Shown: piece by piece, positions 1-64,000 of the stretch
Numbering within the stretch: position 1 is the first letter of the stretch
How the letters are laid out: every line of letters starts with the position of its first letter
Notes under the pieces: generated by a model
What the model saw: the letters and a program-made list of their open reading frames with translations, nothing else
What the model was told of the DNA's origin: nothing
The model's database searches: none
Origin: a virus
Length of the DNA: 64,000 nucleotides
IMG/VR virus record: IMGVR_UViG_3300027749_000058
Location: 1 to 64,000 of that record
Strand: one strand, 5' to 3'
Made by a program: the position numbers and the translations under genes

Positions 1-2
1 CT

Positions 3-3000
3 CAAAATATTATAATATGTCCAACAAAAGGTTATGTTGACTTTACCACATCAGGTTCTTGTTTTCAACGACTATATCAAAACTCTGTTACTGGAGGTAT
101 CGCATTTGGTACATCAGGAAATACATCAACAGGATGCAATAGTTTTGTTCTTGGCACAAATAACACAGCAAGTGGAAATTATTCATTTGTAGGTGGTGGT
201 TATATTAATAACGCTTGTGGTTGTTATTCAATTGTGGGTGGTGGTCGTAATAATACAGCATCAGGATCATGGAGTGGAACTTTTAGTGGTAGGTATAATA
301 GTACAACTTTTAGTGATTCTTTCGTTGGTGCTGGTTATGGAAATAATGCTAGTGCCGCTGAATCTGGCATTGTTGCTGGAACCGGTAATGCCGCATCAGG
401 AGCATATTCTTTCATTGGTGCTGGAATAAATAACAGTAATTCAGGGTACGGTGGTGTTATAGGTGGTGGTTCAACAAGTACCGTAAATGCTTCTTTTGCA
501 ACCGTTGGTGGTGGTTATGTAAATGCTGCAACAGCTCTATATGCAACAGTAGGTGGTGGAAGAGGTAATTCAAGCAATGGTTGTTTTTCAACTGTAAGCG
601 GTGGATATAATAATACATCATGTGGTGATAAATCATTTATAGGAGGTGGACAATGTAATACAGCATCAGGCGGATATTCTACAATTGGTGGTGGACAAGG
701 TAATGCTTCTTCAGGTTTTTGGTCAGCAATTGGTGGTGGATATTTTAATACTGCCACAGATTTAGAAGCAACAGTTGCAGGTGGTGCTAGTAATAGTGCA
801 ACAAATAAAAGAGCCACTGTTAGTGGTGGTTTGTCTAATAGTGCATCAGGTTGTTATGCCTTTGTAGGTGGTGGTACTAATAATATTGCTTATTCTAATT
901 TTGCTACAGTAGGCGGAGGTTCAAGCAACAAGGCTTGTGCAAGTAGAGCTTCAGTAGTAGGTGGTGACCATAACACAGCATCAGGTGCTTATTCAACAGT
1001 TAGTGGTTATCTTAACACTGCATCAGGGTATGTTTCAATTATAGGTGGAGGTTGTGGTAACGCAGCATCAGGAGGTGCATCATCAATACTTGGTGGTAAA
1101 GGCAATACAGCTTCAGGAGCTTGTTCTACAATAGGTGGAGGTTTGTCTAATAACGCATCAGGTGTTAAATCATTTATTGGTGGAGGTACATTAAATACTG
1201 CTTCAGGCACTTATTATAGTGTTATTGGAGGAGGATATCAAAACATATCTAGTGGTTCATATTCTTCGACAGTAGGTGGTGGATATAATAATACGGCTAG
1301 TGGGTATATGTCTACAATAGCAGGAGGTAGATTAAATTCAACAACAAATAATTATTCATTTGTTGGTGGTGGTAATAGAAATACCGCTTCATCATGTTAT
1401 TCATCAATTGGTGGTGGTAAATGTAACACAGCTTGTGGTTATTATTCATCTGTAGTTGGTGGTAGTGGAAACACGGTATCAGCCAATTATTCTGCAGTAT
1501 TTGGATGTAATGTAACAAACTCTATAGCTTGTTCATTTGCAGCTAACAGATTAATTGCCACTAACCTAGCAACAGCAGGATGTGCTGTATGTACAGATGC
1601 AAATGGTATGTTAATACCTTATACCGCTGGTGGTGGAGGTGGTATTATCGTTGCAGGTACAGGAACTAATTCAACTGTAAGGTGTGGTGTTAGTAATACT
1701 GCCAGCGGAAATTATAGTTTTGCAGGTGGAGGTCTTTGTAACACAGCTAGTGGAAATTATTCATTCATTGGTGGGGGTCAAAATAATAACATTTGTCCTG
1801 CTGCATCTTGGTCTGTACTAGGCGGTGGTAGATGCAATACTAATACTAATAGTTTTTACAGTGCTATTTTAGGTGGGTTCTCTAACACAACTACTAGTGG
1901 ATATGCTGCAACAGTAGTTGGCGGTATAAGTAATACTGCTTGTGCAGGTATGTCATTTGTAGGAGCAGGACAAGGTAACACAGCAAGTGGATATTACTCA
2001 GCAATAGTTGGAGGGCATAGTAACACAGCATGTGGAAATTATTCATTTATAGGTGGTGGTAATTCAAACACAGCTAGTGGGTATTATTCATTTGTAGGTG
2101 GAGGTTGTTGTAATACTGCTAGTTGTTGTAGTTCAACAGTTGTTGGTGGAGCATGTAATACATCTAGTGGGTATTATTCATTTGTAGGTGCAGGACAATT
2201 TAATACAGCTAGTGGATATAATTCATCTATTGCTGGAGGTAAATTTAACAGAGCTTTTAGTGATTCATTTATAGGTGGTGGTTATTGTAACACAGCTTGT
2301 CTGGCTAGTTCAACAATTAGTGGTGGTTATAATAATCTGGCTAATGGATGTTATTCATTCATTGGTGGTGGTCGTAGGAATTGTGTTGATGCGTCACGTT
2401 TTGGAACAATTAGTGGTGGATATGGTAATACTGTTAGTGCATACTATGGATATACTACTATATCTGGTGGATATTGTAGTACTGCTAGTGGACCAATGTC
2501 TTATATTGGTGGTGGTGGTTGTAATATAGCTAGTGGAGGTTGTTCTGCTATTCTTGGTGGATATTGTAGTACTGCTAGTGGAGCATTTAGCGGAGTCTTT
2601 GGATGTGCGGTAGCAAACACAACAGCCTGTTCATTTATGAGCAACCAATTAATAGCTTGTAATCTATTTGGAGCTGGTGCTATTTGTGCAGATGCTAATG
2701 GTATTATTGTACCAGTATCATCAGATGCAAGATTAAAAACAAATATTTGTTCATTATCTTGTGGTATTGATAGGGTTTCTTTATTAAACCCAGTAACATA
2801 TAATTGGATTGATGAAAAATATGGCAAGGGAGAACAAATAGGCTTTATTGCACAAGAGGTTGAAAAAGTAGTTCCAGAAGCGGTATTTAAAACTTCTATT
2901 GATGATTATGGTTTTAACGATAGACCTTTAGTAGCTTTATTAACTAAAACAGTCCAAGAGTTATCTGCAAGGGTAGAAATATTAGAGGCGATAATCTCAA

Positions 3001-3008
3001 AAAAGTAA
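3..3008 (+). CDS. Tail fibre/adhesin with ~15-aa Gly-rich repeats and C-terminal peptidase S74-like intramolecular chaperone (5' truncated)
   Basis: Frame is open from nt 3, upstream of the track start at 234. Dozens of N-x-A-S/C-G-x-x-S-x-I/V-G-G-G repeats. C-terminal SDARLKTNI...LNPVTYNW...GFIAQEV...LLTKTVQEL is typical of S74 chaperones. Confidence 0.85.
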   Translation, partial: QNIIICPTKGYVDFTTSGSCFQRLYQNSVTGGIAFGTSGNTSTGCNSFVLGTNNTASGNYSFVGGGYINNACGCYSIVGGGRNNTASGSWSGTFSGRYNSTTFSDSFVGAGYGNNASAAESGIVAGTGNAASGAYSFIGAGINNSNSGYGGVIGGGSTSTVNASFATVGGGYVNAATALYATVGGGRGNSSNGCFSTVSGGYNNTSCGDKSFIGGGQCNTASGGYSTIGGGQGNASSGFWSAIGGGYFNTATDLEATVAGGASNSATNKRATVSGGLSNSASGCYAFVGGGTNNIAYSNFATVGGGSSNKACASRASVVGGDHNTASGAYSTVSGYLNTASGYVSIIGGGCGNAASGGASSILGGKGNTASGACSTIGGGLSNNASGVKSFIGGGTLNTASGTYYSVIGGGYQNISSGSYSSTVGGGYNNTASGYMSTIAGGRLNSTTNNYSFVGGGNRNTASSCYSSIGGGKCNTACGYYSSVVGGSGNTVSANYSAVFGCNVTNSIACSFAANRLIATNLATAGCAVCTDANGMLIPYTAGGGGGIIVAGTGTNSTVRCGVSNTASGNYSFAGGGLCNTASGNYSFIGGGQNNNICPAASWSVLGGGRCNTNTNSFYSAILGGFSNTTTSGYAATVVGGISNTACAGMSFVGAGQGNTASGYYSAIVGGHSNTACGNYSFIGGGNSNTASGYYSFVGGGCCNTASCCSSTVVGGACNTSSGYYSFVGAGQFNTASGYNSSIAGGKFNRAFSDSFIGGGYCNTACLASSTISGGYNNLANGCYSFIGGGRRNCVDASRFGTISGGYGNTVSAYYGYTTISGGYCSTASGPMSYIGGGGCNIASGGCSAILGGYCSTASGAFSGVFGCAVANTTACSFMSNQLIACNLFGAGAICADANGIIVPVSSDARLKTNICSLSCGIDRVSLLNPVTYNWIDEKYGKGEQIGFIAQEVEKVVPEAVFKTSIDDYGFNDRPLVALLTKTVQELSARVEILEAIISKK

Positions 3009-3142
3009 ATAATTTTATTAATTAAAAATCTTAATTGTCCACTATAAACAATTAAGATTTTTTCATGCGTTAACATATATGAAATACCTTTACTAATCTA
3101 ACATTAATTATTATTATTTTTAATAAAATAAAATAAAACAAA

Positions 3143-4009
3143 ATGAATATAATATTTCAAATTAGCGGTGGTATTGGTAAAGTAATTGCTAGTACAGCTA
3201 TTTGCGCATCAATAAGGGCACAGTATCCCAACGATAAACTTATTGTTGTTTCTGGTTATCCTGATGTGTTTTTAGGTAATAAGAATGTTGATAGGGCATA
3301 TGCTTTTGGTCAACAAGCTTATTTTTATAAAGAGTATATTGAGAATCAAGAAATAAAAGTGTTTGCTCATGATCCTTATTTAGAAGCAAAGCATATCAAA
3401 CAAGAAGAACACCTTATCGAAACTTGGTGTAAATTGTATGATTTACCTGTAACTAAAACTGTTGGAGAACTATTTCTTACACAAAGAGAAATTGATTTCT
3501 TTAGCAAAAAGTTTGTTTCCGATAAACCTATTTTTTTAATGCAAACTAATGGTGGATCCGATGCAGAACAAAAATATTCATGGGCAAGAGATATTCCTAG
3601 CTATGTAGTAGAGAATATTATACATGAGTTTAGAGATGAGTATAATATGGTTCATATAAGAAGAGATGACCAACTTAAATATGAAGGAACATTTGGTGTA
3701 TCAGATACATTTAGAGCTCTACTTGTTCTTATAGGCATGAGCGAAAAAAGGTTATTGATGGATAGTTTTGGAGAACACGCAGCAGCATCTCTAAATAAAC
3801 CATCCACAGTATTATGGATTGCAAATAGCCCTAAAGTGTTTGGGTATGATTTACATACAAATATTATAGCTAACCATGAAACAGTTGTACCAGAATTGAG
3901 AGGAGCTTATCTAGGAAAGTATAATATTGGTGGAGATCCAGTAGAATTCCCCTATAATAATGAAAAAGAAATCTTTAACATAGATACTATAATTAAATCT
4001 TTAAAATAA
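3143..4009 (+). CDS. Putative glycosyltransferase (GT9/heptosyltransferase-like)
   Basis: N-terminal GGIGKVI and C-terminal DSFGEHAAASLNKPSTVLW resemble the GT9 DSGxxHxAaA motif. Confidence 0.65.
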   Translation: MNIIFQISGGIGKVIASTAICASIRAQYPNDKLIVVSGYPDVFLGNKNVDRAYAFGQQAYFYKEYIENQEIKVFAHDPYLEAKHIKQEEHLIETWCKLYDLPVTKTVGELFLTQREIDFFSKKFVSDKPIFLMQTNGGSDAEQKYSWARDIPSYVVENIIHEFRDEYNMVHIRRDDQLKYEGTFGVSDTFRALLVLIGMSEKRLLMDSFGEHAAASLNKPSTVLWIANSPKVFGYDLHTNIIANHETVVPELRGAYLGKYNIGGDPVEFPYNNEKEIFNIDTIIKSLK

Positions 4010-4012
4010 GTT

Positions 4013-4834
4013 ATGGAAAAAATATTTTATCAAAGCTCACTACCAAGAAGTGGCAGTAGCCTACTTCAAAATATCTTGGCTCAAAACCCTGATATATACT
4101 CAACACCTACTTCAGGAGTACTGGAATTAATATTTGCGGCAAGAGCGAATTACACAACAAGTCCTGAGTTTAAAGCACAAGATGCTGAACTTATGAAAAC
4201 AGGATATCAAGCATTCTGTAAAGAAGGTATGGATGCATTCTACAACGCAATCACAGATAAAAAATATGTTGTGGATAAAAGCAGAGGATGGGCAATTCAT
4301 TATGACTTTTTGAAATTTGTTCGTAATGAAGAACCTAAAATTATCTGTATGGTAAGAGATCCAAGAGATATTTTTGCTTCTATGGAAAATAACTTTAGAA
4401 AACATCCTGATAAACAATCTGATATTTTAGATTGGTCTAAAGGTCAAGGTACTACAGTACCAAAGAGAATTGATATATGGGCATCTCAACCTCCTGTAGG
4501 ATTGGCATTTGAAAGACTATCTGAAATATTTAGAACTGGAATTAATAATAAAATGTTATTTGTGAGATTTGAGGATTTGTGTTTATATCCAGACACAGAG
4601 ATGCAAAGAATATATCAGTATTTGAATATTCCTTTTTATCAACATGATTTTGATAACATAGAACAAGTTACAAAAGAAGATGATGAAGTGTATGGTGCAT
4701 TTGGTGACCATGTTATTAGAACTAAATTGGAGCCTGTTAGAAGTAAAGCTAAAGAGTTATTAGGTAAAGATGTTACAGATTGGATTTTTGAGAATTATCG
4801 TTGGTTTTTCGAAAAATTTAGATATACTAAATAA
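4013..4834 (+). CDS. Sulfotransferase family protein
   Basis: 5'-PSB motif SLPRSGSSLL, 3'-PB motif VRDPRDIFAS, and RFEDL. Confidence 0.85.
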   Translation: MEKIFYQSSLPRSGSSLLQNILAQNPDIYSTPTSGVLELIFAARANYTTSPEFKAQDAELMKTGYQAFCKEGMDAFYNAITDKKYVVDKSRGWAIHYDFLKFVRNEEPKIICMVRDPRDIFASMENNFRKHPDKQSDILDWSKGQGTTVPKRIDIWASQPPVGLAFERLSEIFRTGINNKMLFVRFEDLCLYPDTEMQRIYQYLNIPFYQHDFDNIEQVTKEDDEVYGAFGDHVIRTKLEPVRSKAKELLGKDVTDWIFENYRWFFEKFRYTK

Positions 4835-5637
4835 TGAAGACAAAGTTTGATATAAATGTATACCAAATTCAAAAGAAAGATTTTAGAAATGCTTTCCATA
4901 CTAATGTACTAAAGTATGCTCTATTTCCAAAAGATGATGCAGTCACAAGTTCTATCATAAATGGTTGGCAGTATCAGAAATACATGTTTGATTTCCTTGA
5001 TATGAATCAAATAGATTGTGCAGGAAGAGATATTGTAGATATTGGAGGTAATAACGGAAACTTTGCCGTAGATTTTGCTCATTTAGTTGGTGATAATGGA
5101 AAGGTATTTAGTTTTGAACCACAAAGACTTATCTACTATCAATTATGCGGTAATATATTTATGAATGGTTTGGATAATGTGTACTGTTATAATGTAGCAT
5201 TAGGACATGAAGAAGGTTTTACAAAGATAGATAAACCTAATTACCATTCAAAAGATAATGTAAACTTCGGTGCAGCAGCAATCACTCAATCAGAAACGGA
5301 CTTCGATTTGGTAGTAATGAAAAAACTGGATAACTATGAATTTAATGATATAGTTTTTATTAAAATTGATGTACAAGGTTTTGAATCGTATGTAATAGAT
5401 GGTGCTATTGAAACAATAAAAAAACATAGACCATATATTTTGGTAGAATTTGAAGATCATTTATTAAAAGAATATGGTTCTTCTAATGCAGATTTAAAGG
5501 ATAAGATAGAATCATTAGGGTATATTGTAAAACCATTCCAAGAAGGTATTCCATATCAATCACATAGTGGTTGGTGTTTAGATTATGTATGTATTCCCAC
5601 AGAAAAATTTAATGAGTTTACCCACCTAATTCCATAA
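4834..5637 (+). CDS. FkbM-family SAM-dependent methyltransferase
   Basis: VDIGGNNG, FSFEPQ, FIKIDVQGFE motifs. Confidence 0.85.
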   Translation: MKTKFDINVYQIQKKDFRNAFHTNVLKYALFPKDDAVTSSIINGWQYQKYMFDFLDMNQIDCAGRDIVDIGGNNGNFAVDFAHLVGDNGKVFSFEPQRLIYYQLCGNIFMNGLDNVYCYNVALGHEEGFTKIDKPNYHSKDNVNFGAAAITQSETDFDLVVMKKLDNYEFNDIVFIKIDVQGFESYVIDGAIETIKKHRPYILVEFEDHLLKEYGSSNADLKDKIESLGYIVKPFQEGIPYQSHSGWCLDYVCIPTEKFNEFTHLIP

Positions 5638-5683
5638 TTATAATATCAAGTAATGTATTATTAATTATTGAGGTATTTATGAT

Positions 5684-5947
5684 ATGGATAGTGATCAAAT
5701 AAAAAAATCAGTTGAGAAATATGTTGATTCTATCATAGTTCCAAAATTTCCTGATATTATAAAATTTTCTGTTGAAATTATGCCTGCTGGATATCCTATA
5801 GGTGATACAATAATAAAAATTGTTTTTTTAATGGATGGTACGGAACAGGAAGTAGAAGAGGAAATTGAAGACAGTATTGAAGATATGTTTAAAATGTTTT
5901 CATTTAATACAAAAATAAAAAGCAATACAAGATTTGAAACAAAATAA
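5684..5947 (+). CDS. Hypothetical protein
   Basis: ORF preceded by TATTTAT (5674-5680). Confidence 0.6.
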   Translation: MDSDQIKKSVEKYVDSIIVPKFPDIIKFSVEIMPAGYPIGDTIIKIVFLMDGTEQEVEEEIEDSIEDMFKMFSFNTKIKSNTRFETK

Positions 5948-6317
5948 TATTAGATACGTAATAACAAAAGACCAGTTTCATAAGATTGTCTATAACATAT
6001 TGGATGAAACTATTGAGGATGGATTAACTAAGAGAGAAGAAAATCCATATTCTAATGGTGCATATAGAATTCATATGTTTAATCATAATGGTAATGAAAC
6101 TATTGTGTATTTTTATTTCCCACCTGGAGAAGATGATGATGGAAATCCACATAATGGTCACGGTAGTCTTCATGTTAATTGGGAGGTGGATGATAAAATA
6201 AGAAAACTATTATCCATAAGACAGAATAAGGCTTTGGATATTATTGCCGATTGGGTTACGGATAAATTTAATGTTGATGTTGATGAAATAGATGTTTACC
6301 CTAAAAAACCAAGATAA
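5934..6317 (+). CDS. Hypothetical protein with ITx-leader, related to 11406 and 11706
   Basis: YVITKDQF leader; C-terminal IADWVTDKFNVDV resembles the C-termini of 11406 and 11706. Confidence 0.6.
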   Translation: MKQNNIRYVITKDQFHKIVYNILDETIEDGLTKREENPYSNGAYRIHMFNHNGNETIVYFYFPPGEDDDGNPHNGHGSLHVNWEVDDKIRKLLSIRQNKALDIIADWVTDKFNVDVDEIDVYPKKPR

Positions 6318-6535
6318 TGAATAAAAGTTATAGTAAATTAAGACATATCCAAGAAGTTAATACAAGATTGAATGAACAGTCGGTATTTTCTGGTGAATTG
6401 AGTAACGAATCAAATACTATTATTAAGATAAGTGTAGATTGTTCAAAAGGTTATGGTGGAGTTAGTATTCAAGGTGCGCAACCAAATGACCCAAGAAATA
6501 AAGAAATCTTCCTTTCCGTCTGTAAAAGAAAGTAA
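6317..6535 (+). CDS. Hypothetical protein
   Basis: Coupled ORF (TAATG) containing RLNEQ. Confidence 0.55.
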   Translation: MNKSYSKLRHIQEVNTRLNEQSVFSGELSNESNTIIKISVDCSKGYGGVSIQGAQPNDPRNKEIFLSVCKRK

Positions 6536-6540
6536 TATTA

Positions 6541-6570
6541 AAAACCTCCTCCCATAAAGAGGAGGTTTTT
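6541..6570 (+). terminator. Intrinsic terminator
   Basis: aaaacctcct-cccataaag-aggaggtttt hairpin with T tract. Confidence 0.7.
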
Positions 6571-6602
6571 AATTTATTATATATTTATATTTAAATTATT
6601 TT

Positions 6603-6809
6603 ATGACTAAAAAAATAGTGAAGTTAACGGAAAGCGATTTAAATAGGTTAGTAACAAAAATCATAGAAGAAGATGCTGCAGAAGTCACAAAAAAAACTGT
6701 AACAAAAAAAGATATAATTAAAATTAATATTGAAAAGTTAAGAAAAAAAATTAAGGAAATGCAAGATAAGTTGGATACTTATGAGCGACAACTAAAAACA
6801 ATAAAATAA
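6603..6809 (+). CDS. Small coiled-coil protein with LTESDL leader
   Basis: MTKKIVKLTESDL; TATTTAT at 6582. Confidence 0.65.
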   Translation: MTKKIVKLTESDLNRLVTKIIEEDAAEVTKKTVTKKDIIKINIEKLRKKIKEMQDKLDTYERQLKTIK

Positions 6810-6827
6810 AATTAAGTTATACTATTA

Positions 6828-7448
6828 ATGGATCAGCATATGTTAGAATTATTTGGGAGTGTTTTTGCGGCATTAATTACTGCAATAGGAGGTCCGGTTG
6901 CCGTAGAATGGGTTAAGAGTAAATTATCAAAACCGAAAGATCAGTTAAAGTTAGAACTTAATGAGATTGAAAAGATAAATACGGAAATAGAGGAAATATT
7001 AAACTATTTGGAATGTGATAGAGTATGGGTTACACAAATTCATAATGGAGGTCATTTTTTACATTCAAATAAATCTATGCAGAAATTTTCTGTTGTTTAT
7101 GAAGTAGATGCTGCGGGAGTTTCTCCTTTATCAGGAATATTCAATAATATTCCAATATCATTATATTCAAGATTTTTTATTGAGATAATGAGAGTCAGGT
7201 TTATTGGAATCTGTAATTATGATGATTGCACTGTTGCAACTTATGGATTAAAATCTGGTGCTGAAGCAACTGGATCTAAAGCATCATACATATCAGGATT
7301 ATTTGATTTTGGAACAGGTAAACTTATGGGATGTATTGGAATTGATTTTATGGAACCAAAACATATTAATGATGATAAAACAGAATATTTTAAAGTAAAA
7401 TCTGAAAGATTGGCTGGTTATTTATCAAATTATAACAATTTTAAGTGA
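6828..7448 (+). CDS. Membrane-anchored protein with GAF-like domain (possibly holin-like)
   Basis: N-terminal TM helix, coiled coil, then DRVWVTQIHNG...KFSVVYE...GCIGIDF GAF-like pattern. Confidence 0.45.
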   Translation: MDQHMLELFGSVFAALITAIGGPVAVEWVKSKLSKPKDQLKLELNEIEKINTEIEEILNYLECDRVWVTQIHNGGHFLHSNKSMQKFSVVYEVDAAGVSPLSGIFNNIPISLYSRFFIEIMRVRFIGICNYDDCTVATYGLKSGAEATGSKASYISGLFDFGTGKLMGCIGIDFMEPKHINDDKTEYFKVKSERLAGYLSNYNNFK

Positions 7449-7879
7449 AAGAAACAATTAGAAAAATATTAAGAGAGGCTATGAACATTAGTCCTGATGC
7501 CCCTGATTGGGTTAAAAAATTTCATGAACTTCCGAAAGAAGAAAGAATTGAGTTTATTGAAAATAATAAAAAACGCATTGAAAAACTTACTCCAGTAATT
7601 ATAAAATTTTTTAAAGAAAAATATGGTGATTATTTAGATAGAATTGATGTTGGAGAACATAAAACTTATTACGGTAGTGAAAGTCATAGTATGAACGAAG
7701 TTCAATATAAATTTTATTTTAATGAAATTGATAAAATTAATAATGACAATAACATACGAGAAATTTACGCACACCAAATTATAAGATACTTAAAAGATTA
7801 TTTTGATATTGATGTAGAATTTTATGGAGTTCCTTTAAATTTAAAATTTTTCGTAAAAACTTGGAGAGAATTTACATAA
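7445..7879 (+). CDS. Hypothetical protein with IRKILRE leader
   Basis: ORF track; leader motif. Confidence 0.6.
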   Translation: MKETIRKILREAMNISPDAPDWVKKFHELPKEERIEFIENNKKRIEKLTPVIIKFFKEKYGDYLDRIDVGEHKTYYGSESHSMNEVQYKFYFNEIDKINNDNNIREIYAHQIIRYLKDYFDIDVEFYGVPLNLKFFVKTWREFT

Positions 7880-7922
7880 AAACTTTGTGAGAATTTTAAT
7901 ATTTTTTAACTATCTTTGTAAA

Positions 7923-8111
7923 ATGGAAAAGAAAATAACTATTGATAATGAAGTTTATTTGGTTACTGATGATAAAATAATTCATATTGATGAGGAGTTG
8001 GTTTTTGAGATACAGACAGAATCTAATACAACCTATGTTTTAGGAATGTTTGATGATTTATTGGGAACGCCAATTAAAAAAGTTTGGAAAATATTGGAGC
8101 CAAGAGTATGA
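7923..8111 (+). CDS. Hypothetical protein
   Basis: ATG at 7923 just after TATCTTTG (7911). Confidence 0.5.
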   Translation: MEKKITIDNEVYLVTDDKIIHIDEELVFEIQTESNTTYVLGMFDDLLGTPIKKVWKILEPRV

Positions 8112-8217
8112 ACTTGGTGGATCTGAATGAATTTCTTAAAACCCACCCATAAAGGTTGGGTTTTTTATTTGACATAATAAAAACTTTATCTTATTATTTC
8201 TTATAAAATATAAAATA

Positions 8218-8682
8218 ATGAGCAAAGTTAAAATTTCTACACACAGAGGGGATATGATTTGTGAACTCTACGATAAAGAGACACCAATCACCGTTACCAA
8301 TTTTTTAAAATTAACCAAACAAAAATTCTATGATGGATTGAATTTTCATAGAGTTATTCCTGATTTTATGATACAAGGAGGGTGTCCTAGTAAAAATGGA
8401 AGTGGTGGACCAGGATATACAATTCCTTGTGAAGTAAGTGCAACAAAACAATTTCATGATAGAGGAGTATTATCTATGGCACATGCTGGACGTAATACAG
8501 GTGGTTCACAATTCTTTATCTGCCATAACAGAAAGAGTACACAACACTTGGATGGTAACCACACTTGTTTTGGGAGGGTAATTGACGGAGATAGAGTGAT
8601 TGACGCAATCAGAGGTGGAGATGAAATTATTTCAATATCCATTCTTCCTGATGTTGAAGAAAATGTTAGTGTAGTTGAATAA
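8218..8682 (+). CDS. Cyclophilin-type peptidyl-prolyl cis-trans isomerase
   Basis: FYDGLNFHRVIPDFMIQGG, LSMAHAG, GSQFFI, HLDGNHTCFGRV. Confidence 0.95.
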   Translation: MSKVKISTHRGDMICELYDKETPITVTNFLKLTKQKFYDGLNFHRVIPDFMIQGGCPSKNGSGGPGYTIPCEVSATKQFHDRGVLSMAHAGRNTGGSQFFICHNRKSTQHLDGNHTCFGRVIDGDRVIDAIRGGDEIISISILPDVEENVSVVE

Positions 8683-8741
8683 TATAATAAAATCCCTCAA
8701 TATGAGGGATTTTTTATTTGTGTTTCTTACTATTTATTATT

Positions 8742-9425
8742 ATGAAAAAACAAAGAGTTATTGTTCTTACAGAACAAGATTTGTCTGATATTATAGGTAA
8801 AGTATTAAGTTCTACTGGACTTTCATCAAAAGATATTTTTGGAGGAGGTAATACAGAAAATCCGCCATCTACACAAAATCTATCCAATACATCACAAATT
8901 GGAATGGGTAATTTAGATTTAAATACTACTGAAGGTTATAATGCCTATAGAGATATCTGCCAAAAATTCATTAATGGAAGGTCATCAAATCTTTTGGGTA
9001 TTACCGGTTCAATGTTAGCTGATTCGGCAAAAAAAGTTTATAACCAAAATAAATCTTATGTTCCACCAGAATTGGCATTAGCTCAATTAGCGGCAGAAGG
9101 AGGATTCTCAAACAATCCAAATGCAAGACCAATTAGAACAAAAAATCCATTTAATGTCGGAAATGTTGATAGTGGAAGTAATATCCAACATGGTAGCGTT
9201 CAAAGTGGTATTGATGCTTATTATAGTTTAATTGCTAGGAATTATTTAAGTGGTGGTAAAAGTGTTGATGATTTAATCAATAATTTTGTAAATAAGAACG
9301 GAGAAAGATATGCTTCAGGAAGAGATTATGAAGATTCCGTTAAAACTATTGCTAATAAAGTAAAACAAATATCTCAACCAGTTTATGCATCTTTAAATAA
9401 AAAAATGGGTTCAGACATCGCATAA
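8742..9425 (+). CDS. Glucosaminidase/lysozyme-like muralytic protein with LTEQDL leader
   Basis: LALAQLAAEGG...NPFNVGN...YAS...Y resembles GH73-like fold; start moved to ATG 8742 after TATTTAT. Confidence 0.6.
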   Translation: MKKQRVIVLTEQDLSDIIGKVLSSTGLSSKDIFGGGNTENPPSTQNLSNTSQIGMGNLDLNTTEGYNAYRDICQKFINGRSSNLLGITGSMLADSAKKVYNQNKSYVPPELALAQLAAEGGFSNNPNARPIRTKNPFNVGNVDSGSNIQHGSVQSGIDAYYSLIARNYLSGGKSVDDLINNFVNKNGERYASGRDYEDSVKTIANKVKQISQPVYASLNKKMGSDIA

Positions 9426-9456
9426 TCAATTACCTAATATTTATAAATAAAAATTA

Positions 9457-10065
9457 ATGAAAAAAGTAATAAGAGTTAGTGAATCAAATTTGGTTAAATT
9501 GATTCAAAAAGTACTTGTAGAAGAAAAACAAATCAACTCAAAAAGATTGAATGAACAATTGGATACACCACCAACTTTAAATCCAAATGAAATAGTACCA
9601 GGAATGGTTTCGCCAAATGATAAAGCTGCGAAGGAAAAACAACAAAGACTTCAAAATATTGCCAACATGAAAAGAATGGCATCCGCAAATAAAGGAATGG
9701 TTACCGTTGCAGGTACTCAAATGAGATGGACAGACTATCTTGCAAAATACGGTATTACAGACGAAGAGGTTAAGGCATCAGAACAGTTAAATGTTACAAC
9801 AGACGCAAATTTGGCAAATCAACAAGAAAGATATAAAAATATTGTTGCAGTACAAAATTCAGTAGATAATAATGGTGTTATACAATCTGGAAATATGAAA
9901 GGTAAATCTTGGTCTGAATTTTTACAACAGTATAAAATAACCCCTGATGAAATTACCAAAGCAAATGAATATGTTAAAACAATTCCAAATGCTATTGCTA
10001 AACCAAAAGTAAATACTAAACCTGAAGTTGTTAGAGACTATGCCGCAATGCTCGCAGAAATTTAA
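9457..10065 (+). CDS. Hypothetical protein with VSESNL leader and internal duplication
   Basis: WTDYLAKYGITDEEV / WSEFLQQYKITPDEI repeat. Confidence 0.65.
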   Translation: MKKVIRVSESNLVKLIQKVLVEEKQINSKRLNEQLDTPPTLNPNEIVPGMVSPNDKAAKEKQQRLQNIANMKRMASANKGMVTVAGTQMRWTDYLAKYGITDEEVKASEQLNVTTDANLANQQERYKNIVAVQNSVDNNGVIQSGNMKGKSWSEFLQQYKITPDEITKANEYVKTIPNAIAKPKVNTKPEVVRDYAAMLAEI

Positions 10066-10085
10066 ATTAATAAAAACATATAATA

Positions 10086-10508
10086 ATGAACGAAGAAATT
10101 ATAATTGAAGAAGTAAGTAGAATGAAAAATCTATTTTCATATAAAGCAGGAAAAGTTATTTCTGAACAAGTGGTGAATCAAAAACCAAGTACACAAATTA
10201 ATGATGCTCCGCAAAGTATTGACCCAAATAAAGCTCCCGCAATTACAGCAGCATCATTAGCAACACCTAACGCAATGGCAAATACTCCTATCGGTAAAAT
10301 TCAAACTAAATTAAAAGATGTTTATAAATTGAATATAGGAACTTCAGGAGTAAATAAAGATGGCGTAGATGGTAAATGGGGAAACTTAACACAAACAGCA
10401 TTTAATCAAGCGAAAGCCATAAAGGCAAAATCAGCAGCAACAACACCACCAGCAACAACCTCAACAACACCAGCAGCAACAACACCAGCAGTGGCATCAC
10501 CGAAATAA
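10086..10508 (+). CDS. Protein with peptidoglycan-binding-like motif and Thr/Pro tail
   Basis: IQTKL...GVDGKWGNLTQTA matches PG_binding_1 DGxxGxxT. Confidence 0.55.
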   Translation: MNEEIIIEEVSRMKNLFSYKAGKVISEQVVNQKPSTQINDAPQSIDPNKAPAITAASLATPNAMANTPIGKIQTKLKDVYKLNIGTSGVNKDGVDGKWGNLTQTAFNQAKAIKAKSAATTPPATTSTTPAATTPAVASPK

Positions 10509-10618
10509 CCTGAAGAAAATCAATATGTAAAATTAAAGTATAAATACAATTAATTTAAAACCTCACCCTTAAAAGTGAGGTTTTTTATTTATTGATATAT
10601 TTATTTCTTTTATAAAAA

Positions 10619-10768
10619 ATGAAGATAAAATTTTATTCAAAAGCAATTAATTTTACATCACTTTTATTAAATCTCTGCATTAAGGCAGAATGGTGGAAAA
10701 TGGCTAAATCTTTAACTGAATTTAGGAAGAATTATTTGGCACTTCCAATGAGAAAATTAATGAATTAA
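10619..10768 (+). CDS. Small hypothetical protein (49 aa, not in ORF track)
   Basis: MKIKFYSKAINF... lies between two terminator hairpins, with TATTTAT upstream. Confidence 0.4.
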   Translation: MKIKFYSKAINFTSLLLNLCIKAEWWKMAKSLTEFRKNYLALPMRKLMN

Positions 10769-10818
10769 TATATCCCACGAATAGGTGGGATTTTTTATTT
10801 ATATTTGTATTTATAGTT

Positions 10819-11409
10819 ATGAAAATAATTATTACAGAACAACAATCAAATGAAATAGTTAGTTCAATACTTGAAGATATGTTTAATGGGTTTAAACTAA
10901 AATATGTTGGAGACAAAAGAAATGTTTATGTTAATGGTAAATTGATGGCGGAATTAGGCCCAACAACAGGTATTGTTTCCGCTGATGTATATAATGAATT
11001 AAAAGATAATTTATTTTTCTCATCTGATAAAGATTTGAAGAAAGATGTTACAAATTGGATATCGAATAAATTTGGAGGAAAAGGAGGAGTTTATCAGTAT
11101 GGTGTTTCATTTAAGAAATTACATGGAGATGAAAAAGATTTACCAAAAATACAAAAACCAAGAGATCCAAGAGGTGCAGAAAAAGGATATGATATTAAAT
11201 CATTTAGAGAGAGAACTGGAAATATTGAAACAAGATTGAAAAATAAGGAGGATTTAATTCGTGTTGCAAGAGAAAAGTCAAATCCTGATAGTTTTGCAAA
11301 TTGGATGAAAAGAGAAGTAAAAAAAGATATTGAAAGAGAGAAACAAAAAAGAGATGAAATGAATTTAACTAAAGCTCTTGAATCAATTAGAAACGCCAAA
11401 AAGAAATGA
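10819..11409 (+). CDS. Hypothetical protein with IITE leader
   Basis: MKIIITEQQ; TATTTAT at 10808. Confidence 0.65.
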   Translation: MKIIITEQQSNEIVSSILEDMFNGFKLKYVGDKRNVYVNGKLMAELGPTTGIVSADVYNELKDNLFFSSDKDLKKDVTNWISNKFGGKGGVYQYGVSFKKLHGDEKDLPKIQKPRDPRGAEKGYDIKSFRERTGNIETRLKNKEDLIRVAREKSNPDSFANWMKREVKKDIEREKQKRDEMNLTKALESIRNAKKK

Positions 11410-11705
11410 AATACATCATCAAAGAAAGTAAATTAGACATGTTGATGACCGAGTATTTGAATACTTGGGTAGGTTCAAGAAGATTAATTGAATTTGATAG
11501 GTTTATAGTACTTGAAGACCCTTACGGGGAACAAGGAAATGATGTTGATATGGAATATGACGGTGAAGATGGTAGATTATGGGTCAGAAAACAACTTTCT
11601 TATACATTAGTGGGTTTATTTGGTAAAGAAGAGAATGAAATATTAGACTTTATCAAAAAATATTTTGAATATAAATTTGGAGTTGAAGTTACAAAAGTAG
11701 AATAA
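11406..11705 (+). CDS. Hypothetical protein with IIKESKL leader
   Basis: Paralogous ends with 11706 and 5934. Confidence 0.65.
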   Translation: MKYIIKESKLDMLMTEYLNTWVGSRRLIEFDRFIVLEDPYGEQGNDVDMEYDGEDGRLWVRKQLSYTLVGLFGKEENEILDFIKKYFEYKFGVEVTKVE

Positions 11706-12077
11706 ATGAAATACATAATCACAGAATCAAGATTGGAAGAAAATATTTTACACTACATCAATGAACTTTTTGATGTTAATGATATTAATTGGACAAACCC
11801 AATTGAAGATGATGATGAAACAGGTGAAGAGTGGGAAGATGATAATAGAGTTGTATTTTATGTGGGAGATTACGAGGGAGAAGATGGAGGATGTTTTTAT
11901 TGGTATGCATGTGATTACTTTAACCCAAACAGTCCTGCCAGTAAAAAGTGTCCAATGGTTAGCGTTGAACTTGAATATAAAAAACAATTAGATGGATATT
12001 TTGGTGATTTTTGGCATGAACCATTTAAAAAATGGTTTAAAGAACATTTTGAATTACCAGTTAAAACAATAGATTAG
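11706..12077 (+). CDS. Hypothetical protein with IITESRL leader
   Basis: MKYIITESRL...FKKWFKEHFELPVKTI. Confidence 0.65.
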   Translation: MKYIITESRLEENILHYINELFDVNDINWTNPIEDDDETGEEWEDDNRVVFYVGDYEGEDGGCFYWYACDYFNPNSPASKKCPMVSVELEYKKQLDGYFGDFWHEPFKKWFKEHFELPVKTID

Positions 12078-12079
12078 TG

Positions 12080-12487
12080 ATGGATAAACAATATACATGG
12101 ACAGATAAAGACAAGGTTGTCGACCACACCAAAGAAGTAAAAAGACTTTGGGACTTGGTTATTCCTGAAACTGAAAAATATGTTAAAACATTTAGAACCA
12201 ACGGTGTTAAATGGGTTGAACATAAAACTGGATTTGGTGGAAAATTTAGCATCACAGAAAAACATTTGAAATTTGATGTTGATGTTGTTGTTGATATGGC
12301 ACCACTTAGAGCTAATGGGTGGGATGGTAAAGAAGAGGTTACCGTAGAGATGTTTGATAATACATACGGTAAAGATTTTGATTACAACTTAAGAAATAGA
12401 ATGAGAGAAATTTTGGGATATGTTGGACTCGGACATGTCGGAAGTTTTGATATTAAAGGTGATATAAATTATAGTGGAGATGATTGA
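12080..12487 (+). CDS. Hypothetical protein
   Basis: ORF track, operon-like packing. Confidence 0.55.
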   Translation: MDKQYTWTDKDKVVDHTKEVKRLWDLVIPETEKYVKTFRTNGVKWVEHKTGFGGKFSITEKHLKFDVDVVVDMAPLRANGWDGKEEVTVEMFDNTYGKDFDYNLRNRMREILGYVGLGHVGSFDIKGDINYSGDD

Positions 12488-12806
12488 TGAATTTCAAATA
12501 AAAGGATTACAAAAATTAGTTAATTCAAGTACAATCAAAGATATTTATCCTATGGTTGACCATATCGATATTCGTTATAATGGAGATTTATATAACCCAA
12601 GAGGGTGGGGAGGATTAGAAATTGATATATTTGTAAATGACCCGACCATAACCAAAGAAAACATGTACGAAAATGGATTTGACCCACATTATTTGGTTGA
12701 TTATCATATCAAACAGTACTTCCCGTATTTTAACATTAATAAGCCGATTATGAGTTTTATTGTTTGGAATCTTGATGGAGATATTATTTTTAGTTGGGAT
12801 AACTAA
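12480..12806 (+). CDS. Hypothetical protein
   Basis: ORF track; ATG at 12480. Confidence 0.55.
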   Translation: MIDEFQIKGLQKLVNSSTIKDIYPMVDHIDIRYNGDLYNPRGWGGLEIDIFVNDPTITKENMYENGFDPHYLVDYHIKQYFPYFNINKPIMSFIVWNLDGDIIFSWDN

Positions 12807-12879
12807 TGAAACAGGATAAAAAGATATTATTATTTGTATTAACTATTAGTACATTATCATTACTATATATTCTTTATAG

Positions 12880-13353
12880 TTGTTATCTTATATTAACTCC
12901 ATAGTGCAAGTGACACCAAAATTAAAAAACCTTATTTTAACCAAACTTAATTCAGACTTCGGAAATATTTCATTTCATCCGTATGGAAGAGAATTATGGT
13001 TAATTGATTCGGATGATAAAACTTGGTATTTTGTTGCTGAATGTGATGGTAAGTTATGGTTTAATCAAAACGCATTTAATAATTTTTTTTATTTATTTTC
13101 ATTAAATTCTAAAGAGTATTCCTTTCTATTAAAGGAGTGGTTTGAATACTTAACCGGTATTACCATTAGAACAGTTGCAAGGAAAAATACTAACTATGAA
13201 TACATCATAGAGGGTGTTTTGAGAAAAAGTAATAGTAAATATGAATGGTCGTTAGAAAATAGGTTTGGGTTTGGATATCAGATAGTTAAAAAGTATTTGG
13301 ATATTAAGAAAACTTTAAAATTAAATGAAGTAAGATTAATTGATTTAATCTAA
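12880..13353 (+). CDS. Hypothetical protein (start uncertain)
   Basis: ORF track. Confidence 0.5.
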   Translation: MLSYINSIVQVTPKLKNLILTKLNSDFGNISFHPYGRELWLIDSDDKTWYFVAECDGKLWFNQNAFNNFFYLFSLNSKEYSFLLKEWFEYLTGITIRTVARKNTNYEYIIEGVLRKSNSKYEWSLENRFGFGYQIVKKYLDIKKTLKLNEVRLIDLI

Positions 13354-13682
13354 ACTGCAAAACTTTCTCCACAACCGCAAGTTCTACTTGCTTGAGGGTT
13401 AATCCACTGAAATCCTTTTCCATTAAGACCGTCCGAATAATCTAATTCGGTACCAAATAGATATAATACTGATTTTCTATCAATAACAACTTTTAAACCA
13501 CCATCGCATTCAACAACTTCATCGGTTGATTCAATCTTATTATCAAAATCCATTACATAAGATAGTCCACTACAACCACCACCTTTAATACCAACACGTA
13601 AATGGTGTGAATCTGGTGTAATTCCTGCGGTTACCATTAATTCAATAATATGTTCTAAAGCTTTTTCTGAAACCGTAATCAT
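13350..13682 (-). CDS. iscA: Fe-S cluster assembly A-type carrier (IscA/HesB family)
   Basis: LRVGIKGGGCSGLSY and C-terminal TCGCGESF. Confidence 0.95.
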   Translation of the reverse strand: MITVSEKALEHIIELMVTAGITPDSHHLRVGIKGGGCSGLSYVMDFDNKIESTDEVVECDGGLKVVIDRKSVLYLFGTELDYSDGLNGKGFQWINPQASRTCGCGESFAV

Positions 13683-13745
13683 TAGTTATATGTTAAATCA
13701 AAAATTAATAGTTTTTGGGTTATATTTATAAATATAATAAATTAA

Positions 13746-14015
13746 ATGAGAAAAATAATACTTAAAGAATCTGAACTTATTAAATTAATTGAAACTGCAA
13801 TGGATTTGGATATTTATAGTCAGAACATGACTACTCCAGCAGGGAGACCAACTGAAGACGCTGAAGATACTGCAGAAGAAATCATTGGATATTTAAAAGA
13901 ACTTATTTCTATGATGAAGGGAGGAAAAGAAGTCCCAACAACTATTAGACATAAAATCTATAAAAATTTAGACGATATAAAACAAACATATCATAGTATA
14001 AAGTACGGTAAATAA
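13746..14015 (+). CDS. Hypothetical protein with ILKESEL leader
   Basis: TATTTAT at 13723. Confidence 0.6.
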   Translation: MRKIILKESELIKLIETAMDLDIYSQNMTTPAGRPTEDAEDTAEEIIGYLKELISMMKGGKEVPTTIRHKIYKNLDDIKQTYHSIKYGK

Positions 14016-14057
14016 TTTACTAATTATATATTATAGTTAAAATTAAAAAAAAGATAT

Positions 14058-14249
14058 ATGCAAAATCCATCAAATGACCAAAAGGCTCAAATGTATAATA
14101 AATTATTATTTCAATTTCAAAGACTTCAAGAACAAGTAAGATTGATTAAAGCCGAAAATGTTAATGTTACTGATAATGATCAGAAAAAAATTAATGAACT
14201 TGAAAAACAAATGAGACAAGTTTATAATCAGACTCAAAGATTATTTTAA
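14058..14249 (+). CDS. Small coiled-coil hypothetical protein
   Basis: ORF followed by a terminator hairpin. Confidence 0.55.
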   Translation: MQNPSNDQKAQMYNKLLFQFQRLQEQVRLIKAENVNVTDNDQKKINELEKQMRQVYNQTQRLF

Positions 14250-14325
14250 TAAAAAAATTATCCCCCTTCTAATAGGGGGTTTTTTTTAAGATAAACTAAA
14301 AAAAAATATTAATATGTTTATTATT

Positions 14326-14544
14326 ATGAAAGAATATTATATTAAATTAAAGAGTTTTTTTGTTAAAAAACCAACGAAAAAACTAACATGGTGTGAATCA
14401 GATTACAGTAAAGGTAAAAAATGGGCAATGTCTCAACCACACCCTTTTAAGAAAGGAAAAACATTATGGGATTTGTGTTATGATAAAAGAGAAAGTGTTT
14501 ATACAATAGATAATTTAAATAAGTTTTTATTTAACGAAATTTAA
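14326..14544 (+). CDS. Hypothetical protein
   Basis: ORF track. Confidence 0.45.
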   Translation: MKEYYIKLKSFFVKKPTKKLTWCESDYSKGKKWAMSQPHPFKKGKTLWDLCYDKRESVYTIDNLNKFLFNEI

Positions 14545-15205
14545 ATCCTGTTAATTGTTCTATATCTTTTAATTCAACTTGATGAGAATGTAATCCTGTA
14601 GGTTTTATTGGTGAGTTAACAAAAAGATATGCTTGAAATTCTTTTGACTTTTTAAAATACAATACTTTCCAACACATTGCTGGTACTGTAATTCTTCCTA
14701 TTAGTTTATTAGGATGTATTGTTCCTGTACTACCTGCCCATACAAATATAGAATCTTTTAATATAGATTGATCTCTTGTGTATTCTTCTAAGGTTTTCCA
14801 ATCACCACGATTGAGAGATGCGTATTGTGGCGTCATATTAGAAAAATAAAAACATTCTGTCATTGCCACAGGACCTAAACATTTATTACTAGCAGCAGGA
14901 CACATATGTCCTCTATCAAGTCCAGATCCTACATAGTCATTGGTAATACTGGTGTATATTATTAAATCTGGATCAGCTTGAAATTGGTCTTTACGTGGAA
15001 GTGGATTAGGACAATCATTTTTTGCTTTAGTTTCCCACCATTCTACTAAAACGGGGTAACGTAAAGATTTGGAAAATACTGTGGTGTAATTTAAATGTTT
15101 AATACGAATTGTGTCGTCTTGAGCTTTTGCAGCAACTAAAGATAAAATAAAAAGGATAAACCCAATTAATGCCGGTAACCAAAAATTTTTAAATGACTTT
15201 TTCAT
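14531..15205 (-). CDS. Secreted DNA/RNA non-specific endonuclease (NucA/EndoG family)
   Basis: DRGHMCPA, FYFSNMTPQ, LNRGDWKTLE; N-terminal signal peptide ending AKA-Q. Confidence 0.92.
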   Translation of the reverse strand: MKKSFKNFWLPALIGFILFILSLVAAKAQDDTIRIKHLNYTTVFSKSLRYPVLVEWWETKAKNDCPNPLPRKDQFQADPDLIIYTSITNDYVGSGLDRGHMCPAASNKCLGPVAMTECFYFSNMTPQYASLNRGDWKTLEEYTRDQSILKDSIFVWAGSTGTIHPNKLIGRITVPAMCWKVLYFKKSKEFQAYLFVNSPIKPTGLHSHQVELKDIEQLTGFKFR

Positions 15206-15250
15206 GCATATTTATTTATAATAAATACTATAATTGATATATTTATTATT

Positions 15251-15754
15251 ATGGCAAAACGATTTGAAATAACAGAATCAGATAAAGAATCAATAAAGAA
15301 ACTTTATCTAACAGAGCAATCTGAAGAAAAAGATGGAGATAGAAAATTCTGCCATAGCGGAAATGTTAAATCTCTTCAAGAAATTATGGGTGATGATAAT
15401 GCTGAAAATTATATTGACGGTGTACAAATCAGAAAGAATGGTGTTAATGGACTTGTTGACAAGTTAGAATTATTAAAAACATTAAGACTTCATCCAAAAG
15501 TATCTGATGGTGGTGAGCATTTAGCACATAATGTTATGACACATTTAAAGGCATTCAAACCCTACAACTACTTTGATGAAACAAGAAAAGAATGTGGAAC
15601 TGCAATGGATAAAATCATTGAACTTTATAAAGAAAACGAACACGGAGAAGAATTGGTGAAAGATATTGAAAAAGTATATGGTATGAACCATATATCCCCA
15701 AGAGCAAAAGAATTTTTGAAACACGGAATGTCAATGCTTAAAGGAAAACATTAA
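15251..15754 (+). CDS. Hypothetical protein with ITESDK leader
   Basis: MAKRFEITESDKESIKKLYLTEQ; TATTTAT at 15240. Confidence 0.65.
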   Translation: MAKRFEITESDKESIKKLYLTEQSEEKDGDRKFCHSGNVKSLQEIMGDDNAENYIDGVQIRKNGVNGLVDKLELLKTLRLHPKVSDGGEHLAHNVMTHLKAFKPYNYFDETRKECGTAMDKIIELYKENEHGEELVKDIEKVYGMNHISPRAKEFLKHGMSMLKGKH

Positions 15755-15812
15755 TTTGAATTTTTAATAAAAATATATTATAATTAAAGCCCCATCTTAT
15801 TGGGGCTTTTTT

Positions 15813-16109
15813 ATGTCCAAACAATTTAAAGAAGATAAATTAAAAAGATTGTGTGAATTGGCTTTAGAGTCAAGAAATGTTATTATAACAGAATTTAATA
15901 TGATACCAACTCAAAAATTTGATGAAGAAAATAATAAATGGGTTCCTGATTCATATTCATTATTTTTAATGTTAAAAAGAAAAGTGGAACCTAATTTAGA
16001 AAAGTTTGATGGTGATAATACATATTGGAGTATTGCTTCAGAGTTTTTGGGTGTTGAGTGTCTATTGGAGTCATTATTGGGATTTGAATGTTGTGTTGAT
16101 TTTATATAA
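15813..16109 (+). CDS. Hypothetical protein
   Basis: ORF track. Confidence 0.5.
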   Translation: MSKQFKEDKLKRLCELALESRNVIITEFNMIPTQKFDEENNKWVPDSYSLFLMLKRKVEPNLEKFDGDNTYWSIASEFLGVECLLESLLGFECCVDFI

Positions 16110-16217
16110 ATGACTAATTTGAGATATGATTCACCCAACCACACAGGGAACCTACCACCTGTATATTTTGGCGATTTTTTCGTTTTGATTAACTATAATT
16201 ATAATAAACAAATTATT

Positions 16218-16601
16218 ATGAAAAAAGTATTATTAACATTAGCGGTAATTTTTGGAACATTATCTTTAATGGCACAAGTATCAGTTCCAACTGAAAGATT
16301 TGAAAATCAAAATGTAAGAGGAAGAGTATTACATAATCAATTTAGTGATTATTCTCATTTTAGACAAGACCAATTTAAATTTGAAAAACCTCAAATTGAG
16401 AAAAAAGATGGTAAGGTTATCATTACAATGTCTGAAGAACAATTTAACAGAATGAATCAAATGAGAATGGGTCAATCATTTGGAAGACCAGGATTTGGAA
16501 GACCAGGATTTCAACACGTTAATTTTAGACGACCACAAATTTGTGAAAAGTGTAAAAGAAAATTGAAATCTCATAAATCTAAAAACTTTAGAAAAGATTA
16601 A
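16218..16601 (+). CDS. Exported hypothetical protein
   Basis: MKKVLLTLAVIFGTLSLMA-Q signal peptide; GRPGF repeats. Confidence 0.55.
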   Translation: MKKVLLTLAVIFGTLSLMAQVSVPTERFENQNVRGRVLHNQFSDYSHFRQDQFKFEKPQIEKKDGKVIITMSEEQFNRMNQMRMGQSFGRPGFGRPGFQHVNFRRPQICEKCKRKLKSHKSKNFRKD

Positions 16602-16631
16602 AAAAAAGCCCTCGATAATGTCGGGGGTTTT

Positions 16632-16919
16632 TTATACATCAAACCTAACATAAGTTTTTACACTATAATCATTGAAGAAATAGACAAGAGCATCCTGAAT
16701 TAATACATCGGTAAGTTGTCTATCAATAGATTGTTCGTTAATGGTATCACCTAAAATAATTACAGCCTCTATTAAAACAGATTTTGATGTAACGCCAAAA
16801 TTAACATTATGAATTTTAATTTTAGTCCCTGTTCCATACATCTCTTGAACGGCATCACCTTTGAAATCATTAATATATGACTCAATTAGACGATATAGTC
16901 TTCGTTTCTTATCTGACAT
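16632..16919 (-). CDS. Hypothetical protein
   Basis: ORF track. Confidence 0.55.
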   Translation of the reverse strand: MSDKKRRLYRLIESYINDFKGDAVQEMYGTGTKIKIHNVNFGVTSKSVLIEAVIILGDTINEQSIDRQLTDVLIQDALVYFFNDYSVKTYVRFDV

Positions 16920-16955
16920 GATAAAAATATAAGATAATTTATAAAAAATTACATA

Positions 16956-17081
16956 TTAACGTCGTCCCTGTCCTTGATATGCCTTTGGTCTAGAGCTATG
17001 TTTGTTATATGATTTTTTTGCTAAACCCTTTTTTCTTTTACCAAAAGAAAGTTTTTGTGCTGATGATACTGATTTTGCCAT
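16956..17081 (-). CDS. Small basic peptide ending KAYQGQGRR (41 aa, not in ORF track)
   Basis: MAKSVSSAQKLSFGKRKKGLAKKSYNKHSSRPKAYQGQGRR; minus-strand TATTTAT upstream. Confidence 0.65.
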   Translation of the reverse strand: MAKSVSSAQKLSFGKRKKGLAKKSYNKHSSRPKAYQGQGRR

Positions 17082-17121
17082 GGTTTTTGATTTACAAATA
17101 AATACAAGTATATTTATTTAT

Positions 17122-17415
17122 ATGTTACTAACAGAACAAGAAAAAAAAGATATTTTATCAAAGTATTCTAACGATACTTCAGATGAACTATTAACCCATT
17201 TGAAAAGAACATATCCCATTGAAGAATATAAGACAATTTGGATGGAAAAACCTCTAAAATCAATCTCAATTGATGGAAAATCAAATTTTGTATCAAACAA
17301 TAAGAAATATATTGTTAGCAAGATATCAAATGAACTGGAAGATAATTGGGGTCATTTAGGTACTCAATTATTAAGACGAACAGTTAAGAAATTTATTGAC
17401 GGAATTAGGTTATAG
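17122..17415 (+). CDS. Hypothetical protein with LLTEQ leader
   Basis: ATG at 17122 after TATTTAT (17111). Confidence 0.6.
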   Translation: MLLTEQEKKDILSKYSNDTSDELLTHLKRTYPIEEYKTIWMEKPLKSISIDGKSNFVSNNKKYIVSKISNELEDNWGHLGTQLLRRTVKKFIDGIRL

Positions 17416-17455
17416 TGGAAAAAACTTATCAAAAATCTCGTTATAATGGAAAATA

Positions 17456-17487
17456 TTTGTCAGTATCAAAAATACCCCCTATATTTG
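17456..17487 (+). promoter_or_regulatory. Bacteroidetes-type primary sigma promoter
   Basis: TTTG (17456) - 20 nt - TATATTTG (17480). Confidence 0.6.
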
Positions 17488-17515
17488 TATTCTGATTCTA
17501 AAATACTCAAAAGCC

Positions 17516-17549
17516 ACGGGGTGGGAGACTGGAAAAATTCCCACCCTGT
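17516..17549 (+). ncRNA. GC-rich hairpin downstream of promoter (putative sRNA)
   Basis: acggggtggga / tcccaccctgt stem, no ORF. Confidence 0.4.
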
Positions 17550-17616
17550 ACTTAAAAAAAAAGTTTGGTGGGTTCAGAAATAGTTCTTATCTTTGTGAAA
17601 CAAATACGGAAACAAT

Positions 17617-17724
17617 ATGAAAAAAGAAAAGACATATTTTGATGGTATTATGGTTGGATTTGGAATAACCGCTATAATTTATTCAATCTTATTAGGTGTT
17701 GTGATTAGAATGTTAACAAAATAA
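17617..17724 (+). CDS. Small membrane peptide (35 aa, not in ORF track)
   Basis: MKKEKTYFDGIMVGFGITAIIYSILLGVVIRMLTK; own TTTG-N20-TATCTTTG promoter (17564/17588). Confidence 0.55.
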   Translation: MKKEKTYFDGIMVGFGITAIIYSILLGVVIRMLTK

Positions 17725-17772
17725 ATTGGGATGGATGATGTTTAATCAAAAAGTTTTTTGTATCTTTGTATA

Positions 17773-17818
17773 GAGTTTGGAACTTACAGGTAATGAAAGA
17801 TACTCGGTATCCAAACTC
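17773..17818 (+). ncRNA. Putative small structured RNA
   Basis: Starts 4 nt after TATCTTTG (17761); closing stem gagtttgga/tccaaactc. Confidence 0.5.
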
Positions 17819-17868
17819 AAAAAAAAGATTTGACGGTTTGAAAAAGTCTTCTTATCTTTGAAAAAGAA

Positions 17869-17942
17869 ATCGGGAAGAAAGTAAAAATGTACCTGAAGTG
17901 AGGATGAAAAAATCATCACACCAAATGGTTTGGAATCCCGAT
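17869..17942 (+). ncRNA. Putative small three-way-junction RNA
   Basis: Own promoter (17829/17853); atcggga/tcccgat stem enclosing gtga..gatg/catcac and ccaaa/tttgg hairpins. Confidence 0.5.
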
Positions 17943-18005
17943 AATAGTTCTTTGATTTATTATTTTATTCGTGTTATTTTTTTCTTTTTAGCGATATTTA
18001 TTATT

Positions 18006-18164
18006 ATGGGAAGAAATAAAAAAGAAAAAGAAAAACAAAAAGTTAGATTTGGAATTAGTATCTCGCCTGAAGTAAATAAAACTTTAGATTCTTTAATGAT
18101 TAACAAATCGAAACTTATTGAGAGTTTATTAAAAAAATATTTAGATGACAAAAAAGTGTTCTAA
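18006..18164 (+). CDS. Ribbon-helix-helix-like DNA-binding protein
   Basis: KVRFGISISPEVNKTL...NKSKLIESLLKKYL; ATG at 18006 after TATTTAT. Confidence 0.6.
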   Translation: MGRNKKEKEKQKVRFGISISPEVNKTLDSLMINKSKLIESLLKKYLDDKKVF

Positions 18165-18687
18165 ATGTAATATTGAGAAAGATTTATCTGAATTTAATTC
18201 AAGAAAAGGAATTAAAGATGGTAAAAGACCTGAATGTAAAATATGTGGAAAACAGGTAAGAAAAGTTTATTATGAAAGACCTGAAATTAAAACTAAATAT
18301 AAAACTAGTAAGTGTGAATATAATAAAATAAATTCTGATAAAGTTAAATCTCGTAGGAATAGATGGTTCAGAAAAAAAACAGAAACAGATATTTTATTTA
18401 GATTAAGAAGAAATTTAAGAAATAGGATTTATAAATTTATTGGAAAATCATCAATAAGGACAAAAGATATTGTTGGAATAGAATCTAATGAACTAAAAAA
18501 TTATCTTGAAAATCAATTCAATGACGGGATGTGTTGGGAAAATTATGGTGAGTGGCAAATTGACCACATTATACCATTATCATCGGCAATAACTGAAGAA
18601 GAAATTTATAAACTATGTCATTATACAAATCTTCAACCATTGTGGAAAATAGATAACATAAAAAAAAGTAATAAAATTATATGGTAA
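18145..18687 (+). CDS. HNH (homing-type) endonuclease with N-terminal Zn-binding CxxC pairs
   Basis: CSKC...CKIC; WENYGEWQIDHIIPLS...HYTNLQPLWKIDNIKKSN. Confidence 0.85.
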   Translation: MTKKCSKCNIEKDLSEFNSRKGIKDGKRPECKICGKQVRKVYYERPEIKTKYKTSKCEYNKINSDKVKSRRNRWFRKKTETDILFRLRRNLRNRIYKFIGKSSIRTKDIVGIESNELKNYLENQFNDGMCWENYGEWQIDHIIPLSSAITEEEIYKLCHYTNLQPLWKIDNIKKSNKIIW

Positions 18688-18757
18688 GATAGCTCAGGTC
18701 TGGTAGAGCAATAGTGTGAAATACTATGTGCCGTTTGTTCAAATCAAACTCTTACCA
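18683..18757 (+). tRNA. trnF: tRNA-Phe(GAA)
   Basis: ggtaaga/tcttacc acceptor; atagt-gtGAAat-actat; T loop ttcaaat. Confidence 0.85.
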
Positions 18758-18839
18758 CGAAAGTCTCCAAAATTTATTTTGGTATTTTCAACAATAAAGT
18801 TTGACGGTTTGAAAAAACTATCTTATCTTTGTAAAAGAA

Positions 18840-19103
18840 AAAGACAGAGGTTAATTTTTAAGTGGTGTTTTCTATAATCATCCTTAGTTTTTTCTTCCTC
18901 TTTAAACCAAGAGAAAATGGTAATAAAATATAGTAAGGTTTGCAGGAATGGAATATCCTCAATTCACCTAAAGTAATTAAAATCATATCAAGTTCTTTTT
19001 ACGGTGTTTTTATCTTTGATGTAAAACAAAAGAATGTCTTTCTTTACGAGTTGCCGACTCAAATGAAGTTCTAAGAGATGAACAATTTTCTTAGGATATT
19101 CGC
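18840..19103 (+). ncRNA. Structured ncRNA, copy 1
   Basis: Promoter 18800/18824; closing stem aaagaca/tgtcttt; agagg/cctct; ctata/tatag; no ORF. Confidence 0.75.
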
Positions 19104-19151
19104 CAATAAAGTTTGACAGTTTGAAAAAACTATCTTATCTTTGTAAAAGAA

Positions 19152-19414
19152 ACGGACAGAGGTTATTTTTTAAGTGGTGTTATTACAATCATCCTTAATT
19201 CTTTCTTCCTCTTTAAACCAATAAAAGAAACAAACAAAATGTAAAAAGGTATATAGGAATGGAATATCCTGAATTCACCTCAAGTAATTAAAATCATATC
19301 AAGTTCTTTTTACGGTGTTTTTATCTTTGATGTAAAACAAAAGAATGTCCTTCTTTATGAGTTACCGACTCAAATGAATTTTTAAGAGATGAACAATTTT
19401 CTTAAAATATTCGC
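19152..19414 (+). ncRNA. Structured ncRNA, copy 2
   Basis: Promoter 19112/19136; ggaca/tgtcc; agagg/cctct; ttaca/tgtaa. Confidence 0.75.
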
Positions 19415-19462
19415 CAATAAAATTTGATTGTTTGAAAAAACTTTCTTATCTTTATAAAAAAA

Positions 19463-19733
19463 ACGGACAGAGGGTTTATTTTCAGTGGTGGTTTCCCATA
19501 CTCACCCATGAGATTTGTAATTTTCCTCTTTAAACTAAAAACAAATCCAAAATAAAACACGGGAGGATTATAAGAATGGTATTCTTTGTCTACCCTTAAT
19601 ATGATAAAATTAACCAAGTCTTTTTTAGTTGTTTTTGACTTTAAATAAAAACAGAAAGATGTCCTCTTTCAGGGTAAACGGAAAATCAACCCATCTACAA
19701 ATGATTCCACAATTTTTCCTGACGGGGAATTCT
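19463..19733 (+). ncRNA. Structured ncRNA, copy 3 (diverged)
   Basis: Promoter 19423/19447 (TATCTTTA); ggaca/tgtcc; agagg/cctct; tccc/ggga; gatttgt/acaaatc. Confidence 0.7.
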
Positions 19734-19764
19734 AAGGAGACACGACGGTGTCTCCTTTTTTTTT
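19734..19764 (+). terminator. Intrinsic terminator closing the ncRNA array
   Basis: aaggagacac-gacg-gtgtctcctt followed by T run. Confidence 0.85.
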
Positions 19765-19798
19765 GTGATATTTAACTATTTATAATAAAATAGAAAAA

Positions 19799-20809
19799 AT
19801 GTCACAACCAGCAATAACAACACCTTTAGCGTATAATCCAAGTTTATCACCAATTTCAGGAACAGACCAAATTGGAACATTAGCGGTAGGAATTACTGAC
19901 CAAGATTACAGTATAAATCCAGGAGGGATAAAATGGTGGATGGGAGCCGATGAATTAAATGGTTATGTTATTGCCGTTCCTGTTTCAGGAGATACTCAAC
20001 CAACACCAATTTCTGGAGTAACCGCATCTGTTGGGTTTTTTCAATCAACAAATTTAACCGATAATTCTTTTATTGAATTAACAAATAATGAGTTTAATCA
20101 AAATTTTACTGGTGCAACCGAAGCAAGTATATGGTTAACAAATAATGGTTATTGGAATTCATACCCTGCCCCTGTTTTATATTTGGATGCTGGTAATTTA
20201 TCAAGTTATCCTGGTACAGGGACTGTTTGGACTGATTTGGTTGGTGGAAAACAATTTAATTTAATTAATGGACCAGGATATGACCCAGGAAATGGTGGTA
20301 AATTTTATTTTTATGCCGCAGGTAGTCAATACGCCAACTGTTCAACAAGTTTACCATCACTACCAAAATTTACAACAGCAATTTGGCATTATTGGGATGG
20401 TAATAATACAGGTGGATTACCTTGTATATTATCTGAAGTTTATACTAGTAGTATTAACTATTTTGTTGGAGCACCTCAAGGTGTTATTGCTCAAGGAGGA
20501 TATTTTAATGGAGGATTTCAACTTTCACCTCAATTTACGTTAACACCAAATACTTGGTATCAGATTGTTACAACTTGTGATTCAAGTCAAGTGGTTAGAA
20601 TTTATCTTAACGGAACATTAATTAGTTCAACACCTACAACAGGTCCTCAACCATCTTCAAGTAATGCTGGAATAAACTTAATGAGAAGATGGGATAATGC
20701 TGAATTCTGGGGAGGTTATTTATCCACCGTTGGAATTTATGATAAAGCATTAACACCAGGACAAATTTCTGGAATCTATAACTCAACTAAATCAAGATAC
20801 GGATTATAA
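19799..20809 (+). CDS. Virion/tail protein with LamG (concanavalin A-like) domain
   Basis: LYLDAGNLSSYPGTGTVWTDL...WYQIV...RIYLNG...IYDKALT. Confidence 0.8.
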   Translation: MSQPAITTPLAYNPSLSPISGTDQIGTLAVGITDQDYSINPGGIKWWMGADELNGYVIAVPVSGDTQPTPISGVTASVGFFQSTNLTDNSFIELTNNEFNQNFTGATEASIWLTNNGYWNSYPAPVLYLDAGNLSSYPGTGTVWTDLVGGKQFNLINGPGYDPGNGGKFYFYAAGSQYANCSTSLPSLPKFTTAIWHYWDGNNTGGLPCILSEVYTSSINYFVGAPQGVIAQGGYFNGGFQLSPQFTLTPNTWYQIVTTCDSSQVVRIYLNGTLISSTPTTGPQPSSSNAGINLMRRWDNAEFWGGYLSTVGIYDKALTPGQISGIYNSTKSRYGL

Positions 20810-20834
20810 TATATTTATTAGTCAATGACATACC

Positions 20835-21347
20835 ATGGCTATCAATCAAAAAATATTCGCATATAATACAGGATCGTTAATTTCAGGAACCACTCAAGTC
20901 GGAGACATTGCGGTTAGTGAGATTAACGTTGAATATAGTAACAATTATGGTGGTCTACAATGGTGGGGTGGACCAGATGAAACTAATGGTTATGTGATAG
21001 CACATACTGACCCATCAGGTAGTCATAATGGTGAACCATCAACACCTGCTTATTTAGGATTTTGGAGAAGTAACGGACTTACAGACCAATCTTTTTTAGA
21101 GTTATGTAATTCAATTCCTCCAAGAATTGGATATCCTCCATTTACAAATACTTTAGATGCTTCAGCTTGGTTATACAATAATGGATATTGGACATCATTT
21201 ATTTCTTCAACACCTACAACAACACCCACAATAACACCTACAAACACTCCAACACCAACATCAACCCAACAATACTTTTTATTATTTGAGGATAGTTCAA
21301 TTGCTACGGCAGAAAATAACAATAATATTGAAATAGATATAATATAA
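20835..21347 (+). CDS. Virion protein sharing its N-terminal domain with 19799
   Basis: AYN..ISGT.Q.G..WWxGxDExNGYVIA shared; PT-repeat linker. Confidence 0.7.
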   Translation: MAINQKIFAYNTGSLISGTTQVGDIAVSEINVEYSNNYGGLQWWGGPDETNGYVIAHTDPSGSHNGEPSTPAYLGFWRSNGLTDQSFLELCNSIPPRIGYPPFTNTLDASAWLYNNGYWTSFISSTPTTTPTITPTNTPTPTSTQQYFLLFEDSSIATAENNNNIEIDII

Positions 21348-21360
21348 AAAATAAATTAAA

Positions 21361-21867
21361 ATGGCAAATACAAAAATTAGTGCATTACCACTATACACAG
21401 GAGACACCAATGGATCTTATTTTGTTATGGATAATAGTGGGCTAACACAAACATATAAAGTAACAAAAGAAACATTATTTAGTGGGTATTCAACAAATGT
21501 GGTGTCACCAGTCTCAGGAAGTTGGACTTTGACTACAGGTGCAAACACAGTTAGTTTTACAGTTCCTGCAGGTCAATCATATGTTATGTGGGTGAATGGT
21601 AATATTCCGAACGGTATTATTAATTGGAACGCAACAGTAACACTATCAAACTCAAACGTACCTGTAATAGGTGTACAGTATGGTTGGTATTATCTTGCAG
21701 GAAATGCTTTAGTTTTAACATCAATACCAAGTCAGATAGTTGGAACCGCCGGAAGTATTAGTACTACATCACCAGCAGTTTCAAATACAAATACATTTAC
21801 ATTTGGAATAACTAATAACAGTGGCACATCTCAAATAGTATATTACGGATATATTAAAGTAAGTTAA
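21361..21867 (+). CDS. Putative tail/fibre accessory protein
   Basis: MANTKISALP start; beta-rich Thr/Ser/Gly composition. Confidence 0.55.
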   Translation: MANTKISALPLYTGDTNGSYFVMDNSGLTQTYKVTKETLFSGYSTNVVSPVSGSWTLTTGANTVSFTVPAGQSYVMWVNGNIPNGIINWNATVTLSNSNVPVIGVQYGWYYLAGNALVLTSIPSQIVGTAGSISTTSPAVSNTNTFTFGITNNSGTSQIVYYGYIKVS

Positions 21868-21948
21868 ATTCACCATCAATTTTTGACACAACTAAATCAA
21901 GATACGGATATTAACATATTTATTATTCAATAAGTAAAATATTAAACT

Positions 21949-22191
21949 ATGGAACTATTAAAAACAATTAAAGAAAGATGGGATGCTGAAACTCCATTAT
22001 TCTTCGTAAAAATTAAAAAAATGGCATTAACTTTGGGAACATCTGCAACAGCAGTTCTATTAGCTAATCAATCATTATCATTAGAATTAGATGGAAACAT
22101 CTTATCAATTTGTAAATACGCAATTGCAGCATGTGTGGCAATGGGTATGACATCACAACTGACAATGGTACCACCAACTAATCCAAAGTAA
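21949..22191 (+). CDS. Two-TM small membrane protein (holin-like)
   Basis: RWDAETPLFF followed by two hydrophobic helices. Confidence 0.5.
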   Translation: MELLKTIKERWDAETPLFFVKIKKMALTLGTSATAVLLANQSLSLELDGNILSICKYAIAACVAMGMTSQLTMVPPTNPK

Positions 22192-22196
22192 TTAAA

Positions 22197-22332
22197 AACT
22201 CATCCCCATCTTCACGGTGGGGATTTTTGTTTATCCAATCTATTTATATTAAAATAATTTATGCCGAAAAAAATAGTAAGATTAACAGAATCTGAATTAG
22301 CTAATATTATTAGAAACGTAATTAAGGAACAA
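22197..22332 (+). repeat. Terminator + TATTTAT + leader-coding cassette, copy A
   Basis: Similar to 23495-23631, including the identical aactcatccccatcttcacggtggggatttttgtttat. Confidence 0.8.
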
Positions 22333-23490
22333 AAGAATGTTAATGAAATAATTTTACCTAATATAGATTATAACTATTGGAAATCTAAAGCTGACTCTAA
22401 TGCGGAAAATCCTGGAAATGGGACTTTTGCTACGATGGTTACGACATTAAAAAAACATTTACCAAAAGGAAGTGTTATTTTGAATTACTTGAATGACCCT
22501 AAAGTGGGTGAACATAGTATGAAAAAAATAATTGATAAAGCGGTTAAATTGGCGGATGAATATAGAGACACAACTTTTTATAAAAACAAAGATTCATTAA
22601 CTTTACCATCACCCGTTAATGAAAATTCATTATCTAATTTTATTAATCAAAATGTTTTATTGTTGGGTATTTTTGATGCCATTATGGGTTGGGGGGGTAA
22701 TTCTATAAGAATGTTTTATAATAATGAAAATTCTAATAGAAAAAAATTTGAGGAGTGGTTGCATCATTATAAAGAAGCTATTGAGTTAGTTAAAGAAGGA
22801 TATTTTCAAAATGCTTTACATAAATTTGATGATATACCAGGAATTGATATTTCATTTGCATCTAAGCATTTATGGTTTTGGGGATTTTATTGGAAAAATA
22901 GAGGATATTTGAGTAATAAGGAAACAACTCATGTATATGATACAAGAATTGCTAGAATGTTATTCGGAAAAAAGGCTGAGGTGACCGACTATGATTTGGC
23001 GGAAAAAGAATATGCCAACATAAGAAAAAAATATAATTTAGATGATTATTCTTTTTCTGATATTGAGAAATCTTTATTTTCTTTCTCTAATCAATATTTC
23101 AATAACGAATTAACAGAACTGATGAAAGGTAAAGTTCCGTTAAGCAGAGATGAGGTTGCCAATGGTAAAGATGGGAAAGAGGCTTTAAGGATTTTTGATA
23201 TTAGAAAAAATGAAAGTAATGAAACTCCGTCATCAATTAATAAATGGAAATATGTTAAAAAAGATAAGAAAGAAAAAACCCCTGAAGTATCTCAAGAACT
23301 ACCAAAATCAAAAACATTTGGTAATCTACAAGGAAGTTTTTATGTTGAAAAAGATGCTGTTATGAATTACCCTTGGGTTAAAAGTTATTTAACAAATATA
23401 CCATTTACATCAAGATATAGTGGAAAAGATTATTGGGAAGTAAAACCAAAAAAAGCAAAGGAATTGTTTTTAAAATTAACAAACAACTAA
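22261..23490 (+). CDS. LTESEL-leader protein with HhH/OGG-like glycosylase-fold domain
   Basis: IPGIDISFASKHLWF...VYDTRIAR...DIEKSLF resembles the helix-hairpin-helix OGG-like family. Confidence 0.5.
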   Translation: MPKKIVRLTESELANIIRNVIKEQKNVNEIILPNIDYNYWKSKADSNAENPGNGTFATMVTTLKKHLPKGSVILNYLNDPKVGEHSMKKIIDKAVKLADEYRDTTFYKNKDSLTLPSPVNENSLSNFINQNVLLLGIFDAIMGWGGNSIRMFYNNENSNRKKFEEWLHHYKEAIELVKEGYFQNALHKFDDIPGIDISFASKHLWFWGFYWKNRGYLSNKETTHVYDTRIARMLFGKKAEVTDYDLAEKEYANIRKKYNLDDYSFSDIEKSLFSFSNQYFNNELTELMKGKVPLSRDEVANGKDGKEALRIFDIRKNESNETPSSINKWKYVKKDKKEKTPEVSQELPKSKTFGNLQGSFYVEKDAVMNYPWVKSYLTNIPFTSRYSGKDYWEVKPKKAKELFLKLTNN

Positions 23491-23494
23491 AATT

Positions 23495-23631
23495 AACTCA
23501 TCCCCATCTTCACGGTGGGGATTTTTGTTTATTAAAGATATTTATATTAAAATAATAATATGTCAAAAAAAATAATAAGATTAACTGAATCTGATTTGGT
23601 AAGATTGGTTAAAAGAGTAATTAAAGAACAA
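23495..23631 (+). repeat. Terminator + TATTTAT + leader-coding cassette, copy B
   Basis: See copy A; a third related terminator lies at 23915-23948. Confidence 0.8.
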
Positions 23632-23901
23632 AGTGAAGAAAGTCCTAAGTTTAAACATAGACTTGGTTGGAAATTTGATACGGATAAAGAACATTGGTAT
23701 GATGAAGGTGACCGCCCTGTAAAGGATTCCGATGACTTTGATGATTATGATGAAGAAATGGAATTTGGACCTGATGATTACGAAGAATTTATAAATCAAA
23801 CAAAAGGATTTAAGAATAAATGGAATCCATCATCTAGTAAACATTATTATGACAGATATACACGACATCATCCATTAAAATTAAGAAAGAAAAGTTATTA
23901 A
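23560..23901 (+). CDS. Hypothetical protein with LTESDL leader
   Basis: MSKKIIRLTESDLVRLVKRVIKEQ. Confidence 0.7.
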   Translation: MSKKIIRLTESDLVRLVKRVIKEQSEESPKFKHRLGWKFDTDKEHWYDEGDRPVKDSDDFDDYDEEMEFGPDDYEEFINQTKGFKNKWNPSSSKHYYDRYTRHHPLKLRKKSY

Positions 23902-23968
23902 AATAACATAACTTAAATCCCCACTCACAAGGTGGGGATTTTTGTTTATAATAGGTATTTATAGATGT

Positions 23969-25255
23969 ATGAGAGATTTAATTAAAAGAATATTAAGGGA
24001 AGAGGTTGATAAGTTATCAATCGAAGATAAGATACGTAATTCAATCGAATATAAGATACGTAATTATTCTGGTAATGACCGTTACCTTAAACAACTGAGA
24101 GAAAAACTTGTAAATAAGAATGAGGAATTGTCGAATAATGAGATTTTATTAGCCAAGGGTCAATTTGATTTTACTCCGCCAAAAAAAGAAACAACAATAA
24201 GTAGTGTTGTATATGAAGACAAAGTCATACAAAATTTACTTATGGAAAAAGGAAAAATAGTATATAATGATTTATTAAACTCTAAATTATCTGATTTAGT
24301 AAATAAAATAGTTAATGACGAATTAAAAATAAGAATAGGAAAACCTAACGATAATTGGTTTATAATTAATTACAATTTTTTAGTAAATTTTAATTCGGAT
24401 ATAAAAGCATGGGGGCAAAATGAGGTGTGGTTTGAGGGAACTAAAATGACTATAAAGGCTAAAATTGACGAATTAAAGACTAAATTGGATAATAAAGATT
24501 TTAACGCAATATTAGAATCTGAAACGTGGAGTAGTTTAAATAAAATTAATACACACTATGTTTTTTGGGCAGATGAAATAACAAAAAGACAAAAAAATAA
24601 AAATTTGAGTGGTACTAATGTTGAAGTTATTGAACAATATTTTAAAAAAAGAAAAATTAGTGAATTGAAAAATGAGTTACCTGACAATTGGATTAATCTA
24701 ATTAATGAACTTAAAATAACATATATGAGCTTTGCTGATATAGATTTAATTAAAAAATTTATAAAAGAAAGCAGTAAAGAATTTAAAAATATGAAAGAAA
24801 AAATTCAGAATACTACAAATAAGGGAGATGAAAGTGAAGATAAATTTATTGAACTTATCACTAACCCTGTCTATAATACTCTTGGTAAAGTAAAAAATGT
24901 TAGAAAATATGCAACTGCTGGCAATATCATTGATATGGTTTTTGGTATAGATTTATCTGCAATATTTTTTGACGGATATAAAATAATTCAAGTTAAAAGT
25001 AAAGAAAGTAATGCTAAAACTGCATTCATTAAAAAATTAGGAATACCTTATTTATCCGTGTTTCCAACAGATTTGGATAAGAAAGAATTTGGGTATTTTT
25101 CAGAAAAAAATAAAGATTATTCACGAAACTTCAACGAGGATTATCTACAAAATCCTAAAACAATTGAACCTACTTTAAATTATAAAGATAAAGAAAAAAT
25201 AAATTTAGAAAAAAGTTTGGGTAATCCATCAGTTGATTATTACCCTTCTAAATAA
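23969..25255 (+). CDS. ILREE-leader protein with C-terminal PD-(D/E)xK-like nuclease domain
   Basis: GDESE...DMVFGIDL...IIQVKS; ATG at 23969 after TATTTAT. Confidence 0.55.
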   Translation: MRDLIKRILREEVDKLSIEDKIRNSIEYKIRNYSGNDRYLKQLREKLVNKNEELSNNEILLAKGQFDFTPPKKETTISSVVYEDKVIQNLLMEKGKIVYNDLLNSKLSDLVNKIVNDELKIRIGKPNDNWFIINYNFLVNFNSDIKAWGQNEVWFEGTKMTIKAKIDELKTKLDNKDFNAILESETWSSLNKINTHYVFWADEITKRQKNKNLSGTNVEVIEQYFKKRKISELKNELPDNWINLINELKITYMSFADIDLIKKFIKESSKEFKNMKEKIQNTTNKGDESEDKFIELITNPVYNTLGKVKNVRKYATAGNIIDMVFGIDLSAIFFDGYKIIQVKSKESNAKTAFIKKLGIPYLSVFPTDLDKKEFGYFSEKNKDYSRNFNEDYLQNPKTIEPTLNYKDKEKINLEKSLGNPSVDYYPSK

Positions 25256-25274
25256 TTTTTTATACCTTTACATT

Positions 25275-25535
25275 ATGGCAGTAAAACCAACAACATCAAA
25301 AGAGGTTATTAAACCCACCAAATGGGAGGTTGTTTACGAAGATGAGGATTCTATATCTATTTGGAGATATAACTCAAAAATAACCACCTCAGGACCCGTA
25401 GAAGTGGAATACAAATGGAGGAGGAGTTTTAATCCTTGGAATCAAAAGAAAAAAACATTAGGGGAACTTGCAAAAGAGGAAAAAAAGAAACAGAAATTAG
25501 AGAAGTCTCAACTTGGAATCAATTATGCGTCTTAA
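25275..25535 (+). CDS. Hypothetical protein
   Basis: ATG at 25275. Confidence 0.55.
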   Translation: MAVKPTTSKEVIKPTKWEVVYEDEDSISIWRYNSKITTSGPVEVEYKWRRSFNPWNQKKKTLGELAKEEKKKQKLEKSQLGINYAS

Positions 25536-26150
25536 TTCTAATAGGGTTTTCTTATCTAAAGAGTTAACAACCTCTGATGTGTTTTCAATAACAAGTTTAC
25601 TAAGTAAAGATTCTTGAACGGGTTTTTCATTAACCTCAGATACATCATCAAACGAATAATCACTTTCTTCGTAATTATCATATTCTGTTTGTCCATTATC
25701 ACGACCATCCCACATATCCCAATTACCATCACTTCTTTGTTGATGAGCGGAATCTTTTACCCAGTCTTCATCGTAGGAGTCAAATTCCTGTACTTTATAA
25801 TCGGTATAAGTACAAGTACCCCACACACTATAATTTAAATCGTAACTTTTTGCAAGAGGTATTTCTAATTGTTCAATTAGTTCCTTATTTTTCATTTGTT
25901 CACCATTATTAGCAAAAAATTCAGCAATTGTATCACCATTAATTTCTAAAAACTTTGCAAAAAATTCAACATCTTCATGAGTTGAACTGATGTTAAAATA
26001 TTTTGAAACATCTTTTAATGTGTTATATAAATTTTCAAAATTATAATCATAAGGATTACCAATAGCAAATTCCTCATCAATTAATTTTTCAGAAATGAAC
26101 ATTAATTGTTTTTTTGGTAATCTTGAAAATTGACTTTGTTGTGCAGCCAT
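25497..26150 (-). CDS. Acidic hypothetical protein
   Basis: ATG at 26150 after minus-strand TATTTAT. Confidence 0.6.
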   Translation of the reverse strand: MAAQQSQFSRLPKKQLMFISEKLIDEEFAIGNPYDYNFENLYNTLKDVSKYFNISSTHEDVEFFAKFLEINGDTIAEFFANNGEQMKNKELIEQLEIPLAKSYDLNYSVWGTCTYTDYKVQEFDSYDEDWVKDSAHQQRSDGNWDMWDGRDNGQTEYDNYEESDYSFDDVSEVNEKPVQESLLSKLVIENTSEVVNSLDKKTLLELRRIIDSKLRLL

Positions 26151-26191
26151 ATTAATAAATATTAAAAAAGGTGAGATTTCTCTCACCTTCA

Positions 26192-26512
26192 TTAATTAAG
26201 TTTTTCTTTAAAATTATTTAAGATTGATAATATGTTTTCTCGTCCTACAGGATTTGCTGAATGACAATTAAATTCAGGTAATGGTAAACCGTTAGTCCAA
26301 CAATATTCACATAACCATTTAGCACAATCATATCCTGTTTTTTCATCAATTTCTCCTAAATCATGATCAAAAGAAATTTCTTTAGGTATGCCATTTTTTG
26401 TAATCCATTCTACAAATTCAGGATAACTTCTAACGATATCCCACCCTTCAGTTTTAGGAATTCTTATGTCGTCCAAATATAACTTTCTCAATTGGGTTCT
26501 TTCTTTCATCAT
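26192..26512 (-). CDS. Cyclic-phosphate-processing receiver-domain protein
   Basis: LYLDDIR, ISFDHDLG, TGYD, HSANPVG motifs. Confidence 0.8.
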   Translation of the reverse strand: MMKERTQLRKLYLDDIRIPKTEGWDIVRSYPEFVEWITKNGIPKEISFDHDLGEIDEKTGYDCAKWLCEYCWTNGLPLPEFNCHSANPVGRENILSILNNFKEKLN

Positions 26513-26705
26513 TTTTATAAGATTTATGACCAACAATTTGGTACGCTTCCATTAAGGAATTGTTAGCAATATTAATTAATTTTTTAACTTTTTTTATTCT
26601 TTTTGTTAATGGATGATTAACTAAATGGTCTTCTATCGTGCTTGCTTGGACATGTAATCTATCCATTAACTCCAAATAATGACCATCATTTATTTTATTT
26701 TTCAT
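26454..26705 (-). CDS. Hypothetical protein
   Basis: ORF track, operon packing. Confidence 0.5.
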   Translation of the reverse strand: MKNKINDGHYLELMDRLHVQASTIEDHLVNHPLTKRIKKVKKLINIANNSLMEAYQIVGHKSYKNDERKNPIEKVIFGRHKNS

Positions 26706-27382
26706 GGGTAATCAATTTCTTTGGTTTCAGTATCATAATTTATAACAATTGGTTTGTTTGAGTGTTCATATCGTTCATCAAGAACAGAAGCATTTAAAAA
26801 CTCAACACCATGAAAACTTTTTTGTCCGTAAGCACAATGGATGTGTCCACAAACATGTATTTTTGGTTGAACTTCCATGATTCTGTGAAATAAGTCTTCA
26901 CAACCAACTCGTTGACCAGTCATAGTCCAATCTAACATTCCGTGAGCAGGACCGTGAGTGATTAGGATGTCAGTATTACCAGGGATTTTAGCCCACTTTT
27001 CAGCAAGTTTTTCTCCTCTTGGTAAGTTGAACGCCCAATCATAAAATTCAGGTTGCCAAGGACTACCGTAAAACTTTATTCCATCAATTTCAACACCACT
27101 ATCAAAAAGATAATGTACCCCCTTTTCTTTATATTCATCTGCAATGTCATGATTTAATTCAAATCCAAAATCATGATTCCCTGCGATAAATATTTTGTGA
27201 GTGAAATCAGTATTAGAAAACCAATCTAAGAAATTCTTGATTTCATGACTTTTTCCCATACTGGTACAATCACCCGAATGTACAAGAACATCACCACTAC
27301 CCAATATGTTGCCCATCCCCTTACTGGTAAGGTAGTTGTGCTTGTTGTGGGTATCTGATATAAAAACTATTTTCTTGTTCAT
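26702..27382 (-). CDS. Calcineurin-like metallophosphoesterase (MPPED-like)
   Basis: SDTH, HSGD, AGNHD, ITHGP, GHIH. Confidence 0.9.
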   Translation of the reverse strand: MNKKIVFISDTHNKHNYLTSKGMGNILGSGDVLVHSGDCTSMGKSHEIKNFLDWFSNTDFTHKIFIAGNHDFGFELNHDIADEYKEKGVHYLFDSGVEIDGIKFYGSPWQPEFYDWAFNLPRGEKLAEKWAKIPGNTDILITHGPAHGMLDWTMTGQRVGCEDLFHRIMEVQPKIHVCGHIHCAYGQKSFHGVEFLNASVLDERYEHSNKPIVINYDTETKEIDYP

Positions 27383-27538
27383 TTCATTTATTTTTTAACT
27401 TAACCAATCTTTATCTTCATCATCCAAATTTAAAAAATCATCATCTTTATAATAAATTCCTCGAACCCAAAGGTACGAAATTATTGCAACAACTGCAACC
27501 ATTAATAAATAAACTTTACACATATATTATAATTTTAA

Positions 27539-28141
27539 CTAATCCCACCATGATTTCATTCCTGACCCATCAAACCATTCGTTCCAAAGTTCTCGTTCTC
27601 TTTTTTCTTCCTCTGTCTGAGCATCGTACAATTTACGATATTCTTTTACATCTTGCCCCTGAATTATTGACCATAATTCTTTCCATTCAGAATCTTCAAT
27701 TTCTCGTGCCCTCTCAAAAATTTTCTTATTATGGATACTTTCTTCCTCAGTATCTTCTCTCTCAGTCCATAACCAGTCAGAATTTTTTATTTTGCCTAAC
27801 TCTGATTCTGCCTGACTAATATATTCATCACTACGAACATTCTTAATTAGTTGAATTGCTCGTTTCATTTTTTCAATTTTTTTCATTCTTGATTCATCAA
27901 CCTCATGACCATAATGTTCGATTGTATCTACAGTCTTTTCTAAAGAACGACGGAACAAATCAAGATTGTAGGAATAATCCCAAGAACGAAACGCATACAA
28001 TTCTTTTCTGAAGAACCAAATGTTCTCTAAAAAATACGGTAAATCTCTACGAAAAAATTCATAGATTTTATACCACCAAGTTTGATGTCTTGATAATGTT
28101 TTAAGACTTTTCCAAAAACTATCGGCGAATGTTACATTCAT
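27539..28141 (-). CDS. Hypothetical protein
   Basis: ATG at 28141; Trp-rich, ends MKSWWD. Confidence 0.6.
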   Translation of the reverse strand: MNVTFADSFWKSLKTLSRHQTWWYKIYEFFRRDLPYFLENIWFFRKELYAFRSWDYSYNLDLFRRSLEKTVDTIEHYGHEVDESRMKKIEKMKRAIQLIKNVRSDEYISQAESELGKIKNSDWLWTEREDTEEESIHNKKIFERAREIEDSEWKELWSIIQGQDVKEYRKLYDAQTEEEKRERELWNEWFDGSGMKSWWD

Positions 28142-28289
28142 AATTAATATTTTTACAAATATAAGAAAAAAAATAAGACCCGACAAAATAAATTTCGCGG
28201 GTCTTTTGGAAAAGTGATATATGAGAACACTCGTAAGAGTGATATGTATATAAATATAGTAAAGTACTAAAAAATCTGAACTCTCGACA

Positions 28290-28703
28290 TCAAGAGAAGG
28301 ATTTTTTTACTCTTTCTAATAATTTTTCATCAAACTTAATTCCGTGTCTTTTCTTAAAATGTTTGACTAATTCTTTTATTGCGCCAACTTTATTATTTTG
28401 TTTTAAAAGTAAATAAGCCCCAAGGTCAGCATCCAATTCTTCATCTTCGTTTCTTGGACCGTCGTGACCAAGTATAATATGAGCAATTTCATGTGCCTCA
28501 ATAAACTTTAATACATCAGAATTAAATTTGTTTATAAATTGCTCACCATCAATAATAACAAGATTTTTATTTGGTACCATAAAACCATATCCATATTCAT
28601 TAAACATGGGTTCAAGGTTTTTATATTGTGGATTATCTGAAAATACGACCGCAATCGTAATTTCAGGTAAAAATTCACTATTGTATGAGATTGGTTGTGA
28701 CAA
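28290..28703 (-). CDS. HExxH zincin-like metallopeptidase domain protein
   Basis: AHEIAH...ELDADLGA. Confidence 0.65.
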   Translation of the reverse strand: MSQPISYNSEFLPEITIAVVFSDNPQYKNLEPMFNEYGYGFMVPNKNLVIIDGEQFINKFNSDVLKFIEAHEIAHIILGHDGPRNEDEELDADLGAYLLLKQNNKVGAIKELVKHFKKRHGIKFDEKLLERVKKSFS

Positions 28704-28923
28704 ATTTTAAATTTTTGTTTTTAAATGATGCCCAAAAAATACTTCTTAAGCGATTTATAATAGTTAATTCAGTACCGGATACTATTTCTTTAGTATATTT
28801 TTTTTCCCATGACAAAAAGCAATTATAAACAACATCCATTTGATTTTTGGTTTGTGCAGATTTTAAAACACGGATTACCCATTCAAAATCTTTAAGTGCT
28901 AATTTTACATTTAATGCTGTCAT
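28678..28923 (-). CDS. Hypothetical protein
   Basis: ORF track. Confidence 0.5.
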   Translation of the reverse strand: MTALNVKLALKDFEWVIRVLKSAQTKNQMDVVYNCFLSWEKKYTKEIVSGTELTIINRLRSIFWASFKNKNLKFVTTNLIQ

Positions 28924-28954
28924 GGTTTATTAATTTTTTCAAAAATACTGAAAA

Positions 28955-29575
28955 TTATGATAACAAACTATAATATTTTTTAAAATGTTTGATTCTGTCG
29001 TCAAGACCTATATACCCACCATTAACTCTTTTTGTAATTTTTTTGATTGTTTCTTCATCACTTCCTTGGTCAGCAACTGCATTTAATTTCATATTAAGAC
29101 AATATTCCCATAATGCGGCATCCAATGAATAATGGTTATCAGTTCTTATTAAATCCGCAGTTTCCTCAACCGTTTTTTTAATGTACGTTGCATAACCTTT
29201 ATATGCATCTTTACCTGTAAGCTGTAAAAATCCACCACCTCTAAATCTAAATCCGTCGCCTGGATTATTGTTGCCCATACGACCTCCATATACCGATTCC
29301 GATAATTTTTGTTCATTTTTAACATATTCATTTGCATTTTTTTTACCATCTGCTCCTGTAAGATTAAATCTACTTGGCCAAATATCTGCAATTCTTTTTG
29401 GTGTTGTATAATTTAAACTTTCTGTTTTAATTGTAAAATCACCACTTTCATGTGCTATCTGGCCCAAAAAATGAGAGGCTCTAAGTGCAGTGTTAATTTC
29501 ATACTTTGAAAAAGATTCTGGTAACAAATCTAATATAGATTTAGGAATTACTCCTGTTAATTTTTCTAAATTCAT
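28955..29575 (-). CDS. GH19 family endolysin
   Basis: HFLGQIAHESG, ESLNY, DGFRFRGGGFLQLTGKDAY, TKRVNGGYIGLDDR. Confidence 0.92.
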   Translation of the reverse strand: MNLEKLTGVIPKSILDLLPESFSKYEINTALRASHFLGQIAHESGDFTIKTESLNYTTPKRIADIWPSRFNLTGADGKKNANEYVKNEQKLSESVYGGRMGNNNPGDGFRFRGGGFLQLTGKDAYKGYATYIKKTVEETADLIRTDNHYSLDAALWEYCLNMKLNAVADQGSDEETIKKITKRVNGGYIGLDDRIKHFKKYYSLLS

Positions 29576-29613
29576 TATATTGTTTTTATTATAAATACTT
29601 TTATATTTAAACT

Positions 29614-29820
29614 ATGAAAATACTATTCTCCATTTTTTTAATTATTGGAAGGCTTTGGATTGGATTTACCATATTATCGTGGGTGATTAAGAAGATGATA
29701 ACACCCACACTACATAATATTTCTGAAATAGAAGTATATTTGGTTTTGATGATATTTGATACTTGGATATCTATTTCTCAAAATAACATTGATGTATCAA
29801 TAGTTAAAAAAGAAAGTTAG
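29614..29820 (+). CDS. Small membrane protein
   Basis: Two hydrophobic segments. Confidence 0.45.
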   Translation: MKILFSIFLIIGRLWIGFTILSWVIKKMITPTLHNISEIEVYLVLMIFDTWISISQNNIDVSIVKKES

Positions 29821-29853
29821 GATATTGAATATTTATCAATAAAGTATTACCTT

Positions 29854-30480
29854 ATGAATAATTTACGAAACATAATTAAAGAAGTTCTTGAAGAAAAATT
29901 AGACAAATCTTTATTATTAAAAGAAGATGTTAAAATATCTGAATCATTAAAGTATCATATTGATAATCATACAAATTTAACTGATAATGTTTATAGGGTT
30001 TATTCTGAGGCATATTTTGATTTAGTAAATGAGGTTAGAAATTTGTGGAAAGAAGGTAAAATTGAGTTAAATGAAGAAGATACTTTAATGGTAGAATCTG
30101 ATTTAGGACAAAAAGTTAAAATCGGTAAGAAATACGTTTACCTTGACGCTCCATACATTTACGAAACTGAAACAGAAGAAGACATTATTAATGAGGCAAA
30201 ATTGCACGGTAAAAATGTTCAATTAAATAAACCTCATAGAACTCCAGGTGGCCCAAAGAAATTTGCCGTTTATGTGAAAAGCAAAACAGGTGGAGTTAAA
30301 AAAGTTACATTCGGAGACCCTAACTTAAAAGTTAGAAACGCAAATAAAAAAGCTGCAAAATCATTTAGAGCACGTCATAAGTGTTCCCAAAAAACTGATA
30401 GAACAACCGCAGGATACTGGAGTTGTCATGTTGGTCGTTATGCAAAACAATTAGGATTATCTTCATCAAACTCTTGGTAA
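29854..30480 (+). CDS. Conserved phage protein with basic C-terminal domain
   Basis: KKFAVYV...FGDP...SFRARHKC...AGYWSC, a pattern recalled from large T4-like phages; IINE before the domain. Confidence 0.6.
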   Translation: MNNLRNIIKEVLEEKLDKSLLLKEDVKISESLKYHIDNHTNLTDNVYRVYSEAYFDLVNEVRNLWKEGKIELNEEDTLMVESDLGQKVKIGKKYVYLDAPYIYETETEEDIINEAKLHGKNVQLNKPHRTPGGPKKFAVYVKSKTGGVKKVTFGDPNLKVRNANKKAAKSFRARHKCSQKTDRTTAGYWSCHVGRYAKQLGLSSSNSW

Positions 30481-30815
30481 TGGAATTAAAAAAAATAGAA
30501 AAATATTTACAGACTTATTTGGATGATGTAATTTCACCGTATATAAATAAAGAATTGGTTGGTGAAGAAGATGAACCAATCAAGTTGAATGTTTTTCAGA
30601 TTATAGGAGGGAGTTATATACCACGAATATACCATATTTTTATTGATATAGAACCAAATTGGGAAGGAAGTTATCGTAAAAAAATGGAAAATGATATTAG
30701 TGACTTTATGAAAATTCTTTCTATTAATAGCAAAATAAAAGTTCATTGGAACAAACGACCTGAATTCAAGGGTTCCGAAACTCCAAAACCTTTTTACGGA
30801 ACTCAAGATAAATAA
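30480..30815 (+). CDS. Hypothetical protein
   Basis: Coupled TAATG start at 30480. Confidence 0.55.
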   Translation: MELKKIEKYLQTYLDDVISPYINKELVGEEDEPIKLNVFQIIGGSYIPRIYHIFIDIEPNWEGSYRKKMENDISDFMKILSINSKIKVHWNKRPEFKGSETPKPFYGTQDK

Positions 30816-30816
30816 C

Positions 30817-31083
30817 ATGGATAACCCATTTCAACAATATATTAAAGAAGGAAAATTGGTTAGAGTATTCACCCCTGACGTACCAACCGATGAATTAAAA
30901 TGGCATCAAGACCTTAGAGACCGAAAAGTTACGGTTGTGGAAGATGGTGGATGGTCATTTCAAATGGAGAATTTCTTGCCAATCAAATTGTCAGAATCCA
31001 AAGAATTTTCAATTCCAAAATTTGTTTGGCATAGAGTTATTAAGGGAGAAGGAAATTTAATTATTGAGATTGAAGAATTTTAA
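30817..31083 (+). CDS. Small cupin-fold protein
   Basis: WHQD...FSIPKFVWHRVIKG. Confidence 0.65.
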   Translation: MDNPFQQYIKEGKLVRVFTPDVPTDELKWHQDLRDRKVTVVEDGGWSFQMENFLPIKLSESKEFSIPKFVWHRVIKGEGNLIIEIEEF

Positions 31084-31258
31084 CTATAAAGATATTGGAT
31101 ATTTTAAATATAAATCATCCATACCCACAATTGTAGATTGTATAAAAGAATATCCTATCACGGAGTTCATTTTAGAAAAAATTAAGAAAAAAGAATTGGT
31201 TTGGGAGTTTGAAATGGAAGAACAAAAACCAAAGTTATATAACGGAAAACTAATTGTT

Positions 31259-32029
31259 TTAATATAGATTTTTTATATCAAATTTTTTCACAAATGTAGG
31301 AAATGCTTCCTCATATGATTTTTCAGATTCATCTGTAATCTTGTTTGTGAATTGCCAATTCCAGTAAAAAGCATCATTTGGTTTGAAACCATAAAAAGTA
31401 TGAACTCTTTTTTGAGTATCAACAACATCAACACCTTTCCAGTTTTGTCCTGTACAAATAAATCCACTTTGAATATTCTCAACAATATTTGACTCACCCA
31501 AAGTTTCATGTCTGTTCTCAATCCATGTTAATCTTTCAATTAATTTTTGGTAAAACATATTAGCCTGACCCCACCTTACAGAAGTAAAAAATATAACAGC
31601 ATTTGATTCAAATAATTCTTTGGATATTTTCCAAAGTTCATCATCTTTATCATTTAAGCTTGCCCAACATCTATGATGTCCTGTCGGATTTTTATCTTTG
31701 TCTTTTAATTTTGCTTTCATCAATCCACAAGAATTACCATCTTTTCTTGATACATTACCTTCACAAGGAACAATATTTAATTCAGGAACATCAATTAAAA
31801 CAGATTTATCATTTAGATATTCATTGATAACCATTGCAAGGATTGTTGATTTTGGAATATCAACATCATTCGGGTCCCAATTATATCTGTTTGAGCATGT
31901 TAATAGTAATACCTTATCCAACTTTTGCAATTCAGATATTGTCTTTTCAAGTTTTTTTAAACTACCTATAGAATTGTTCTTTTCGGTAACATTGTACTTA
32001 TTAAATATTTCTTGTAATCTATTATCCAT
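31259..32029 (-). CDS. Flavodoxin-like/NADPH-dependent FMN reductase-like protein
   Basis: LLLTCSNR, IVPCEG, AVIFFTSVRWG, KLIERL. Confidence 0.65.
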   Translation of the reverse strand: MDNRLQEIFNKYNVTEKNNSIGSLKKLEKTISELQKLDKVLLLTCSNRYNWDPNDVDIPKSTILAMVINEYLNDKSVLIDVPELNIVPCEGNVSRKDGNSCGLMKAKLKDKDKNPTGHHRCWASLNDKDDELWKISKELFESNAVIFFTSVRWGQANMFYQKLIERLTWIENRHETLGESNIVENIQSGFICTGQNWKGVDVVDTQKRVHTFYGFKPNDAFYWNWQFTNKITDESEKSYEEAFPTFVKKFDIKNLY

Positions 32030-32087
32030 TCAATATAAATACTTCGTAAATCATAATAAAAAACCCACCATGAGGGTGGGTTATATT

Positions 32088-33122
32088 TTATGCTCTCATA
32101 GTTGGAACATTAGTAATTTCAGGTCTTAATTCTCTGAATCGTCCATTAACTTCAGCAGGTTCTGGTAACATCTCACTAAGTAATTCATGTATTGTATTCA
32201 TTTCTCTTTGATAATTAGGTTCAGAAGGTTCTGTTTGTTCATCAAGTGGAACTGTTTCATCAGGTCCATTAACAAATCCAACTCTCATTTTTTCATATGA
32301 TGTTAAACATTCATTATGAACTTGTTCTTGAATCTCATCTGAACACAAATTTTTATTTGAGTCTTTAGACTTAAAAATTTTTCTAACAATAGGGAACAAA
32401 TAGTCATCAGCATCAACATCGAGGTAATCAACTCTGCTGTCCTCGGCATTCCAAAAACTGAATTCACTATCTCCGTCTAATCCTTTAAAACCAGCAAATT
32501 TATAACCCGTCTGTTTGTTGATAAAATAAACTAAAATTCCTTTTCTCCAATATTTTTCAAAATATTGTTTTTCTTTTTGATATGTTGTACACCATCTTGT
32601 TGACGCTCCGTATTTTGCGGATGCCGAGAATGTTAAAGGTCTAACAACAACCCATTTTTCATCTTCATATTCTTTAATAACCTGACCCTCAAGGTCTTTA
32701 GTTAATTCTTTCATTGAAGCTAAGGTTACCGCACCTCTAACATCCTCAAGGTCTTTATAGGTCGAGACATCTTTATTTTCAATGTGACCTTTATCCATAT
32801 AATCCATAAACTCTTTTAGAGTGGAGTAGGTGTCACTACTGAAATGTTCTGCAAGATAATTTGCCATATAATACATCTCACCATCATTAAGACCATCGGT
32901 TGAAATTCCTTTATTGATTAACATTGCTTGAATTTCCAACATACTTGTCAGATAATAATTTTTATCACCCCAAAGTTTTTTTGGATTAAATTTTTGACCA
33001 AATATTTTACACATTAATGGAAGATACTTGTAAGATTTGGAAGCATCTAATCTATTCATCATGTCAAATATTGTGACATTTAATTCGGGATATTGTTTTT
33101 TTAATTCATCTATACGAGACAT
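32088..33122 (-). CDS. Hypothetical protein with PcfJ-like domain, paralogue of 62080
   Basis: VVRPLTFSASAKYGASTRWCTT...F..Y..ILVYFINK. Confidence 0.6.
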   Translation of the reverse strand: MSRIDELKKQYPELNVTIFDMMNRLDASKSYKYLPLMCKIFGQKFNPKKLWGDKNYYLTSMLEIQAMLINKGISTDGLNDGEMYYMANYLAEHFSSDTYSTLKEFMDYMDKGHIENKDVSTYKDLEDVRGAVTLASMKELTKDLEGQVIKEYEDEKWVVVRPLTFSASAKYGASTRWCTTYQKEKQYFEKYWRKGILVYFINKQTGYKFAGFKGLDGDSEFSFWNAEDSRVDYLDVDADDYLFPIVRKIFKSKDSNKNLCSDEIQEQVHNECLTSYEKMRVGFVNGPDETVPLDEQTEPSEPNYQREMNTIHELLSEMLPEPAEVNGRFRELRPEITNVPTMRA

Positions 33123-33204
33123 AAAATTCTTTTTATAAAATATAGGTGAAATAAAAGTTTGAGTCAAAAAAAAACATTCAGTATTTCTACTGAATGTTAA
33201 TAAG

Positions 33205-33295
33205 TGGCGGAGAGAGTAGGATTCGAACCCACGGGCCCCTCACGAGGCCTCCTGATTTCAAGTCAGGTGCAATAGACCAACTCTACCATCTCTCC
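33205..33295 (-). tRNA. trnS: tRNA-Ser(TGA), CCA encoded
   Basis: ggagaga/tctctcc; cctga-ctTGAaa-tcagg; long variable arm. Confidence 0.95.
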
Positions 33296-33338
33296 AATTA
33301 GATTTTGTAATCTTTAAAAAAAGTAGTATATTTGTCTT

Positions 33339-33767
33339 ATGAAAACAAGTATAACCACAATATTATTATTATTTATCTGTCTTTTTGGAAAAAGCCAGAC
33401 TTCAGACATTATGTATGTAACAGGTCAACAAACTTTAGTTCTCACATATAACAACAATAACTCACCAATAGGATATTATGTTGGTGGATATCTTATAACA
33501 ACCTTTCCACAACCGTTTATCTATACAACACCAGTATCAATAATTAACCGACTTGGAATAAGTATAACCAATCATAAGGTAAGTGTTATGGGTGGATCAT
33601 TCATTAAAAATTATATTAATAATCTTTCATTAACTCCTGATGTTTGGGTTAAAATTTACCCACTTAGAATCATCACCAATACTACCAAAGGAGTTGATTT
33701 TACATTAGGAATTAATTATATGGATGAAATTCATTATGGAATTGGAGTATCAATCCCAATTTGGTAG
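33339..33767 (+). CDS. Exported beta-strand-rich (outer-membrane-like) protein
   Basis: Signal peptide ending GKS-Q; alternating beta pattern; C-terminal aromatic residue; TATATTTG upstream. Confidence 0.5.
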   Translation: MKTSITTILLLFICLFGKSQTSDIMYVTGQQTLVLTYNNNNSPIGYYVGGYLITTFPQPFIYTTPVSIINRLGISITNHKVSVMGGSFIKNYINNLSLTPDVWVKIYPLRIITNTTKGVDFTLGINYMDEIHYGIGVSIPIW

Positions 33768-33780
33768 TATTTATAGTCAT

Positions 33781-34758
33781 ATGATAGATTTTCCCATAGA
33801 AAGGATTAACCGATTTTTTGATAACCACATCTTTGAGGTTAAAACACAACCAACACATGATGAGGATTATTCTATATCGACAAATGTTAAAGTAACATTA
33901 ACTGGTGTTAAAGATTATACTAGTATGGGTGAAAAAAAATCACATGTTGAATATACAATTAGTATCTTGCCAACAAGTGAAACTTCTGATATATGGAATA
34001 AGATGTGGGCAGGTATTTATGGTGAAAGAGTAGACATTAATACCAGTAGTCGTGAATATTTTGAATTAAGATTTGTAATGAATCATAAATTAGAAAATTT
34101 CTTAAAATATTTTGGCGTTGAGAAACAAGTTATTTGTACCAAAGTAGTAAATGAATTAGAAGATAATCAATTGAAAGAATCTTTAATTATAGAAGCCCGT
34201 TACGATAACGTTGTTAGAACATTGGTTAAAGATATAATTGATCTTTATAAATTTCAAAGAGAAGGAGAATTTTCATTACCTGAAGATATCAGAGGTGAAG
34301 AAGATATGACTTATAGTTTTCCTGAATTTGAAAATGAGTTTTCAATAGATTTGAATCTTGCCAAAGATGATAACGTTGATACTGTTGAAGTTGATGCCGC
34401 ATATTATAGAGATGAGGACATTATTGAAGTTACCATTGTTTCAAACCCTGATTTAGGAAATCAAAATATCCAAGAATTAATTGGTGAACTTAATGAAACA
34501 ATAAGACATGAATTAGAACATGTTTCACAACATCAAAAAGGATATGATTTTCCAAAAGAACCAAAAAATCCATTAAAATATTATATTCAACCACATGAAC
34601 TTGAAGCTCAATTGGCCGGTTTTAAAAGAAGGTCAAGAAAGGAAAATAGAGATTTGGAAGAAGTGATTAGAGGATGGTTTCGTAGAAACGAAAAAAGACA
34701 TAGACTAAAACCAAAACAAGTTGAGATTGTAATAAACAAATTACTTGAAATGTCGTAA
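33781..34758 (+). CDS. Protein with HExxH zincin-like domain
   Basis: RHELEH...YY..PHELEAQLAG. Confidence 0.6.
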   Translation: MIDFPIERINRFFDNHIFEVKTQPTHDEDYSISTNVKVTLTGVKDYTSMGEKKSHVEYTISILPTSETSDIWNKMWAGIYGERVDINTSSREYFELRFVMNHKLENFLKYFGVEKQVICTKVVNELEDNQLKESLIIEARYDNVVRTLVKDIIDLYKFQREGEFSLPEDIRGEEDMTYSFPEFENEFSIDLNLAKDDNVDTVEVDAAYYRDEDIIEVTIVSNPDLGNQNIQELIGELNETIRHELEHVSQHQKGYDFPKEPKNPLKYYIQPHELEAQLAGFKRRSRKENRDLEEVIRGWFRRNEKRHRLKPKQVEIVINKLLEMS

Positions 34759-35489
34759 TGTCAAATATAAGAAAGATTATTCAAAAAATGTTATTGAAAG
34801 AACCATTCTATGAAGATGGTTATGAATATCAATTTATTAAAGCCATCCCTGACAGTAATAATTTAGGGTATGATATTCTTGTAAATGTTGTTTTACCTGT
34901 TAAAGGTCAGTCATATGCAACTCCTGTGTTCAGTGGACATATTCACAATATTCTTAGTAATATGTGGAAATACATTGGTAGTTCTTTCTCATATTCAGAA
35001 AAAATATTAATAGATGGTGAAGAACCTGTTAAAAATGTTGTTTTTATTAGTACAGAAAAACAAAGAGAGATTTTATCTACAATGAGAAAAAAATTTGAAC
35101 GAATAGGAATAAAAACTGCAATCGGAAGATTAACTTTTGAGGTATATTGGAAACCTGCTGAAAAATTTTATTCGTTAGATGATGTATACATTGATTTTGA
35201 TTTTAATATTGAAATTAAAAACTTTATGTTAGACGGTCATCATGTATTACCTAATTTAGATATTGCAGACGATGTTTCTGGCGCAATTTTGAATGTGATG
35301 TATGACGCTGATTTACTCAGAGATAAAATCACTGACGTAATCTATGACGTAATGGGTGATGAAATTGATATTACTAGTATTGATGATTTATATTATCAAG
35401 CACGATGCTATATCACTAAAATTGATGGATTTGAAGTCACTGGAAGGTGGGGTAATCACTTTGATTTAGAACCTAATATGTTTACTTAA
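34758..35489 (+). CDS. Hypothetical protein
   Basis: Coupled ORF. Confidence 0.6.
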   Translation: MSNIRKIIQKMLLKEPFYEDGYEYQFIKAIPDSNNLGYDILVNVVLPVKGQSYATPVFSGHIHNILSNMWKYIGSSFSYSEKILIDGEEPVKNVVFISTEKQREILSTMRKKFERIGIKTAIGRLTFEVYWKPAEKFYSLDDVYIDFDFNIEIKNFMLDGHHVLPNLDIADDVSGAILNVMYDADLLRDKITDVIYDVMGDEIDITSIDDLYYQARCYITKIDGFEVTGRWGNHFDLEPNMFT

Positions 35490-36102
35490 ATTTAGTTATA
35501 ATTTTTTTAATAACTTTAGACAACATTTCCGCACTTAATAGAACAACACCAGACGCAACCAATCTTTCAGCAATAATCATAGAGGCTTCTTTTAAATTTG
35601 AAGTTCTTGTTACAATTGAATGAATATCTGTAATAATTGGAAGTAAAAAACTATATGAAATAACATCCATCAAAGTTCCTACTTTTATATTTGCTGAAGA
35701 TAAAAAATTAACAAAAGCACTTTTTAAATCTAATGACTTTTTAAGAATAATTTTAAAAGTGTCTTCAAGTCCTTCTTCTTTAATTTTTTTTAAAATTGTA
35801 CTAACACCTCTTTTATTTTCAAAAAATATTATAAATGCAATTCCAATTAATATTAAAATTCTTTGATTATCATCAAGATTAAAGTCTCCTGTTTTAATAA
35901 AATTGTCTAACGGTAATAAGAATCCACCAACAGAAGTTCCCCACGTTAATAACATTTTTGCATTAATACCATATTTCTTGAATACTCTACCAACAATATT
36001 ATTGGCGAAGGAATATAAATGTTTCATATCATCAGTCATCCTTGATTCATTTTGTTCCATTAAAATTGTTCTCAGTTGAGATTCGTTAATTAAAAACTCC
36101 AT
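35482..36102 (-). CDS. Membrane protein with INESQL leader
   Basis: MEFLINESQL; hydrophobic helices. Confidence 0.6.
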   Translation of the reverse strand: MEFLINESQLRTILMEQNESRMTDDMKHLYSFANNIVGRVFKKYGINAKMLLTWGTSVGGFLLPLDNFIKTGDFNLDDNQRILILIGIAFIIFFENKRGVSTILKKIKEEGLEDTFKIILKKSLDLKSAFVNFLSSANIKVGTLMDVISYSFLLPIITDIHSIVTRTSNLKEASMIIAERLVASGVVLLSAEMLSKVIKKIITKFK

Positions 36103-36136
36103 ATAACTTATAAATATATGCGATATATTTATTATT

Positions 36137-36736
36137 ATGAAAGGTGAATTTAATCCAAAATTAAAAAGTGGTGATAAAATAATTTGTTATCATATGCAAG
36201 GTGAAACAGGGGTTCCTCCAGGAACAACTGGAATTGTTACTCATGTTGGTAGAGACCCATTTGAACAAGATGGAAATATAATTTCAGTTAACTGGGATAA
36301 TGGTAGTAAATTATCATTACTTTCCATAACAGATGCTTGGAAAAAAAATGCCAAAGAAATTCAAGAACAAACTGGTTCTCCTGAATATGATTATTTCTCA
36401 AAAAATCCTGAAGTGTTTGAAAATTTTGATTATAAGTTTTTTAAAAAATATTTACTAAAACTAAGAGAATCTGGTGTTGTTAATATGTTTCAAGCATCTC
36501 CTTTTTTATATTCAGGTGAAGAATGGATTGATAGATATCACGGTGAACATCAAGAAGATAATGAGGCATTCCAAGAAGTTTTAGAAATGGCTGAGGAGTC
36601 TAAAAACAAAATGATTCAAGGACTTTTAAAATATATGGAATCAAAAAAAATGGATATTGATGATATGTCTAAAGTTAATAGTTTGATTAATAGATTTGCA
36701 ATGAAAATTAATCAATTTTATATGACTTTTGTATAG
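36137..36736 (+). CDS. Hypothetical protein (DUF4314-like N-terminus)
   Basis: VPPGTTGIV...VNWDNGSKLSLL; LRESGVVNMF in second half. Confidence 0.55.
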   Translation: MKGEFNPKLKSGDKIICYHMQGETGVPPGTTGIVTHVGRDPFEQDGNIISVNWDNGSKLSLLSITDAWKKNAKEIQEQTGSPEYDYFSKNPEVFENFDYKFFKKYLLKLRESGVVNMFQASPFLYSGEEWIDRYHGEHQEDNEAFQEVLEMAEESKNKMIQGLLKYMESKKMDIDDMSKVNSLINRFAMKINQFYMTFV

Positions 36737-36752
36737 GTAAACCAATAACTTT

Positions 36753-36941
36753 TTAAAGTATTGGTTTACTAATTTTTTCAATAGTTCCATCTTTCCAATG
36801 TTTTACAATCCAACCATCATCATCAAGATAAACCATTGGTTTATCTTTACCCCACGTTTCTTCTTCAACCCTTTTTCTAAAAGATTCTTTAAATTGTTCA
36901 GACATAAATATTTTTGATATTTTATCTTCTTCTTTGTCCAT
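36753..36941 (-). CDS. Hypothetical protein
   Basis: ORF track. Confidence 0.5.
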   Translation of the reverse strand: MDKEEDKISKIFMSEQFKESFRKRVEEETWGKDKPMVYLDDDGWIVKHWKDGTIEKISKPIL

Positions 36942-36958
36942 TTTAATTGATGGTTTAT

Positions 36959-37993
36959 TTAATTTGATAGCGGCATTTTTATTGATGGATGACTTTGATA
37001 ATTCTGTAATACAATATCTTCTAATGTATATTCCGAAATGTCATTAACAAACCTATCAGATATTTCTACTGTTGGTAATTCGTATGGTTCTCTATTTAAC
37101 TGTTCTTTAATCGGTTCTATATGATTAAGATACAAATGCACGTCTCCTAAATTACCTATCAATTGGTCAGGAACCATATTAACTTGTTTTGCTATCATCA
37201 TTAATAATAATCCATAACTTGCTATATTGAACCCCAAACCGAGTCCAGTGTCGACACTGCGTTGATTCCACATTAATGAGATTGCTCGTTTGGGAACGCC
37301 AAATTCATCCATTTGTTCTTTTGTGATTTCTTCAAACATAGTTAAATCAACACGTTCTTTCTCACTCAATTCTCTCGTATACATTTGAAATCCATAATGA
37401 CAAGGCGGTAAAACCATTTTAGGCAAATCTGCCACATTCCAAGCATTAACCATTAAACGTCTTGAGTCAGGATTTGTTTTAAGTTCGTTGATTAGATTTT
37501 GTATTTGATCTGTTTCTGTTTCATCAAAATGTGCATCAAATCCTGGCATGTCAATTTCATATTGTGTCCATCTTCTCCATTGCGCACCATAGATTGGTCC
37601 TAACTCACCCCACTTCTTAGCAAACTCATCATCGGTTTTAATTTTATTGATAAACTCTTCCTTTGTTAATAATTCTAAGTTAGAGTATCCCCATACGTTT
37701 TTAGAGTAGTTAGCAAAGCAATCACCATCCCAAATGTGACAATCATTATCAACTAAGTATTTGATATTAGTATCTCCTTTAAGAAACCAAAGTAATTCCG
37801 TGCATATCGACTTCCAATGCATCTTCTTAGTTGTAAGCAATGGGAATCCATCTGACATATTATGCCTGAACTGAATACCAAACAATGATTTGGTTCCTGT
37901 TCCTGTTCTATCTGATTTGTTAAAACTTTGGTCTTCACTCACTAATAGTGATAGTAAAGCTTTATACCAGTCATCTAAATAATTGTATTTCAT
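36959..37993 (-). CDS. thyA: Thymidylate synthase
   Basis: DRTGTGT, FPLLTTKK, ELLWFL, LGPIYGAQWR, LPPCH, QRSVD, FNIASY, HLYLNH. Confidence 0.97.
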   Translation of the reverse strand: MKYNYLDDWYKALLSLLVSEDQSFNKSDRTGTGTKSLFGIQFRHNMSDGFPLLTTKKMHWKSICTELLWFLKGDTNIKYLVDNDCHIWDGDCFANYSKNVWGYSNLELLTKEEFINKIKTDDEFAKKWGELGPIYGAQWRRWTQYEIDMPGFDAHFDETETDQIQNLINELKTNPDSRRLMVNAWNVADLPKMVLPPCHYGFQMYTRELSEKERVDLTMFEEITKEQMDEFGVPKRAISLMWNQRSVDTGLGLGFNIASYGLLLMMIAKQVNMVPDQLIGNLGDVHLYLNHIEPIKEQLNREPYELPTVEISDRFVNDISEYTLEDIVLQNYQSHPSIKMPLSN

Positions 37994-37994
37994 A

Positions 37995-38183
37995 TCAATA
38001 TCCTTTTTGTATTGTTAAACCATAGGCATAATGTAGCCACGCTAAATGTAAACCAATTGCAGGTGATGTAACACCTGTTTCTAAAAAATACTCTTTATCG
38101 TACCAAATACTAATACATGGAATAATCCAAACCTTACCACGAATACGATAAAAACCATTTTGTTCTATAAACCATTTTTTCAT
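37995..38183 (-). CDS. Hypothetical protein
   Basis: ORF track, operon packing. Confidence 0.45.
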   Translation of the reverse strand: MKKWFIEQNGFYRIRGKVWIIPCISIWYDKEYFLETGVTSPAIGLHLAWLHYAYGLTIQKGY

Positions 38184-38437
38184 ATTAATCCTCCTTGTTT
38201 TTTCCAGTCTTCTTCCATTTGGTTTCTACCTGAATTGTAATTACCGTAATCACCCCACATTTCTAATAAAGATTCGAATGCTTTTTTTAATTTATTGTAT
38301 TTTTCTTCTGATTCTTGTTGTCCTAATTGGTGAGATTGATACATACACTTAATTATTGACCTTTTATCTAAAAAAGAATGGTGTGGAATTGTGTTTTGAT
38401 ATATTTCTTCTAATTGTTTTTCTAATTTTTCATTCAT
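38180..38437 (-). CDS. Hypothetical protein
   Basis: ORF track, operon packing. Confidence 0.5.
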   Translation of the reverse strand: MNEKLEKQLEEIYQNTIPHHSFLDKRSIIKCMYQSHQLGQQESEEKYNKLKKAFESLLEMWGDYGNYNSGRNQMEEDWKKQGGLI

Positions 38438-39522
38438 GGTTCAATCTCCTTTTGCCAAAATGGCTTTGTGTATTTTGGTCTAACTAACTTCCAAATGTAA
38501 TCAGAATAATCTTTATTATCAAACATTCTGAATAATATTGGTCTTAAAAATTCTTCTTGTATCATAACCCATTCAGCAATTTCTTTTTTTGGTGGTAATT
38601 CTCCATAACGAGGATGACCTGATAAGTTCTCAATAAAATTATCGTACAATTTGCCTGCATTCTCTTGAATACTCATTTTAGAATACCTAAGGTCTCTGAT
38701 TGTGGTTTTAACCCACTTATCAAATTCGTCAGGGACTCTATCAAGTAATTCATTAATATCTTTACCATCTTTCAAATACTCCCAAATATCAACATTTGAG
38801 AATCCAGTTAAGATTCTATGGAGACGAACATATTCATTTCCCTTTATTTTCATTCTGAACCCATTTCTAAACCGAATGACATAACCCTCACGGTATTTAT
38901 CGATCATTGATTTAAGGGTCTTATAATCACTAATTCCGTCATATGATTTAACGGTGGGCATATTGGTTTCCTCTCCAATTAACTTTAAAGAATTGTACTC
39001 TAACTCTTTTCCTGATGCGTTACTAATCATTGATAAAACAACTAAAGATTCGTCATCTCCATAATTCACGCATATCATATTTTGAGGATATATTATTTCA
39101 ACTAATGTGGTATATCCTTTTGGTATTGGATGAACATTGTATTTTGAATCTAAAATCTCTTTTCCTTTAATTGCTTGTTCAGAAGTAAAAGATCCTTTGC
39201 TTGATAATATCCATTTTCCTTCATACCAAAATAAAATACCTAATGAACCATCCAGTTTTTCAAATACTTCAAAAGGTTCATTTGGTATTTCTTCTGGTTT
39301 GTGTTCTTCGATATTAAAAAACTTATCAAACCCTTTGGCAATAACATTCCCTTCTTGGTCTAAAATAAGACCACGACATTGTTTGGTGATTTCATCCCAC
39401 TTATTTTCATACTGACAAGTACGAGAATAATTCCAAATAGAAATAGGAAGGGTCGGGTGGTTATTTTTAACCACCAAACCCTTCTCCAAATAATCATTTA
39501 ATATGTTTAAATCAAATTTCAT
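38434..39522 (-). CDS. RNA ligase (T4 Rnl1-like)
   Basis: CRGLI, KFFN, motif I EKLDGSL, EGYV, MKIK. Confidence 0.9.
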   Translation of the reverse strand: MKFDLNILNDYLEKGLVVKNNHPTLPISIWNYSRTCQYENKWDEITKQCRGLILDQEGNVIAKGFDKFFNIEEHKPEEIPNEPFEVFEKLDGSLGILFWYEGKWILSSKGSFTSEQAIKGKEILDSKYNVHPIPKGYTTLVEIIYPQNMICVNYGDDESLVVLSMISNASGKELEYNSLKLIGEETNMPTVKSYDGISDYKTLKSMIDKYREGYVIRFRNGFRMKIKGNEYVRLHRILTGFSNVDIWEYLKDGKDINELLDRVPDEFDKWVKTTIRDLRYSKMSIQENAGKLYDNFIENLSGHPRYGELPPKKEIAEWVMIQEEFLRPILFRMFDNKDYSDYIWKLVRPKYTKPFWQKEIEP

Positions 39523-39734
39523 TATTTTTTAATAACCATATTTGTGTTTGCCATTGGAAGACGTAATACCGGAGTTGATTTTTCAAATTCATCTTTTTGC
39601 ATTACTTCATAAAATCCTTCCAATACTTTTACTGTTGGAACATTTTCATATTTGAATAATATTGTTGAAGTTTCTAAAGAACCTTCGGTTACTTTAACTG
39701 ATTTTGTTGTTGTGTTAAATTGTAATGTTTGCAT
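39522..39734 (-). CDS. Hypothetical protein
   Basis: Coupled to ligase. Confidence 0.55.
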   Translation of the reverse strand: MQTLQFNTTTKSVKVTEGSLETSTILFKYENVPTVKVLEGFYEVMQKDEFEKSTPVLRLPMANTNMVIKK

Positions 39735-39767
39735 GCGATTGTTTTTTTTTTGTTTTATTTTAATTTA

Positions 39768-40175
39768 TTATAAAGAGATTTGAAATCTTTCTTTCATTTG
39801 TTTTATTTTTTCTTCAGGAACTCCATGAGTATTAACTCCTCCATGTCTATTTTCCACAATAATTGTATGAACTCTATACCCATATTTTTTTGCGATTATT
39901 TGATAAAATCTCATTTCCCATTCCTGAGTAAATGTATTAGATATTACAATATTACGAAAAAAAAGTGGTCTAAACAAGCTTGGGTGCATCCAATACTGAA
40001 CTTTTCTTTTGCACCAGTCATGGGCATCCTTAAGTTTTGAACCATCAAATTCATATTTACCATTTTTCATAAAGAATTGGTCAGCCTCAAATATTTGCCA
40101 AGGTTTCCCCAAGGATTTTGCAATTGTGGATTTGCCAGCACCTGGTAATCCTCTAATGATATATAAATTTTTCAT
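39768..40175 (-). CDS. P-loop kinase (AAA_33, polynucleotide-kinase-like)
   Basis: RGLPGAGKST, EADQFF, SNTF, HGVPEEKI..M. Confidence 0.85.
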   Translation of the reverse strand: MKNLYIIRGLPGAGKSTIAKSLGKPWQIFEADQFFMKNGKYEFDGSKLKDAHDWCKRKVQYWMHPSLFRPLFFRNIVISNTFTQEWEMRFYQIIAKKYGYRVHTIIVENRHGGVNTHGVPEEKIKQMKERFQISL

Positions 40176-40177
40176 TA

Positions 40178-40501
40178 TTAATCTAAACTATTTTTTATAT
40201 TCCATATATTAAAAAAATCAAATTCATTATCTTTTTCCCACCCGTGTAATCTCATACTAATTTCGTTTCGGGTTTCCAAGGATAATGCTTTTGCAATAAC
40301 TTCTCTACTTATTGGATGAATCATTTGAACCATACTAATAAAATTACTTCCAGTATTTGGTAAATCAATTATCCTACCAATTTTTTCATCACGATAATCT
40401 TCATCACTAAAAAAAATATTCCAAAATTTAATACAAACCTCCCTGAGTTCGTTAAACGATTCATCTTTGGGAGGTTTGTAAAATAATTCTATCGTATTCA
40501 T
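40178..40501 (-). CDS. Hypothetical protein
   Basis: ORF track. Confidence 0.5.
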   Translation of the reverse strand: MNTIELFYKPPKDESFNELREVCIKFWNIFFSDEDYRDEKIGRIIDLPNTGSNFISMVQMIHPISREVIAKALSLETRNEISMRLHGWEKDNEFDFFNIWNIKNSLD

Positions 40502-40552
40502 TACTTATTTATTGATTGTGAAGACAAATATAACAAATTAACCAACAACTCC

Positions 40553-41197
40553 TTATATATCATCTAAATGATGATCACTTTTTAATGTGTTATATGATAT
40601 GGGTCTTCCTGATAATTTCCTTACAATATCATCAATATCATACGGCATCAAATCATTACCGTCCATACCAACATCCATAGATCTACCAGTCATATACTTT
40701 CCTTCTTTAGGTGTGTGTAGATGACCAAACAAATGGAATACACCTTTCTTCATATCGTGCCAAGAACAGATAGGATAATGACACATAATAAACCTGTGTG
40801 TAGTTTTATTGGTATACTCCAAGTGTAAGTAGTTTTGAACACTCGTAAATAACTTTTGAATGTCTCCTCTATTTCTTTCTATATGCGTATCATGATTACC
40901 GAGCACAAGATGTATTTCCTTACATATAATTCTATTACGAAACTCTTCAATCATTTCAAATCCACCAAAACTCCAATCTCCAAGATTTATTAAAATATCA
41001 TCTTGACCAACCGCCTCATTAATGTTATTCACAATAGCGGCATTCATTTTATCCAAAGTGGCAAAATCTCTAGTTTGTTTTTCTGGTACATCACCATTTG
41101 GTAACCTCCAATTAGTTATTCCTCGGCAGATATTTTTATGTGCATAGTGACAATCTGAAGTCAACCATACTTTTCTATCGTTATTAATCTTTATCAT
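40553..41197 (-). CDS. Calcineurin-like metallophosphoesterase
   Basis: SDCHYAH, LGD, LGNHD, CHYP, GHLH. Confidence 0.9.
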   Translation of the reverse strand: MIKINNDRKVWLTSDCHYAHKNICRGITNWRLPNGDVPEKQTRDFATLDKMNAAIVNNINEAVGQDDILINLGDWSFGGFEMIEEFRNRIICKEIHLVLGNHDTHIERNRGDIQKLFTSVQNYLHLEYTNKTTHRFIMCHYPICSWHDMKKGVFHLFGHLHTPKEGKYMTGRSMDVGMDGNDLMPYDIDDIVRKLSGRPISYNTLKSDHHLDDI

Positions 41198-41213
41198 AAA
41201 GCAAAGATAAGAA

Positions 41214-41468
41214 TTATTCTGAAATTAAAAAAACCGCATTTTGTTTACCGGCATAAAGACCGATAATGTTATAATCGTAAAACTCTTCAGCTTCACTCAT
41301 TGTCATAAGGTCTCTCTCACAAAGAATGGTGAGAATTTTCTGTTTTGAATATAAGATTCTTGGACCATTACCAAATTCTTCTACGATTCCAATAATTGCA
41401 TCATCAAGACCGTCTAATATAACGGCCCCTTCGGCAAATTCGTGAATATCGTAATTGTTTATTATCAT
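41214..41468 (-). CDS. Conserved phage hypothetical protein
   Basis: DGLDDAIIG...EAEEFYDYNIIG. Confidence 0.6.
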   Translation of the reverse strand: MIINNYDIHEFAEGAVILDGLDDAIIGIVEEFGNGPRILYSKQKILTILCERDLMTMSEAEEFYDYNIIGLYAGKQNAVFLISE

Positions 41469-41552
41469 TTGTTGTTAAAATGTAGATTTAATTTATAAAA
41501 ATGTCAAATAATAAAAACGCGAAATTGGAGGTATTTATATAAAATAATAATT

Positions 41553-42749
41553 ATGAGAGGATATTTTGGATTAGGTCAATTATCACCATCAGAAAAATCT
41601 GATATTTTAGACCAACACAAACATGTTTATAACGGATATAAATCAATGTTACCACAAGTTTCAAATACACAACCATTATATGTGCAAGATTATGCCAATG
41701 ATAAAAATGGAATTACTGTGAACAATAAAGGTGAAGTTAAACATTATACAAACTTTGGAATTAATGAACAGGTTTCTAAAGAATCTATGTGTGAATGTGG
41801 TGGAATGATGTATGAAGGCGTTTGTAATGAATGTGGATCAAGTTATATGGAAGAAGGGACAAATGAAGGTAGTGGTGAATCTGAAATGTGTGAATGTGGT
41901 GGAATGATGCATGAAGGTGTTTGTAATGAATGTGGTTCAGGTTATATGGAAGAAGAAACTGGTCATTTAGATGACATTTATAATGTAGAAGATTTTGATC
42001 CAAAAGCAGGGTTTGATTATATTGAAGGTTCATCAAATGATGTAGATACTTTTGAAAAAAAGCATAAAAAGTTATCTAAAAATGGTGAAATGGAAGAACA
42101 AGGTGGTAATGCTGCAGATATGGATGTTGATGATGTTGATTCAGCATTTGATTTCGAATCAGAAGGACCAGGTATGGGAGATTCTTACCCTGTAACTGAA
42201 GAAGGAAATATGGATGACCCTGAAATTACTTACGATACTATGGAATCTGCTTGGATGGATGAAGAATTAGATGAAGTTGATATATCAGGATCTCAAGGAA
42301 TATATGCGGATATGGAACCAGCATATGATTTTGATAGTGGTGGAGCAGGACCAGCAGGACCTTATCAAAGAAGAAATGAACATGAATTTAGACCAAATGT
42401 TGATTTAGGAAAATCTTTTGAAAAATTGAAAGATAAAAAAAGTGATAAACATGGTATAGAATCATTCTTTAAGAATAAATTAAAAAGTTCCACAGATGAG
42501 GAGTTTTCACCTAATGAACATGAATCTGGATACGAAGGTGAAGATGAAGATGCATATTGGGAAAAAGATTTGGCACCAGATGAGCTTGATTTAGATTTAG
42601 ATAAATTTAATCCTAAAGACAAATCTTGGGAAGAAATTAAATCTCATACCGGAGATTGGGATGAAATTGATGAAGATTTACAAGAATCATTTATACATCA
42701 AAAAAATAAAATCATGGAAATGATGAATAGAATGAAAGTTATAAAATAA
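41553..42749 (+). CDS. Highly acidic protein with duplicated Cys-rich unit
   Basis: MCECGGMMxEGVCNECGSxYMEE twice; AxDFxSxG repeats; TATTTAT upstream. Confidence 0.7.
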   Translation: MRGYFGLGQLSPSEKSDILDQHKHVYNGYKSMLPQVSNTQPLYVQDYANDKNGITVNNKGEVKHYTNFGINEQVSKESMCECGGMMYEGVCNECGSSYMEEGTNEGSGESEMCECGGMMHEGVCNECGSGYMEEETGHLDDIYNVEDFDPKAGFDYIEGSSNDVDTFEKKHKKLSKNGEMEEQGGNAADMDVDDVDSAFDFESEGPGMGDSYPVTEEGNMDDPEITYDTMESAWMDEELDEVDISGSQGIYADMEPAYDFDSGGAGPAGPYQRRNEHEFRPNVDLGKSFEKLKDKKSDKHGIESFFKNKLKSSTDEEFSPNEHESGYEGEDEDAYWEKDLAPDELDLDLDKFNPKDKSWEEIKSHTGDWDEIDEDLQESFIHQKNKIMEMMNRMKVIK

Positions 42750-42809
42750 AATAGAAATTTTTATAACTTTTGATTTCTTTTAAAGTATTTTTTTATAAAT
42801 TATTTCATT

Positions 42810-43112
42810 ATGGAAATTAAAGAAATTGTTAGTTATTTTTTAAACAGTGATTCAAACATTTTAGAAGTATCATTCAGAACTATTAATGATGAAGAAGATG
42901 TTTTAAGAACTGATAATATTGATTATTCTGTTGTTTCGGAATATGGTTTTGAGTTAGAGACAGAGTCCTTTAATTTTTTTAGTGAAGACTTTGAGGAAGA
43001 TTTAGTTCTTGAAGAAGATAAGATAGAGTTAGATGAAGACGAACTCATATCTTTTCTTAACGAATATTATACAATCAATCAAGAATCTTTACCAAAATCA
43101 GAATTTTATTAA
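42810..43112 (+). CDS. Acidic hypothetical protein
   Basis: ORF track. Confidence 0.6.
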   Translation: MEIKEIVSYFLNSDSNILEVSFRTINDEEDVLRTDNIDYSVVSEYGFELETESFNFFSEDFEEDLVLEEDKIELDEDELISFLNEYYTINQESLPKSEFY

Positions 43113-43660
43113 GGACCAGTACGAGTTAGACTGAATATGATTTTATATTCAGGACCATTTTTTCCGTATGGTGCAAAATCAAACCCTGATAACTGAAGAC
43201 TTTCAGGTAAATCACTATCAATATGTAGTGTTATTCTTCTATATGACTTTTCATTAATTGGAATATAATCAAACTGAATTTTACCCAAGTCATAAGCATT
43301 GTAACTATAAGGAACTCTATTATAGAATATTTCATTTGGAGATTCTCCATATTGCCATATATCTCGTAATGATCCTGTAGTTGTTCTCATTATCCAATTC
43401 ATTCTGATTGATGCGTAATCAAAATGTATATAAAAATCATTAACTTTTATGTAATTAAATGGGTTTGGTAGCATTGAATCCCGAAAAATTGCATTGGATA
43501 GATAGGTACTATCTATCACAACAGCATGTGATGTTGTTATAATTGTCATTTTACTTACAACATATTTTCCACTTAAAGTTAAATCGCTAACATTTGTGGT
43601 ATATTTCTCACATGAAATGAAAAAGAAAGTAATTATTAAAAAAGATATAAGTTTATTCAT
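43109..43660 (-). CDS. Lipoprotein
   Basis: Lipobox FISC-EK. Confidence 0.65.
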   Translation of the reverse strand: MNKLISFLIITFFFISCEKYTTNVSDLTLSGKYVVSKMTIITTSHAVVIDSTYLSNAIFRDSMLPNPFNYIKVNDFYIHFDYASIRMNWIMRTTTGSLRDIWQYGESPNEIFYNRVPYSYNAYDLGKIQFDYIPINEKSYRRITLHIDSDLPESLQLSGFDFAPYGKNGPEYKIIFSLTRTGP

Positions 43661-43706
43661 ATCGCAAAGGTATGAGTTTTTGGTGAAATAAAAAATATTT
43701 ATTCAT

Positions 43707-44027
43707 ATGACTTTAGATGTAGATTTTTTAATTAATTTTTTAAAAAAATATACCGACAATAAAAATGGAGGTGAAATTAGAGAACAAGATTCTCCTGCAG
43801 CTGCTCCGGCACCTGAACCATCATCAGGGGGAAGTACTGCAGGATCATCTCCCTCAGGTAAGACACCTAAAAAGTGGTCAACAGGACTTACTAGAGGAAA
43901 GGCAAATCCAGTAGGTAACACAAAATGGGAAAGTGGAAGAACCTTAGGAAAAACATATATGAATGACCCTCATTACCAATGGACTTCAGGAAGACAAATG
44001 GGAAAAACAGGTGGATCCGATTACTAA
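43707..44027 (+). CDS. Hypothetical protein with W-x-S/T-G repeats
   Basis: KWSTGLTRGK / KWESGRTLGK / QWTSGRQMGK. Confidence 0.6.
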   Translation: MTLDVDFLINFLKKYTDNKNGGEIREQDSPAAAPAPEPSSGGSTAGSSPSGKTPKKWSTGLTRGKANPVGNTKWESGRTLGKTYMNDPHYQWTSGRQMGKTGGSDY

Positions 44028-44055
44028 AACCGATATATTTATAAAATAAACCATT

Positions 44056-45294
44056 ATGCAAGATTTGAGTTTTTACGTTTCAAAAAATGGAAGATATATG
44101 ATGATGGAAAGTTCTATCTATGATAGAGTTCACAATCAATATGCCGACATTAATAACTTAAGTTTTTCTGATCTAATTAATATTATTGGAGAAAATGTTG
44201 GGTTTATGACTCAAAATTTAAAATCTGACTTACGAGAACTCTCATCTTTTACAAGAAAAACCGCATATAACGTTTTTGAATCTTTTGAAGCCGATAAGAA
44301 ATTATCATTAATGATGGAATATGAAGTTAAATTTGGAACATCATTATTGAAAGAATCAATCTCAAATCCAAATCAAATTATAAAAGAAACATGGAATTGG
44401 ATTAAAGAAAAAACACAACTTTTAGAACAAACTTATAATCCATTTAATAAAGATTTTTATTCAGGTTCAAATTGGAAAAAAGCTGGAGAAAATGTTGTAA
44501 ATGATGTTACAAGTACCGCTAAAAGTGTCGGTAATGCAGCATTACATCCTGTAGATACTGTGAATCAAGGAATTGATTGGGTTAAAAAAAATGGTATTGG
44601 TGGAGTAATGGAAAAAATTAGAGATGGACTTTATAGTGGTACAGGAACTGCAATTCAAATATTTTTACAGTTTACAGGAGTAGGTAATGTTGCAATTGGA
44701 ATTGTATGGGGATCAATGTTAGTTTATGATCTTTATAAAGTTTTTTCCGGAAAAGATTGGAGTTGGTTAAATATTTTATTTGACACTTTAGGTGTAATTT
44801 CAGGTGGAGCAGTTAAAGCACTTAAAGGTGCTATGTCAGGACTCAAAATTGCTGAAGGAGGTGGAACTGCTGGTATGAAAGCGGGAATCACCAAATTAGC
44901 AGAATCACCAGAAACAAAAGGATTTATGTCAATGATTTTGAATGGAATTTCAAAAGTTTGGGAGGGAATAAAAAGTGCCGGTACTTGGTTATCAGAAAAA
45001 TTAGGATTAAAATGGGCATCGGATTTATTGGGTAAAGCTGAAACATTTTTATCTGAAAATATTTTAAAACCTATTGGAAATGGACTTGGATTAAAAAGTG
45101 TTGGAAGTAAAATGGTAGGTGGAGCAACAGCTGGTGAAGCTACTCGTCAGTCATTAATTGGTACGACAAAAAGTAAAATAATAAATAAAGGAATAAATAA
45201 AGGAATTGATTTAGCTAGTGGAGATGCGACATCTGTTGCATCACAGGATATGTCAGCATCAATTGCCGATGAGTTTGCAAATTATGCATTTTAA
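44056..45294 (+). CDS. Putative virion protein with central hydrophobic hairpin
   Basis: LLEQ site followed by amphipathic and hydrophobic helices (IQIFLQFTGVGNVAIGIVWG). Confidence 0.55.
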   Translation: MQDLSFYVSKNGRYMMMESSIYDRVHNQYADINNLSFSDLINIIGENVGFMTQNLKSDLRELSSFTRKTAYNVFESFEADKKLSLMMEYEVKFGTSLLKESISNPNQIIKETWNWIKEKTQLLEQTYNPFNKDFYSGSNWKKAGENVVNDVTSTAKSVGNAALHPVDTVNQGIDWVKKNGIGGVMEKIRDGLYSGTGTAIQIFLQFTGVGNVAIGIVWGSMLVYDLYKVFSGKDWSWLNILFDTLGVISGGAVKALKGAMSGLKIAEGGGTAGMKAGITKLAESPETKGFMSMILNGISKVWEGIKSAGTWLSEKLGLKWASDLLGKAETFLSENILKPIGNGLGLKSVGSKMVGGATAGEATRQSLIGTTKSKIINKGINKGIDLASGDATSVASQDMSASIADEFANYAF

Positions 45295-45303
45295 TAGAAA
45301 AAT

Positions 45304-46530
45304 ATGAAAATTAATAAAAACAAAACATTAGAGAGAGTCTTACTAATGATGAAATATGACTTAAATAAAACTTTAAGTGAAAATTCAAATGTGGTTAAAA
45401 AAGAATTTTCCGAACAATTAAATGAAGCACCTCCAAGAGTAAAACCAATAGCACCAAAAATGAATATAGGTGCTGCAAAAGTTGCAAGAACTTCATCAAT
45501 TACTAGACTTAAAAATGCCGCACAAAATGGGCCTTTAAGCGCTGTACAAAGATCTCAATTTGGTAAAGATTTATTACAAAAACAAGTTCAGGTATATGCA
45601 AGTACTAAATTACCTAATGGGTCATATCCAACAGTTGCTCAACAAAGAGCATATGCAAAACAATTAGTGTCAAATGGTACTATTACAAATCAAATAAATA
45701 AAATTGCTGGAAAGAATGCGGGAACACCTGGAATTGTAACTACAGGAAACACTTCTAAAAATACAAAAACTCCAACACCAAAAGACGCAGGAATAATAAC
45801 CCAACTTAAACAATCATTTACCGGTGCTAACTGGAAAAAGATTTTTGCATATGCAGTCGGAATTGGAGGACTTAGCGCTGGTGTTTGGTATTTCTTTTTA
45901 AGAGATACTGCCAATGTTAGTCTATGTTTATTAGATAGTTTAACAGATGAAGAAATTTTACAATTAAATGGTAGTACTACAGGTAATATAACAAGAACTA
46001 AAATTGGTAATAAAATTGCCGATCTTAATGGAGGTCTTGTTTTTGGATTAGATAATGGTAAAGTAACCACCGGTAATGGAAAATATAAAGGTACCTATTC
46101 TTGTGATGGAAATAATATTAAAGTTGAAATTGCTGGAGCTGTATTTACAATTGTTGGAGGAAATGGTGGTGGAGGAAATGGTGGTGGAGGAAATGGTAGT
46201 CAAGGACAATATAAACAATGTTCTGAAACATTACCAATCGCTATGTATTGTAAAAACTCAACAGTTAGTAGAGTACAAGGATGCTTAAATATTAAACAAG
46301 ATGGAGCATTTGGACCTTTAACATCTCAAGCATTAGTAAATAAAGGTGTTGATGGACAATCTATTACTCAAGCATCTATTGATAAAGTATGTGGTGGTGG
46401 ATCTAGCGGACAACCCGAACAAGAAAAAGACCCATCAACTGCGTTATCTGATGATTTAAGTAGTCAACCGGCAACAGGAGTATCACAATCTACAACAGTT
46501 GCATCAACACAAGGTGATCAAAATTTATAA
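45304..46530 (+). CDS. Putative virion protein with TM helix and PG-binding-like motif
   Basis: IFAYAVGIGGLSAGVWYFFL; VQGCL..DGAFGPLT. Confidence 0.55.
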   Translation: MKINKNKTLERVLLMMKYDLNKTLSENSNVVKKEFSEQLNEAPPRVKPIAPKMNIGAAKVARTSSITRLKNAAQNGPLSAVQRSQFGKDLLQKQVQVYASTKLPNGSYPTVAQQRAYAKQLVSNGTITNQINKIAGKNAGTPGIVTTGNTSKNTKTPTPKDAGIITQLKQSFTGANWKKIFAYAVGIGGLSAGVWYFFLRDTANVSLCLLDSLTDEEILQLNGSTTGNITRTKIGNKIADLNGGLVFGLDNGKVTTGNGKYKGTYSCDGNNIKVEIAGAVFTIVGGNGGGGNGGGGNGSQGQYKQCSETLPIAMYCKNSTVSRVQGCLNIKQDGAFGPLTSQALVNKGVDGQSITQASIDKVCGGGSSGQPEQEKDPSTALSDDLSSQPATGVSQSTTVASTQGDQNL

Positions 46531-46539
46531 TATTAAAAT

Positions 46540-47472
46540 ATGTCAAAGAAATTTATAATTAACGAAGAAGAAAAATCAGAAATCTTAAAAAAACATATTG
46601 ATTTTAAAAAGGTCTTACAAGAAAAATTATCTAATTTAAATAGAGGATTGGTAAATGAGCAATTTAATACAGGAGTTACTAATGACCCATTATTAATGGC
46701 CGCTGAAAAAGCTAAATGTATTTCTGGTGGTAAATTCATTACTTGGGAAGGAAAACCTGGTTATTATAAAGTAGCAACCACAGATAGAGATGGGAGATAC
46801 TCAATTGGAGATAAACTTGTAATTTATAATGATTATACTTATGAGGTGTATCCTAAAGATCGTTCAAAAAGAAAACAATTTGTTTGGTCTTGTCCTCAAA
46901 TTAACCAAGATACTGAATTAAAAAAAGCTGAAGAACAACAAGGATTAACAACAAAACAAAAACAATTTAGTGACGGATTGGTTGCTCAAGGATATGTTAT
47001 TGATCCATCGCCATGGGATATCACATCTAAAAGACTTAAAAAAGCTGAAATAGAACAAATTCCAGGACTTGCAGATTTATTTCCAAATGGTTTAAATGTT
47101 TATTTTGACCCAACAAAAATAAAGGGAAGTAATATTACAGGATATAAAGACAGATCAGCATCAATGACACCTGACGTAAACTCTTGTAAAGATTTTGTTC
47201 AAACATATTTTAACGATTATAAAGGTGGCGGTGAAGGTAATCCACAAGATACCGAATTTGCTGACTTGAAAAATAAAGTTCAAGCTTGTGCAAATAAATG
47301 GTATCCTAAATGGTCAGGATTATCAGGTGGTGTTTTAGGAATCGGATCAGGTCAAAATCATTTGGATGATATGATAGACGTTTTAACAGGAGTTAAAACA
47401 AATTATGAAGGAGTTGGAATTCCATCAAGAACAACAGGTTGGGGATTAACACCTCCAAGAACAAAAAGATAA
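46540..47472 (+). CDS. Hypothetical protein with IINEEEK leader
   Basis: MSKKFIINEEEKSEILKKH...LVNEQ. Confidence 0.65.
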   Translation: MSKKFIINEEEKSEILKKHIDFKKVLQEKLSNLNRGLVNEQFNTGVTNDPLLMAAEKAKCISGGKFITWEGKPGYYKVATTDRDGRYSIGDKLVIYNDYTYEVYPKDRSKRKQFVWSCPQINQDTELKKAEEQQGLTTKQKQFSDGLVAQGYVIDPSPWDITSKRLKKAEIEQIPGLADLFPNGLNVYFDPTKIKGSNITGYKDRSASMTPDVNSCKDFVQTYFNDYKGGGEGNPQDTEFADLKNKVQACANKWYPKWSGLSGGVLGIGSGQNHLDDMIDVLTGVKTNYEGVGIPSRTTGWGLTPPRTKR

Positions 47473-47480
47473 GAATTACT

Positions 47481-48233
47481 ATGAAATTAGATAAAGAAAT
47501 TAAAAAGAAACTTTTAGAAACAAAAGAACAAAAAAATAAGTTAATTATTGAGCAAGAAATTGTTCGTAGTAGACTTATGATGATATTTGAAAGTGAAGAT
47601 AATCTTAAAAATTGGGATAATTTATCTGATAAAAAAAGGTTTAAAATTAGTTGTAAGTTTTTACAAGAAGTATCCTTTCAACAACAAAATGGAGTCATTA
47701 GTGAACAATTTTTAGATACTATTAAATCTATTTTTGGGTCAAGTGTTGGAGGTGGATTTGGTCAAGCAATATTAGAACCGGCTGTTAGCTGGATTTTATC
47801 AGGATTAGGTATGGAAAGTAATTCATTCATTAAAAAGTTCGTAGTATCTTTTTTAACACAACAAGAAGGGTTTTGGAATTATTTGAAAGATTGTAAAACA
47901 TTAACAAAAGGTATTGCAGAATCTATTGCCAAGGCAACACTTATGCAAGTTCAACAAAGTACAGGTACTGGTGGATTTTGGATGGATGCGGTAAGAAATA
48001 CTTTATATAATTATTTAACACCAAAACCTGGTGATGATAGTGGATTTGTTGGAGGTATTGAAAAAGAAATTGAAGATAAGGTTTGTGGATATTGGAATAA
48101 AGCAACAGGAAATGCAAAAAATGTTTTAACTAAACTAAATGGTGAAAAACAAGCACAAAGTACAGAAACAAACACACAAACAACTCCACCACCACCTGCA
48201 GGAACAACTGCAGTATTTCCAACAGGTAAATAA
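47481..48233 (+). CDS. Hypothetical protein
   Basis: ATG at 47481; LLE and ISEQ motifs. Confidence 0.6.
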   Translation: MKLDKEIKKKLLETKEQKNKLIIEQEIVRSRLMMIFESEDNLKNWDNLSDKKRFKISCKFLQEVSFQQQNGVISEQFLDTIKSIFGSSVGGGFGQAILEPAVSWILSGLGMESNSFIKKFVVSFLTQQEGFWNYLKDCKTLTKGIAESIAKATLMQVQQSTGTGGFWMDAVRNTLYNYLTPKPGDDSGFVGGIEKEIEDKVCGYWNKATGNAKNVLTKLNGEKQAQSTETNTQTTPPPPAGTTAVFPTGK

Positions 48234-48312
48234 TATTGATTCTTAGTGAATCATATTTATAAATGAGGACTAAAACAAAAAAGGGGGTGTTCTAAATCTA
48301 AAAAAAGAAGGG

Positions 48313-48993
48313 TTATTTACCCTTCTTTTTTGTTTTAACAATCTCATCAATAATTCCATATTCTACAGCCTCTTCAGCACTTAACCAAAAATCACGAGCA
48401 GCATCTTCCGTAACTTGTTCTGCGGATTTACCACAAAAACCACCTAATAACTCAAATAAAATTTTATTTGTCTTTTCCCATTCAACAAAATTAATTCTTG
48501 CATCTTGAATGTTACCTCCAGCACCACCTGAAGTTTGATGTAACATAGTCTTAGAGAATTTTAAAGAACTACGTTTACCTTTGGTACCTGCTCCAAGTAA
48601 TACAGAACCCATTGATGCGGCCATACCTGTATTTACAGTTCTAATGTCACAAGAGATGTAGTTCATTACATCTACCATAGATAGTCCTGATTTAACACTC
48701 CCACCTGGAGAGTCAATATGCATTGTGATATCAGTTTTATCTGAAGAATCTAAATACATTAATTGAGCTTGAACAACGGTAGACATTCTATCATCAACTC
48801 CGCCTGCGACCCATAGTAATCGGTCTCTCATTAATCTTGAGAAAATATCCATCTGAGTTACTCTCATTTCTCTTTCTTCCAAGATATAAGGAGTCATTGA
48901 TGATTCAATATGGTTTCCAATATTGTGTAAGTCTAATGAATTCTTCCCCAAATGTTTTACGTAATAATTTTGAAAATCTTGTCCTACTGTCAT
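48313..48993 (-). CDS. clpP: ATP-dependent Clp protease proteolytic subunit
   Basis: MDIFSRLMRDR, IDSPGGSV, GMAASMG (catalytic Ser), MLHQ (His), RDFWLSAEEAVEYGIID. Confidence 0.95.
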   Translation of the reverse strand: MTVGQDFQNYYVKHLGKNSLDLHNIGNHIESSMTPYILEEREMRVTQMDIFSRLMRDRLLWVAGGVDDRMSTVVQAQLMYLDSSDKTDITMHIDSPGGSVKSGLSMVDVMNYISCDIRTVNTGMAASMGSVLLGAGTKGKRSSLKFSKTMLHQTSGGAGGNIQDARINFVEWEKTNKILFELLGGFCGKSAEQVTEDAARDFWLSAEEAVEYGIIDEIVKTKKKGK

Positions 48994-49039
48994 AATTTAT
49001 ATTTTTTACAAAAGTAATATTTTTTTTTTATAAAAAAAA

Positions 49040-49330
49040 TTATTCTGTAATTTCTTTATTAGATTCTGGTTCTGTTGCTTTCATATTAACTCCTGTTCCT
49101 TCGGGAATGTCTTCTTCACACATATAAATGTGAACTTGTTCATTATTTTTAAAAACAATTACTTTTTTAACATTTTCTCCTAAATTAACATCTCCTGTAA
49201 TATCAACGACAATTCCTTCATCATCTTTTAATATTAACCCTAAAGCTCTTGCAAAGATTAATGATGAGTTTAATAAATCTTGTGGATTTTGTCCTTGTCC
49301 GGCTTGATTTGGGTTTGTATAATTATCCAT
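49040..49330 (-). CDS. Hypothetical protein
   Basis: ORF track. Confidence 0.55.
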   Translation of the reverse strand: MDNYTNPNQAGQGQNPQDLLNSSLIFARALGLILKDDEGIVVDITGDVNLGENVKKVIVFKNNEQVHIYMCEEDIPEGTGVNMKATEPESNKEITE

Positions 49331-49366
49331 AATTATTTTTTGTATTTTAAAGTTAATATTTTGTTT

Positions 49367-49855
49367 TTAATAAACAAATGATTTTTGATATTCATTCCAA
49401 ACTTTTTGTAATCCATCTGTTTCATTTATTAATGATGGTATAAAGGGCTTATGTTTCATTACCAATTTGGCTTCTTCAGGAGTTTTACTTCCTTTTTTGA
49501 GATTACATTTAAAACATGATGTAACCAAGTTTGTCCATTCATTTCCCCCACCTTTAGATTTAGGGATTACGTGGTCTAATGTTAGTTCTTTTTTTGACCC
49601 ACAATAAACGCATTCGTGTCCATCTCTTTTATAAATTCTTGATCTATTGGCCCTTAAATTTTTGGCTTGATGTTTAATATATTTTAATAATCTAATAATT
49701 AGTGGGCGCAAAAATGTTTTATATCCGCTAACAATAGGGTTATCATCTGATTTAATTAATTCAGCCCTACCTTTATCAACCAATACAAAACCCCGCCTAA
49801 TAGTTGTTATATTAAGAGGGGTGTAGTCATAATTTAATACTAAAACACCGCTCAT
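49367..49855 (-). CDS. HNH endonuclease (McrA-like)
   Basis: RDGHECVYCG, TLDHVIPKSKGG, WTNLVTSCFKCNLKKG. Confidence 0.9.
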   Translation of the reverse strand: MSGVLVLNYDYTPLNITTIRRGFVLVDKGRAELIKSDDNPIVSGYKTFLRPLIIRLLKYIKHQAKNLRANRSRIYKRDGHECVYCGSKKELTLDHVIPKSKGGGNEWTNLVTSCFKCNLKKGSKTPEEAKLVMKHKPFIPSLINETDGLQKVWNEYQKSFVY

Positions 49856-50105
49856 TACAATAATTTTTTACAATAATAGTTTATTTTATGATAAAAACAA
49901 AAAAGGGGTCAAAGACCCCTAATTAATATACTACAGATTTAGTAATAGTTTATGGTTTGAGGTTTTTTAATTCTCAATACATCCGAGTTCTCATACTTAA
50001 TAATCTCCAAAAGACTTTCTCTATTTCTGTTTATCATAATAATAAATATCTAAAAAAATTTTGTGAAATCAATTATTATATTATCTTTGTAAAAATTATT
50101 GAGAT

Positions 50106-50405
50106 ATGATTCATTTACCAACAGCAACAACTATGGGAACAAGTTTCCATGATACAACATTTAAATCAACTCCGAATCAATTAATTGAGGTATTAGGAGA
50201 AATCACCTATAAAGGTAGTAGTGACGAAAAAAGCACTATGGAATGGGTTAGAGAATTGGATAGTGCGGATGTTTTCACCGTATATGATTGGAAGTATTAT
50301 AGAGAACTTGAAATGGATGAAGAAATCCTATGGCACATTGGAGGAAAAAATAAATACATAACCGAACAGGCAAAAAAAGAAATTCTTAACCTTTTAAATA
50401 AATAA
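50106..50405 (+). CDS. Conserved phage hypothetical protein
   Basis: EW...FTVYDWK...WHIGG; TATCTTTG upstream. Confidence 0.65.
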   Translation: MIHLPTATTMGTSFHDTTFKSTPNQLIEVLGEITYKGSSDEKSTMEWVRELDSADVFTVYDWKYYRELEMDEEILWHIGGKNKYITEQAKKEILNLLNK

Positions 50406-50408
50406 AAT

Positions 50409-50687
50409 ATGCCAGATTTTTATGTTGATACTATTACAGTAGATGCTTACGAGTATGTAACGAGTTGTACCAAGAGTGAAATTAAAGAATTAATTTCGGA
50501 ATTAGTTGATGGTGATTACCTTCCATCATCAGTATTAAAATTAAATAAGGAAGGTAAGGTAGACGATGGACTTGGAAGATTACAATCTGATTTTGTAGAA
50601 AAATTAGATAAATTATCTAAAGTTTATTATTCTTTATCTAAAGAGGATGAAGAATTTTTGCAAACAATTTTTAACAAATACATATAA
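50409..50687 (+). CDS. Hypothetical protein
   Basis: ORF track. Confidence 0.55.
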   Translation: MPDFYVDTITVDAYEYVTSCTKSEIKELISELVDGDYLPSSVLKLNKEGKVDDGLGRLQSDFVEKLDKLSKVYYSLSKEDEEFLQTIFNKYI

Positions 50688-50696
50688 ATAAAAACT

Positions 50697-51443
50697 ATGA
50701 AAATCAAACAAATTTTCCTTGCGGTAGCTATCACCTTATTAGCAATTTCTTGTACTAAACAGGATATCCCGGTACCACAACAAGATAATGTACTTCAAAC
50801 TAACTCAGTTGCTGCAACATCAAGTGTAACAACTGAAACAAATAATAAGGCATATATTTTTGTTGAACCAAATTCAAAATTCCAAACGGTTAAGACTTAT
50901 TTATCAAGTTTACCGAAAACACCTTTATACCCAATTAATTTTACAGGATTTTTTGGGGTTAATGCCAATGCTTGGAAATATACATATCAAAACTATGTAG
51001 ATATGCCTTATTGGAATAACGGAACACTTCCATCGATTATTGAATCCAATATCCCACAAACATCTGGTGGTGTTGATTCATACGGTAATGCTAAATTGGC
51101 TTATTGTTTTGAGACAATTAAAATACCAAAAAATACCACAGTTGGAATGGCTTGGATTACAATTTTAGTCCCTGTTTCAGCAATGAACAACGATATTAAA
51201 AGACTAAGGACGGTATATTCATATGAAAAAAATGCCACAACAGGAGTTCTTATAACAAATGGTAGTATTAAAGGTTGGACATATACTATGGATAATATCA
51301 TCTTTAGTTATGTAATTAACTATCAAGGAAATAGACTTCCTAAAGGTCTTTACAGACTTTATAGTACATACCCAGATACAGGTTTAAAGGCTAACTTGAA
51401 TGATAAAAATGACTATTACTTAAAAGGTAATAGTATTGAATAG
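50697..51443 (+). CDS. Lipoprotein
   Basis: Lipobox AISC-TKQD. Confidence 0.7.
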   Translation: MKIKQIFLAVAITLLAISCTKQDIPVPQQDNVLQTNSVAATSSVTTETNNKAYIFVEPNSKFQTVKTYLSSLPKTPLYPINFTGFFGVNANAWKYTYQNYVDMPYWNNGTLPSIIESNIPQTSGGVDSYGNAKLAYCFETIKIPKNTTVGMAWITILVPVSAMNNDIKRLRTVYSYEKNATTGVLITNGSIKGWTYTMDNIIFSYVINYQGNRLPKGLYRLYSTYPDTGLKANLNDKNDYYLKGNSIE

Positions 51444-51561
51444 ACCAAATCCTAAATGGGACTCAAAAAAGTTTGAATTTTGAATATAATTTCTTATCTT
51501 TGATAAAAGTGGATAAAATGTGTAGTAGCCACAGGGAAGGTACCTCCCACTACACTCTTAA

Positions 51562-51634
51562 GCCTCCTTAGCTCAACTGGTAGAGCAATAGTTTTGTAAA
51601 TTATAGGTTGTTGGTTCGATTCCGACAGGAGGCT
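51562..51634 (+). tRNA. trnT: tRNA-Thr(TGT)
   Basis: gcctcct/aggaggc; atagt-ttTGTaa-attat; T loop ttcgatt. Confidence 0.9.
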
Positions 51635-51649
51635 CAAAAATTATTTATT

Positions 51650-51877
51650 ATGTTTTGGATTATTTATTTATTGTGTGCGGTTTATTGTTTTATTAAATTG
51701 CAAAAAAGTTACAAAAAAAGGTCTTTGGATGGTGTTATTGGTGTTTCTCCTGGTTTGGACGCCATAATGATAATTATATTATCTCCTGTGTTAGCAATTA
51801 TTGATGTTAGTTTAACTTGGATTAGGTTATATAAAGAAGCTGAACAATCAAGAATAGACCAAGAAAAAATATTATAA
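51650..51877 (+). CDS. Small membrane protein
   Basis: ATG at 51650 (track start overlaps tRNA); two TM segments. Confidence 0.55.
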   Translation: MFWIIYLLCAVYCFIKLQKSYKKRSLDGVIGVSPGLDAIMIIILSPVLAIIDVSLTWIRLYKEAEQSRIDQEKIL

Positions 51878-51879
51878 CT

Positions 51880-52227
51880 ATGGCTCATCCAAACTTACAC
51901 GCAAAATCATCCGCAAAAAAATTTGGTGGAAAACCTGAAGATTATATCCATTTACATGAATGGTTAGATGAAACCAAGTCTTGGTTTGGAGATTCTTTAC
52001 ACAGGATGTTTAGACACCATAGTGAAGGTATTTTTGAGATGGAGAAAAGGTTTGGATCAGAATTTAAAAATAGTGATGGAAAGATAGTTTATACCAGATA
52101 TGTGGGAGAACAGCATGTGAAAGAAGATTGTAATAATTATATTCCATCCGCAAAAGAATATATTAATAATATCTCAACAAATCAGCGTCCTCAATGGATG
52201 ACGAGAACACTTAAACTGGAAGACTAA
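51880..52227 (+). CDS. Conserved His-rich protein (DUF6915-like)
   Basis: MAHP..HAKSS.KKFGG..DY..HEWLD..HR..RHHSEG..EQHV.ED. Confidence 0.65.
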   Translation: MAHPNLHAKSSAKKFGGKPEDYIHLHEWLDETKSWFGDSLHRMFRHHSEGIFEMEKRFGSEFKNSDGKIVYTRYVGEQHVKEDCNNYIPSAKEYINNISTNQRPQWMTRTLKLED

Positions 52228-52238
52228 TATTTATTGTT

Positions 52239-52967
52239 ATGAAAAGAGATGTTAATTCAATAAAGGTCTTATCACCTGACGACAAAAAATATTTAAAAAA
52301 AGTTTCCAATTATCTTAATTCATTGGGAATGCAAGATGGTACCATTGAACTTGATTTTAGTGGAGAACGTGTAAGATTATCAGATATAAATTGGAACAGA
52401 GAAACCCATTTTACAAATAACTATAGCGCAGAAATTCCTGATGGACTATTACCAATTCTTCAAAAGATAATAAATTATATTGATGTAAATGATTTATACC
52501 AACAACTTGATGAAGATGTAAACTATGAAAGAATAGAAATAGATATTGATACAAAAACAAAAGAAATATCTGTTTCTCATTTTTATTCATATTATGATAG
52601 GGGTAATGAAAATTCAGTTGAATTTGATTCCCAAGAAGATTTGGAACAATTTGATGGGTGGGTAAGTGATGAATTTGCAACAATAGATATACCTGAAACA
52701 GGAATATTAACATTAAGGTATAATGGTGGTGGTGATTCAGGGTATATTGAAAATTCATTTGAAGAAAATGGTGACGCTGTTCCTGCTGAAATTGAAGATT
52801 GGTGTTATAGAGCCTTAGAACAAAACTTCGGTGGGTGGGAAATTAATGAAGGTTCCGATGGGGAATTCATTTTTGATTTTAATAATTCAATGGTTACTTT
52901 AAACCATACTATGAATACAGAAGAAAATGCAAGTAATACTCTTTATGAAGAAAGTTTTGCTGATTAA
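52239..52967 (+). CDS. Acidic protein with DUF6878-like C-terminus
   Basis: YNGGGDSG...GWEINEGSDGEF. Confidence 0.55.
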   Translation: MKRDVNSIKVLSPDDKKYLKKVSNYLNSLGMQDGTIELDFSGERVRLSDINWNRETHFTNNYSAEIPDGLLPILQKIINYIDVNDLYQQLDEDVNYERIEIDIDTKTKEISVSHFYSYYDRGNENSVEFDSQEDLEQFDGWVSDEFATIDIPETGILTLRYNGGGDSGYIENSFEENGDAVPAEIEDWCYRALEQNFGGWEINEGSDGEFIFDFNNSMVTLNHTMNTEENASNTLYEESFAD

Positions 52968-53026
52968 TTTTATTTAATAAAAAAACAAAGTTTAGAGATT
53001 TTCGTATATATTTGTATTTATTAGTA

Positions 53027-53884
53027 ATGACACGAATTATATCACTTACTGAATCTGAACTTATGAACGTTGTGAAAACAATTTTGGAACAAGTTAATCT
53101 TAATGATTATATTGCAGAAGATTTTGTAGAAGTTTCTCTTCATTATTTTAGACCATGGATTAAACAAACTCACGGTGAAGAAATTGGTCAATATCCATTA
53201 TCTTTTTTGATTAAAAAATATTTGGATGAATTTTGTGAAGACAAACATATTGATTTAGGTAGCACCTATTATTCTAATAATTATAATAAATTGGCCGCGG
53301 TTGGTAAATTAATTGTAAAAAAAGGACTTCATGAATTACCAAGCATGAAACCTAAAGGATTATTCACAGAAAAATATAAAAAAGGTATTACAGCACTACT
53401 TGATCGTTTGGATATTCCTGATTATATGGAACTTAAAATTACCGAACCAGAACCTTATAATGTTAAAATAAAAACATATATTAAATTTGAACCATTATTA
53501 AAATCTGAAAATAAATTATCGTCATCATCGGTAATTACAAACAAGTTAAGACAATCTTTTCAAGATTATTTGGGAGTTACCTATGGATTGCCATCTCATG
53601 GAGAATTGAATTTATATATTGATGATACACCAGTATATCTTGGTCAGGATGAATGGGTTAAAAATGTTTTTAATAAAGAACTTAAGAAAAAAATTAAAGA
53701 ACTTCCTGAGGCAAAATCAGTTTTACGTTCAATTAAACTTGATGTGAGTCCATATTTATATGCCACAATAAAATTAGGATTCAATAGCAGTTCAAGATGG
53801 AATAGTCAAAAAGAATTTAAAGTAAAAGTTATTGACCTTTTGAAAGAAATGGGATACAATACGTCAATATTAAAAGTAGAATGA
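53027..53884 (+). CDS. Hypothetical protein with LTESEL leader
   Basis: MTRIISLTESELMNVVKTILEQ; TATTTAT at 53015. Confidence 0.65.
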   Translation: MTRIISLTESELMNVVKTILEQVNLNDYIAEDFVEVSLHYFRPWIKQTHGEEIGQYPLSFLIKKYLDEFCEDKHIDLGSTYYSNNYNKLAAVGKLIVKKGLHELPSMKPKGLFTEKYKKGITALLDRLDIPDYMELKITEPEPYNVKIKTYIKFEPLLKSENKLSSSSVITNKLRQSFQDYLGVTYGLPSHGELNLYIDDTPVYLGQDEWVKNVFNKELKKKIKELPEAKSVLRSIKLDVSPYLYATIKLGFNSSSRWNSQKEFKVKVIDLLKEMGYNTSILKVE

Positions 53885-53992
53885 TTAAAACAATTAAATC
53901 CCTTTTATAGGGATTTTTTATTTGTATTTATCAATAAAACCCTTATCTTTGTGGAAGAAATTACTCACCTATAATCTAAAGGTGGGGAATAC

Positions 53993-54092
53993 GGTTCGGT
54001 AGCTCAGCTGGATAGTAGCGACAGCCTTCTTGGTCTATATTTTAGTATTACCAAGAAGCTGTAGGTCATTGGTTCGAATCCAATCCGGATCA
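53993..54092 (+). tRNA. trnR: tRNA-Arg(TCT) with 25-nt anticodon-loop insertion (54031-54055)
   Basis: ggttcgg/ccggatc; acagc-ctTCT-[insert]-aa-gctgt; T loop ttcgaat. Confidence 0.8.
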
Positions 54093-54226
54093 CAAATGGA
54101 AATAATATTTTTTTAATCCATTTAAATATATTTATTATCTTTGTTTTGTGATTGAAGACAACCTATTTAGATACAATCGGTCACAAAATTACGGGAAGGG
54201 ACAACAATTTAGATACCCTTCCTGTT

Positions 54227-54634
54227 TTATTTACTCAAAATGAATTGGTCTTGAGCAGTTAATAATCCAAAATTTTCAGATGATGGAAAAATTGTAAGAA
54301 TAAATAATGACCAGTAATTGTCGTCAACTATTGTCGCAAGAATCGCACAATCAATTTTTGATTCTTTGTCTTTAATGGCAAACTTATCTCCATCAATAAT
54401 ATATCCATTAATAATTGCTTCCGCAATATCTCTTTTATATTTTTCAATTACATCAATAATTTCTTGATTGGAAATAATTCTATTACTCAGTGCTTCCCTA
54501 CCAAGATTTGACCTATCTCTTGTGTGTTTTGATGTAGAAACGTCAAATCCAAATGTTACTTGGAATGTATCAGACATTTGGGCAATTTTTCTTTCAAGTA
54601 ATAGTGTTTCTTTAATAAGTTTTCTGAGGTTCAT
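54227..54634 (-). CDS. Hypothetical protein with LIKETLLLE leader
   Basis: ORF track; minus-strand TATTTAT. Confidence 0.6.
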   Translation of the reverse strand: MNLRKLIKETLLLERKIAQMSDTFQVTFGFDVSTSKHTRDRSNLGREALSNRIISNQEIIDVIEKYKRDIAEAIINGYIIDGDKFAIKDKESKIDCAILATIVDDNYWSLFILTIFPSSENFGLLTAQDQFILSK

Positions 54635-54692
54635 AAAAATAAATATTTGACAATTCGAAGATATTCCCTATCTTTGATATAATTATAATAAC

Positions 54693-54791
54693 ATGAACAC
54701 TACAATGCGTCATATAGTCTTTAGTAAACAACAAGAAACTTGTTGGTATCAGATTATGCCTTGTAGTTCAGATGGTGATTCTCAAAATTAG
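54693..54791 (+). CDS. Putative leader peptide (32 aa)
   Basis: MNTTMRHIVFSKQQETCWYQIMPCSSDGDSQN after TATCTTTG (54669), followed by terminator. Confidence 0.4.
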   Translation: MNTTMRHIVFSKQQETCWYQIMPCSSDGDSQN

Positions 54792-54817
54792 TTAATTCCT
54801 GATGTATATTTATATAC

Positions 54818-54854
54818 AAACCCTGAACGACAGAAATGAAGTTCGGGGTTTTTT
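54818..54854 (+). terminator. Terminator/attenuator hairpin
   Basis: aaaccctgaac / gttcggggttt followed by T run. Confidence 0.7.
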
Positions 54855-54896
54855 ATTTTTGGCTCTTTGAAATATTGGTTGTATATTTGTAAAAAT

Positions 54897-54948
54897 GATC
54901 CTGTTGACTATCGGTTAGGTCATCAGGTTCCGATTCCTACAAGGACTA
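54897..54948 (+). pseudogene. Internally deleted tRNA (Glu-like D arm)
   Basis: gactatcggttaggtc D arm, then caggtt joined directly to ccgattcc T-loop remnant; no anticodon loop. Confidence 0.55.
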
Positions 54949-54962
54949 CAAAAATTAAAATT

Positions 54963-55178
54963 ATGAAATACGTTTTTAGAGGTCATGTTGTGTTTGAATA
55001 CAAACCAAATGATAAAAGAGATAAAGTGGTTCAAGGTAAGATTCATGATGCAATTCCAGCATTTGATTTTTGTCATATGATTCCTGAGGACTATAAATTG
55101 TTAGCAAAATTTTTCAACACAGTTTATAGGCATATTCAAGGAGAAGATGTACCTTTGGAAGATATAGAAGTGTATTAA
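54963..55178 (+). CDS. Hypothetical protein
   Basis: ATG at 54963. Confidence 0.55.
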   Translation: MKYVFRGHVVFEYKPNDKRDKVVQGKIHDAIPAFDFCHMIPEDYKLLAKFFNTVYRHIQGEDVPLEDIEVY

Positions 55179-55179
55179 T

Positions 55180-55252
55180 GGTGCTCAAGCTAACTTGGTA
55201 GAAGCGAAAGACTGAAAATCTTTAGGACTCGGCTCGGAACCGAGGAGTACCA
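55180..55252 (+). tRNA. trnF: tRNA-Phe(GAA), second copy, atypical T loop
   Basis: ggtgctc/gagtacc; aaaga-ctGAAaa-tcttt; T loop ctcggaa. Confidence 0.8.
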
Positions 55253-55327
55253 CGGAGTCCCGAAATAACGGGAAACCCCCACTCCCATATGGCAGCCAGT
55301 CCGTTAACCTGGTGAAGTGGGGTAGGA

Positions 55328-55429
55328 TGTTAAGTAGTGGATATGTAAGCGGGCTCAAGCTCGGTAAGTCAAAAAGGTTATGACGCTCTTTACGAGACCA
55401 CGTTGTCGGTTCGAGTCCGACCTTAACAA
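55328..55429 (+). ncRNA. tRNA-like RNA with acceptor stem and T arm but no canonical anticodon arm
   Basis: tgttaag/cttaaca; gtcgg-ttcgagt-ccgac. Confidence 0.55.
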
Positions 55430-55502
55430 CAAAGACATCAACGGAGTATATTCACACTTAGGAAACTATGTAATGGTCAAAATTCTAATGATGTCTTTAA
55501 AT

Positions 55503-55584
55503 AGTCAGGTGGCGGAATGTTAGACGCAATAAGGTTGTTCCTACCCGAAAAGGAGCTTACAGGTTCGAATCCTTGTCCTGATTA
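55503..55584 (+). ncRNA. tRNA-Leu-like RNA with aberrant anticodon arm
   Basis: agtcagg/cctgatt; Leu-type D arm gcggaatgttagacgc; T loop ttcgaat. Confidence 0.55.
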
Positions 55585-55591
55585 CAAAATT

Positions 55592-55665
55592 GACTTCGTA
55601 GCTCAGTTGGTTAGAGCACTTCACTTTTAATGAAGGAGTCCCGAGTTCGAATCTCGGCGGGGTCA
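55592..55665 (+). tRNA. trnK: tRNA-Lys(TTT)
   Basis: gacttcg/cggggtc; cttca-ctTTTaa-tgaag. Confidence 0.93.
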
Positions 55666-55681
55666 CAAAAAAAAATATGTT

Positions 55682-55915
55682 ATGAAAGCAGTTTTAGAAT
55701 TTAATTTACCTGATGACCAACAGGATTTTGACTTGGCAACTAAAGGTTTGAAATTTTGGTCTGTGTTGTGGGAATTAGACCAGTCTTTAAGGGCTAAGAC
55801 AAAATATGCGTCTGATGATTTACCACAAGATAAGTATGATGCTTATCAAGAAATTAGAGATGAACTTCGTGAGTTAATGTCAGATAATAATCTTAGTTTT
55901 GATATGGTTCATTAA
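55682..55915 (+). CDS. Conserved phage hypothetical protein
   Basis: MKAVLEFNLPDD... Confidence 0.65.
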   Translation: MKAVLEFNLPDDQQDFDLATKGLKFWSVLWELDQSLRAKTKYASDDLPQDKYDAYQEIRDELRELMSDNNLSFDMVH

Positions 55916-55931
55916 TAAAAAAACATATATT

Positions 55932-56147
55932 ATGGAAAGAACATTTAATAGTGATGAGCTGTCTTGGATTGCATTTAGTTTACTAGAATATAGTCGCTCA
56001 ATGGATTATGAAGGTGATTTAAGTGATTGTGGTAATGAAATTGGGCATATGGTTGGGAGTAAATATAAAAATATGACTGAGGGTGAGATTGAAGATTTCA
56101 TTACTGGAATAAGACATGGGATTTCATTAACAAATGGAACCCATTAA
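55932..56147 (+). CDS. Hypothetical protein
   Basis: ATG at 55932. Confidence 0.5.
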   Translation: MERTFNSDELSWIAFSLLEYSRSMDYEGDLSDCGNEIGHMVGSKYKNMTEGEIEDFITGIRHGISLTNGTH

Positions 56148-56152
56148 AATAA

Positions 56153-56224
56153 GGTCGGTTGGCCGAGTGGTTTAGGTGTTTGTCTGCAAAACAAATTAGT
56201 CCAGTTCAATTCTGGAACCGACCT
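56153..56224 (+). tRNA. trnC: tRNA-Cys(GCA)
   Basis: ggtcggt/accgacc; tttgt-ctGCAaa-acaaa. Confidence 0.9.
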
Positions 56225-56225
56225 C

Positions 56226-56375
56226 ATGACAGAAAAACAAATTAAACAACAGATTGAATCCATCCAAAAGGTGACAAAAGATGTCTGTAAAAGTAAAGAA
56301 ACCGCTCGTCAATTTTTAATTGACGCAGGAATTATTAAAGTTAAAAAAATGAAAAAGAAATTTGATAAGCATTAG
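56226..56375 (+). CDS. Small hypothetical protein (49 aa, not in ORF track)
   Basis: MTEKQIKQQIESIQKVTKDVCKSKETARQFLIDAGII... Confidence 0.5.
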   Translation: MTEKQIKQQIESIQKVTKDVCKSKETARQFLIDAGIIKVKKMKKKFDKH

Positions 56376-56390
56376 GTAAACACCTAATGT

Positions 56391-56597
56391 ATGACCAGAA
56401 AAGAACAAAAAATCAAACAGATGAAGCGGTTATATAACTACTGTTTCATCTGTAATAAAAGAAGTGGAAGTTGGTATTATGATTGCCATCCAAGTAGTTG
56501 GAAAATTAAACGACACGGAAGTGGAAAACCTATATATTTTCATAAACAAAGAGAATATCAAAGTTGGAAACATAATCGTAATACCCAATGGAAATAA
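56391..56597 (+). CDS. Small basic hypothetical protein
   Basis: CFIC; ends SWKHNRNTQWK. Confidence 0.5.
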   Translation: MTRKEQKIKQMKRLYNYCFICNKRSGSWYYDCHPSSWKIKRHGSGKPIYFHKQREYQSWKHNRNTQWK

Positions 56598-56602
56598 AAA
56601 AC

Positions 56603-56673
56603 GCGTGTATGATGTAACGGTAGCATGAATCTCTCCAAAAGATTTCGTTCCTGTTCGAATCGGGATATGCGCG
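56603..56673 (+). tRNA. trnW: tRNA-Trp(CCA)
   Basis: gcgtgta/tatgcgc; aatct-ctCCAaa-agatt. Confidence 0.88.
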
Positions 56674-56677
56674 CAAA

Positions 56678-56786
56678 GGTTGATTGGGGAATGATGTGTG
56701 TTAGCCTGTTGGTGGTATGGCCGAACACATCGGAGTTAAAACCAACATTAGTAATGCCAATCATAAAAGGAGATGTCCACTCAACC
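56678..56786 (+). ncRNA. Putative structured RNA between tRNA-Trp and tRNA-Tyr
   Basis: ggttga/tcaacc closing stem; gatgtgt/acacatc stem. Confidence 0.45.
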
Positions 56787-56808
56787 ATCTTCTCCTTTCC
56801 TGTTTTTT

Positions 56809-56890
56809 GGGAGTATCGCCTAGTGGCAATGGCAGGACACTGTAGATGTCCCCTCTTTTGAGTTCGTTGGTTCGAGTCCAGCTGCTCCCA
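56809..56890 (+). tRNA. trnY: tRNA-Tyr(GTA)
   Basis: gggagta/tgctccc; ggaca-ctGTAga-tgtcc; variable arm. Confidence 0.9.
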
Positions 56891-56979
56891 CAAAAATGTT
56901 CCAGCAGTTCTCTGAATAGAGGACTATAAAGAAAAGAAACGATGCATAGTTTCACGATAGGAGGGTCACCTATCAAAAT

Positions 56980-57053
56980 GGACTTGTAGCTCACTCGGTT
57001 AGAGCGGCACACTCATAATGTGAAGGTAATAGGTTCGATTCCTATCTGGTCCA
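56980..57053 (+). tRNA. tRNA-Met/Ile2(CAT)
   Basis: ggacttg/ctggtcc; caca-ctCATaa-tgtg; T loop ttcgatt. Confidence 0.85.
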
Positions 57054-57257
57054 CACGTTCCGAAACACAACAACGGATAATATGCCCAATATGATGAGAA
57101 ATGGAGTGATGTCCGTATGGGAACCTACATTGGAGTGGATGGGGATAACTTCAGGGAATATCATCCCGACCTCGTTAGGACGAAATGATTATTTCTAACT
57201 TGCCTTAGCAAGGACAGCCAAGATACCTGTAGTTGAATAAAATAGGGTATCATTTAT

Positions 57258-57328
57258 TGTATAGTAGTGTAACGGTAACACAACTTCCTTTGACGAAGTT
57301 ATTTTAAGTTCGAATCTTAACTATACAT
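57258..57328 (+). tRNA. trnQ: tRNA-Gln(TTG)
   Basis: tgtatag/ctataca; acttc-ctTTGac-gaagt. Confidence 0.88.
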
Positions 57329-57330
57329 CA

Positions 57331-57975
57331 ATGAAGAAAGAAATTATAAATAAGGATTTCAGAGAATGTGAAATACCTGAAGGATTGGTTATTACCGATC
57401 CACCATACAATCAAGGATATTCATATAATGAATATAAAGACACCATGAGTGAAGAGGATTATATTGAGTTACTCTCAAAAATCCCAACACCATGTGTAAT
57501 AATTCATTATCCCGAAGAAACCATTAATTTACTACCAAAAGCATTAAAGGCAAAATGCGAACAAGTAGTTTGTTGGGTGTATAACTCAAATACGGGAAAA
57601 CAAAGTAGATTGATTAGTTGGTGGGGATGTAAACCTGATTTTAGGAAGGTTAGACAAGAATATAAAAACTTGAAAGATAAAAGAATTCAAGCCAGAATTG
57701 CTGAAGGTAAAACAGGTGCTAAACTATATGATTGGTGGGAGATAAATCAGGTAAAGAATGTTAGTAAAGAAAAAACTGAACATCCTTGTCAAATACCTGA
57801 AGAATTGATTAAAAAAATTATATTAACCACCGCCAAAGAAAATCAAACAATAATTGATGTTTTTGGAGGTAGCGGAACAACAAGTAAAGTTGCAAGTGAT
57901 TTGGGATTTGATTCAATCAGTTATGAGATTGATGAAAAGTATTGTGAAATCATTAAAAATAGACTAAATAAATAG
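57331..57975 (+). CDS. DNA N6-adenine/N4-cytosine methyltransferase (beta class)
   Basis: ITDPPYN precedes HPCQIP and DVFGGSGTT. Confidence 0.9.
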   Translation: MKKEIINKDFRECEIPEGLVITDPPYNQGYSYNEYKDTMSEEDYIELLSKIPTPCVIIHYPEETINLLPKALKAKCEQVVCWVYNSNTGKQSRLISWWGCKPDFRKVRQEYKNLKDKRIQARIAEGKTGAKLYDWWEINQVKNVSKEKTEHPCQIPEELIKKIILTTAKENQTIIDVFGGSGTTSKVASDLGFDSISYEIDEKYCEIIKNRLNK

Positions 57976-57981
57976 TTTTAT

Positions 57982-58055
57982 GGTGTTTGAAGCATTAAGG
58001 TGATGCACTAGTTTGTGGAGCTAGAAAAGACGGGTCGGTACCGTCCTTACACCCA
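57982..58055 (+). tRNA. trnH: tRNA-His(GTG) with G-1, imperfect acceptor stem and T loop
   Basis: ctagt-ttGTGga-gctag; gacgg-gtcggta-ccgtc. Confidence 0.75.
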
Positions 58056-58089
58056 TATTTTTTTTCTTAGTATCATACTATTTATATGT

Positions 58090-58551
58090 ATGGAAAAAAA
58101 AGTAACTCTAACCAAAGAACAATTATTCAAGGTGATGAACTTGAATGAGGCTGAAAATAAAAAAGAAAAAAATGAAACATCTGATGTTGTTGATATGATT
58201 GCAACATTACTTCATTCAAGAAGCCAAACTCATATTTTTCATTGGCAAACAAAATCACAATCATCATTTGCTGAACATATGGCATTAGGAACTTATTATG
58301 ATGAAATTGTTGGACTAATTGATGGTATTGTTGAAAGTTATCAAGGAAAATATGAAATAATTACAGGATACAAAACAGTTGAAATGGTTGATTACAAATC
58401 AACAGAACAATTAATAAGTTACTTTAGAGAATTAGATAGCAATATTGAAAAAAATAGAAAGGGGATTAAAGAATCTTATATTCAAAATCAAATTGACGGA
58501 CTTCAAGAGTTAATTTTTTCTACATTATATAAATTAAGATTCTTGAAATAA
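58090..58551 (+). CDS. Ferritin/Dps-like four-helix protein (DUF5856-like) with LTKEQL leader
   Basis: HIFHWQT...FAEHMALGTYYD...IDGIVESYQG...TLYKL; ATG at 58090. Confidence 0.7.
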   Translation: MEKKVTLTKEQLFKVMNLNEAENKKEKNETSDVVDMIATLLHSRSQTHIFHWQTKSQSSFAEHMALGTYYDEIVGLIDGIVESYQGKYEIITGYKTVEMVDYKSTEQLISYFRELDSNIEKNRKGIKESYIQNQIDGLQELIFSTLYKLRFLK

Positions 58552-58625
58552 GAATTAATTATTAAATAATTGAAAATCCCTCTAAATTAGTTGTTTAGGG
58601 GGATTTTTTATATATTTGTATTCAG

Positions 58626-58770
58626 AGAGACAGAGAAGTTCTACAGAAGTAGATAGGGCGTCGCATAATATCGGGGTGGAACACAGGGTTCCTATACGTG
58701 ATGTAACCCGAGCCGTAAACCATTGTTATCCTTGTGATGACCGAATAAATAATCGGTTGGTTCTGTCTCT
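58626..58770 (+). ncRNA. Putative ~145-nt structured RNA
   Basis: TATATTTG at ~58611; agagacaga/tctgtctct closing stem; internal ctac/gtag, tcggg/cccga, ggaac/gttcc, accga/tcggt. Confidence 0.6.
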
Positions 58771-58776
58771 TTTTAT

Positions 58777-58848
58777 TGAAACGTAATTCAGTGGTAGAAT
58801 GCTATTCTGATACGATAGTCGTCGGCGGTTCGAATCCGCCCGTTTCAA
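58777..58848 (+). tRNA. trnI: tRNA-Ile(GAT)
   Basis: tgaaacg/cgtttca; ctatt-ctGATac-gatag. Confidence 0.82.
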
Positions 58849-58853
58849 CATTC

Positions 58854-58941
58854 GGAGAGTTGGGTGAGTGGTTTAAACCAGCAGTTTGCTAAACTGCCGT
58901 ATCTCTAAAGGATACCATTAGTTCAAATCTAATACTCTCCG
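58854..58941 (+). tRNA. trnS: tRNA-Ser(GCT)
   Basis: ggagagt/actctcc; gcagt-ttGCTaa-actgc; long variable arm. Confidence 0.92.
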
Positions 58942-59047
58942 CAAAAAATTAGATAAAATTCACATAAAAATTGACTAAAACCAAAACTTTTACTATATTT
59001 ATAGTCTATTAAGTTTAAAAAACATTAAAAACAAAAAACAAACATTT

Positions 59048-59212
59048 ATGAAAAAAATCGTAGCATTATTTGCAATCGTAGCATTAGTTTCTTGCGGAAA
59101 CGGAACATCAACTCAAGTAAAATCTGATTCTTCTACTGTTGTAGTAGATTCAACTAAAACTGACTCTACAGTAGTTAAAGTAGATTCTGCAAAAGCCGAA
59201 AAAGTTAAATAA
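59048..59212 (+). CDS. Small lipoprotein (54 aa, not in ORF track)
   Basis: MKKIVALFAIVALVSC-G followed by VDS/TDS repeats. Confidence 0.7.
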   Translation: MKKIVALFAIVALVSCGNGTSTQVKSDSSTVVVDSTKTDSTVVKVDSAKAEKVK

Positions 59213-59258
59213 TATAACTTTTTCTTAAAACAGAAAACCCATCTTACGATGGGTTTTT

Positions 59259-60473
59259 TTATTTTAATAAGTTTTTAATTCTTTCTATATTTTCATCAAT
59301 TTTTTTACTACTCATACTATTTTTATTAAAGAAATTTTTAAGTTTAGGTTCTCCTCCCTTAGTCATTGATGGTATTTTATCATTTATTTTTTTACCTAAC
59401 CCAAGTATTTTTTTACCTATCCATGGGTAAAATGGATCATAATATTCTGTTTCTTTTTTATCCTTATCTTTGTCCTTATCTTTATCATCATCTTTCTTTT
59501 TATTTATATTATTAGTTGAAATTTCTTTATCTAAAATTATAGGTAAATTTAATTTAGTCCATGATTTATCGTATAATGAAACTGTTACATCAGAAGATGT
59601 TTTTCCTAAAATATCTCCCTTAAATATTTTTTGACCATCTCTAACTTCAGGGTTAGATATACCACAAAATAATAAATAATAAGTCTTATCTTCAATAGAA
59701 TGTTGAATTGTTATTTGATTAGGACAACGACCTTCAGAATGATAGTTATTAATTACACCATTAGTTGGTGATTTTATCTTAGTATTCGTACTACTTGGGA
59801 TAATAATTGAAGTATTATTACTTGAAATTCTATCACCTAATTTTGAATATATTTTTTCTTCTTTTATTCCGAGTTGTGATGCGGTATTTTGCAATGCTTT
59901 AACTGTTGCATCATTATAGTCTATATGACTAGTTCCGAATTGGTCATCGTTTGGTTGTTGTGTTGTTCCGGATTGTGTTGTTCCAGATTGTGGACTAGTT
60001 GCGACTGAGTTTCCTCCATTTGTGTTAGATACGTGAACATGATTATCATGACCTTTAAATCCAAACGTTAAAACAGCTTTAGGATTTCCTGTTTCTGAAT
60101 TTTTTACATATCCCATTTTAACCAATGCATTTACAAATTGGTCTGCATCTGATCTATTTGCGAGACTAACATTTTTACCATTAATCATTGCAATATCAAC
60201 TGCATTTCCACTTGGATGTCTTGAAGGAAGACTTTCATGACCTGATTGAGCTGTAGTAATACTAACATTAACATTCGCAGCTTTAGCTGCGTCTTGGACA
60301 TCTTTTAAAAGTTGTTGATTAATATTATCTCTTGATGGATAACTATTTGCTCCGTCTCTAAAATCTACATTGGGACCAGGGTCAATAGCTTCTGTTGCCA
60401 AGTCTTTTTTAAAATCTCTTTTTAAATCTGAAAGAATATCGTAAGTCTCATTAATTTTTTTAATTTCAATCAT
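59259..60473 (-). CDS. Peptidoglycan peptidase: M15-like domain plus degenerate M23-like domain
   Basis: SRHPSGNAVDI...HDNHVHVS; IKSPTNGVI...ITIQH...VRDGQKIFKGDILG lacking HxH. Confidence 0.65.
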   Translation of the reverse strand: MIEIKKINETYDILSDLKRDFKKDLATEAIDPGPNVDFRDGANSYPSRDNINQQLLKDVQDAAKAANVNVSITTAQSGHESLPSRHPSGNAVDIAMINGKNVSLANRSDADQFVNALVKMGYVKNSETGNPKAVLTFGFKGHDNHVHVSNTNGGNSVATSPQSGTTQSGTTQQPNDDQFGTSHIDYNDATVKALQNTASQLGIKEEKIYSKLGDRISSNNTSIIIPSSTNTKIKSPTNGVINNYHSEGRCPNQITIQHSIEDKTYYLLFCGISNPEVRDGQKIFKGDILGKTSSDVTVSLYDKSWTKLNLPIILDKEISTNNINKKKDDDKDKDKDKDKKETEYYDPFYPWIGKKILGLGKKINDKIPSMTKGGEPKLKNFFNKNSMSSKKIDENIERIKNLLK

Positions 60474-60522
60474 ATTAATAAATACTACGATATTAGATAA
60501 AAAAAAACCGAGGTAACTCGGT

Positions 60523-60885
60523 TTATCTATTTGAAGAATAATTTAATACTTTCTTTTGTGTTGGTTGATTCAAATTAGTAGGTTCTTTACTAAATGTTTC
60601 AGATTGAACTTGGTCTAATACTTTTGTCTCAACCTCATTTAATTGAACCTTTTTTGACTTTGGTTTTTTATCCTCAATTAAACCAAATTTAATCCATCTA
60701 TACCATATCCTTTCATGAAAATAATATATTACAGGTTTAAATATCATTTCAGCAACTCCAAACGCCGCTCCAATTTTAATACTACCAGTTATACACCACA
60801 TAATTAAAAATCCGGCAAATGTGCTAATAATTCTATAACTTATTGTTTTTCCTATATGCCTTTTGGTTGATACTTTATAACTCAT
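60523..60885 (-). CDS. DUF2061-like membrane protein
   Basis: RHIGKTISYRIIST...YYFHERIW..IKFG. Confidence 0.75.
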   Translation of the reverse strand: MSYKVSTKRHIGKTISYRIISTFAGFLIMWCITGSIKIGAAFGVAEMIFKPVIYYFHERIWYRWIKFGLIEDKKPKSKKVQLNEVETKVLDQVQSETFSKEPTNLNQPTQKKVLNYSSNR

Positions 60886-61004
60886 ATTGAATAATTATCA
60901 TGAAAATTGAATTATGTGTTCACGGACTGGTGAGATATTATATTTCGGAGTGAACTTTCTTTCACCGACGCAGTCGATTACCACCAGTTTAACCATTTTG
61001 AAAT

Positions 61005-61193
61005 TTAAGACTTTTTATTTTCCTCCATCTCAATTCTGTTTTTTAAATCTAATTCAATAATTTTATTTTTCCACTCTTTCCAAATCTCAAAATCTTGTAA
61101 ATTTTGAATTGTCTTCTCATGTAGTAAAACAAATCCCTCAGGAGCAACTCCTGAATATCTATTCTTAACTATCTCATTTATTGATATCTTCAT
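61005..61193 (-). CDS. Hypothetical protein
   Basis: ORF track. Confidence 0.45.
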   Translation of the reverse strand: MKISINEIVKNRYSGVAPEGFVLLHEKTIQNLQDFEIWKEWKNKIIELDLKNRIEMEENKKS

Positions 61194-61782
61194 TTAATTT
61201 TTTGATTATTTTATCTTTTAACCCTGTTTGTTTTAATCCTTCTCCACTCTTAGTTAAAAAGAAATTGTCAACTGGTTTTAATCCACCTTGTCTTAAATCC
61301 AAATCGTCAATTGCGATGAATTCAGTTACATTATAATCCTTAACAAATTTATCAACCTCAAAAAATCGATTTCTTTCTAAATCAAAAGATGATTTTAAAT
61401 TTTCGGTTACAAATTTAGGTGAACGGATTACACCATTTTCCTTAAAAATAGTGTCTAATTGTGATAAATCCCAATGTAATTTCCAATCTGAACTAAGAAC
61501 GATGACCGCTTCAGTTTTCTCTAATATTTCGTTAAAAACTTTAACACATCCTTTATCAAATCCGTACGGTACTCTTAATTCTTTCGCCCAATCATTGTTT
61601 TGACTAAATTTATTTCGGTTTCCCATAAATTGTTTATCGGTAGCCAATACACCATCTATGTCTAAAAATATTACTTTCATATTTGTTAATTTTTGTATAT
61701 GTTCACTAATAGTAAGTTCTTCACATTTCCAACACCATTCATTATCTTGTGTGTCCCAAATATGTCTATCGCATTTTGCCAT
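61174..61782 (-). CDS. HAD-superfamily phosphatase (Swiss-Army-knife RNA-repair-like); domain starts at 61680
   Basis: FLDIDGVL, IVLSSDWK, AIDDL, EGL. Confidence 0.8.
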   Translation of the reverse strand: MAKCDRHIWDTQDNEWCWKCEELTISEHIQKLTNMKVIFLDIDGVLATDKQFMGNRNKFSQNNDWAKELRVPYGFDKGCVKVFNEILEKTEAVIVLSSDWKLHWDLSQLDTIFKENGVIRSPKFVTENLKSSFDLERNRFFEVDKFVKDYNVTEFIAIDDLDLRQGGLKPVDNFFLTKSGEGLKQTGLKDKIIKKLNEDINK

Positions 61783-61858
61783 AATGTAAAGATACGATAT
61801 TTATATTAAAATACCAAGGTTATTTAACCTATAAAATTTAAACAGTAATAAATGGAAG

Positions 61859-62083
61859 ATGGAGATAAACAGAAAAACGTGGAGAGGAACCTTTCAGGAG
61901 AATCTTTCTCAAATATTTTTAATGCTGGCACTGTTTTTCAATCCTTTTGGATTCGATGCCGTTCAATATTCCCTAATATTACTGACAGGCAGTTTATGGA
62001 AAGCGAACTTCGTCTTGTATTGTATAGCGGGAGTATTTTTTGGTTGTTATATCTACTTTCGCAGATTATCTAAAAAAAATTAA
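61859..62083 (+). CDS. Small membrane protein
   Basis: LALFFNPFGFDA and hydrophobic helices. Confidence 0.5.
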   Translation: MEINRKTWRGTFQENLSQIFLMLALFFNPFGFDAVQYSLILLTGSLWKANFVLYCIAGVFFGCYIYFRRLSKKN

Positions 62084-63573
62084 AGAGCTCTTAATTCACC
62101 ATTTTTAAATGATTCAAAATTTGGACCAGGTATTATAATAAAACGTCTACCTTCTCTTTTGTATTGGATAATACCTGCCAAAACAGCGGCAGAAAAGAAT
62201 GATGAATATTGACCATCCCACCTACTTGCCGCTGAAAATTCAGAACTTCCTGGTCTGGCATATTCTTTTTTACCATCAACAACTCTTGATTTAAGAGTAC
62301 CGATATATTCCAAGAAATCTAATTTTGTTCCATTATCATATCCCGCATCTAAATAATCAACCATTTTTTTAATCATTCCTTTGTTTTTACCAAAGGTATA
62401 ACCGCTATTTGGTTTGTTCCAAACTTTTGATGTTTCTGTACCAGATGCTTTTCGAACAAGTTTTGGGTTATTTTGAACATGTGTTAATATTCTGCTGCCA
62501 ATATGTTTTCTAATTCCTTCGGCCATTTGAGAAATAGTGTTTTGAATAATGTAAGTTGAATCAATTCCCCATTCTTCTAAACCGAGGTCTACATGATATG
62601 GTGTATTATCGTCACTCATAAACCCTATACTAGCAGTAAATGACTTAGTATCTTTAGTATCATATTTAATAAACATTTGATATTCATCAAAGAATCTGTT
62701 AGTACTCTTTGAATCAATTAATGATACTGTAACCATACCTCCAGAACGTCCAAAATCAAAATTAGGAATATTTTCAAATCCTCTTACAAATACTGATAAA
62801 GTATAAGTTGATTGTAAATAATTTTTAATGTCTACTGAGGTGTAACCCATTGAGTTAAAAACTGATATTAATAGTTTGGAAGTACCACTTGTTCTAATTA
62901 TTTCATAATCTTTGTTAATTGCATCTATTATTTCAGGAAATGCGTAATTCATAACATCAATTTCTCTTTGGTTCATTGGTACGTCTTGAGAATCATAATA
63001 TCTTGTATGTCCTTCATTATCAAAATGAATTGCAATTTTTGAATAAGTTCTGTTTGTGGAATTGTCTTTGTTAATAATAAAATAAAGGGCTTGGTTACCT
63101 TGAGTATATCTTCCAAAATGTCCTGAGCTATGTGAGGATACACACCATTTTGTGTTGTAACCGTATTTACAGGAAGCTTCCTCGGTTTTTGGTTTTATAA
63201 CTAAAAACTTATTATCTTCGTAAATCTTATCAGCTTGTTTTTCTAATTCTTTCTCTTTTTCTTTCTCATGAAATGGTTTTAAAGCTTCTTCCAATTCAGA
63301 AAAAGTATTGTATTGATTGATATCTTTCTTTTTTAATTGAGATTGGTATTTGTCAAAATCTTTTACTAAATCAACGGCAATATCAACATTCATGTCAATA
63401 TCCGAATTTGGGTCTAAAACCTTTAAGATAAAATCTGTGTATTTGTGATTAAAATCTTGTAAATCAGAAATACCCAACACAAAGTCTAACACTTCATCAT
63501 CAAACTTGCTTGAATATTTTTTCTTTAAATCTTCTTTTCTACCTTCTTTAACAAGGATTGATATTAATTTCAT
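62080..63573 (-). CDS. Large protein with PcfJ-like domain, paralogue of 32088
   Basis: PKTEEASCKYGYNTKWCVS...FGRY..LYFIINK; LVKE leader. Confidence 0.65.
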   Translation of the reverse strand: MKLISILVKEGRKEDLKKKYSSKFDDEVLDFVLGISDLQDFNHKYTDFILKVLDPNSDIDMNVDIAVDLVKDFDKYQSQLKKKDINQYNTFSELEEALKPFHEKEKEKELEKQADKIYEDNKFLVIKPKTEEASCKYGYNTKWCVSSHSSGHFGRYTQGNQALYFIINKDNSTNRTYSKIAIHFDNEGHTRYYDSQDVPMNQREIDVMNYAFPEIIDAINKDYEIIRTSGTSKLLISVFNSMGYTSVDIKNYLQSTYTLSVFVRGFENIPNFDFGRSGGMVTVSLIDSKSTNRFFDEYQMFIKYDTKDTKSFTASIGFMSDDNTPYHVDLGLEEWGIDSTYIIQNTISQMAEGIRKHIGSRILTHVQNNPKLVRKASGTETSKVWNKPNSGYTFGKNKGMIKKMVDYLDAGYDNGTKLDFLEYIGTLKSRVVDGKKEYARPGSSEFSAASRWDGQYSSFFSAAVLAGIIQYKREGRRFIIIPGPNFESFKNGELRAL

Positions 63574-63594
63574 ACAAATAAATATACCAATAAG

Positions 63595-63945
63595 TTACTT
63601 CCAAAGAAATTGGATTGATAATATTATAAAACATAAGAATAGACATACTGATGTTTTTAATGTTAAAGGTTCTTTGAGTAGAAACCAAGACATTGCAGTA
63701 AAAACTATAACACCCAAACTAAACCCTATTAGACGATTTGGCCACGTTTGTCCTCCCCACAGTTCGACCATTGTTCTGCTTGCCATAATGACGTAATACC
63801 CTATAGGAATCCCTAATATTGCCATAATCATTGGGTTGTCTTTTATCCATTTATTAAAGAGATGTCCTTGTAGTTGGTAAAATGTGAAAACTTGCGACAC
63901 TAAATAAACAAATAAGACAAAAAAAATTGATGATACCTTATTCAT
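63595..63945 (-). CDS. Four-TM membrane protein (DMT/SMR-like)
   Basis: Four hydrophobic helices; WPNRLIGF, LKEPLTLK. Confidence 0.6.
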   Translation of the reverse strand: MNKVSSIFFVLFVYLVSQVFTFYQLQGHLFNKWIKDNPMIMAILGIPIGYYVIMASRTMVELWGGQTWPNRLIGFSLGVIVFTAMSWFLLKEPLTLKTSVCLFLCFIILSIQFLWK

Positions 63946-64000
63946 TTTGTAATGATAATAAAATAAATGAAATAAAAAAGGGTTCAAAATAGAACCCTTT

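Follow-up and report, generated by a model that had tools for sequence, protein, structure and literature searches.

A 2.3-kb interval in the genome of an uncultured lake phage was found to combine a cluster of host-type promoters with at least four folded RNAs and one tRNA. We give a probability of roughly 60% to the overall reading that this interval is an island of stable-RNA genes, transcribed from host sigma-A-type promoters and built of mosaic cassettes, in which two RNAs, named here type A and type B, form a new family of ~300 nt that is stable and acts in trans. The interval lies in a window of 64,000 nt (the whole stretch of DNA analysed), taken from an IMG/VR record of 110,935 bp that is only 37% complete. 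The DNA comes from an uncultured freshwater phage that is probably of the jumbo class and probably infects a member of the Bacteroidota; this host is suggested by the promoter type, by start contexts rich in A and by the similarity of one HNH gene to Flavobacterium phages. A T4 Rnl1-like RNA ligase is encoded by the same phage, with no cultured relative above 38% identity (best protein identity 38%).

Four RNA families of the island, namely type A/B, hp46, the 74-nt tRNA-leader element and the P1hp small RNA, are backed by compensatory base changes, and none of them was matched in Rfam. The initial annotation, made from the letters of the window, had described the products as mostly non-coding and had thereby overlooked a third of the interval, which is taken up by a tRNA-Phe(GAA), a ribbon-helix-helix (RHH)-like ORF and an HNH/endonuclease VII ORF. 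The cassettes would follow each other as a seed-plus-hairpin RNA, a small ORF, hp46, a tRNA-Phe precursor with its 74-nt leader, two type B RNAs and one type A RNA; in the window, the tRNA-Phe precursor would be interrupted by an RHH-HNH homing-endonuclease cassette. The features are as follows.

17456..17487, plus strand: promoter P1, TTTG, 20 nt, TATATTTG; pattern match, conserved in 7 related loci
17492..17552, plus strand: P1hp small RNA candidate, with a conserved 5' part that is single-stranded and, after it, a GC-rich hairpin (17516-17549)
17564..17595, plus strand: promoter P2, pattern match, homologous to the promoter of the relatives' ~85-aa ORF
17617..17724, plus strand: putative hydrophobic ORF of 35 aa, a replacement derivative of the relatives' ~85-aa ORF
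17761..17768, plus strand: -7 box of the hp46 promoter, TATCTTTG, without TTTG at -33
17773..17818, plus strand: hp46 RNA, 9-bp stem (17773-17781 with 17810-17818) and nearly invariant 28-nt interior
17829..17860, plus strand: promoter P4, pattern match, nearly identical to the array promoters
17869..17942, plus strand: 74-nt leader element of the tRNA transcript, an irregular hairpin
18009..18164, plus strand: RHH-like ORF of 51 aa (Pfam RHH_3, E 6.5e-4, 20 bits, slightly below the cut-off)
18145..18687, plus strand: HNH/endonuclease VII family ORF of 180 aa (phrog_1035, E 6.4e-24)
18683..18758, plus strand: tRNA-Phe (GAA) of normal shape (ARAGORN; Rfam tRNA, RF00005)
18767..18782, plus strand: tRNA trailer hairpin, then TATTTTC, a weak terminator-like site seen in the sequence
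18800..18831, plus strand: promoter of type B copy 1, pattern match
18838..19101, plus strand: type B RNA copy 1, tandem repeat, of a paralogue subfamily also conserved at six further loci
19112..19143, plus strand: promoter of type B copy 2, pattern match
19150..19412, plus strand: type B RNA copy 2, tandem repeat, same paralogue subfamily
19423..19454, plus strand: type A promoter, -7 box TATCTTTA, pattern match, conserved across the family
19461..19760, plus strand: type A RNA of ~300 nt, 13 helices including pseudoknots, ending with an intrinsic terminator (19734-19757)

Promoters and transcription

All seven TAnnTTT(G/A) boxes reported initially (17480, 17588, 17761, 17853, 18824, 19136 and 19447) were recovered, with TTTG exactly 20 nt upstream at six of them, the seventh consisting of a -7 box alone. 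The Bacteroidota sigma-A consensus has TTTG at -33 and TAnnTTTG at -7 (PMC9723704), and six sites carry both elements at a fixed distance. Within the interval, the pattern TTTG-N(18-21)-TAnnTTTR has six matches of 32 nt each. The whole window holds 24 matches against 10.8 +/- 3.1 in shuffles, a number that 0/100 shuffles reached; moreover, of the 27 matches found in the whole record of 110,935 bp, six sit within 2 kb (Poisson estimate ~1e-5). In the -7 box of hp46, TA and TTT are invariant and G is present in more than 90% of 54 aligned loci. The likeness noticed between the 17829 promoter and those of the array was borne out (86% identity over 48 nt, E 2.7e-9). Early timing, also proposed for the island, is suggested only by the promoter type, and the host-takeover arsenal or polymerase sink put forward with it would be speculative readings.

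RNA-library contigs from four lake studies cover positions 19007-19741 at 99-100% identity, and contigs at 100% identity span both junctions, from type B copy 1 into copy 2 and from copy 2 into type A; these contigs are assembled, may include DNA and cannot show transcription starts. Contig ends fall at 19723-19741, by the terminator, which is a weak hint. The flanking ORFs have no RNA-contig cover, an observation that was not counted as evidence. The trailer hairpin of the tRNA is conserved in relatives with changed sequence, and each type B unit closes with a similar layout, a hairpin plus ATATTC. A strong intrinsic terminator stands at the last unit only, so that the units are probably read both singly and as read-through transcripts that are processed later.

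The type A/B RNA family

The three large RNAs of the initial annotation do exist, as 311-bp repeats present three times over 18790-19765 with a single terminator among them (19734-19757), yet they are not one kind in three copies; two paralogues are present, with type B occurring twice and then type A once. The fold, of ~300 nt, comprises 13 helices and at least three pseudoknots. The family occurs in at least 119 metagenome and 9 IMG/VR contigs, and for type A there were 148 nhmmer hits with 90 unique full-length sequences. Short patterns drawn from the three window copies gave either chance matches, by nhmmer check, or none, and relatives were reached only via the downstream protein.

In 42 non-redundant type A sequences, 86.2% of cells are paired against 76.1% in shuffles, compensatory change is seen in 43/63 pairs (0/500 shuffles as high) and the partner-swap z scores range from -3.2 to -12.5. 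Over the structure tests overall, compensatory pairs amount to 43/63, 7/18 and 7/12, with far lower values in slid controls, and 0/500 shuffles matched the cells paired, the compensatory changes or the covariation score; the compared sequences are related, thus independent compensatory events are fewer than the cell counts suggest. Many of the pairs are G-U, which is compatible with the plus strand only. RNAalifold on a MAFFT alignment recovered only 5 helices, the variable helices being off by one column in some rows, and because of this misplacement the partner-swap test and a hand-built structure were used. The sequences do not behave as protein-coding genes: the longest ATG ORF has a median of 27.5 aa, its strand is inconsistent and indels are not multiples of 3. 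Types A and B would be paralogues of one new ~300-nt family, with a compact, multiply pseudoknotted body and invariant loops.

Several known RNAs were considered. 6S RNA is a rod of ~180 nt with a central bubble; the type A/B fold is branched and pseudoknotted, and Rfam gave no match to 6S RNA or Flavo-1 for the window. For a Y RNA with Ro/Rsr or a retron/DRT non-coding RNA, neither a TROVE domain (PF05731) nor a reverse transcriptase (PF00078) was found in the 110,935-bp record, an absence that is not final at its 37% completeness. When the phage genome was searched for antisense targets, nothing emerged beyond the trivial match of the sequence to its own opposite strand. Two resemblances of hairpin P3 were set aside: its UGGUGGUU is complementary to the tRNA-like 3' end AACCACCA, which lacks covariation and was taken as coincidence, and a motif resembling 5S rRNA has no support from Rfam. 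A scan of bacterial and archaeal genomes gave 6 hits in unrelated taxa, about the number due to chance, which scored no more than 16 bits with the family profile, and no host or prophage copy of type A/B was found in it.

Phage structured RNAs beside tRNA genes, among them ROOL, GOLLD and the T4 stable RNAs, are old puzzles. In phage T4, the tRNA gene cluster encodes two stable non-coding RNAs, species 1 and 2 (rnaD, rnaC), whose function is not known; they are expressed together with the tRNAs and excised from the tRNA precursor. Compared by description, the RNAs found here would likewise be stable; they lie beside phage tRNA genes and are accompanied by an Rnl1-like ligase. The T4 RNAs, however, are the smaller ones, and a separate promoter serves every RNA of the island. 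ROOL (RF03087) and GOLLD (RF01998) are large non-coding RNAs rich in pseudoknots, carried by phages and prophages and frequently located next to tRNA genes, with no partner protein known and unknown function, and many GOLLD members exceed 800 nt (10.1101/2024.12.08.627333). Type A/B is also large, pseudoknot-rich, phage-encoded and next to a tRNA gene, but differs in its length of ~300 nt, its other conserved sequences, its tandem paralogue arrays and its promoter per unit. By this analogy, our best guess is that type A/B would be a stable RNA acting in trans near tRNA genes, one that would accumulate and bind a protein or RNA partner tied to tRNA or translation.

Perhaps the analogy extends further, and loop-loop contacts build an oligomer or cage of RNA only, as in the ROOL/GOLLD kind, holding tRNAs or other cargo. 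The shared context (phage-encoded, tRNA genes adjoining, multiple pseudoknots, no partner protein gene nearby) would agree with this, as would the same invariant C-GACG-G loop carried by hairpin P8 and the terminator, and the copy-specific loop pairings of type B, where CUAUA/UAUAG in copy 1 shows two compensatory changes relative to copy 2. However, ROOL has ~580 nt, so that type A/B is half its size or smaller; the Rfam ROOL and GOLLD models had no match at E <= 10 in the window nor at E <= 5 in two related loci (L222, L236); one molecule can satisfy all the pairings found and no conserved self-complementary loop was found. We consider such an assembly unlikely. With ~300 nt and several pseudoknots, the type A/B RNA is small enough for structure determination, and its paralogue arrays offer natural variants for comparison.

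hp46 and the tRNA unit

The predicted 46-nt stem (17773-17818) is present and recurs in 96 loci (54 unique), with 94.9% of the stem paired. Compensatory change was detected in 7/9 of its pairs, in 59 cells against 8.5 in shuffles (0/500 as high), and 27 G-U cells at two pairs point to the plus strand. Since hp46 begins 4-5 nt past its -7 box, has no U-tract of its own and is near-universal upstream of units ending in weak terminator-like hairpins, it could be a put-like cis antiterminator that modifies the transcribing polymerase and allows read-through of these hairpins, in agreement with the RNA-library contigs that bridge units. Nevertheless, no similarity links it to HK022 put RNA, and a small trans-acting RNA of the ordinary kind would explain it just as well; we regard the antiterminator as rather improbable.

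The 74-nt element (17869-17942) was also confirmed, although it folds as one irregular hairpin rather than the three-way junction first drawn. Among 21 unique sequences, 97.8% of cells are paired, with compensatory change at 7 pairs (0/500 shuffles as high); deletion has removed the inner hairpin in two loci, and L220 and L223 lack the whole element. The tRNA-Phe scores 57 bits against the Rfam gathering cut-off of 29 and is thus a regular member of the tRNA family, while an aberrant tRNA-like gene occupies its position in most relatives.

Between leader and tRNA lies a protein cassette of 740 bp composed of the RHH-like ORF, present only in the window and one other locus (L347) among those compared, and the HNH ORF, whose stop codon overlaps the 5' end of the tRNA. 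The latter had no Pfam match at E <= 0.01, yet its nucleotide sequence is 72% identical to HNH genes annotated in Flavobacterium phages, and it was the only match in a blastn search against 50,697 phage records. It is probably a homing endonuclease. The cassette moves with its own tRNA allele and is a candidate for homing at a phage tRNA locus.

More speculatively, type A/B, the relatives' aberrant tRNA-Phe-like RNA and hp46 may constitute one RNA system, a ribozyme or an RNA-only assembly, that acts on tRNA and maybe shields or repairs the tRNA of phage or host when host anticodon nucleases attack it, alongside the Rnl1-type ligase; we find this quite improbable.

Mosaic organization among relatives

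Across ~120 related contigs, the comparison proposed by the initial annotation showed that cassette content between conserved promoters does vary from phage to phage. hp46 and type A are near-universal, and the variable elements are the tRNA, its leader element, the P1 small RNA, ORF85/ORF97, type B and the RHH-HNH cassette. The gene downstream of type A belongs to at least five unrelated families, structural or unknown, and no gene follows the type B copies; this argues that the large RNAs are independent of the next gene. It also weighs against type A being a cis-acting leader, a riboswitch- or T-box-like attenuator that would control the downstream structural gene through the terminator at 19734-19757. 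That terminator indeed lies ~40 nt ahead of the next start codon, the tRNA-Phe gene adjoins type A, and UGGU and UUC motifs are reminiscent of a T-box. However, a separate conserved motif, TTTAACTATTTATAA, intervenes between terminator and gene, UGGU is located in the 5' hairpin P3 rather than in an antiterminator next to the terminator, the terminator strand showed no alternative pairing, and neither T-box (RF00230) nor riboswitch models matched at E <= 10. A cis-acting role is therefore very doubtful, and a trans-acting RNA is preferred.

The suggested duplication of RNAs and recombination at the repeated promoter both found support, with B-B-A in the window and B-A in six other loci, and with joints in or adjoining the promoter and also at a short motif, AGTTCTTT. 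The island would change through recombination at repeated promoters and short shared joints, which would account for the B-B-A duplication as well as for the varying set of cassettes. In phage PhiTE, the copy number of the non-coding pseudo-ToxI repeat, with 36-nt units and belonging to the ToxN toxin system, shifts by tandem-repeat recombination. Here too a phage-borne non-coding RNA lies in recombining tandem repeats, but the units are of ~311 bp with promoters and no toxin partner is present. A role of the elements at the DNA level, be it as replication origin, packaging site or recombination hot spots, with the hairpins serving as terminators only, is highly improbable, for although the joints are clearly recombinogenic and dense repeats and promoters in AT-rich DNA recall transcription-primed phage origins, the compensatory changes with frequent G-U pairs fit plus-strand RNA only, the nearly invariant 24-28-nt stretches in P3 and hp46 (interior loop and part of the stem) are not terminator-like, no GC-skew turning point lies near 17-19 kb and RNA-library contigs cover the array.

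The mosaic layout implies that RNA genes of this kind travel as cassettes of promoter plus RNA, which offers a route to finding more of them; the present island contributes four covariation-supported families outside Rfam, from abundant lake phages.

The GC hairpin at 17516-17549 is present as claimed, and across 8 loci (7 unique) the 5' part of P1hp is conserved while the hairpin changes in sequence and keeps its pairing. Indels in relatives are not multiples of 3, so that the 45-aa ORF overlapping this hairpin (17446-17583) is not coding. The 35-aa ORF (17617-17724) was likewise found where it had been placed. Other loci match its first 14 nt (17617-17630), inside a 31-nt match that starts in the leader at 17600, and again 26 nt from 17715 across the stop, while its middle part is unique to the window among the compared loci.

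The large-RNA array and its transcripts

The initial annotation had counted three large RNAs in the array, and its three repeats, each of roughly 311 bp, are indeed real, yet the two upstream copies constitute a distinct paralogue (type B) of the pseudoknotted RNA at the 3′ end (type A). The principal features are:

18683–18758: normal tRNA-Phe(GAA), overlooked by the initial annotation
upstream of the tRNA: RHH-like ORF, 51 aa (Pfam RHH_3, E 6.5e-4)
upstream of the tRNA: HNH/endonuclease VII ORF, 180 aa (phrog_1035, E 6.4e-24)
18838–19101: type B RNA, copy 1
19150–19412: type B RNA, copy 2
19461–19760: type A RNA

The type A fold is conserved and comprises helices P1 to P9, pseudoknots PKa to PKd and a terminator, with the invariant blocks GGACAG, AGUGGUGGUUCCCCAUACUCACC, AAACA..GGG, GUCC and GACGG; no conserved ORF was found in it. 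The structure was built by hand (63 pairs), and the alignment (A3) holds 42 sequences, each pair at most 93% identical. In this structure 86.2% of cells are paired, versus 76.1% in shuffles and 41–56% when partners were slid, and compensatory change is seen at 43 of the 63 pairs (344 cells versus 144 in shuffles; none of 500 shuffles was as high). When partners were swapped, 13 of 14 helices paired better with cognate than with swapped strands (z −3.2 to −12.5), the sole exception being the invariant P3. In the pseudoknots, hairpin P9 base-pairs with the 5′ GGACA through its loop UGUCC, P2 is crossed by PKa, and GAGG pairs with CCUU of the P5 loop; in five sequences both strands of this last pairing have changed in step, to CAG/CUG. 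The same C-GACG-G loop is found in hairpin P8 and in the terminator, and this single canonical terminator (19734–19757) closes the array. Between it and a LamG-type structural gene lies the conserved motif TTTAACTATTTATAA (19763–19798; same place in the related contigs L222 and L223), which may be a phage-specific, possibly late, promoter.

Type B keeps P1, P2 and P3 of type A, with a different P3 loop, and is without the 3′ domain and strong terminator. The P3 loop finds its pairing partner downstream: CUAUA/UAUAG in copy 1 and UUACA/UGUAA in copy 2, a difference of two compensatory changes. Type B also precedes type A in L354, L276, L311, L249/L273, L292 and L244/L298.

The array is present in RNA libraries: contigs from four lake studies cover 19007–19741 at 99–100% identity (depth 35–76 in three of the four runs) and end at 19723–19741, beside the terminator. 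Both unit junctions, between the two type B copies and between copy 2 and type A, are spanned by these contigs, thus the B-B-A order is found in independent samples. This pattern agrees with abundant read-through transcription, though neither transcription starts nor the absence of DNA can be read from such contigs.

Promoters and small RNAs

All seven proposed TAnnTTT(G/A) boxes were recovered at their assigned positions, six with TTTG exactly 20 nt upstream, as claimed. The window contains 24 instances of the composite pattern versus 10.8 ± 3.1 in shuffles, and of 27 matches across the full 110,935-bp IMG/VR virus record, 6 sit inside the 2 kb of the island. These promoters match the consensus: TAnnTTTG has been published as the −7 box of Flavobacterium sigma-A (PMC9723704). 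The promoter at 17829 heads a 74-nt leader element, the cassette of the RHH-like and HNH ORFs and the tRNA. The extended −7 box YTTATCTTTG recurs at 51472, 53921 and 54646, where it precedes the phage's remaining tRNA and RNA genes as though it were kept for genes of stable RNAs.

The hairpins and the 35-aa ORF described initially are present, while the 74-nt element folds into an irregular hairpin rather than a three-way junction (97.8% of cells paired; 7 pairs covary). The 46-nt RNA hp46 (17773–17818) was found at 96 loci; 7 pairs of its 9-bp stem show compensatory change (59 cells versus 8.5 expected), with many G-U pairs, and its 28-nt interior is nearly invariant. In the small RNA behind promoter P1, the single-stranded 5′ part is conserved and the hairpin covaries. 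A 45-aa ORF that overlies the first hairpin does not stay open in relatives, where indels interrupt it.

Mosaic content and the tRNA-linked cassette

A search with a 20-nt large-RNA motif reached 9 IMG/VR contigs and at least 119 metagenome contigs, and nhmmer gave 148 hits (112 full length, 90 unique; pairwise identity 0.51 to 1.0); syntenic contigs were reached via the downstream LamG-type protein. DNA runs with the island stretch come from freshwater and lake metagenomes, and no carrier of the large RNA was found among the bacterial genomes and cultured phages searched. Type A lies on the very long contigs L306 (321,283 bp), L246 (158,753 bp) and L264 (146,495 bp), which fits the 111-kb record being 37% (CheckV estimate) of a jumbo phage genome.

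Island content is mosaic: hp46 and type A are near-universal, and all other cassettes are present or absent by locus, with AGTTCTTT as a recurrent joint. Together with the tRNA-linked RHH-HNH cassette, this bears out the earlier idea of a cassette region. The description "mostly non-coding" overlooked the two ORFs of that cassette, through which about one third of the interval is coding.

The HNH stop codon overlaps the 5′ end of the tRNA. Comparing window 17950–18790, L347:2220-3000 and L311:3095-3225, the cassette is accompanied by normal tRNA-Phe in the window and L347, while an aberrant tRNA-like gene takes the place of the normal one in L311 (93% identical) and in most of the other relatives. 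Cassette-less relatives have it at the same site, flanked by the shared joints AGTTCTTT and CGAAAGTC. This tRNA-Phe-like gene lies upstream of type A at L220:9487-9592, L222:9488-9600, L236 and 25 other loci; its acceptor stem is bulged by one nucleotide in the 5′ strand, a variable hairpin is inserted in the D loop, and anticodon loops vary, mostly GAA. It falls below the Rfam tRNA cut-off (L236, 23.9 bits), and the L222 gene gave no match to that model. The cassette and its tRNA resemble an allele of a homing endonuclease that is linked to a tRNA version of its own, and the endonuclease may home with a resistant tRNA allele.

Possible roles of the island RNAs

Rfam gave no match for hp46, the 74-nt element, the P1 small RNA or type A/B. 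They represent new families within an established kind of element, the structured RNAs that phages encode next to tRNA genes. The host polymerase would transcribe the island at an early stage of infection, with the island RNAs being made by read-through plus processing and acting in trans as stable RNAs. For type A/B we tentatively favour a stable, partner-binding RNA (probability roughly one third). An RNA-only assembly is unlikely, and a ribozyme slightly more so. Genes for a reverse transcriptase, Ro or RtcB are absent from the 110,935-bp record (an estimated 37% complete), and no GC-skew turning point was found at the island. A cis leader is the least probable, since the gene downstream of type A belongs to at least five unrelated families, which argues against the leader of one gene.

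The phage encodes a T4 Rnl1-like RNA ligase (38434–39522, minus strand; phrog_562, E 5.6e-63). Its presence suggests that tRNAs are repaired when host anticodon nucleases attack them, and renders a conflict centred on tRNA plausible as a theme. The phage also has a thymidylate synthase (36959–37993, minus strand), and a secreted-type DNA/RNA non-specific endonuclease (14531–15205, minus strand; PF01223, E 1.9e-32) is encoded just upstream of the island.

Follow-up and report, generated by a model that had tools for sequence, protein, structure and literature searches.

A three-copy array within a family of predicted pseudoknotted RNA genes found beside tRNA genes in lake-water jumbo phages

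The locus and its three units

The window analysed here, a stretch of 64,000 nucleotides, is the first 64 kb of the 110.9-kb IMG/VR record IMGVR_UViG_3300027749_000058, whose CheckV completeness of 37% implies a whole phage genome of ~300 kb. Between 18780 and 19770, three units follow one another head-to-tail in AT-rich intergenic DNA, with a tRNA-Phe gene as 5′ neighbour and a gene for a virion-type protein downstream. An earlier note, made from the sequence without database searches, had described three tandem units with a period of ~311 bp, each with its own host-type promoter and lacking an ORF, followed by one terminator and forming a conserved, complex pseudoknotted fold under selection; this description holds. 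Tandem Repeats Finder detects units 1 and 2 (18792-19490, period 311, 2.2 copies, 89% matches), and the diverged third copy was found by MAFFT and BLAST, in which unit 2 aligns to 19407-19669 with 71% identity. Unit 3 is ~71% identical to unit 2 and 55 nt longer. It is very probable that the stretch is a real array of structured-RNA genes. The features, all on the plus strand, are as follows:

18683 to 18758, plus strand: tRNA-Phe(GAA), canonical (Rfam, 57 bits; ARAGORN), 5′ neighbour of the array
18800 to 18831, plus strand: predicted promoter of unit 1, Bacteroidota type (TTTG, ~20 nt, TATCTTTG)
18834 to 19096, plus strand: RNA unit 1 (u1), ~262 nt; core fold (P1-P8) followed by P9 and by a short hairpin at the 3′ end; without terminator
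19112 to 19143, plus strand: predicted promoter of unit 2 (TTTG, ~20 nt, TATCTTTG)
19146 to 19407, plus strand: RNA unit 2 (u2), ~261 nt; architecture as u1, with P5 recoded (ttaca/tgtaa) and P3 remodelled
19423 to 19454, plus strand: predicted promoter of unit 3 (TTTG, ~20 nt, TATCTTTA), kept in relatives
19457 to 19765, plus strand: RNA unit 3 (u3), ~308 nt; 5′ core (19457-19668) and 3′ domain (P9, PK4, P10, P11)
19716 to 19729, plus strand: P10 of u3, a 5-bp hairpin with a GACG loop
19734 to 19765, plus strand: P11 of u3, predicted intrinsic terminator, unique in the window; 10-bp stem, GACG loop, U-run
19776 to 19792, plus strand: CTATTTATA word, candidate phage promoter, between the P11 terminator and the next gene
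19799 to 20809, plus strand: downstream gene, virion-type protein with a concanavalin/LamG-like domain (Pfam PF13385, 8e-17; PHROG "virion structural protein")

The promoter word pair occurs ten times in the 64-kb window, against 0.42 expected, and outside the array it lies mostly ahead of phage tRNA genes (e.g. at 51472, 53921 and 54646). The promoters point to Bacteroidota hosts. Each unit would be transcribed from its own host-type promoter, of the same class as those of the phage tRNAs, and the RNA may be made alongside the phage tRNA set. A single terminator is predicted in 17500-20200, at 19734-19757 after unit 3, and in all lineages of the family the RNA unit is flanked by a promoter and a terminator. 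Because u1 and u2 have no terminator of their own, they are probably contained in nested read-through transcripts ending at 19765, which would explain why their helices were recoded. In all cases, transcription and the ends, abundance and timing of the transcripts are predicted from sequence signals.

The RNA family is nearly always found 3′ of a tRNA-Phe or tRNA-Phe-like gene; in the lineages examined, the distance from this gene to the promoter-RNA unit downstream is 56-118 nt. In relatives this tRNA or tRNA-Phe-like gene occupies the equivalent site and has, in the majority of lineages, an additional hairpin in its D-loop. On the other side of the RNA, the loci with enough sequence have a co-oriented gene whose start is 25-50 nt from the terminator; its identity varies by lineage, and the LamG-type virion gene adjoins the RNA in most, not all, loci. 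An (A/C)TATTTAT word is present 3′ of the RNA terminator in 14 of the 16 lineages listed, and in the window CTATTTATA recurs after an unrelated terminator at 22240. As the 9-mer shows no enrichment within the 64-kb window, it is solely the conserved position that suggests a late promoter. The other neighbouring ORFs scanned comprise an EndoVII/HNH-type nuclease, a small ORF with a weak ribbon-helix-helix match and ORFs without a family match.

A protein product of the units has been rejected. ORFs of 20-50 aa within the units vary in frame and extent from copy to copy, and those of at least 25 aa, which u2 and u3 lack altogether, are inconsistent in frame and length among copies and relatives, so that no ORF is conserved. 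Among 37 family members the sole longer ORF is confined to one lineage, where frameshifting indels leave 28, 42, 58, 79 or 90 aa, and in the copies of the window ACG or AAG stands in place of its ATG. Nor does the RNA belong to a known class, as the earlier note had suspected. The Rfam scan proposed there, run with Rfam 15 (4227 models) on 18650-19850, returned only tRNA-Phe above the gathering threshold, with next-best scores of 11-25 bits against thresholds of 37-87, and four relatives gave no Rfam 15 match at E up to 1. A tmRNA was detected neither by ARAGORN in 17000-21000 nor with Rfam at E up to 10; likewise, the bacterial, archaeal and minimal RNase P models and the ROOL (RF03087) and GOLLD (RF01998) models have no match in 18650-19850 at E up to 10.

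A knotted core and a 3′ domain

The 5′ core was captured in a covariance model, R1 (208 positions, 39 pairs), which was built from one lineage only and scores the units of the window with 61.5 bits (u1, E 6e-14), 55 bits (u2, E 3e-12) and 123.5 bits (u3, E 4e-30). P1 is the closing helix of this core. The strand just after P1 pairs with the loop of hairpin P3, forming P2; the loop of P4 pairs with a strand 3′ of P3, forming P5; and the next four bases of the 3′ strand of P5 pair with the loop of hairpin P7, forming PK3. P6 and P8 are simple hairpins. In the predicted fold, P3, P4 and P7 would thereby each be anchored by a loop-to-strand helix, namely P2, P5 and PK3, respectively. The helices of the three units, on the plus strand, are located as follows:

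u1, first part: P1 18842/19035, P2 18847/18897, P4 18864/18879, P5 18872/18929, P3 18888/18909, PK3 18936/18966
u1, remainder: P6 18944/18956, P7 18961/18975, P8 19005/19023, P9 19048/19056, 3′ hairpin 19071/19089
u2, first part: P1 19154/19346, P2 19159/19208, P4 19176/19190, P5 19183/19240, P3 19199/19224, PK3 19247/19277
u2, remainder: P6 19255/19267, P7 19272/19286, P8 19316/19334, P9 19359/19367, 3′ hairpin 19382/19400
u3, 5′ core: P1 19465/19660, P2 19470/19524, P4 19487/19502, P5 19495/19561, P3 19512/19541, P6 19572/19581, P8 19629/19647
u3, 3′ domain: P9 19672/19689, PK4 19680-19688 with 19702-19708

All five pairings listed in the earlier note were recovered at the positions given there: the closing stem (agaca/tgtct at 18842/19035, versus ggaca/tgtcc), the 5′ (a)gagg paired with cctc(t) inside the loop of a variable stem, the ggtg/ca(t/c)c hairpin with its copy-specific loop pairings (ctata 18872/tatag 18929, ttaca 19183/tgtaa 19240 and tccc 19494/ggga 19561), the agga/tcct versus aagaat/attctt pairing, and the 3′ hairpin ctaaga/tcttag versus ttaaga/tcttaa. 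A further candidate pairing, of the U-rich strand preceding P4 with the A-rich strand that follows P7, was dropped as low-complexity.

Across the family the elements of the core differ strongly in how far their sequence is free to change. The P4 hairpin is nearly invariant, with the 20-mer GGUGGUUNCCCAUACUCNCC in the single-copy forms, and P5 is CCC/GGG in every lineage and varies in the extra paralogues only; in u1 and u2 the P4 loop is recoded and all helices are kept. P3, on the other hand, has more than six unrelated sequence solutions. P7 occurs as GUCUG/CAGAC, AGAUUU/AAAUCU, GUCUU/AAGAC or AAUU/AAUU, P2 as GCGGA/UCCGC, AGAGG/CCUCU or GAGAG/CUCUC, and PK3 as AGGU/ACCU in most lineages and CAGU/ACUG in four. 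The features by which family membership was judged (a match to R1, P1, P4 and P2/P5/PK3) are all present in u3.

The 3′ domain (P9, PK4, P10 and P11) is present in u3 and in all single-copy forms; at the 3′ ends of u1 and u2 a short hairpin stands in place of PK4, P10 and P11. PK4, the pairing of the P9 loop with a downstream strand, has at least seven sequence forms at one position (e.g. AUGAUU/AAUCAU, AUGGUU/AACCAU, GGUGU/ACACC, GGUCA/UGACC and AGAUU/AAUCU). The stem of P10 covaries (GUCCU/GGGAC, UCCCU/GGGGA, UUCCU/GGGAA and UUCUC/GAGAA) around an invariant GACG loop, and the P11 terminator likewise varies in its stem and keeps the GACG loop in 23 of 24 relatives' sequences. Such hairpins are uncommon in the genome, with three GACG-capped stems of at least 6 bp in 110 kb. 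The domain would hence comprise a fourth knot, P9/PK4, and two GACG-capped hairpins, of which the second is the predicted terminator.

Distribution of the family, copy history and statistical support

Relatives were gathered through the downstream protein and with four DNA patterns of conserved words, followed by scoring with R1. In this way the family was traced in more than 70 contigs: 37 in IMG/VR, of which four measure 317-321 kb, and 36 true metagenome contigs, mostly from lake samples. R1 scores every relative's locus with 96-256 bits and the copies of the window with 55-123.5 bits. By way of the downstream protein, full-length single-copy orthologues of u3 with promoter and terminator were found directly upstream of its gene in three distinct IMG/VR phages, and u3 is ~70% identical to the single-copy orthologues along the full length. 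BLAST with the array found no match among 50,697 phage records; an IMG/VR scan with a pattern requiring the CCTCT word of the window gave none either, and relaxed patterns did match. Five pattern matches in bacterial genomes (Vampirovibrio, Caldilineaceae, a cyanobacterium and Neisseriaceae) and five further metagenome matches are rejected by R1 and regarded as chance, and among the bacterial genomes scanned by pattern there was neither a cellular homologue nor a clue to the host. The RNA belongs to a clade of ~320-kb lake-water jumbo phages.

According to R1, the 110.9-kb record contains three copies in all, and the array of the window is the only three-copy locus among those found. The other phages have a single copy, save four metagenome contigs (L030, L046, L060 and L063) with two, a u2-type followed by a u3-type copy; two or three copies are confined to the clade of this phage. 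The single-copy gene has its orthologue in u3, which represents the full-length ancestral form, and u1 and u2 are duplicates of the upstream element, promoter, core and P9. The earlier note had mentioned neither the single-copy majority nor u3 as the ancestral full-length form with its 3′ domain, two of the pseudoknots or the twin GACG hairpins.

The two duplicates are 89% identical to each other, and the 85 nt from P7 to P1 are the same in both. In P5 two pairs are changed on both sides with pairing intact (C-G/U-A and U-A/C-G), which turns CUAUA/UAUAG into UUACA/UGUAA. The same holds for a single pair in P1 (A-U/G-C) and another in the 3′ hairpin, P3 is remodelled and remains a helix, and none of the u1/u2 changes disrupts P2, P4, P6, P7, P8, P9 or PK3. 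When loops and flanks are combined, cognate pairs score higher than non-cognate ones, and the P5 pairs of the three paralogues are mutually non-cognate. The compensated changes, together with the conservation of u2-type copies in four other contigs, indicate that the duplicates are retained under selection for the fold.

To quantify pairing, helices were taken from alignments and then counted in 37 distinct sequences, with a control that keeps the phylogeny and in which the 3′ partners are slid. In these alignments, which were fitted to the covariance model and lean to its structure, the nested helices are 88.6% paired versus 45-55% when slid; 23 of 39 pairs (171 cells) are changed on both sides, and the covariation score of 0.315, versus 0.123 for shuffled and at most 0.106 for slid partners, is reached in 0 of 500 shuffles. 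P2, P5 and PK3 taken together are 90.1% paired versus 45-60% for slid partners; 8 of their 12 pairs show changes in both partners, and none of 500 shuffles attains the score, although the lineages are few and the support for the pseudoknots amounts to a handful of lineage-level events. For P10 and P11 the pairing is 98.8%, compared with 47-67% after sliding; both partners are changed in 10 of their 14 pairs, and again 0 of 500 shuffles reach the score. These pairing counts, which exceed the slid controls throughout, bear out a conserved fold under selection.

Other statistics lend less support. A naive all-against-all column scan is swamped by phylogenetic signal, with 136 seemingly covarying column pairs, 8 of them within helices. 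Register-free shuffles of loops and flanks in single sequences give p ~0.2-0.5, with only one 8-bp variant beating chance in this AT-rich RNA; the combined Fisher p values are 0.03 for P5, 0.19 for P2, 0.20 for PK4 and 0.5 for PK3, and for three of these four pairings chance is not rejected. The minimum free energy of single units is no better than that of shuffles (z = -0.5, -0.8 and -2.1), and RNAalifold with six sequences recovers the fold in part only. The case for the pseudoknots therefore relies on in-register compensation among lineages and paralogues and on the slid controls.

Mode of action and related systems

The reading that is favoured, by a modest degree of confidence, is that of three paralogous stand-alone structured non-coding RNA genes whose products act in trans. 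More tentatively, and held with less than even confidence, the RNA may act as an abundant, stable folded particle. The invariant loops, i.e. those of the near-invariant P4 hairpin and the twin GACG hairpins, could be recognized by a protein or RNA partner, and the RNA might be a component of a particle or else a decoy. The ribozyme, decoy and guide roles raised in the earlier note are conjectural. Extra copies would raise the dose, and it is plausible, in line with the earlier note, that the recoded P3 and P5 helices prevent mispairing of neighbouring units. Action in trans is preferred because the downstream gene varies, the TATTTAT word separates terminator and gene in most lineages, and u1 and u2 are geneless.

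Covariation cannot distinguish pairing in cis from pairing in trans, and in one alternative some of P2, P5, PK3 and PK4 would be intermolecular, leading to RNA-only self-assembly into homo-oligomers like those of ROOL, GOLLD and phi29 pRNA. The setting is one that the RNA has in common with ROOL and GOLLD (phage-encoded, near tRNA genes, with many pseudoknots and no known protein partner; PMC12286853), and the mutually non-cognate P5 pairs of u1, u2 and u3 would hold the paralogues in separate, orthogonal assemblies. However, with 260-310 nt the RNA is half the size of ROOL and GOLLD or less, all four pairings are sterically possible in one chain (connecting loops of at least 2 nt, long linkers holding the hairpins), and P5 is uniform among the single-copy lineages, so that self-assembly is considered unlikely. 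A role in cis, considered improbable, would be that of a leader: together with its terminator, the RNA would gate the read-through that enters the next virion gene from the strong host-type promoter, with the GACG hairpins P10 and P11 bound by a phage factor for antitermination or termination, or with the core as a ligand sensor. The constantly short distance from the terminator to a co-oriented gene is compatible with such a role and speaks against action in trans. Also, loops that stay invariant while their stems covary are unusual for a plain terminator, and hairpins with a GACG cap are otherwise few in this genome. Against a leader stand the different downstream genes of the lineages and the TATTTAT word ahead of the start codon, which is also found at 22240 and suggests a separate promoter, as well as u1 and u2, which have neither expression platform nor gene; furthermore, no alternative antiterminator pairing was seen by eye, and the riboswitch aptamer and T-box models of Rfam have no match in 18650-19850 and four relatives.

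The core is dense and multiply knotted and its joining strands are invariant, as is typical of catalytic RNAs; a ribozyme might either cleave itself and free the units from a u1-u2-u3 read-through transcript, u1 and u2 being terminator-less, or act in trans on the neighbouring tRNA-Phe-like genes, most of which bear the insertion in the D-loop. This is very improbable: none of the ribozyme families of Rfam matches 18650-19850 or the four relatives, a release of units is unneeded as every unit has its promoter and most phages have one copy, and neither a candidate cleavage site nor guide-like complementarity was found. Finally, a tandem direct repeat in AT-rich intergenic DNA could be a DNA-level element (origin iterons or a recombination substrate) without any RNA gene or, given the ORF of up to 90 aa in one lineage, a decayed duplicated coding sequence. 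Yet the family is mostly single-copy, substitutions keep a strand-specific pairing that includes G-U, indels break every reading frame, and promoter and terminator surround the unit in all lineages; this last reading is already largely refuted by the pairing and ORF evidence and is extremely improbable.

In the boldest reading, the RNA would be the working part of a new jumbo-phage RNA machine, catalytic or self-assembling and tied to the odd tRNA set. This is a long shot, but if true, the targets of the RNA may be the tRNA-like genes with the insertion, or it may assemble into a particle made of RNA only, and the three paralogues would be orthogonal versions of it. Big, intricate RNAs without a known job are rare and have repeatedly proved to be ribozymes, riboswitches and, lately, RNA-only cages. 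The family described here combines four loop-to-strand knots with restriction to a coherent clade of giant phages, and at ~300 nt it is compact enough for probing, crystallography and cryo-EM. Moreover, three paralogues in one genome amount to a natural mutate-and-rescue experiment, in which helices are rewritten and pairing is kept.

Among known systems, the ToxI repeats, to which the earlier note had drawn an analogy, find no support: the unit here measures 311 nt versus ~36 nt, a tRNA-Phe gene lies just upstream, and the neighbouring ORFs scanned include no match to a toxin family such as ToxN. RNAs C and D of phage T4 (species 1 and 2) are stable RNAs of ~120-140 nt that are encoded in the T4 tRNA cluster and processed from a tRNA precursor; they have no known function and are not known to form pseudoknots. 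They resemble the present family in the co-location of a phage RNA gene with phage tRNA genes, but here the units have promoters of their own and u3 and the single-copy forms are followed by a terminator. The pRNA of phi29, an RNA of ~174 nt from small podoviruses of Firmicutes, is transcribed from a promoter of the host RNA polymerase and forms a ring on the portal by intermolecular pairing of its loops, whose sequences covary among relatives with complementarity kept. The host-type promoter and the rewriting of loop pairings with complementarity kept are found here as well; by contrast, there is no match to pRNA in Rfam and nothing that links the RNA to packaging.

The RNA falls into no catalogued family, and the closest kind is that of the ornate phage RNAs associated with tRNA genes. 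The set of 10,006 unnamed candidates for viral structured RNAs of Fremin et al. 2023 (PMC10690425) may include it. ROOL (RF03087) and GOLLD (RF01998) are RNAs of phages and prophages that usually lie beside tRNA genes and have pseudoknots with covariation support, but no ORF, known partner or known function, and in GOLLD a loop-linker pairing predicted from covariation proved to be an intermolecular bridge (PMC12286853). Like these, the RNA described here is phage-encoded, adjoins a tRNA gene, has many pseudoknots and lacks a conserved ORF. Unlike them, it matches neither model, measures 260-310 nt versus ~500-800 nt or more and occurs in Bacteroidota-type lake phages. As a counterpart of ROOL and GOLLD in Bacteroidota phages, it strengthens the pattern of ornate RNAs beside phage tRNA genes and makes the question of what such RNAs do for phages testable in another system.

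Promoter words and candidate promoter words in the window

The word pair TTTG-N17-23-TATCTTTG, a Bacteroidota-type promoter, was observed 10 times in the window against 0.42 expected, with sites including 5222, 7884, 17564, 17829, 50060, 51472, 53921 and 54646, and several of the sites lie upstream of tRNA genes. This excess and the position before tRNA genes support a Bacteroidota bacterium as the probable phage host, and likewise support a common expression class to which the phage tRNAs and small RNAs would belong.

Another word of ~17 nt (CTATTTATA, then A/T and TAAAATA) is common to positions 19776-19792 and 22240-22256, at both of which it stands 3' of unrelated terminators and 5' of unrelated genes. 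In 14 of the 16 lineages listed, a TATTTAT word is found 3' of the RNA's terminator, in some of them with as little as 4-8 nt between it and the ATG. Words of this type are candidate phage-specific promoters, which would give very short leaders.

The tRNA-Phe region upstream of the RNA

In most lineages the D-loop of the tRNA-Phe-like gene preceding the RNA contains an additional ~16-nt hairpin with a UUCG-type loop (L006:5487-5577, L010:5502-5592 and L085, among other relatives' loci). ARAGORN reports genes of this form as Arg, SeC or Trp, or makes no call, and their Rfam score reaches only 26-30 bits. Unlike most lineages, the window itself has a canonical tRNA-Phe. Two lineages (L082:360-520 and L105) have an additional ~70-nt segment with hairpin potential, separating the tRNA from the RNA's promoter.

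In the relative L008 (5340-5490) the tRNA lies directly 3' of a promoter and leader equivalent to window 17829-17930, whereas in the window two ORFs intervene:

17898-18164, small ORF whose ribbon-helix-helix match is weak and below threshold
18145-18687, EndoVII/HNH-type nuclease gene

In this comparison, made over window 17821-18687, the intervening ORFs have the look of a mobile cassette carrying a nuclease, inserted 5' of tRNA-Phe.

The 3' hairpins and the genes that follow

Successive hairpins at 19716-19729 and 19736-19755 have an identical GACG tetraloop, and both tetraloops are kept across lineages despite differing stems. The pair might be where an RNA-binding factor, dimeric or repeated, attaches.

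The neighbouring genes 19799-20809 and 20835-21347 have in common an N-terminal domain of ~120 aa, with motifs around WW.G.DE.NGYVIA. In most relatives the gene 3' of the RNA begins with this domain, while the C-terminal parts vary; the genes that carry it look like a modular virion protein family.

Follow-up and report, generated by a model that had tools for sequence, protein, structure and literature searches.

Introduction

To our knowledge, tRNA introns that are spliced by enzymes are regarded as an archaeal and eukaryal trait, bacteria being known only for the self-splicing ones. In the bulge-helix-bulge (BHB) introns, each of the two junctions lies in a 3-nt bulge, with a helix of 4 bp between the bulges, and the canonical site of insertion is 37/38. 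Interruptions of another kind are the intervening sequences (IVS) of bacterial 23S rRNA, extra hairpins that RNase III excises by cleaving both sides of the stem. The Rnl1 family of RNA ligases is specialized in sealing broken anticodon loops, and we know of no role in which it has so far been seen other than repair against anticodon nucleases. RNase III cleaves double-helical RNA on both strands, and its products have 2-nt 3' overhangs, a phosphate at the 5' end and a hydroxyl at the 3' end; its typical substrates in Escherichia coli span about two helical turns, a 34-nt hairpin is a minimal substrate, and coaxially stacked, quasi-continuous helices are also accepted (PMC1540722). In vitro, T4 Rnl1 can ligate the two halves of a tRNA, and in yeast cells it can take over from the tRNA splicing ligase (PMC1920235). 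As for phages, the genomes of Lak megaphages contain 'enigmatic' tRNA introns that are highly conserved between genomes and for which a mechanism was not given (Devoto et al., 2019; PMC6784885); in searches of the literature for the splicing of phage tRNA introns by RNase III or Rnl1, we found nothing beyond that study and no proposal of either enzyme.

Here, we analyse an interrupted tRNA-Arg(UCU) gene located in the first 64 kb (hereinafter, the window) of a 110,935-bp IMG/VR viral contig with a G+C content of 30%. The contig is estimated to be 37% complete, which, given its length, implies a large phage.

Results

An interrupted tRNA-Arg(UCU) gene

The gene and its parts are as follows.

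53993..54092, + strand: tRNA-Arg(UCU) gene with insert, 100 nt, no encoded CCA (Rfam RF00005, 45.3 bits; ARAGORN -i call)
53993..54030, + strand: 5' exon, tRNA positions 1-36, the last 3 nt being the anticodon U34 C35 U36 at 54028-54030 (alignment to the intact genes L005 and L006)
54031..54055, + strand: hairpin insert, putative mini-intron of 25 nt at the U36/A37 boundary (sequence, ARAGORN and fold)
54056..54092, + strand: 3' exon, tRNA positions 37-73 (sequence and alignment to L005 and L006)

The original prediction, read from the bare sequence, was that of a tRNA-Arg(UCU) with a 25-nt insert after the anticodon, and two dedicated tools agree with it. The Rfam tRNA model scores 45.3 bits on 53993-54092, against a gathering score of 29, which identifies the gene as a tRNA, and ARAGORN, once introns are allowed, calls tRNA-Arg(tct) with i(39,25), that is, a 25-nt intron (tggtc...accaag) immediately 3' of the anticodon; at default settings, ARAGORN makes no call for this gene. 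The tRNA body consists of a 7-bp acceptor stem (GGTTCGG/CCGGATC), a T-arm (ATTGG/TTCGAAT/CCAAT), a variable loop of 5 nt and an anticodon stem (ACAGC/GCTGT) formed by 54021-25 and 54058-62, with C32 U33 U34 C35 U36 of the loop at 54026-30 and A37 A38 at 54056-57. Excision of 54031-54055 restores, as had been claimed, the loop CUUCUAA, which is also the loop of the uninterrupted tRNA-Arg(UCU) genes L005 and L006 (the T-arm being common to all); the CTTCTAA of these two genes fixes the insertion point uniquely as U36/A37. The identity of the tRNA follows from UCU in a 7-nt loop, U33, A37 and a D-loop of the Arg type (AGCUGGAUA, with A20); the intact genes L005 and L006 have matching D-loops and T-arms. 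Within the 64-kb window the insert is present in a single copy, with no sign of its being a repeated or mobile element.

Two familiar classes of intron can be set aside, in line with the original reading. A group I intron is rejected because the 25 nt of the insert compare with a core (P3-P9) of ~200 nt or more, and Rfam finds no match besides the tRNA itself. A BHB intron of the archaeal/eukaryal type is rejected because the insertion site is 36/37 rather than 37/38 and both junctions lie inside a continuous helix, the sole bulge of which is C32.

Transcription context

Three signals bear on the expression of the locus.

53896..53916, + strand: intrinsic terminator of the gene upstream of tRNA-Arg, giving tRNA-Arg its own transcription unit
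53943..53951, + strand: promoter-like motif TTATCTTTG, 42 nt upstream of tRNA-Arg(UCU)
41202..41210, - strand: further occurrence of TTATCTTTG, immediately upstream of the RNA-repair operon described below

The promoter that had been proposed for tRNA-Arg at this place is supported by the distribution of the motif: the window contains 13 copies where 1.96 would be expected, of which 12 are on the + strand and several are located just upstream of genes. We take TTATCTTTG to be the Bacteroidota-type TAnnTTTG promoter motif.

Conservation of the insert in a sister phage

A sister phage of 165.5 kb (L003/G001, IMGVR_UViG_3300032239_001501) is syntenic with the window, the coding DNA of the two being 78-92% (about 82%) identical, and the DNA that flanks its tRNA-Arg gene cannot be aligned with that of the window. 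The tRNA-Arg plus insert is identical at 99 of 100 positions, with no substitution in the insert; the two phages differ here only by a substitution in the T-loop and by an additional T in the terminal loop of the insert. The chance of 25 bases remaining unchanged at ~82% identity is ~0.007; the adjacent working tRNAs (Thr and Trp) are 97% identical between the two phages. The comparison of orthologues that had been suggested as a check thus finds the insert kept in a diverged sister, and compensatory changes are found across ~12 lineages (see below).

These data bear directly on the reading in which the tRNA was recently inactivated by a neutral or harmful insertion that is now decaying, or in which the insert is an artefact of assembly. 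Such an origin would agree with the gene being missed by default tRNA finders and with the extra T in its D-arm (GATAGTAGC), but the same D-arm variant is found in the intact tRNA-Arg(UCU) genes of huge phages (L007 and L323). Furthermore, the insert shows 0 substitutions in an independent assembly of a diverged phage, its design recurs with compensatory changes in about 12 lineages, and inserts are present in the cultured, finished genomes of Aeh1, PX29 and Ah1. Judging from these alignments, artefact and decay are largely excluded, and we regard this explanation as highly improbable.

Recurrence of the hairpin in other lineages

Pattern scans revealed sequence-unrelated hairpins of 25-31 nt at exactly 36/37 of bacterial-type tRNA-Arg(UCU) genes in about 12 lineages. 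The family patterns required CTTCT and the common T-loop, and six of the lineages came from patterns that placed no 3'-side requirement on the insert. The carriers are the following.

Viral carriers, 25-31-nt insert at 36/37: L008, L129, L132, L133/134/137/140/141, L136, L138, L139, L144
Metagenome-contig carriers, 25-31-nt insert at 36/37: L022, L040, L106
Bacterial-genome carrier, insert at 36/37: L249

The insert of the window belongs to a recurrent family, which the original prediction missed. The viral carriers include the cultured T4-like Aeromonas phages Aeh1, Ah1 and PX29, all with finished genomes. The Aeh1 copy (NC_005260.1, 114904-115008; Aeh1t023) is 105 nt long and is annotated as 'tRNA-Glu, UUC anticodon', and that of PX29 as 'tRNA-Lys', in GenBank/RefSeq; the interrupted gene lies next to gene 57B. 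The inserts of Ah1 and Aeh1 are identical at 27 of 28 positions, whereas the exons are only ~70% identical, a likeness that could reflect either transfer of the insert between genes or a strong constraint on its sequence.

The one cellular carrier is a 7.4-Mb long-contig Chitinophagaceae metagenome-assembled genome (G062; CBDFGC01), in which the interrupted copy is located among ordinary metabolic genes. Searches with the hairpin pattern gave no match in 100 relatives of G062 or in a 400-genome sample of its phylum, and the design is, on the evidence of these genome sequences, rare in cells. Several classes of matches were not retained as members, namely, L002 and L004, which are chance matches within coding DNA; most of the 120 metagenome matches, which have their introns at the canonical 37/38 site and seem to be of archaeal or eukaryal origin; and, among the genome-contig matches listed, 118 of 120 that arose by chance and one archaeal tRNA, leaving a single bacterial-type member (L249).

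Fold of the anticodon arm and register of the junctions

The structure common to the family extends the anticodon arm into the insert.

54021..54062, + strand: extended anticodon arm, consisting of the 5-bp anticodon stem, bulged C32, U33-A38, U34-A37, C35-G(-1), U36-A(-2) and the insert helix (predicted from the fold and the register statistics of 12 lineages)

In the window, the precursor folds into a cloverleaf with a lengthened anticodon arm. In the minimum-energy structure of this arm, the 5-bp anticodon stem and the bulged C32 are followed by 8 bp (UUCUUGGU/ACCAAGAA) and, beyond a small internal loop, by another 4 bp that are capped by a loop of 4 nt; this amounts to 17 predicted base pairs, and coaxial stacking on the D stem is possible. 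The fold has an energy of -17.6 kcal/mol (z = -5.7 relative to shuffled sequences; 0 of 200 shuffles equally good). The 9-bp pairing (cttcttggt/accaagaag) that was initially noticed is genuine and appears in this fold in the form just described, and the early statement that the locus lacks a bulge-helix-bulge holds, with both junctions in an unbroken helix and C32 as the one bulge.

In every member of the family, C32 is bulged and the pairs U33-A38, U34-A37, C35-G(-1) and U36-A(-2) are formed; the 3' end of the insert is AG in all lineages, pairing with C35 and U36. Past the junction, the hairpin continues for ~10-12 helix positions (counting base pairs as well as small internal mismatches) and is closed by a loop of 3-6 nt, which is larger in L022. 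When the first four pairs between insert positions +k and -(k+2) were counted, without gaps, in the 12 lineages (48 cells), they were present in 42 of the 48, compared with 14-27 of 48 at other offsets; in the six lineages found without any 3'-side condition, 20 of 24 cells hold the register pairs. The pair adjacent to the junction covaries, being U-A in five lineages, C-G in six and C.A in one.

In 12 of 12 lineages, the junctions are on opposite strands, with an offset that leaves C35-U36 as a 2-nt 3' overhang. The register of +k with -(k+2) means that the two junctions are 2 nt apart with a 3' overhang, which is the geometry of RNase III products: the positions fall on opposite strands, are staggered by 2 nt in the 3' direction and lie within what is, according to the folds, a double helix. 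This fit to RNase III, overlooked by the original prediction, may render end healing unnecessary, since the 5'-phosphate and 3'-OH ends left by RNase III would be direct substrates of Rnl1.

Neighbouring and related RNA elements

The surroundings of the gene contain further structured elements. Just after tRNA-Phe, a 75-nt stretch (55250-55324) is 98.7% identical to L003:5907-5981, with surroundings that are ~80% identical or unalignable; it contains the nested stems GGAGT/ACTCC, CCCG/CGGG and CCCCACT/AGTGGGG and may be a small structured RNA. It is followed by a tRNA-like element (55328-55430) with a good acceptor stem and a T-arm (GTCGG TTCGAGT CCGAC) and without a normal D-arm or anticodon arm; its Rfam tRNA score of 26 bits is below the threshold, and ARAGORN calls it, as Pro(cgg) with a 21-nt intron, at relaxed settings only. 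A Leu-type tRNA-like element (55505-55585) has an acceptor AGTCAGG, a D-arm GCGGAAT..AGACGC and a T-arm, with an aberrant middle, and is not called by the tools; it measures 81 nt in the window versus 171 nt in L003:5733-5903(-), a difference of ~100 extra bases. Finally, a weak candidate for tRNA-His(GUG) at 57983-58054 (Rfam, 32.4 bits) has two U.U mismatches in the acceptor and overlaps the start of the ORF at 58015-58551.

Other interrupted or enlarged tRNA genes were encountered elsewhere. A second class of interrupted tRNA-Arg(UCU), in the viral contigs L270, L304, L322 and L346, is interrupted between C35 and U36 by 43-46 nt, with a mini T-arm (AGGTTCAATTCCT) in some of the inserts; its junctions lie in an internal loop and not in a continuous helix, so that the RNase III geometry is inapplicable to it. 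In G063, a relative of G062 whose genome has Rnl1, the tRNA-Arg(UCU) (L418:1501-2144) has an insert of ~570 nt; with the junctions placed as CTT\|C...G\|CTAA, U is the last base of the 5' exon and G that of the insert, as in group I introns, and although Rfam gives no match, this insert may be of that kind. Runs of tRNA-like genes with 33-49-nt inserts that are not of the 36/37 class occur in G007 (59675-60204, four in a row) and in Aeh1 (G009; 96384-96772, two). A further tRNA-like family of ~118 nt, present in many IMG/VR contigs (for instance, L292, L303, L315, L318 and L331), is distinguished by a hairpin added after the D-arm and by the conserved motif ACAGCAA; because complete genomes carry it without Rnl1, its members are probably extra-arm tRNAs rather than intron-bearing ones.

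RNA-repair genes and the link to Rnl1

Four genes of the window encode proteins of types associated with the healing and sealing of RNA ends.

38434..39522, - strand: Rnl1-family RNA ligase, proposed sealing enzyme (PF09511, 73.6 bits; T4 Rnl1 structure 2C5U, E 6e-12)
39768..40175, - strand: P-loop kinase (AAA_33), possible 5' end-healing enzyme, same operon as Rnl1
40553..41197, - strand: calcineurin-like metallophosphoesterase, possible 3' end-healing enzyme, same operon as Rnl1
61174..61782, - strand: HAD_SAK_2 phosphatase-type protein, with the RNA-repair 'Swiss Army Knife' HAD domain (PF18143, 76.5 bits)

The presence of an Rnl1 ligase, a kinase and phosphatases had been announced from the sequence, and the domains PF09511, AAA_33, Metallophos and HAD_SAK_2 were all found. 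The first three constitute a T4-type heal-and-seal set in one operon (38434-41197), in which the phosphoesterase is a metallophosphoesterase and not the HAD type of T4, and the C-terminal domain of the ligase yields no sequence alignment to T4 Rnl1.

PF09511 is encoded by 4 of 4 carrier phages that are at least 90% complete versus 1 of 19 tRNA-bearing controls of at least 90% completeness (Fisher p ~0.0006), an association that is partly phylogenetic, given that three of these four carriers are T4-like Aeromonas phages related to one another, and rnlA is common among such phages anyway. The controls were 48 other tRNA-bearing viral records, with PF09511 in 4 of the 48. The domain is also present in the window and in the sister phage (G001); the ligase was not found in G007, which is 67% complete and carries the insert, and PF09511 is otherwise absent only from fragments. 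The bacterium G062 has Rnl1, in a setting where PF09511 occurs in 3 of 101 related bacteria and in 0 of 14 reference genomes, and its ligase is 42% identical to that of the window over the full length; neither a kinase nor a phosphatase was found beside it. Rnl1 was rejected as a sufficient predictor of the hairpin because, of the three bacteria with Rnl1, G063 and G104 lack the hairpin.

As regards nucleases, the EndA/Sen endonuclease (PF01974) was found in 0 of 7 carrier records by a search that was positive in four control archaea, RtcB was found in none of the carriers, and no phage RNase III was found in the contig of the window or in six carrier records. Given this lack of EndA, RtcB and phage RNase III in the carriers, the nuclease would be derived from the host.

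The repair operon also lends itself to the main alternative, which we hold to be rather unlikely and in which the insert is a spliced mini-intron removed by nucleases other than RNase III, for example, by RNase P together with RNase Z/BN reading the hairpin as a minihelix resembling an acceptor and T-arm. In a variant of this scheme, cyclic-phosphate ends left by another enzyme would be healed by the kinase (39768-40175) and the phosphoesterase (40553-41197) before sealing by Rnl1. The full heal-and-seal set in one operon of the window would suit this alternative, as would the length of the hairpin (10-12 positions), which matches the 12-bp stack of acceptor and T stems, the mini T-arms in other phage tRNA inserts (43-46 nt, 35/36; L270, L304, L322 and L346), and the ability of T4 Pnkp and Rnl1 to act on, and splice, tRNA halves with cyclic-phosphate ends (PMC1920235). 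Left unexplained by it, however, are the AG ends paired to C35 and U36 in every insert, and the unbroken helix across both junctions with its 2-nt register. In addition, RNase Z cuts one nucleotide after the last pair, so that its cut would fall 1 nt, not 2, past that pair, and the Rnl1 gene of G062 has no adjacent kinase or phosphatase.

Likely requirement for the tRNA

AGA accounts for 73% of the arginine codons in the window phage, or 24.4 per 1000 codons. No second arginine tRNA was found in the contig of the window, which, being 37% complete, could belong to a phage that has another. Whole-genome scans found none in Aeh1 (26 tRNA calls), in G006 (11), a complete genome with terminal repeats, in G007 (25) or in G001 (7). 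Likewise, no second tRNA-Arg(UCU) was found in G062, four relatives of which have intact genes. A cell that reads AGA needs tRNA-Arg(UCU), and only the interrupted copy was found in G062, which argues for removal of the insert. We consider it probable, from the gene contents and alignments described here, that excision of the insert takes place and yields a functional tRNA.

The same observations weigh on the proposal that the hairpin is retained and that the product is a stable, non-decoding look-alike of a tRNA with its anticodon enclosed in a helix. Such an RNA could have a regulatory function or could decoy or inhibit a host factor, for instance a synthetase, a modification enzyme or an anticodon nuclease. 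Non-decoding tRNA-like RNAs do occur in phage tRNA clusters, two of them in the window (55328-55430 and 55505-55585); the hairpin is under selection, as would be expected of a structural RNA too; and the RNA-repair genes suggest that these phages face tRNA-cutting defences. A decoy would, however, have no need for U33, UCU, A37 and A38 to give a perfect 7-nt loop upon excision, as they do in all members, and an anticodon that is buried in a helix would attract anticodon nucleases poorly. Moreover, carrier phages with 11-26 tRNAs have no other arginine tRNA, and the interrupted gene is the sole tRNA-Arg(UCU) found in the bacterium G062. We therefore judge a decoy to be distinctly unlikely.

Discussion

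A possible route of maturation

The preferred reading is a mini-intron for which RNase III is the excising and Rnl1 the sealing enzyme. Before processing, the anticodon stem would be prolonged by an unbroken helix made up of the anticodon loop and the insert, and host RNase III would cut both strands, with a 2-nt stagger, at U36|+1 and -1|A37. The hairpin would thereby be released, leaving tRNA halves that end in 3'-OH and 5'-phosphate and need no healing step, and the phage Rnl1 (38434-39522) would rejoin them into a 76-nt tRNA-Arg(UCU) with the loop CUUCUAA. We assign this pair of roles, to RNase III and to Rnl1, a chance that is close to even.

Several lines of evidence are consistent with this route: the insert is free of substitutions in the sister phage L003, unrelated hairpins occupy the same site in about 12 lineages, and the junction register is shared and accompanied by covariation. 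AGA is the main arginine codon of the window phage, and the larger carriers have a sole detected arginine tRNA or tRNA-Arg(UCU); Rnl1 co-occurs with the hairpin, including in G062, and EndA, RtcB and phage RNase III were not found in the carriers. On the other side, the helix is short, contains the bulged C32 and, in the window, an internal loop 4 bp from the junction, so that the ~two turns of a typical substrate would require stacking on the D stem. The link to Rnl1 is weakened by the kinship of three of the four complete carriers, by the two of three Rnl1-positive bacteria that have no hairpin and by G007, which has the insert and in which the ligase was not found. The window also encodes a kinase and phosphoesterases, and the argument from a sole arginine tRNA is tempered by the 37% completeness of the window contig, where a second one is possible. 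The original prediction had offered a protein-spliced mini-intron or a translation-dead mimic or decoy; of these, the mini-intron is favoured by the conservation and recurrence of the insert, the sole tRNA and Rnl1, and the decoy has become the less favoured.

More generally, and with greater reserve, the data hint at protein-only splicing of tRNA in bacteria and phages, whereby a one-turn hairpin creates an RNase III site and a ligase of the Rnl1 family reseals the RNA, a generalization to which we would give somewhat less than even chances. If true, a hairpin intron that is cut by RNase III and sealed by Rnl1 would represent a third route to tRNA splicing, and RNA ligase 1 would gain a housekeeping role as a splicing ligase. 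The most-used arginine tRNA of the phage would then depend on a phage gene for its maturation, and the 'enigmatic' phage tRNA introns reported in 2019 would be explained. In practice, standard finders miss or misname interrupted tRNA genes, so that phage tRNA sets, and arguments about codon usage built on them, are biased.

Comparison with known systems

The Lak introns resemble the insert of the window in being short, non-self-splicing inserts in the anticodon loops of phage tRNAs that are conserved among relatives, a likeness in kind and not one of homology. They differ in the tRNAs concerned, which are those for Tyr, Phe, Gly and Thr, and share neither sequence nor size with the inserts described here; the published example measures 93 nt, and one insert may itself resemble a tRNA (PMC6784885). 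A 25-31-nt hairpin at 36/37 of tRNA-Arg(UCU), the RNase III geometry and the link to a ligase do not figure in that paper (PMC6784885).

Archaeal and eukaryal introns are, like the insert described here, small, located next to the anticodon and paired with it, and they are removed by proteins, as is proposed for the window. However, they are found at 37/38, with 3-nt bulges around a 4-bp helix, and are processed by EndA/Sen with RtcB or Trl1; the ends predicted here are 5'-P/3'-OH, as opposed to the cyclic phosphate and 5'-OH of archaeal and eukaryal splicing. Bacterial group I introns, such as those of tRNA-Leu(UAA) and tRNA-Arg(CCU), also interrupt anticodon loops, but 25 nt cannot hold the ribozyme core. 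With the IVS of 23S rRNA, the insert shares the form of a hairpin in a stable RNA and the proposed excision by RNase III. The rRNA fragments, however, stay unjoined and the ribosome works in pieces, whereas a tRNA with a break in its anticodon loop has to be religated, which is where Rnl1 would be needed. The restriction-repair system of T4 (PrrC, Pnkp and Rnl1) parallels the window in the family of the ligase and in the adjacent coding of a kinase and a phosphoesterase; yet, the break in T4 is damage inflicted by a host defence, whereas that in the window would be a programmed step of tRNA maturation.
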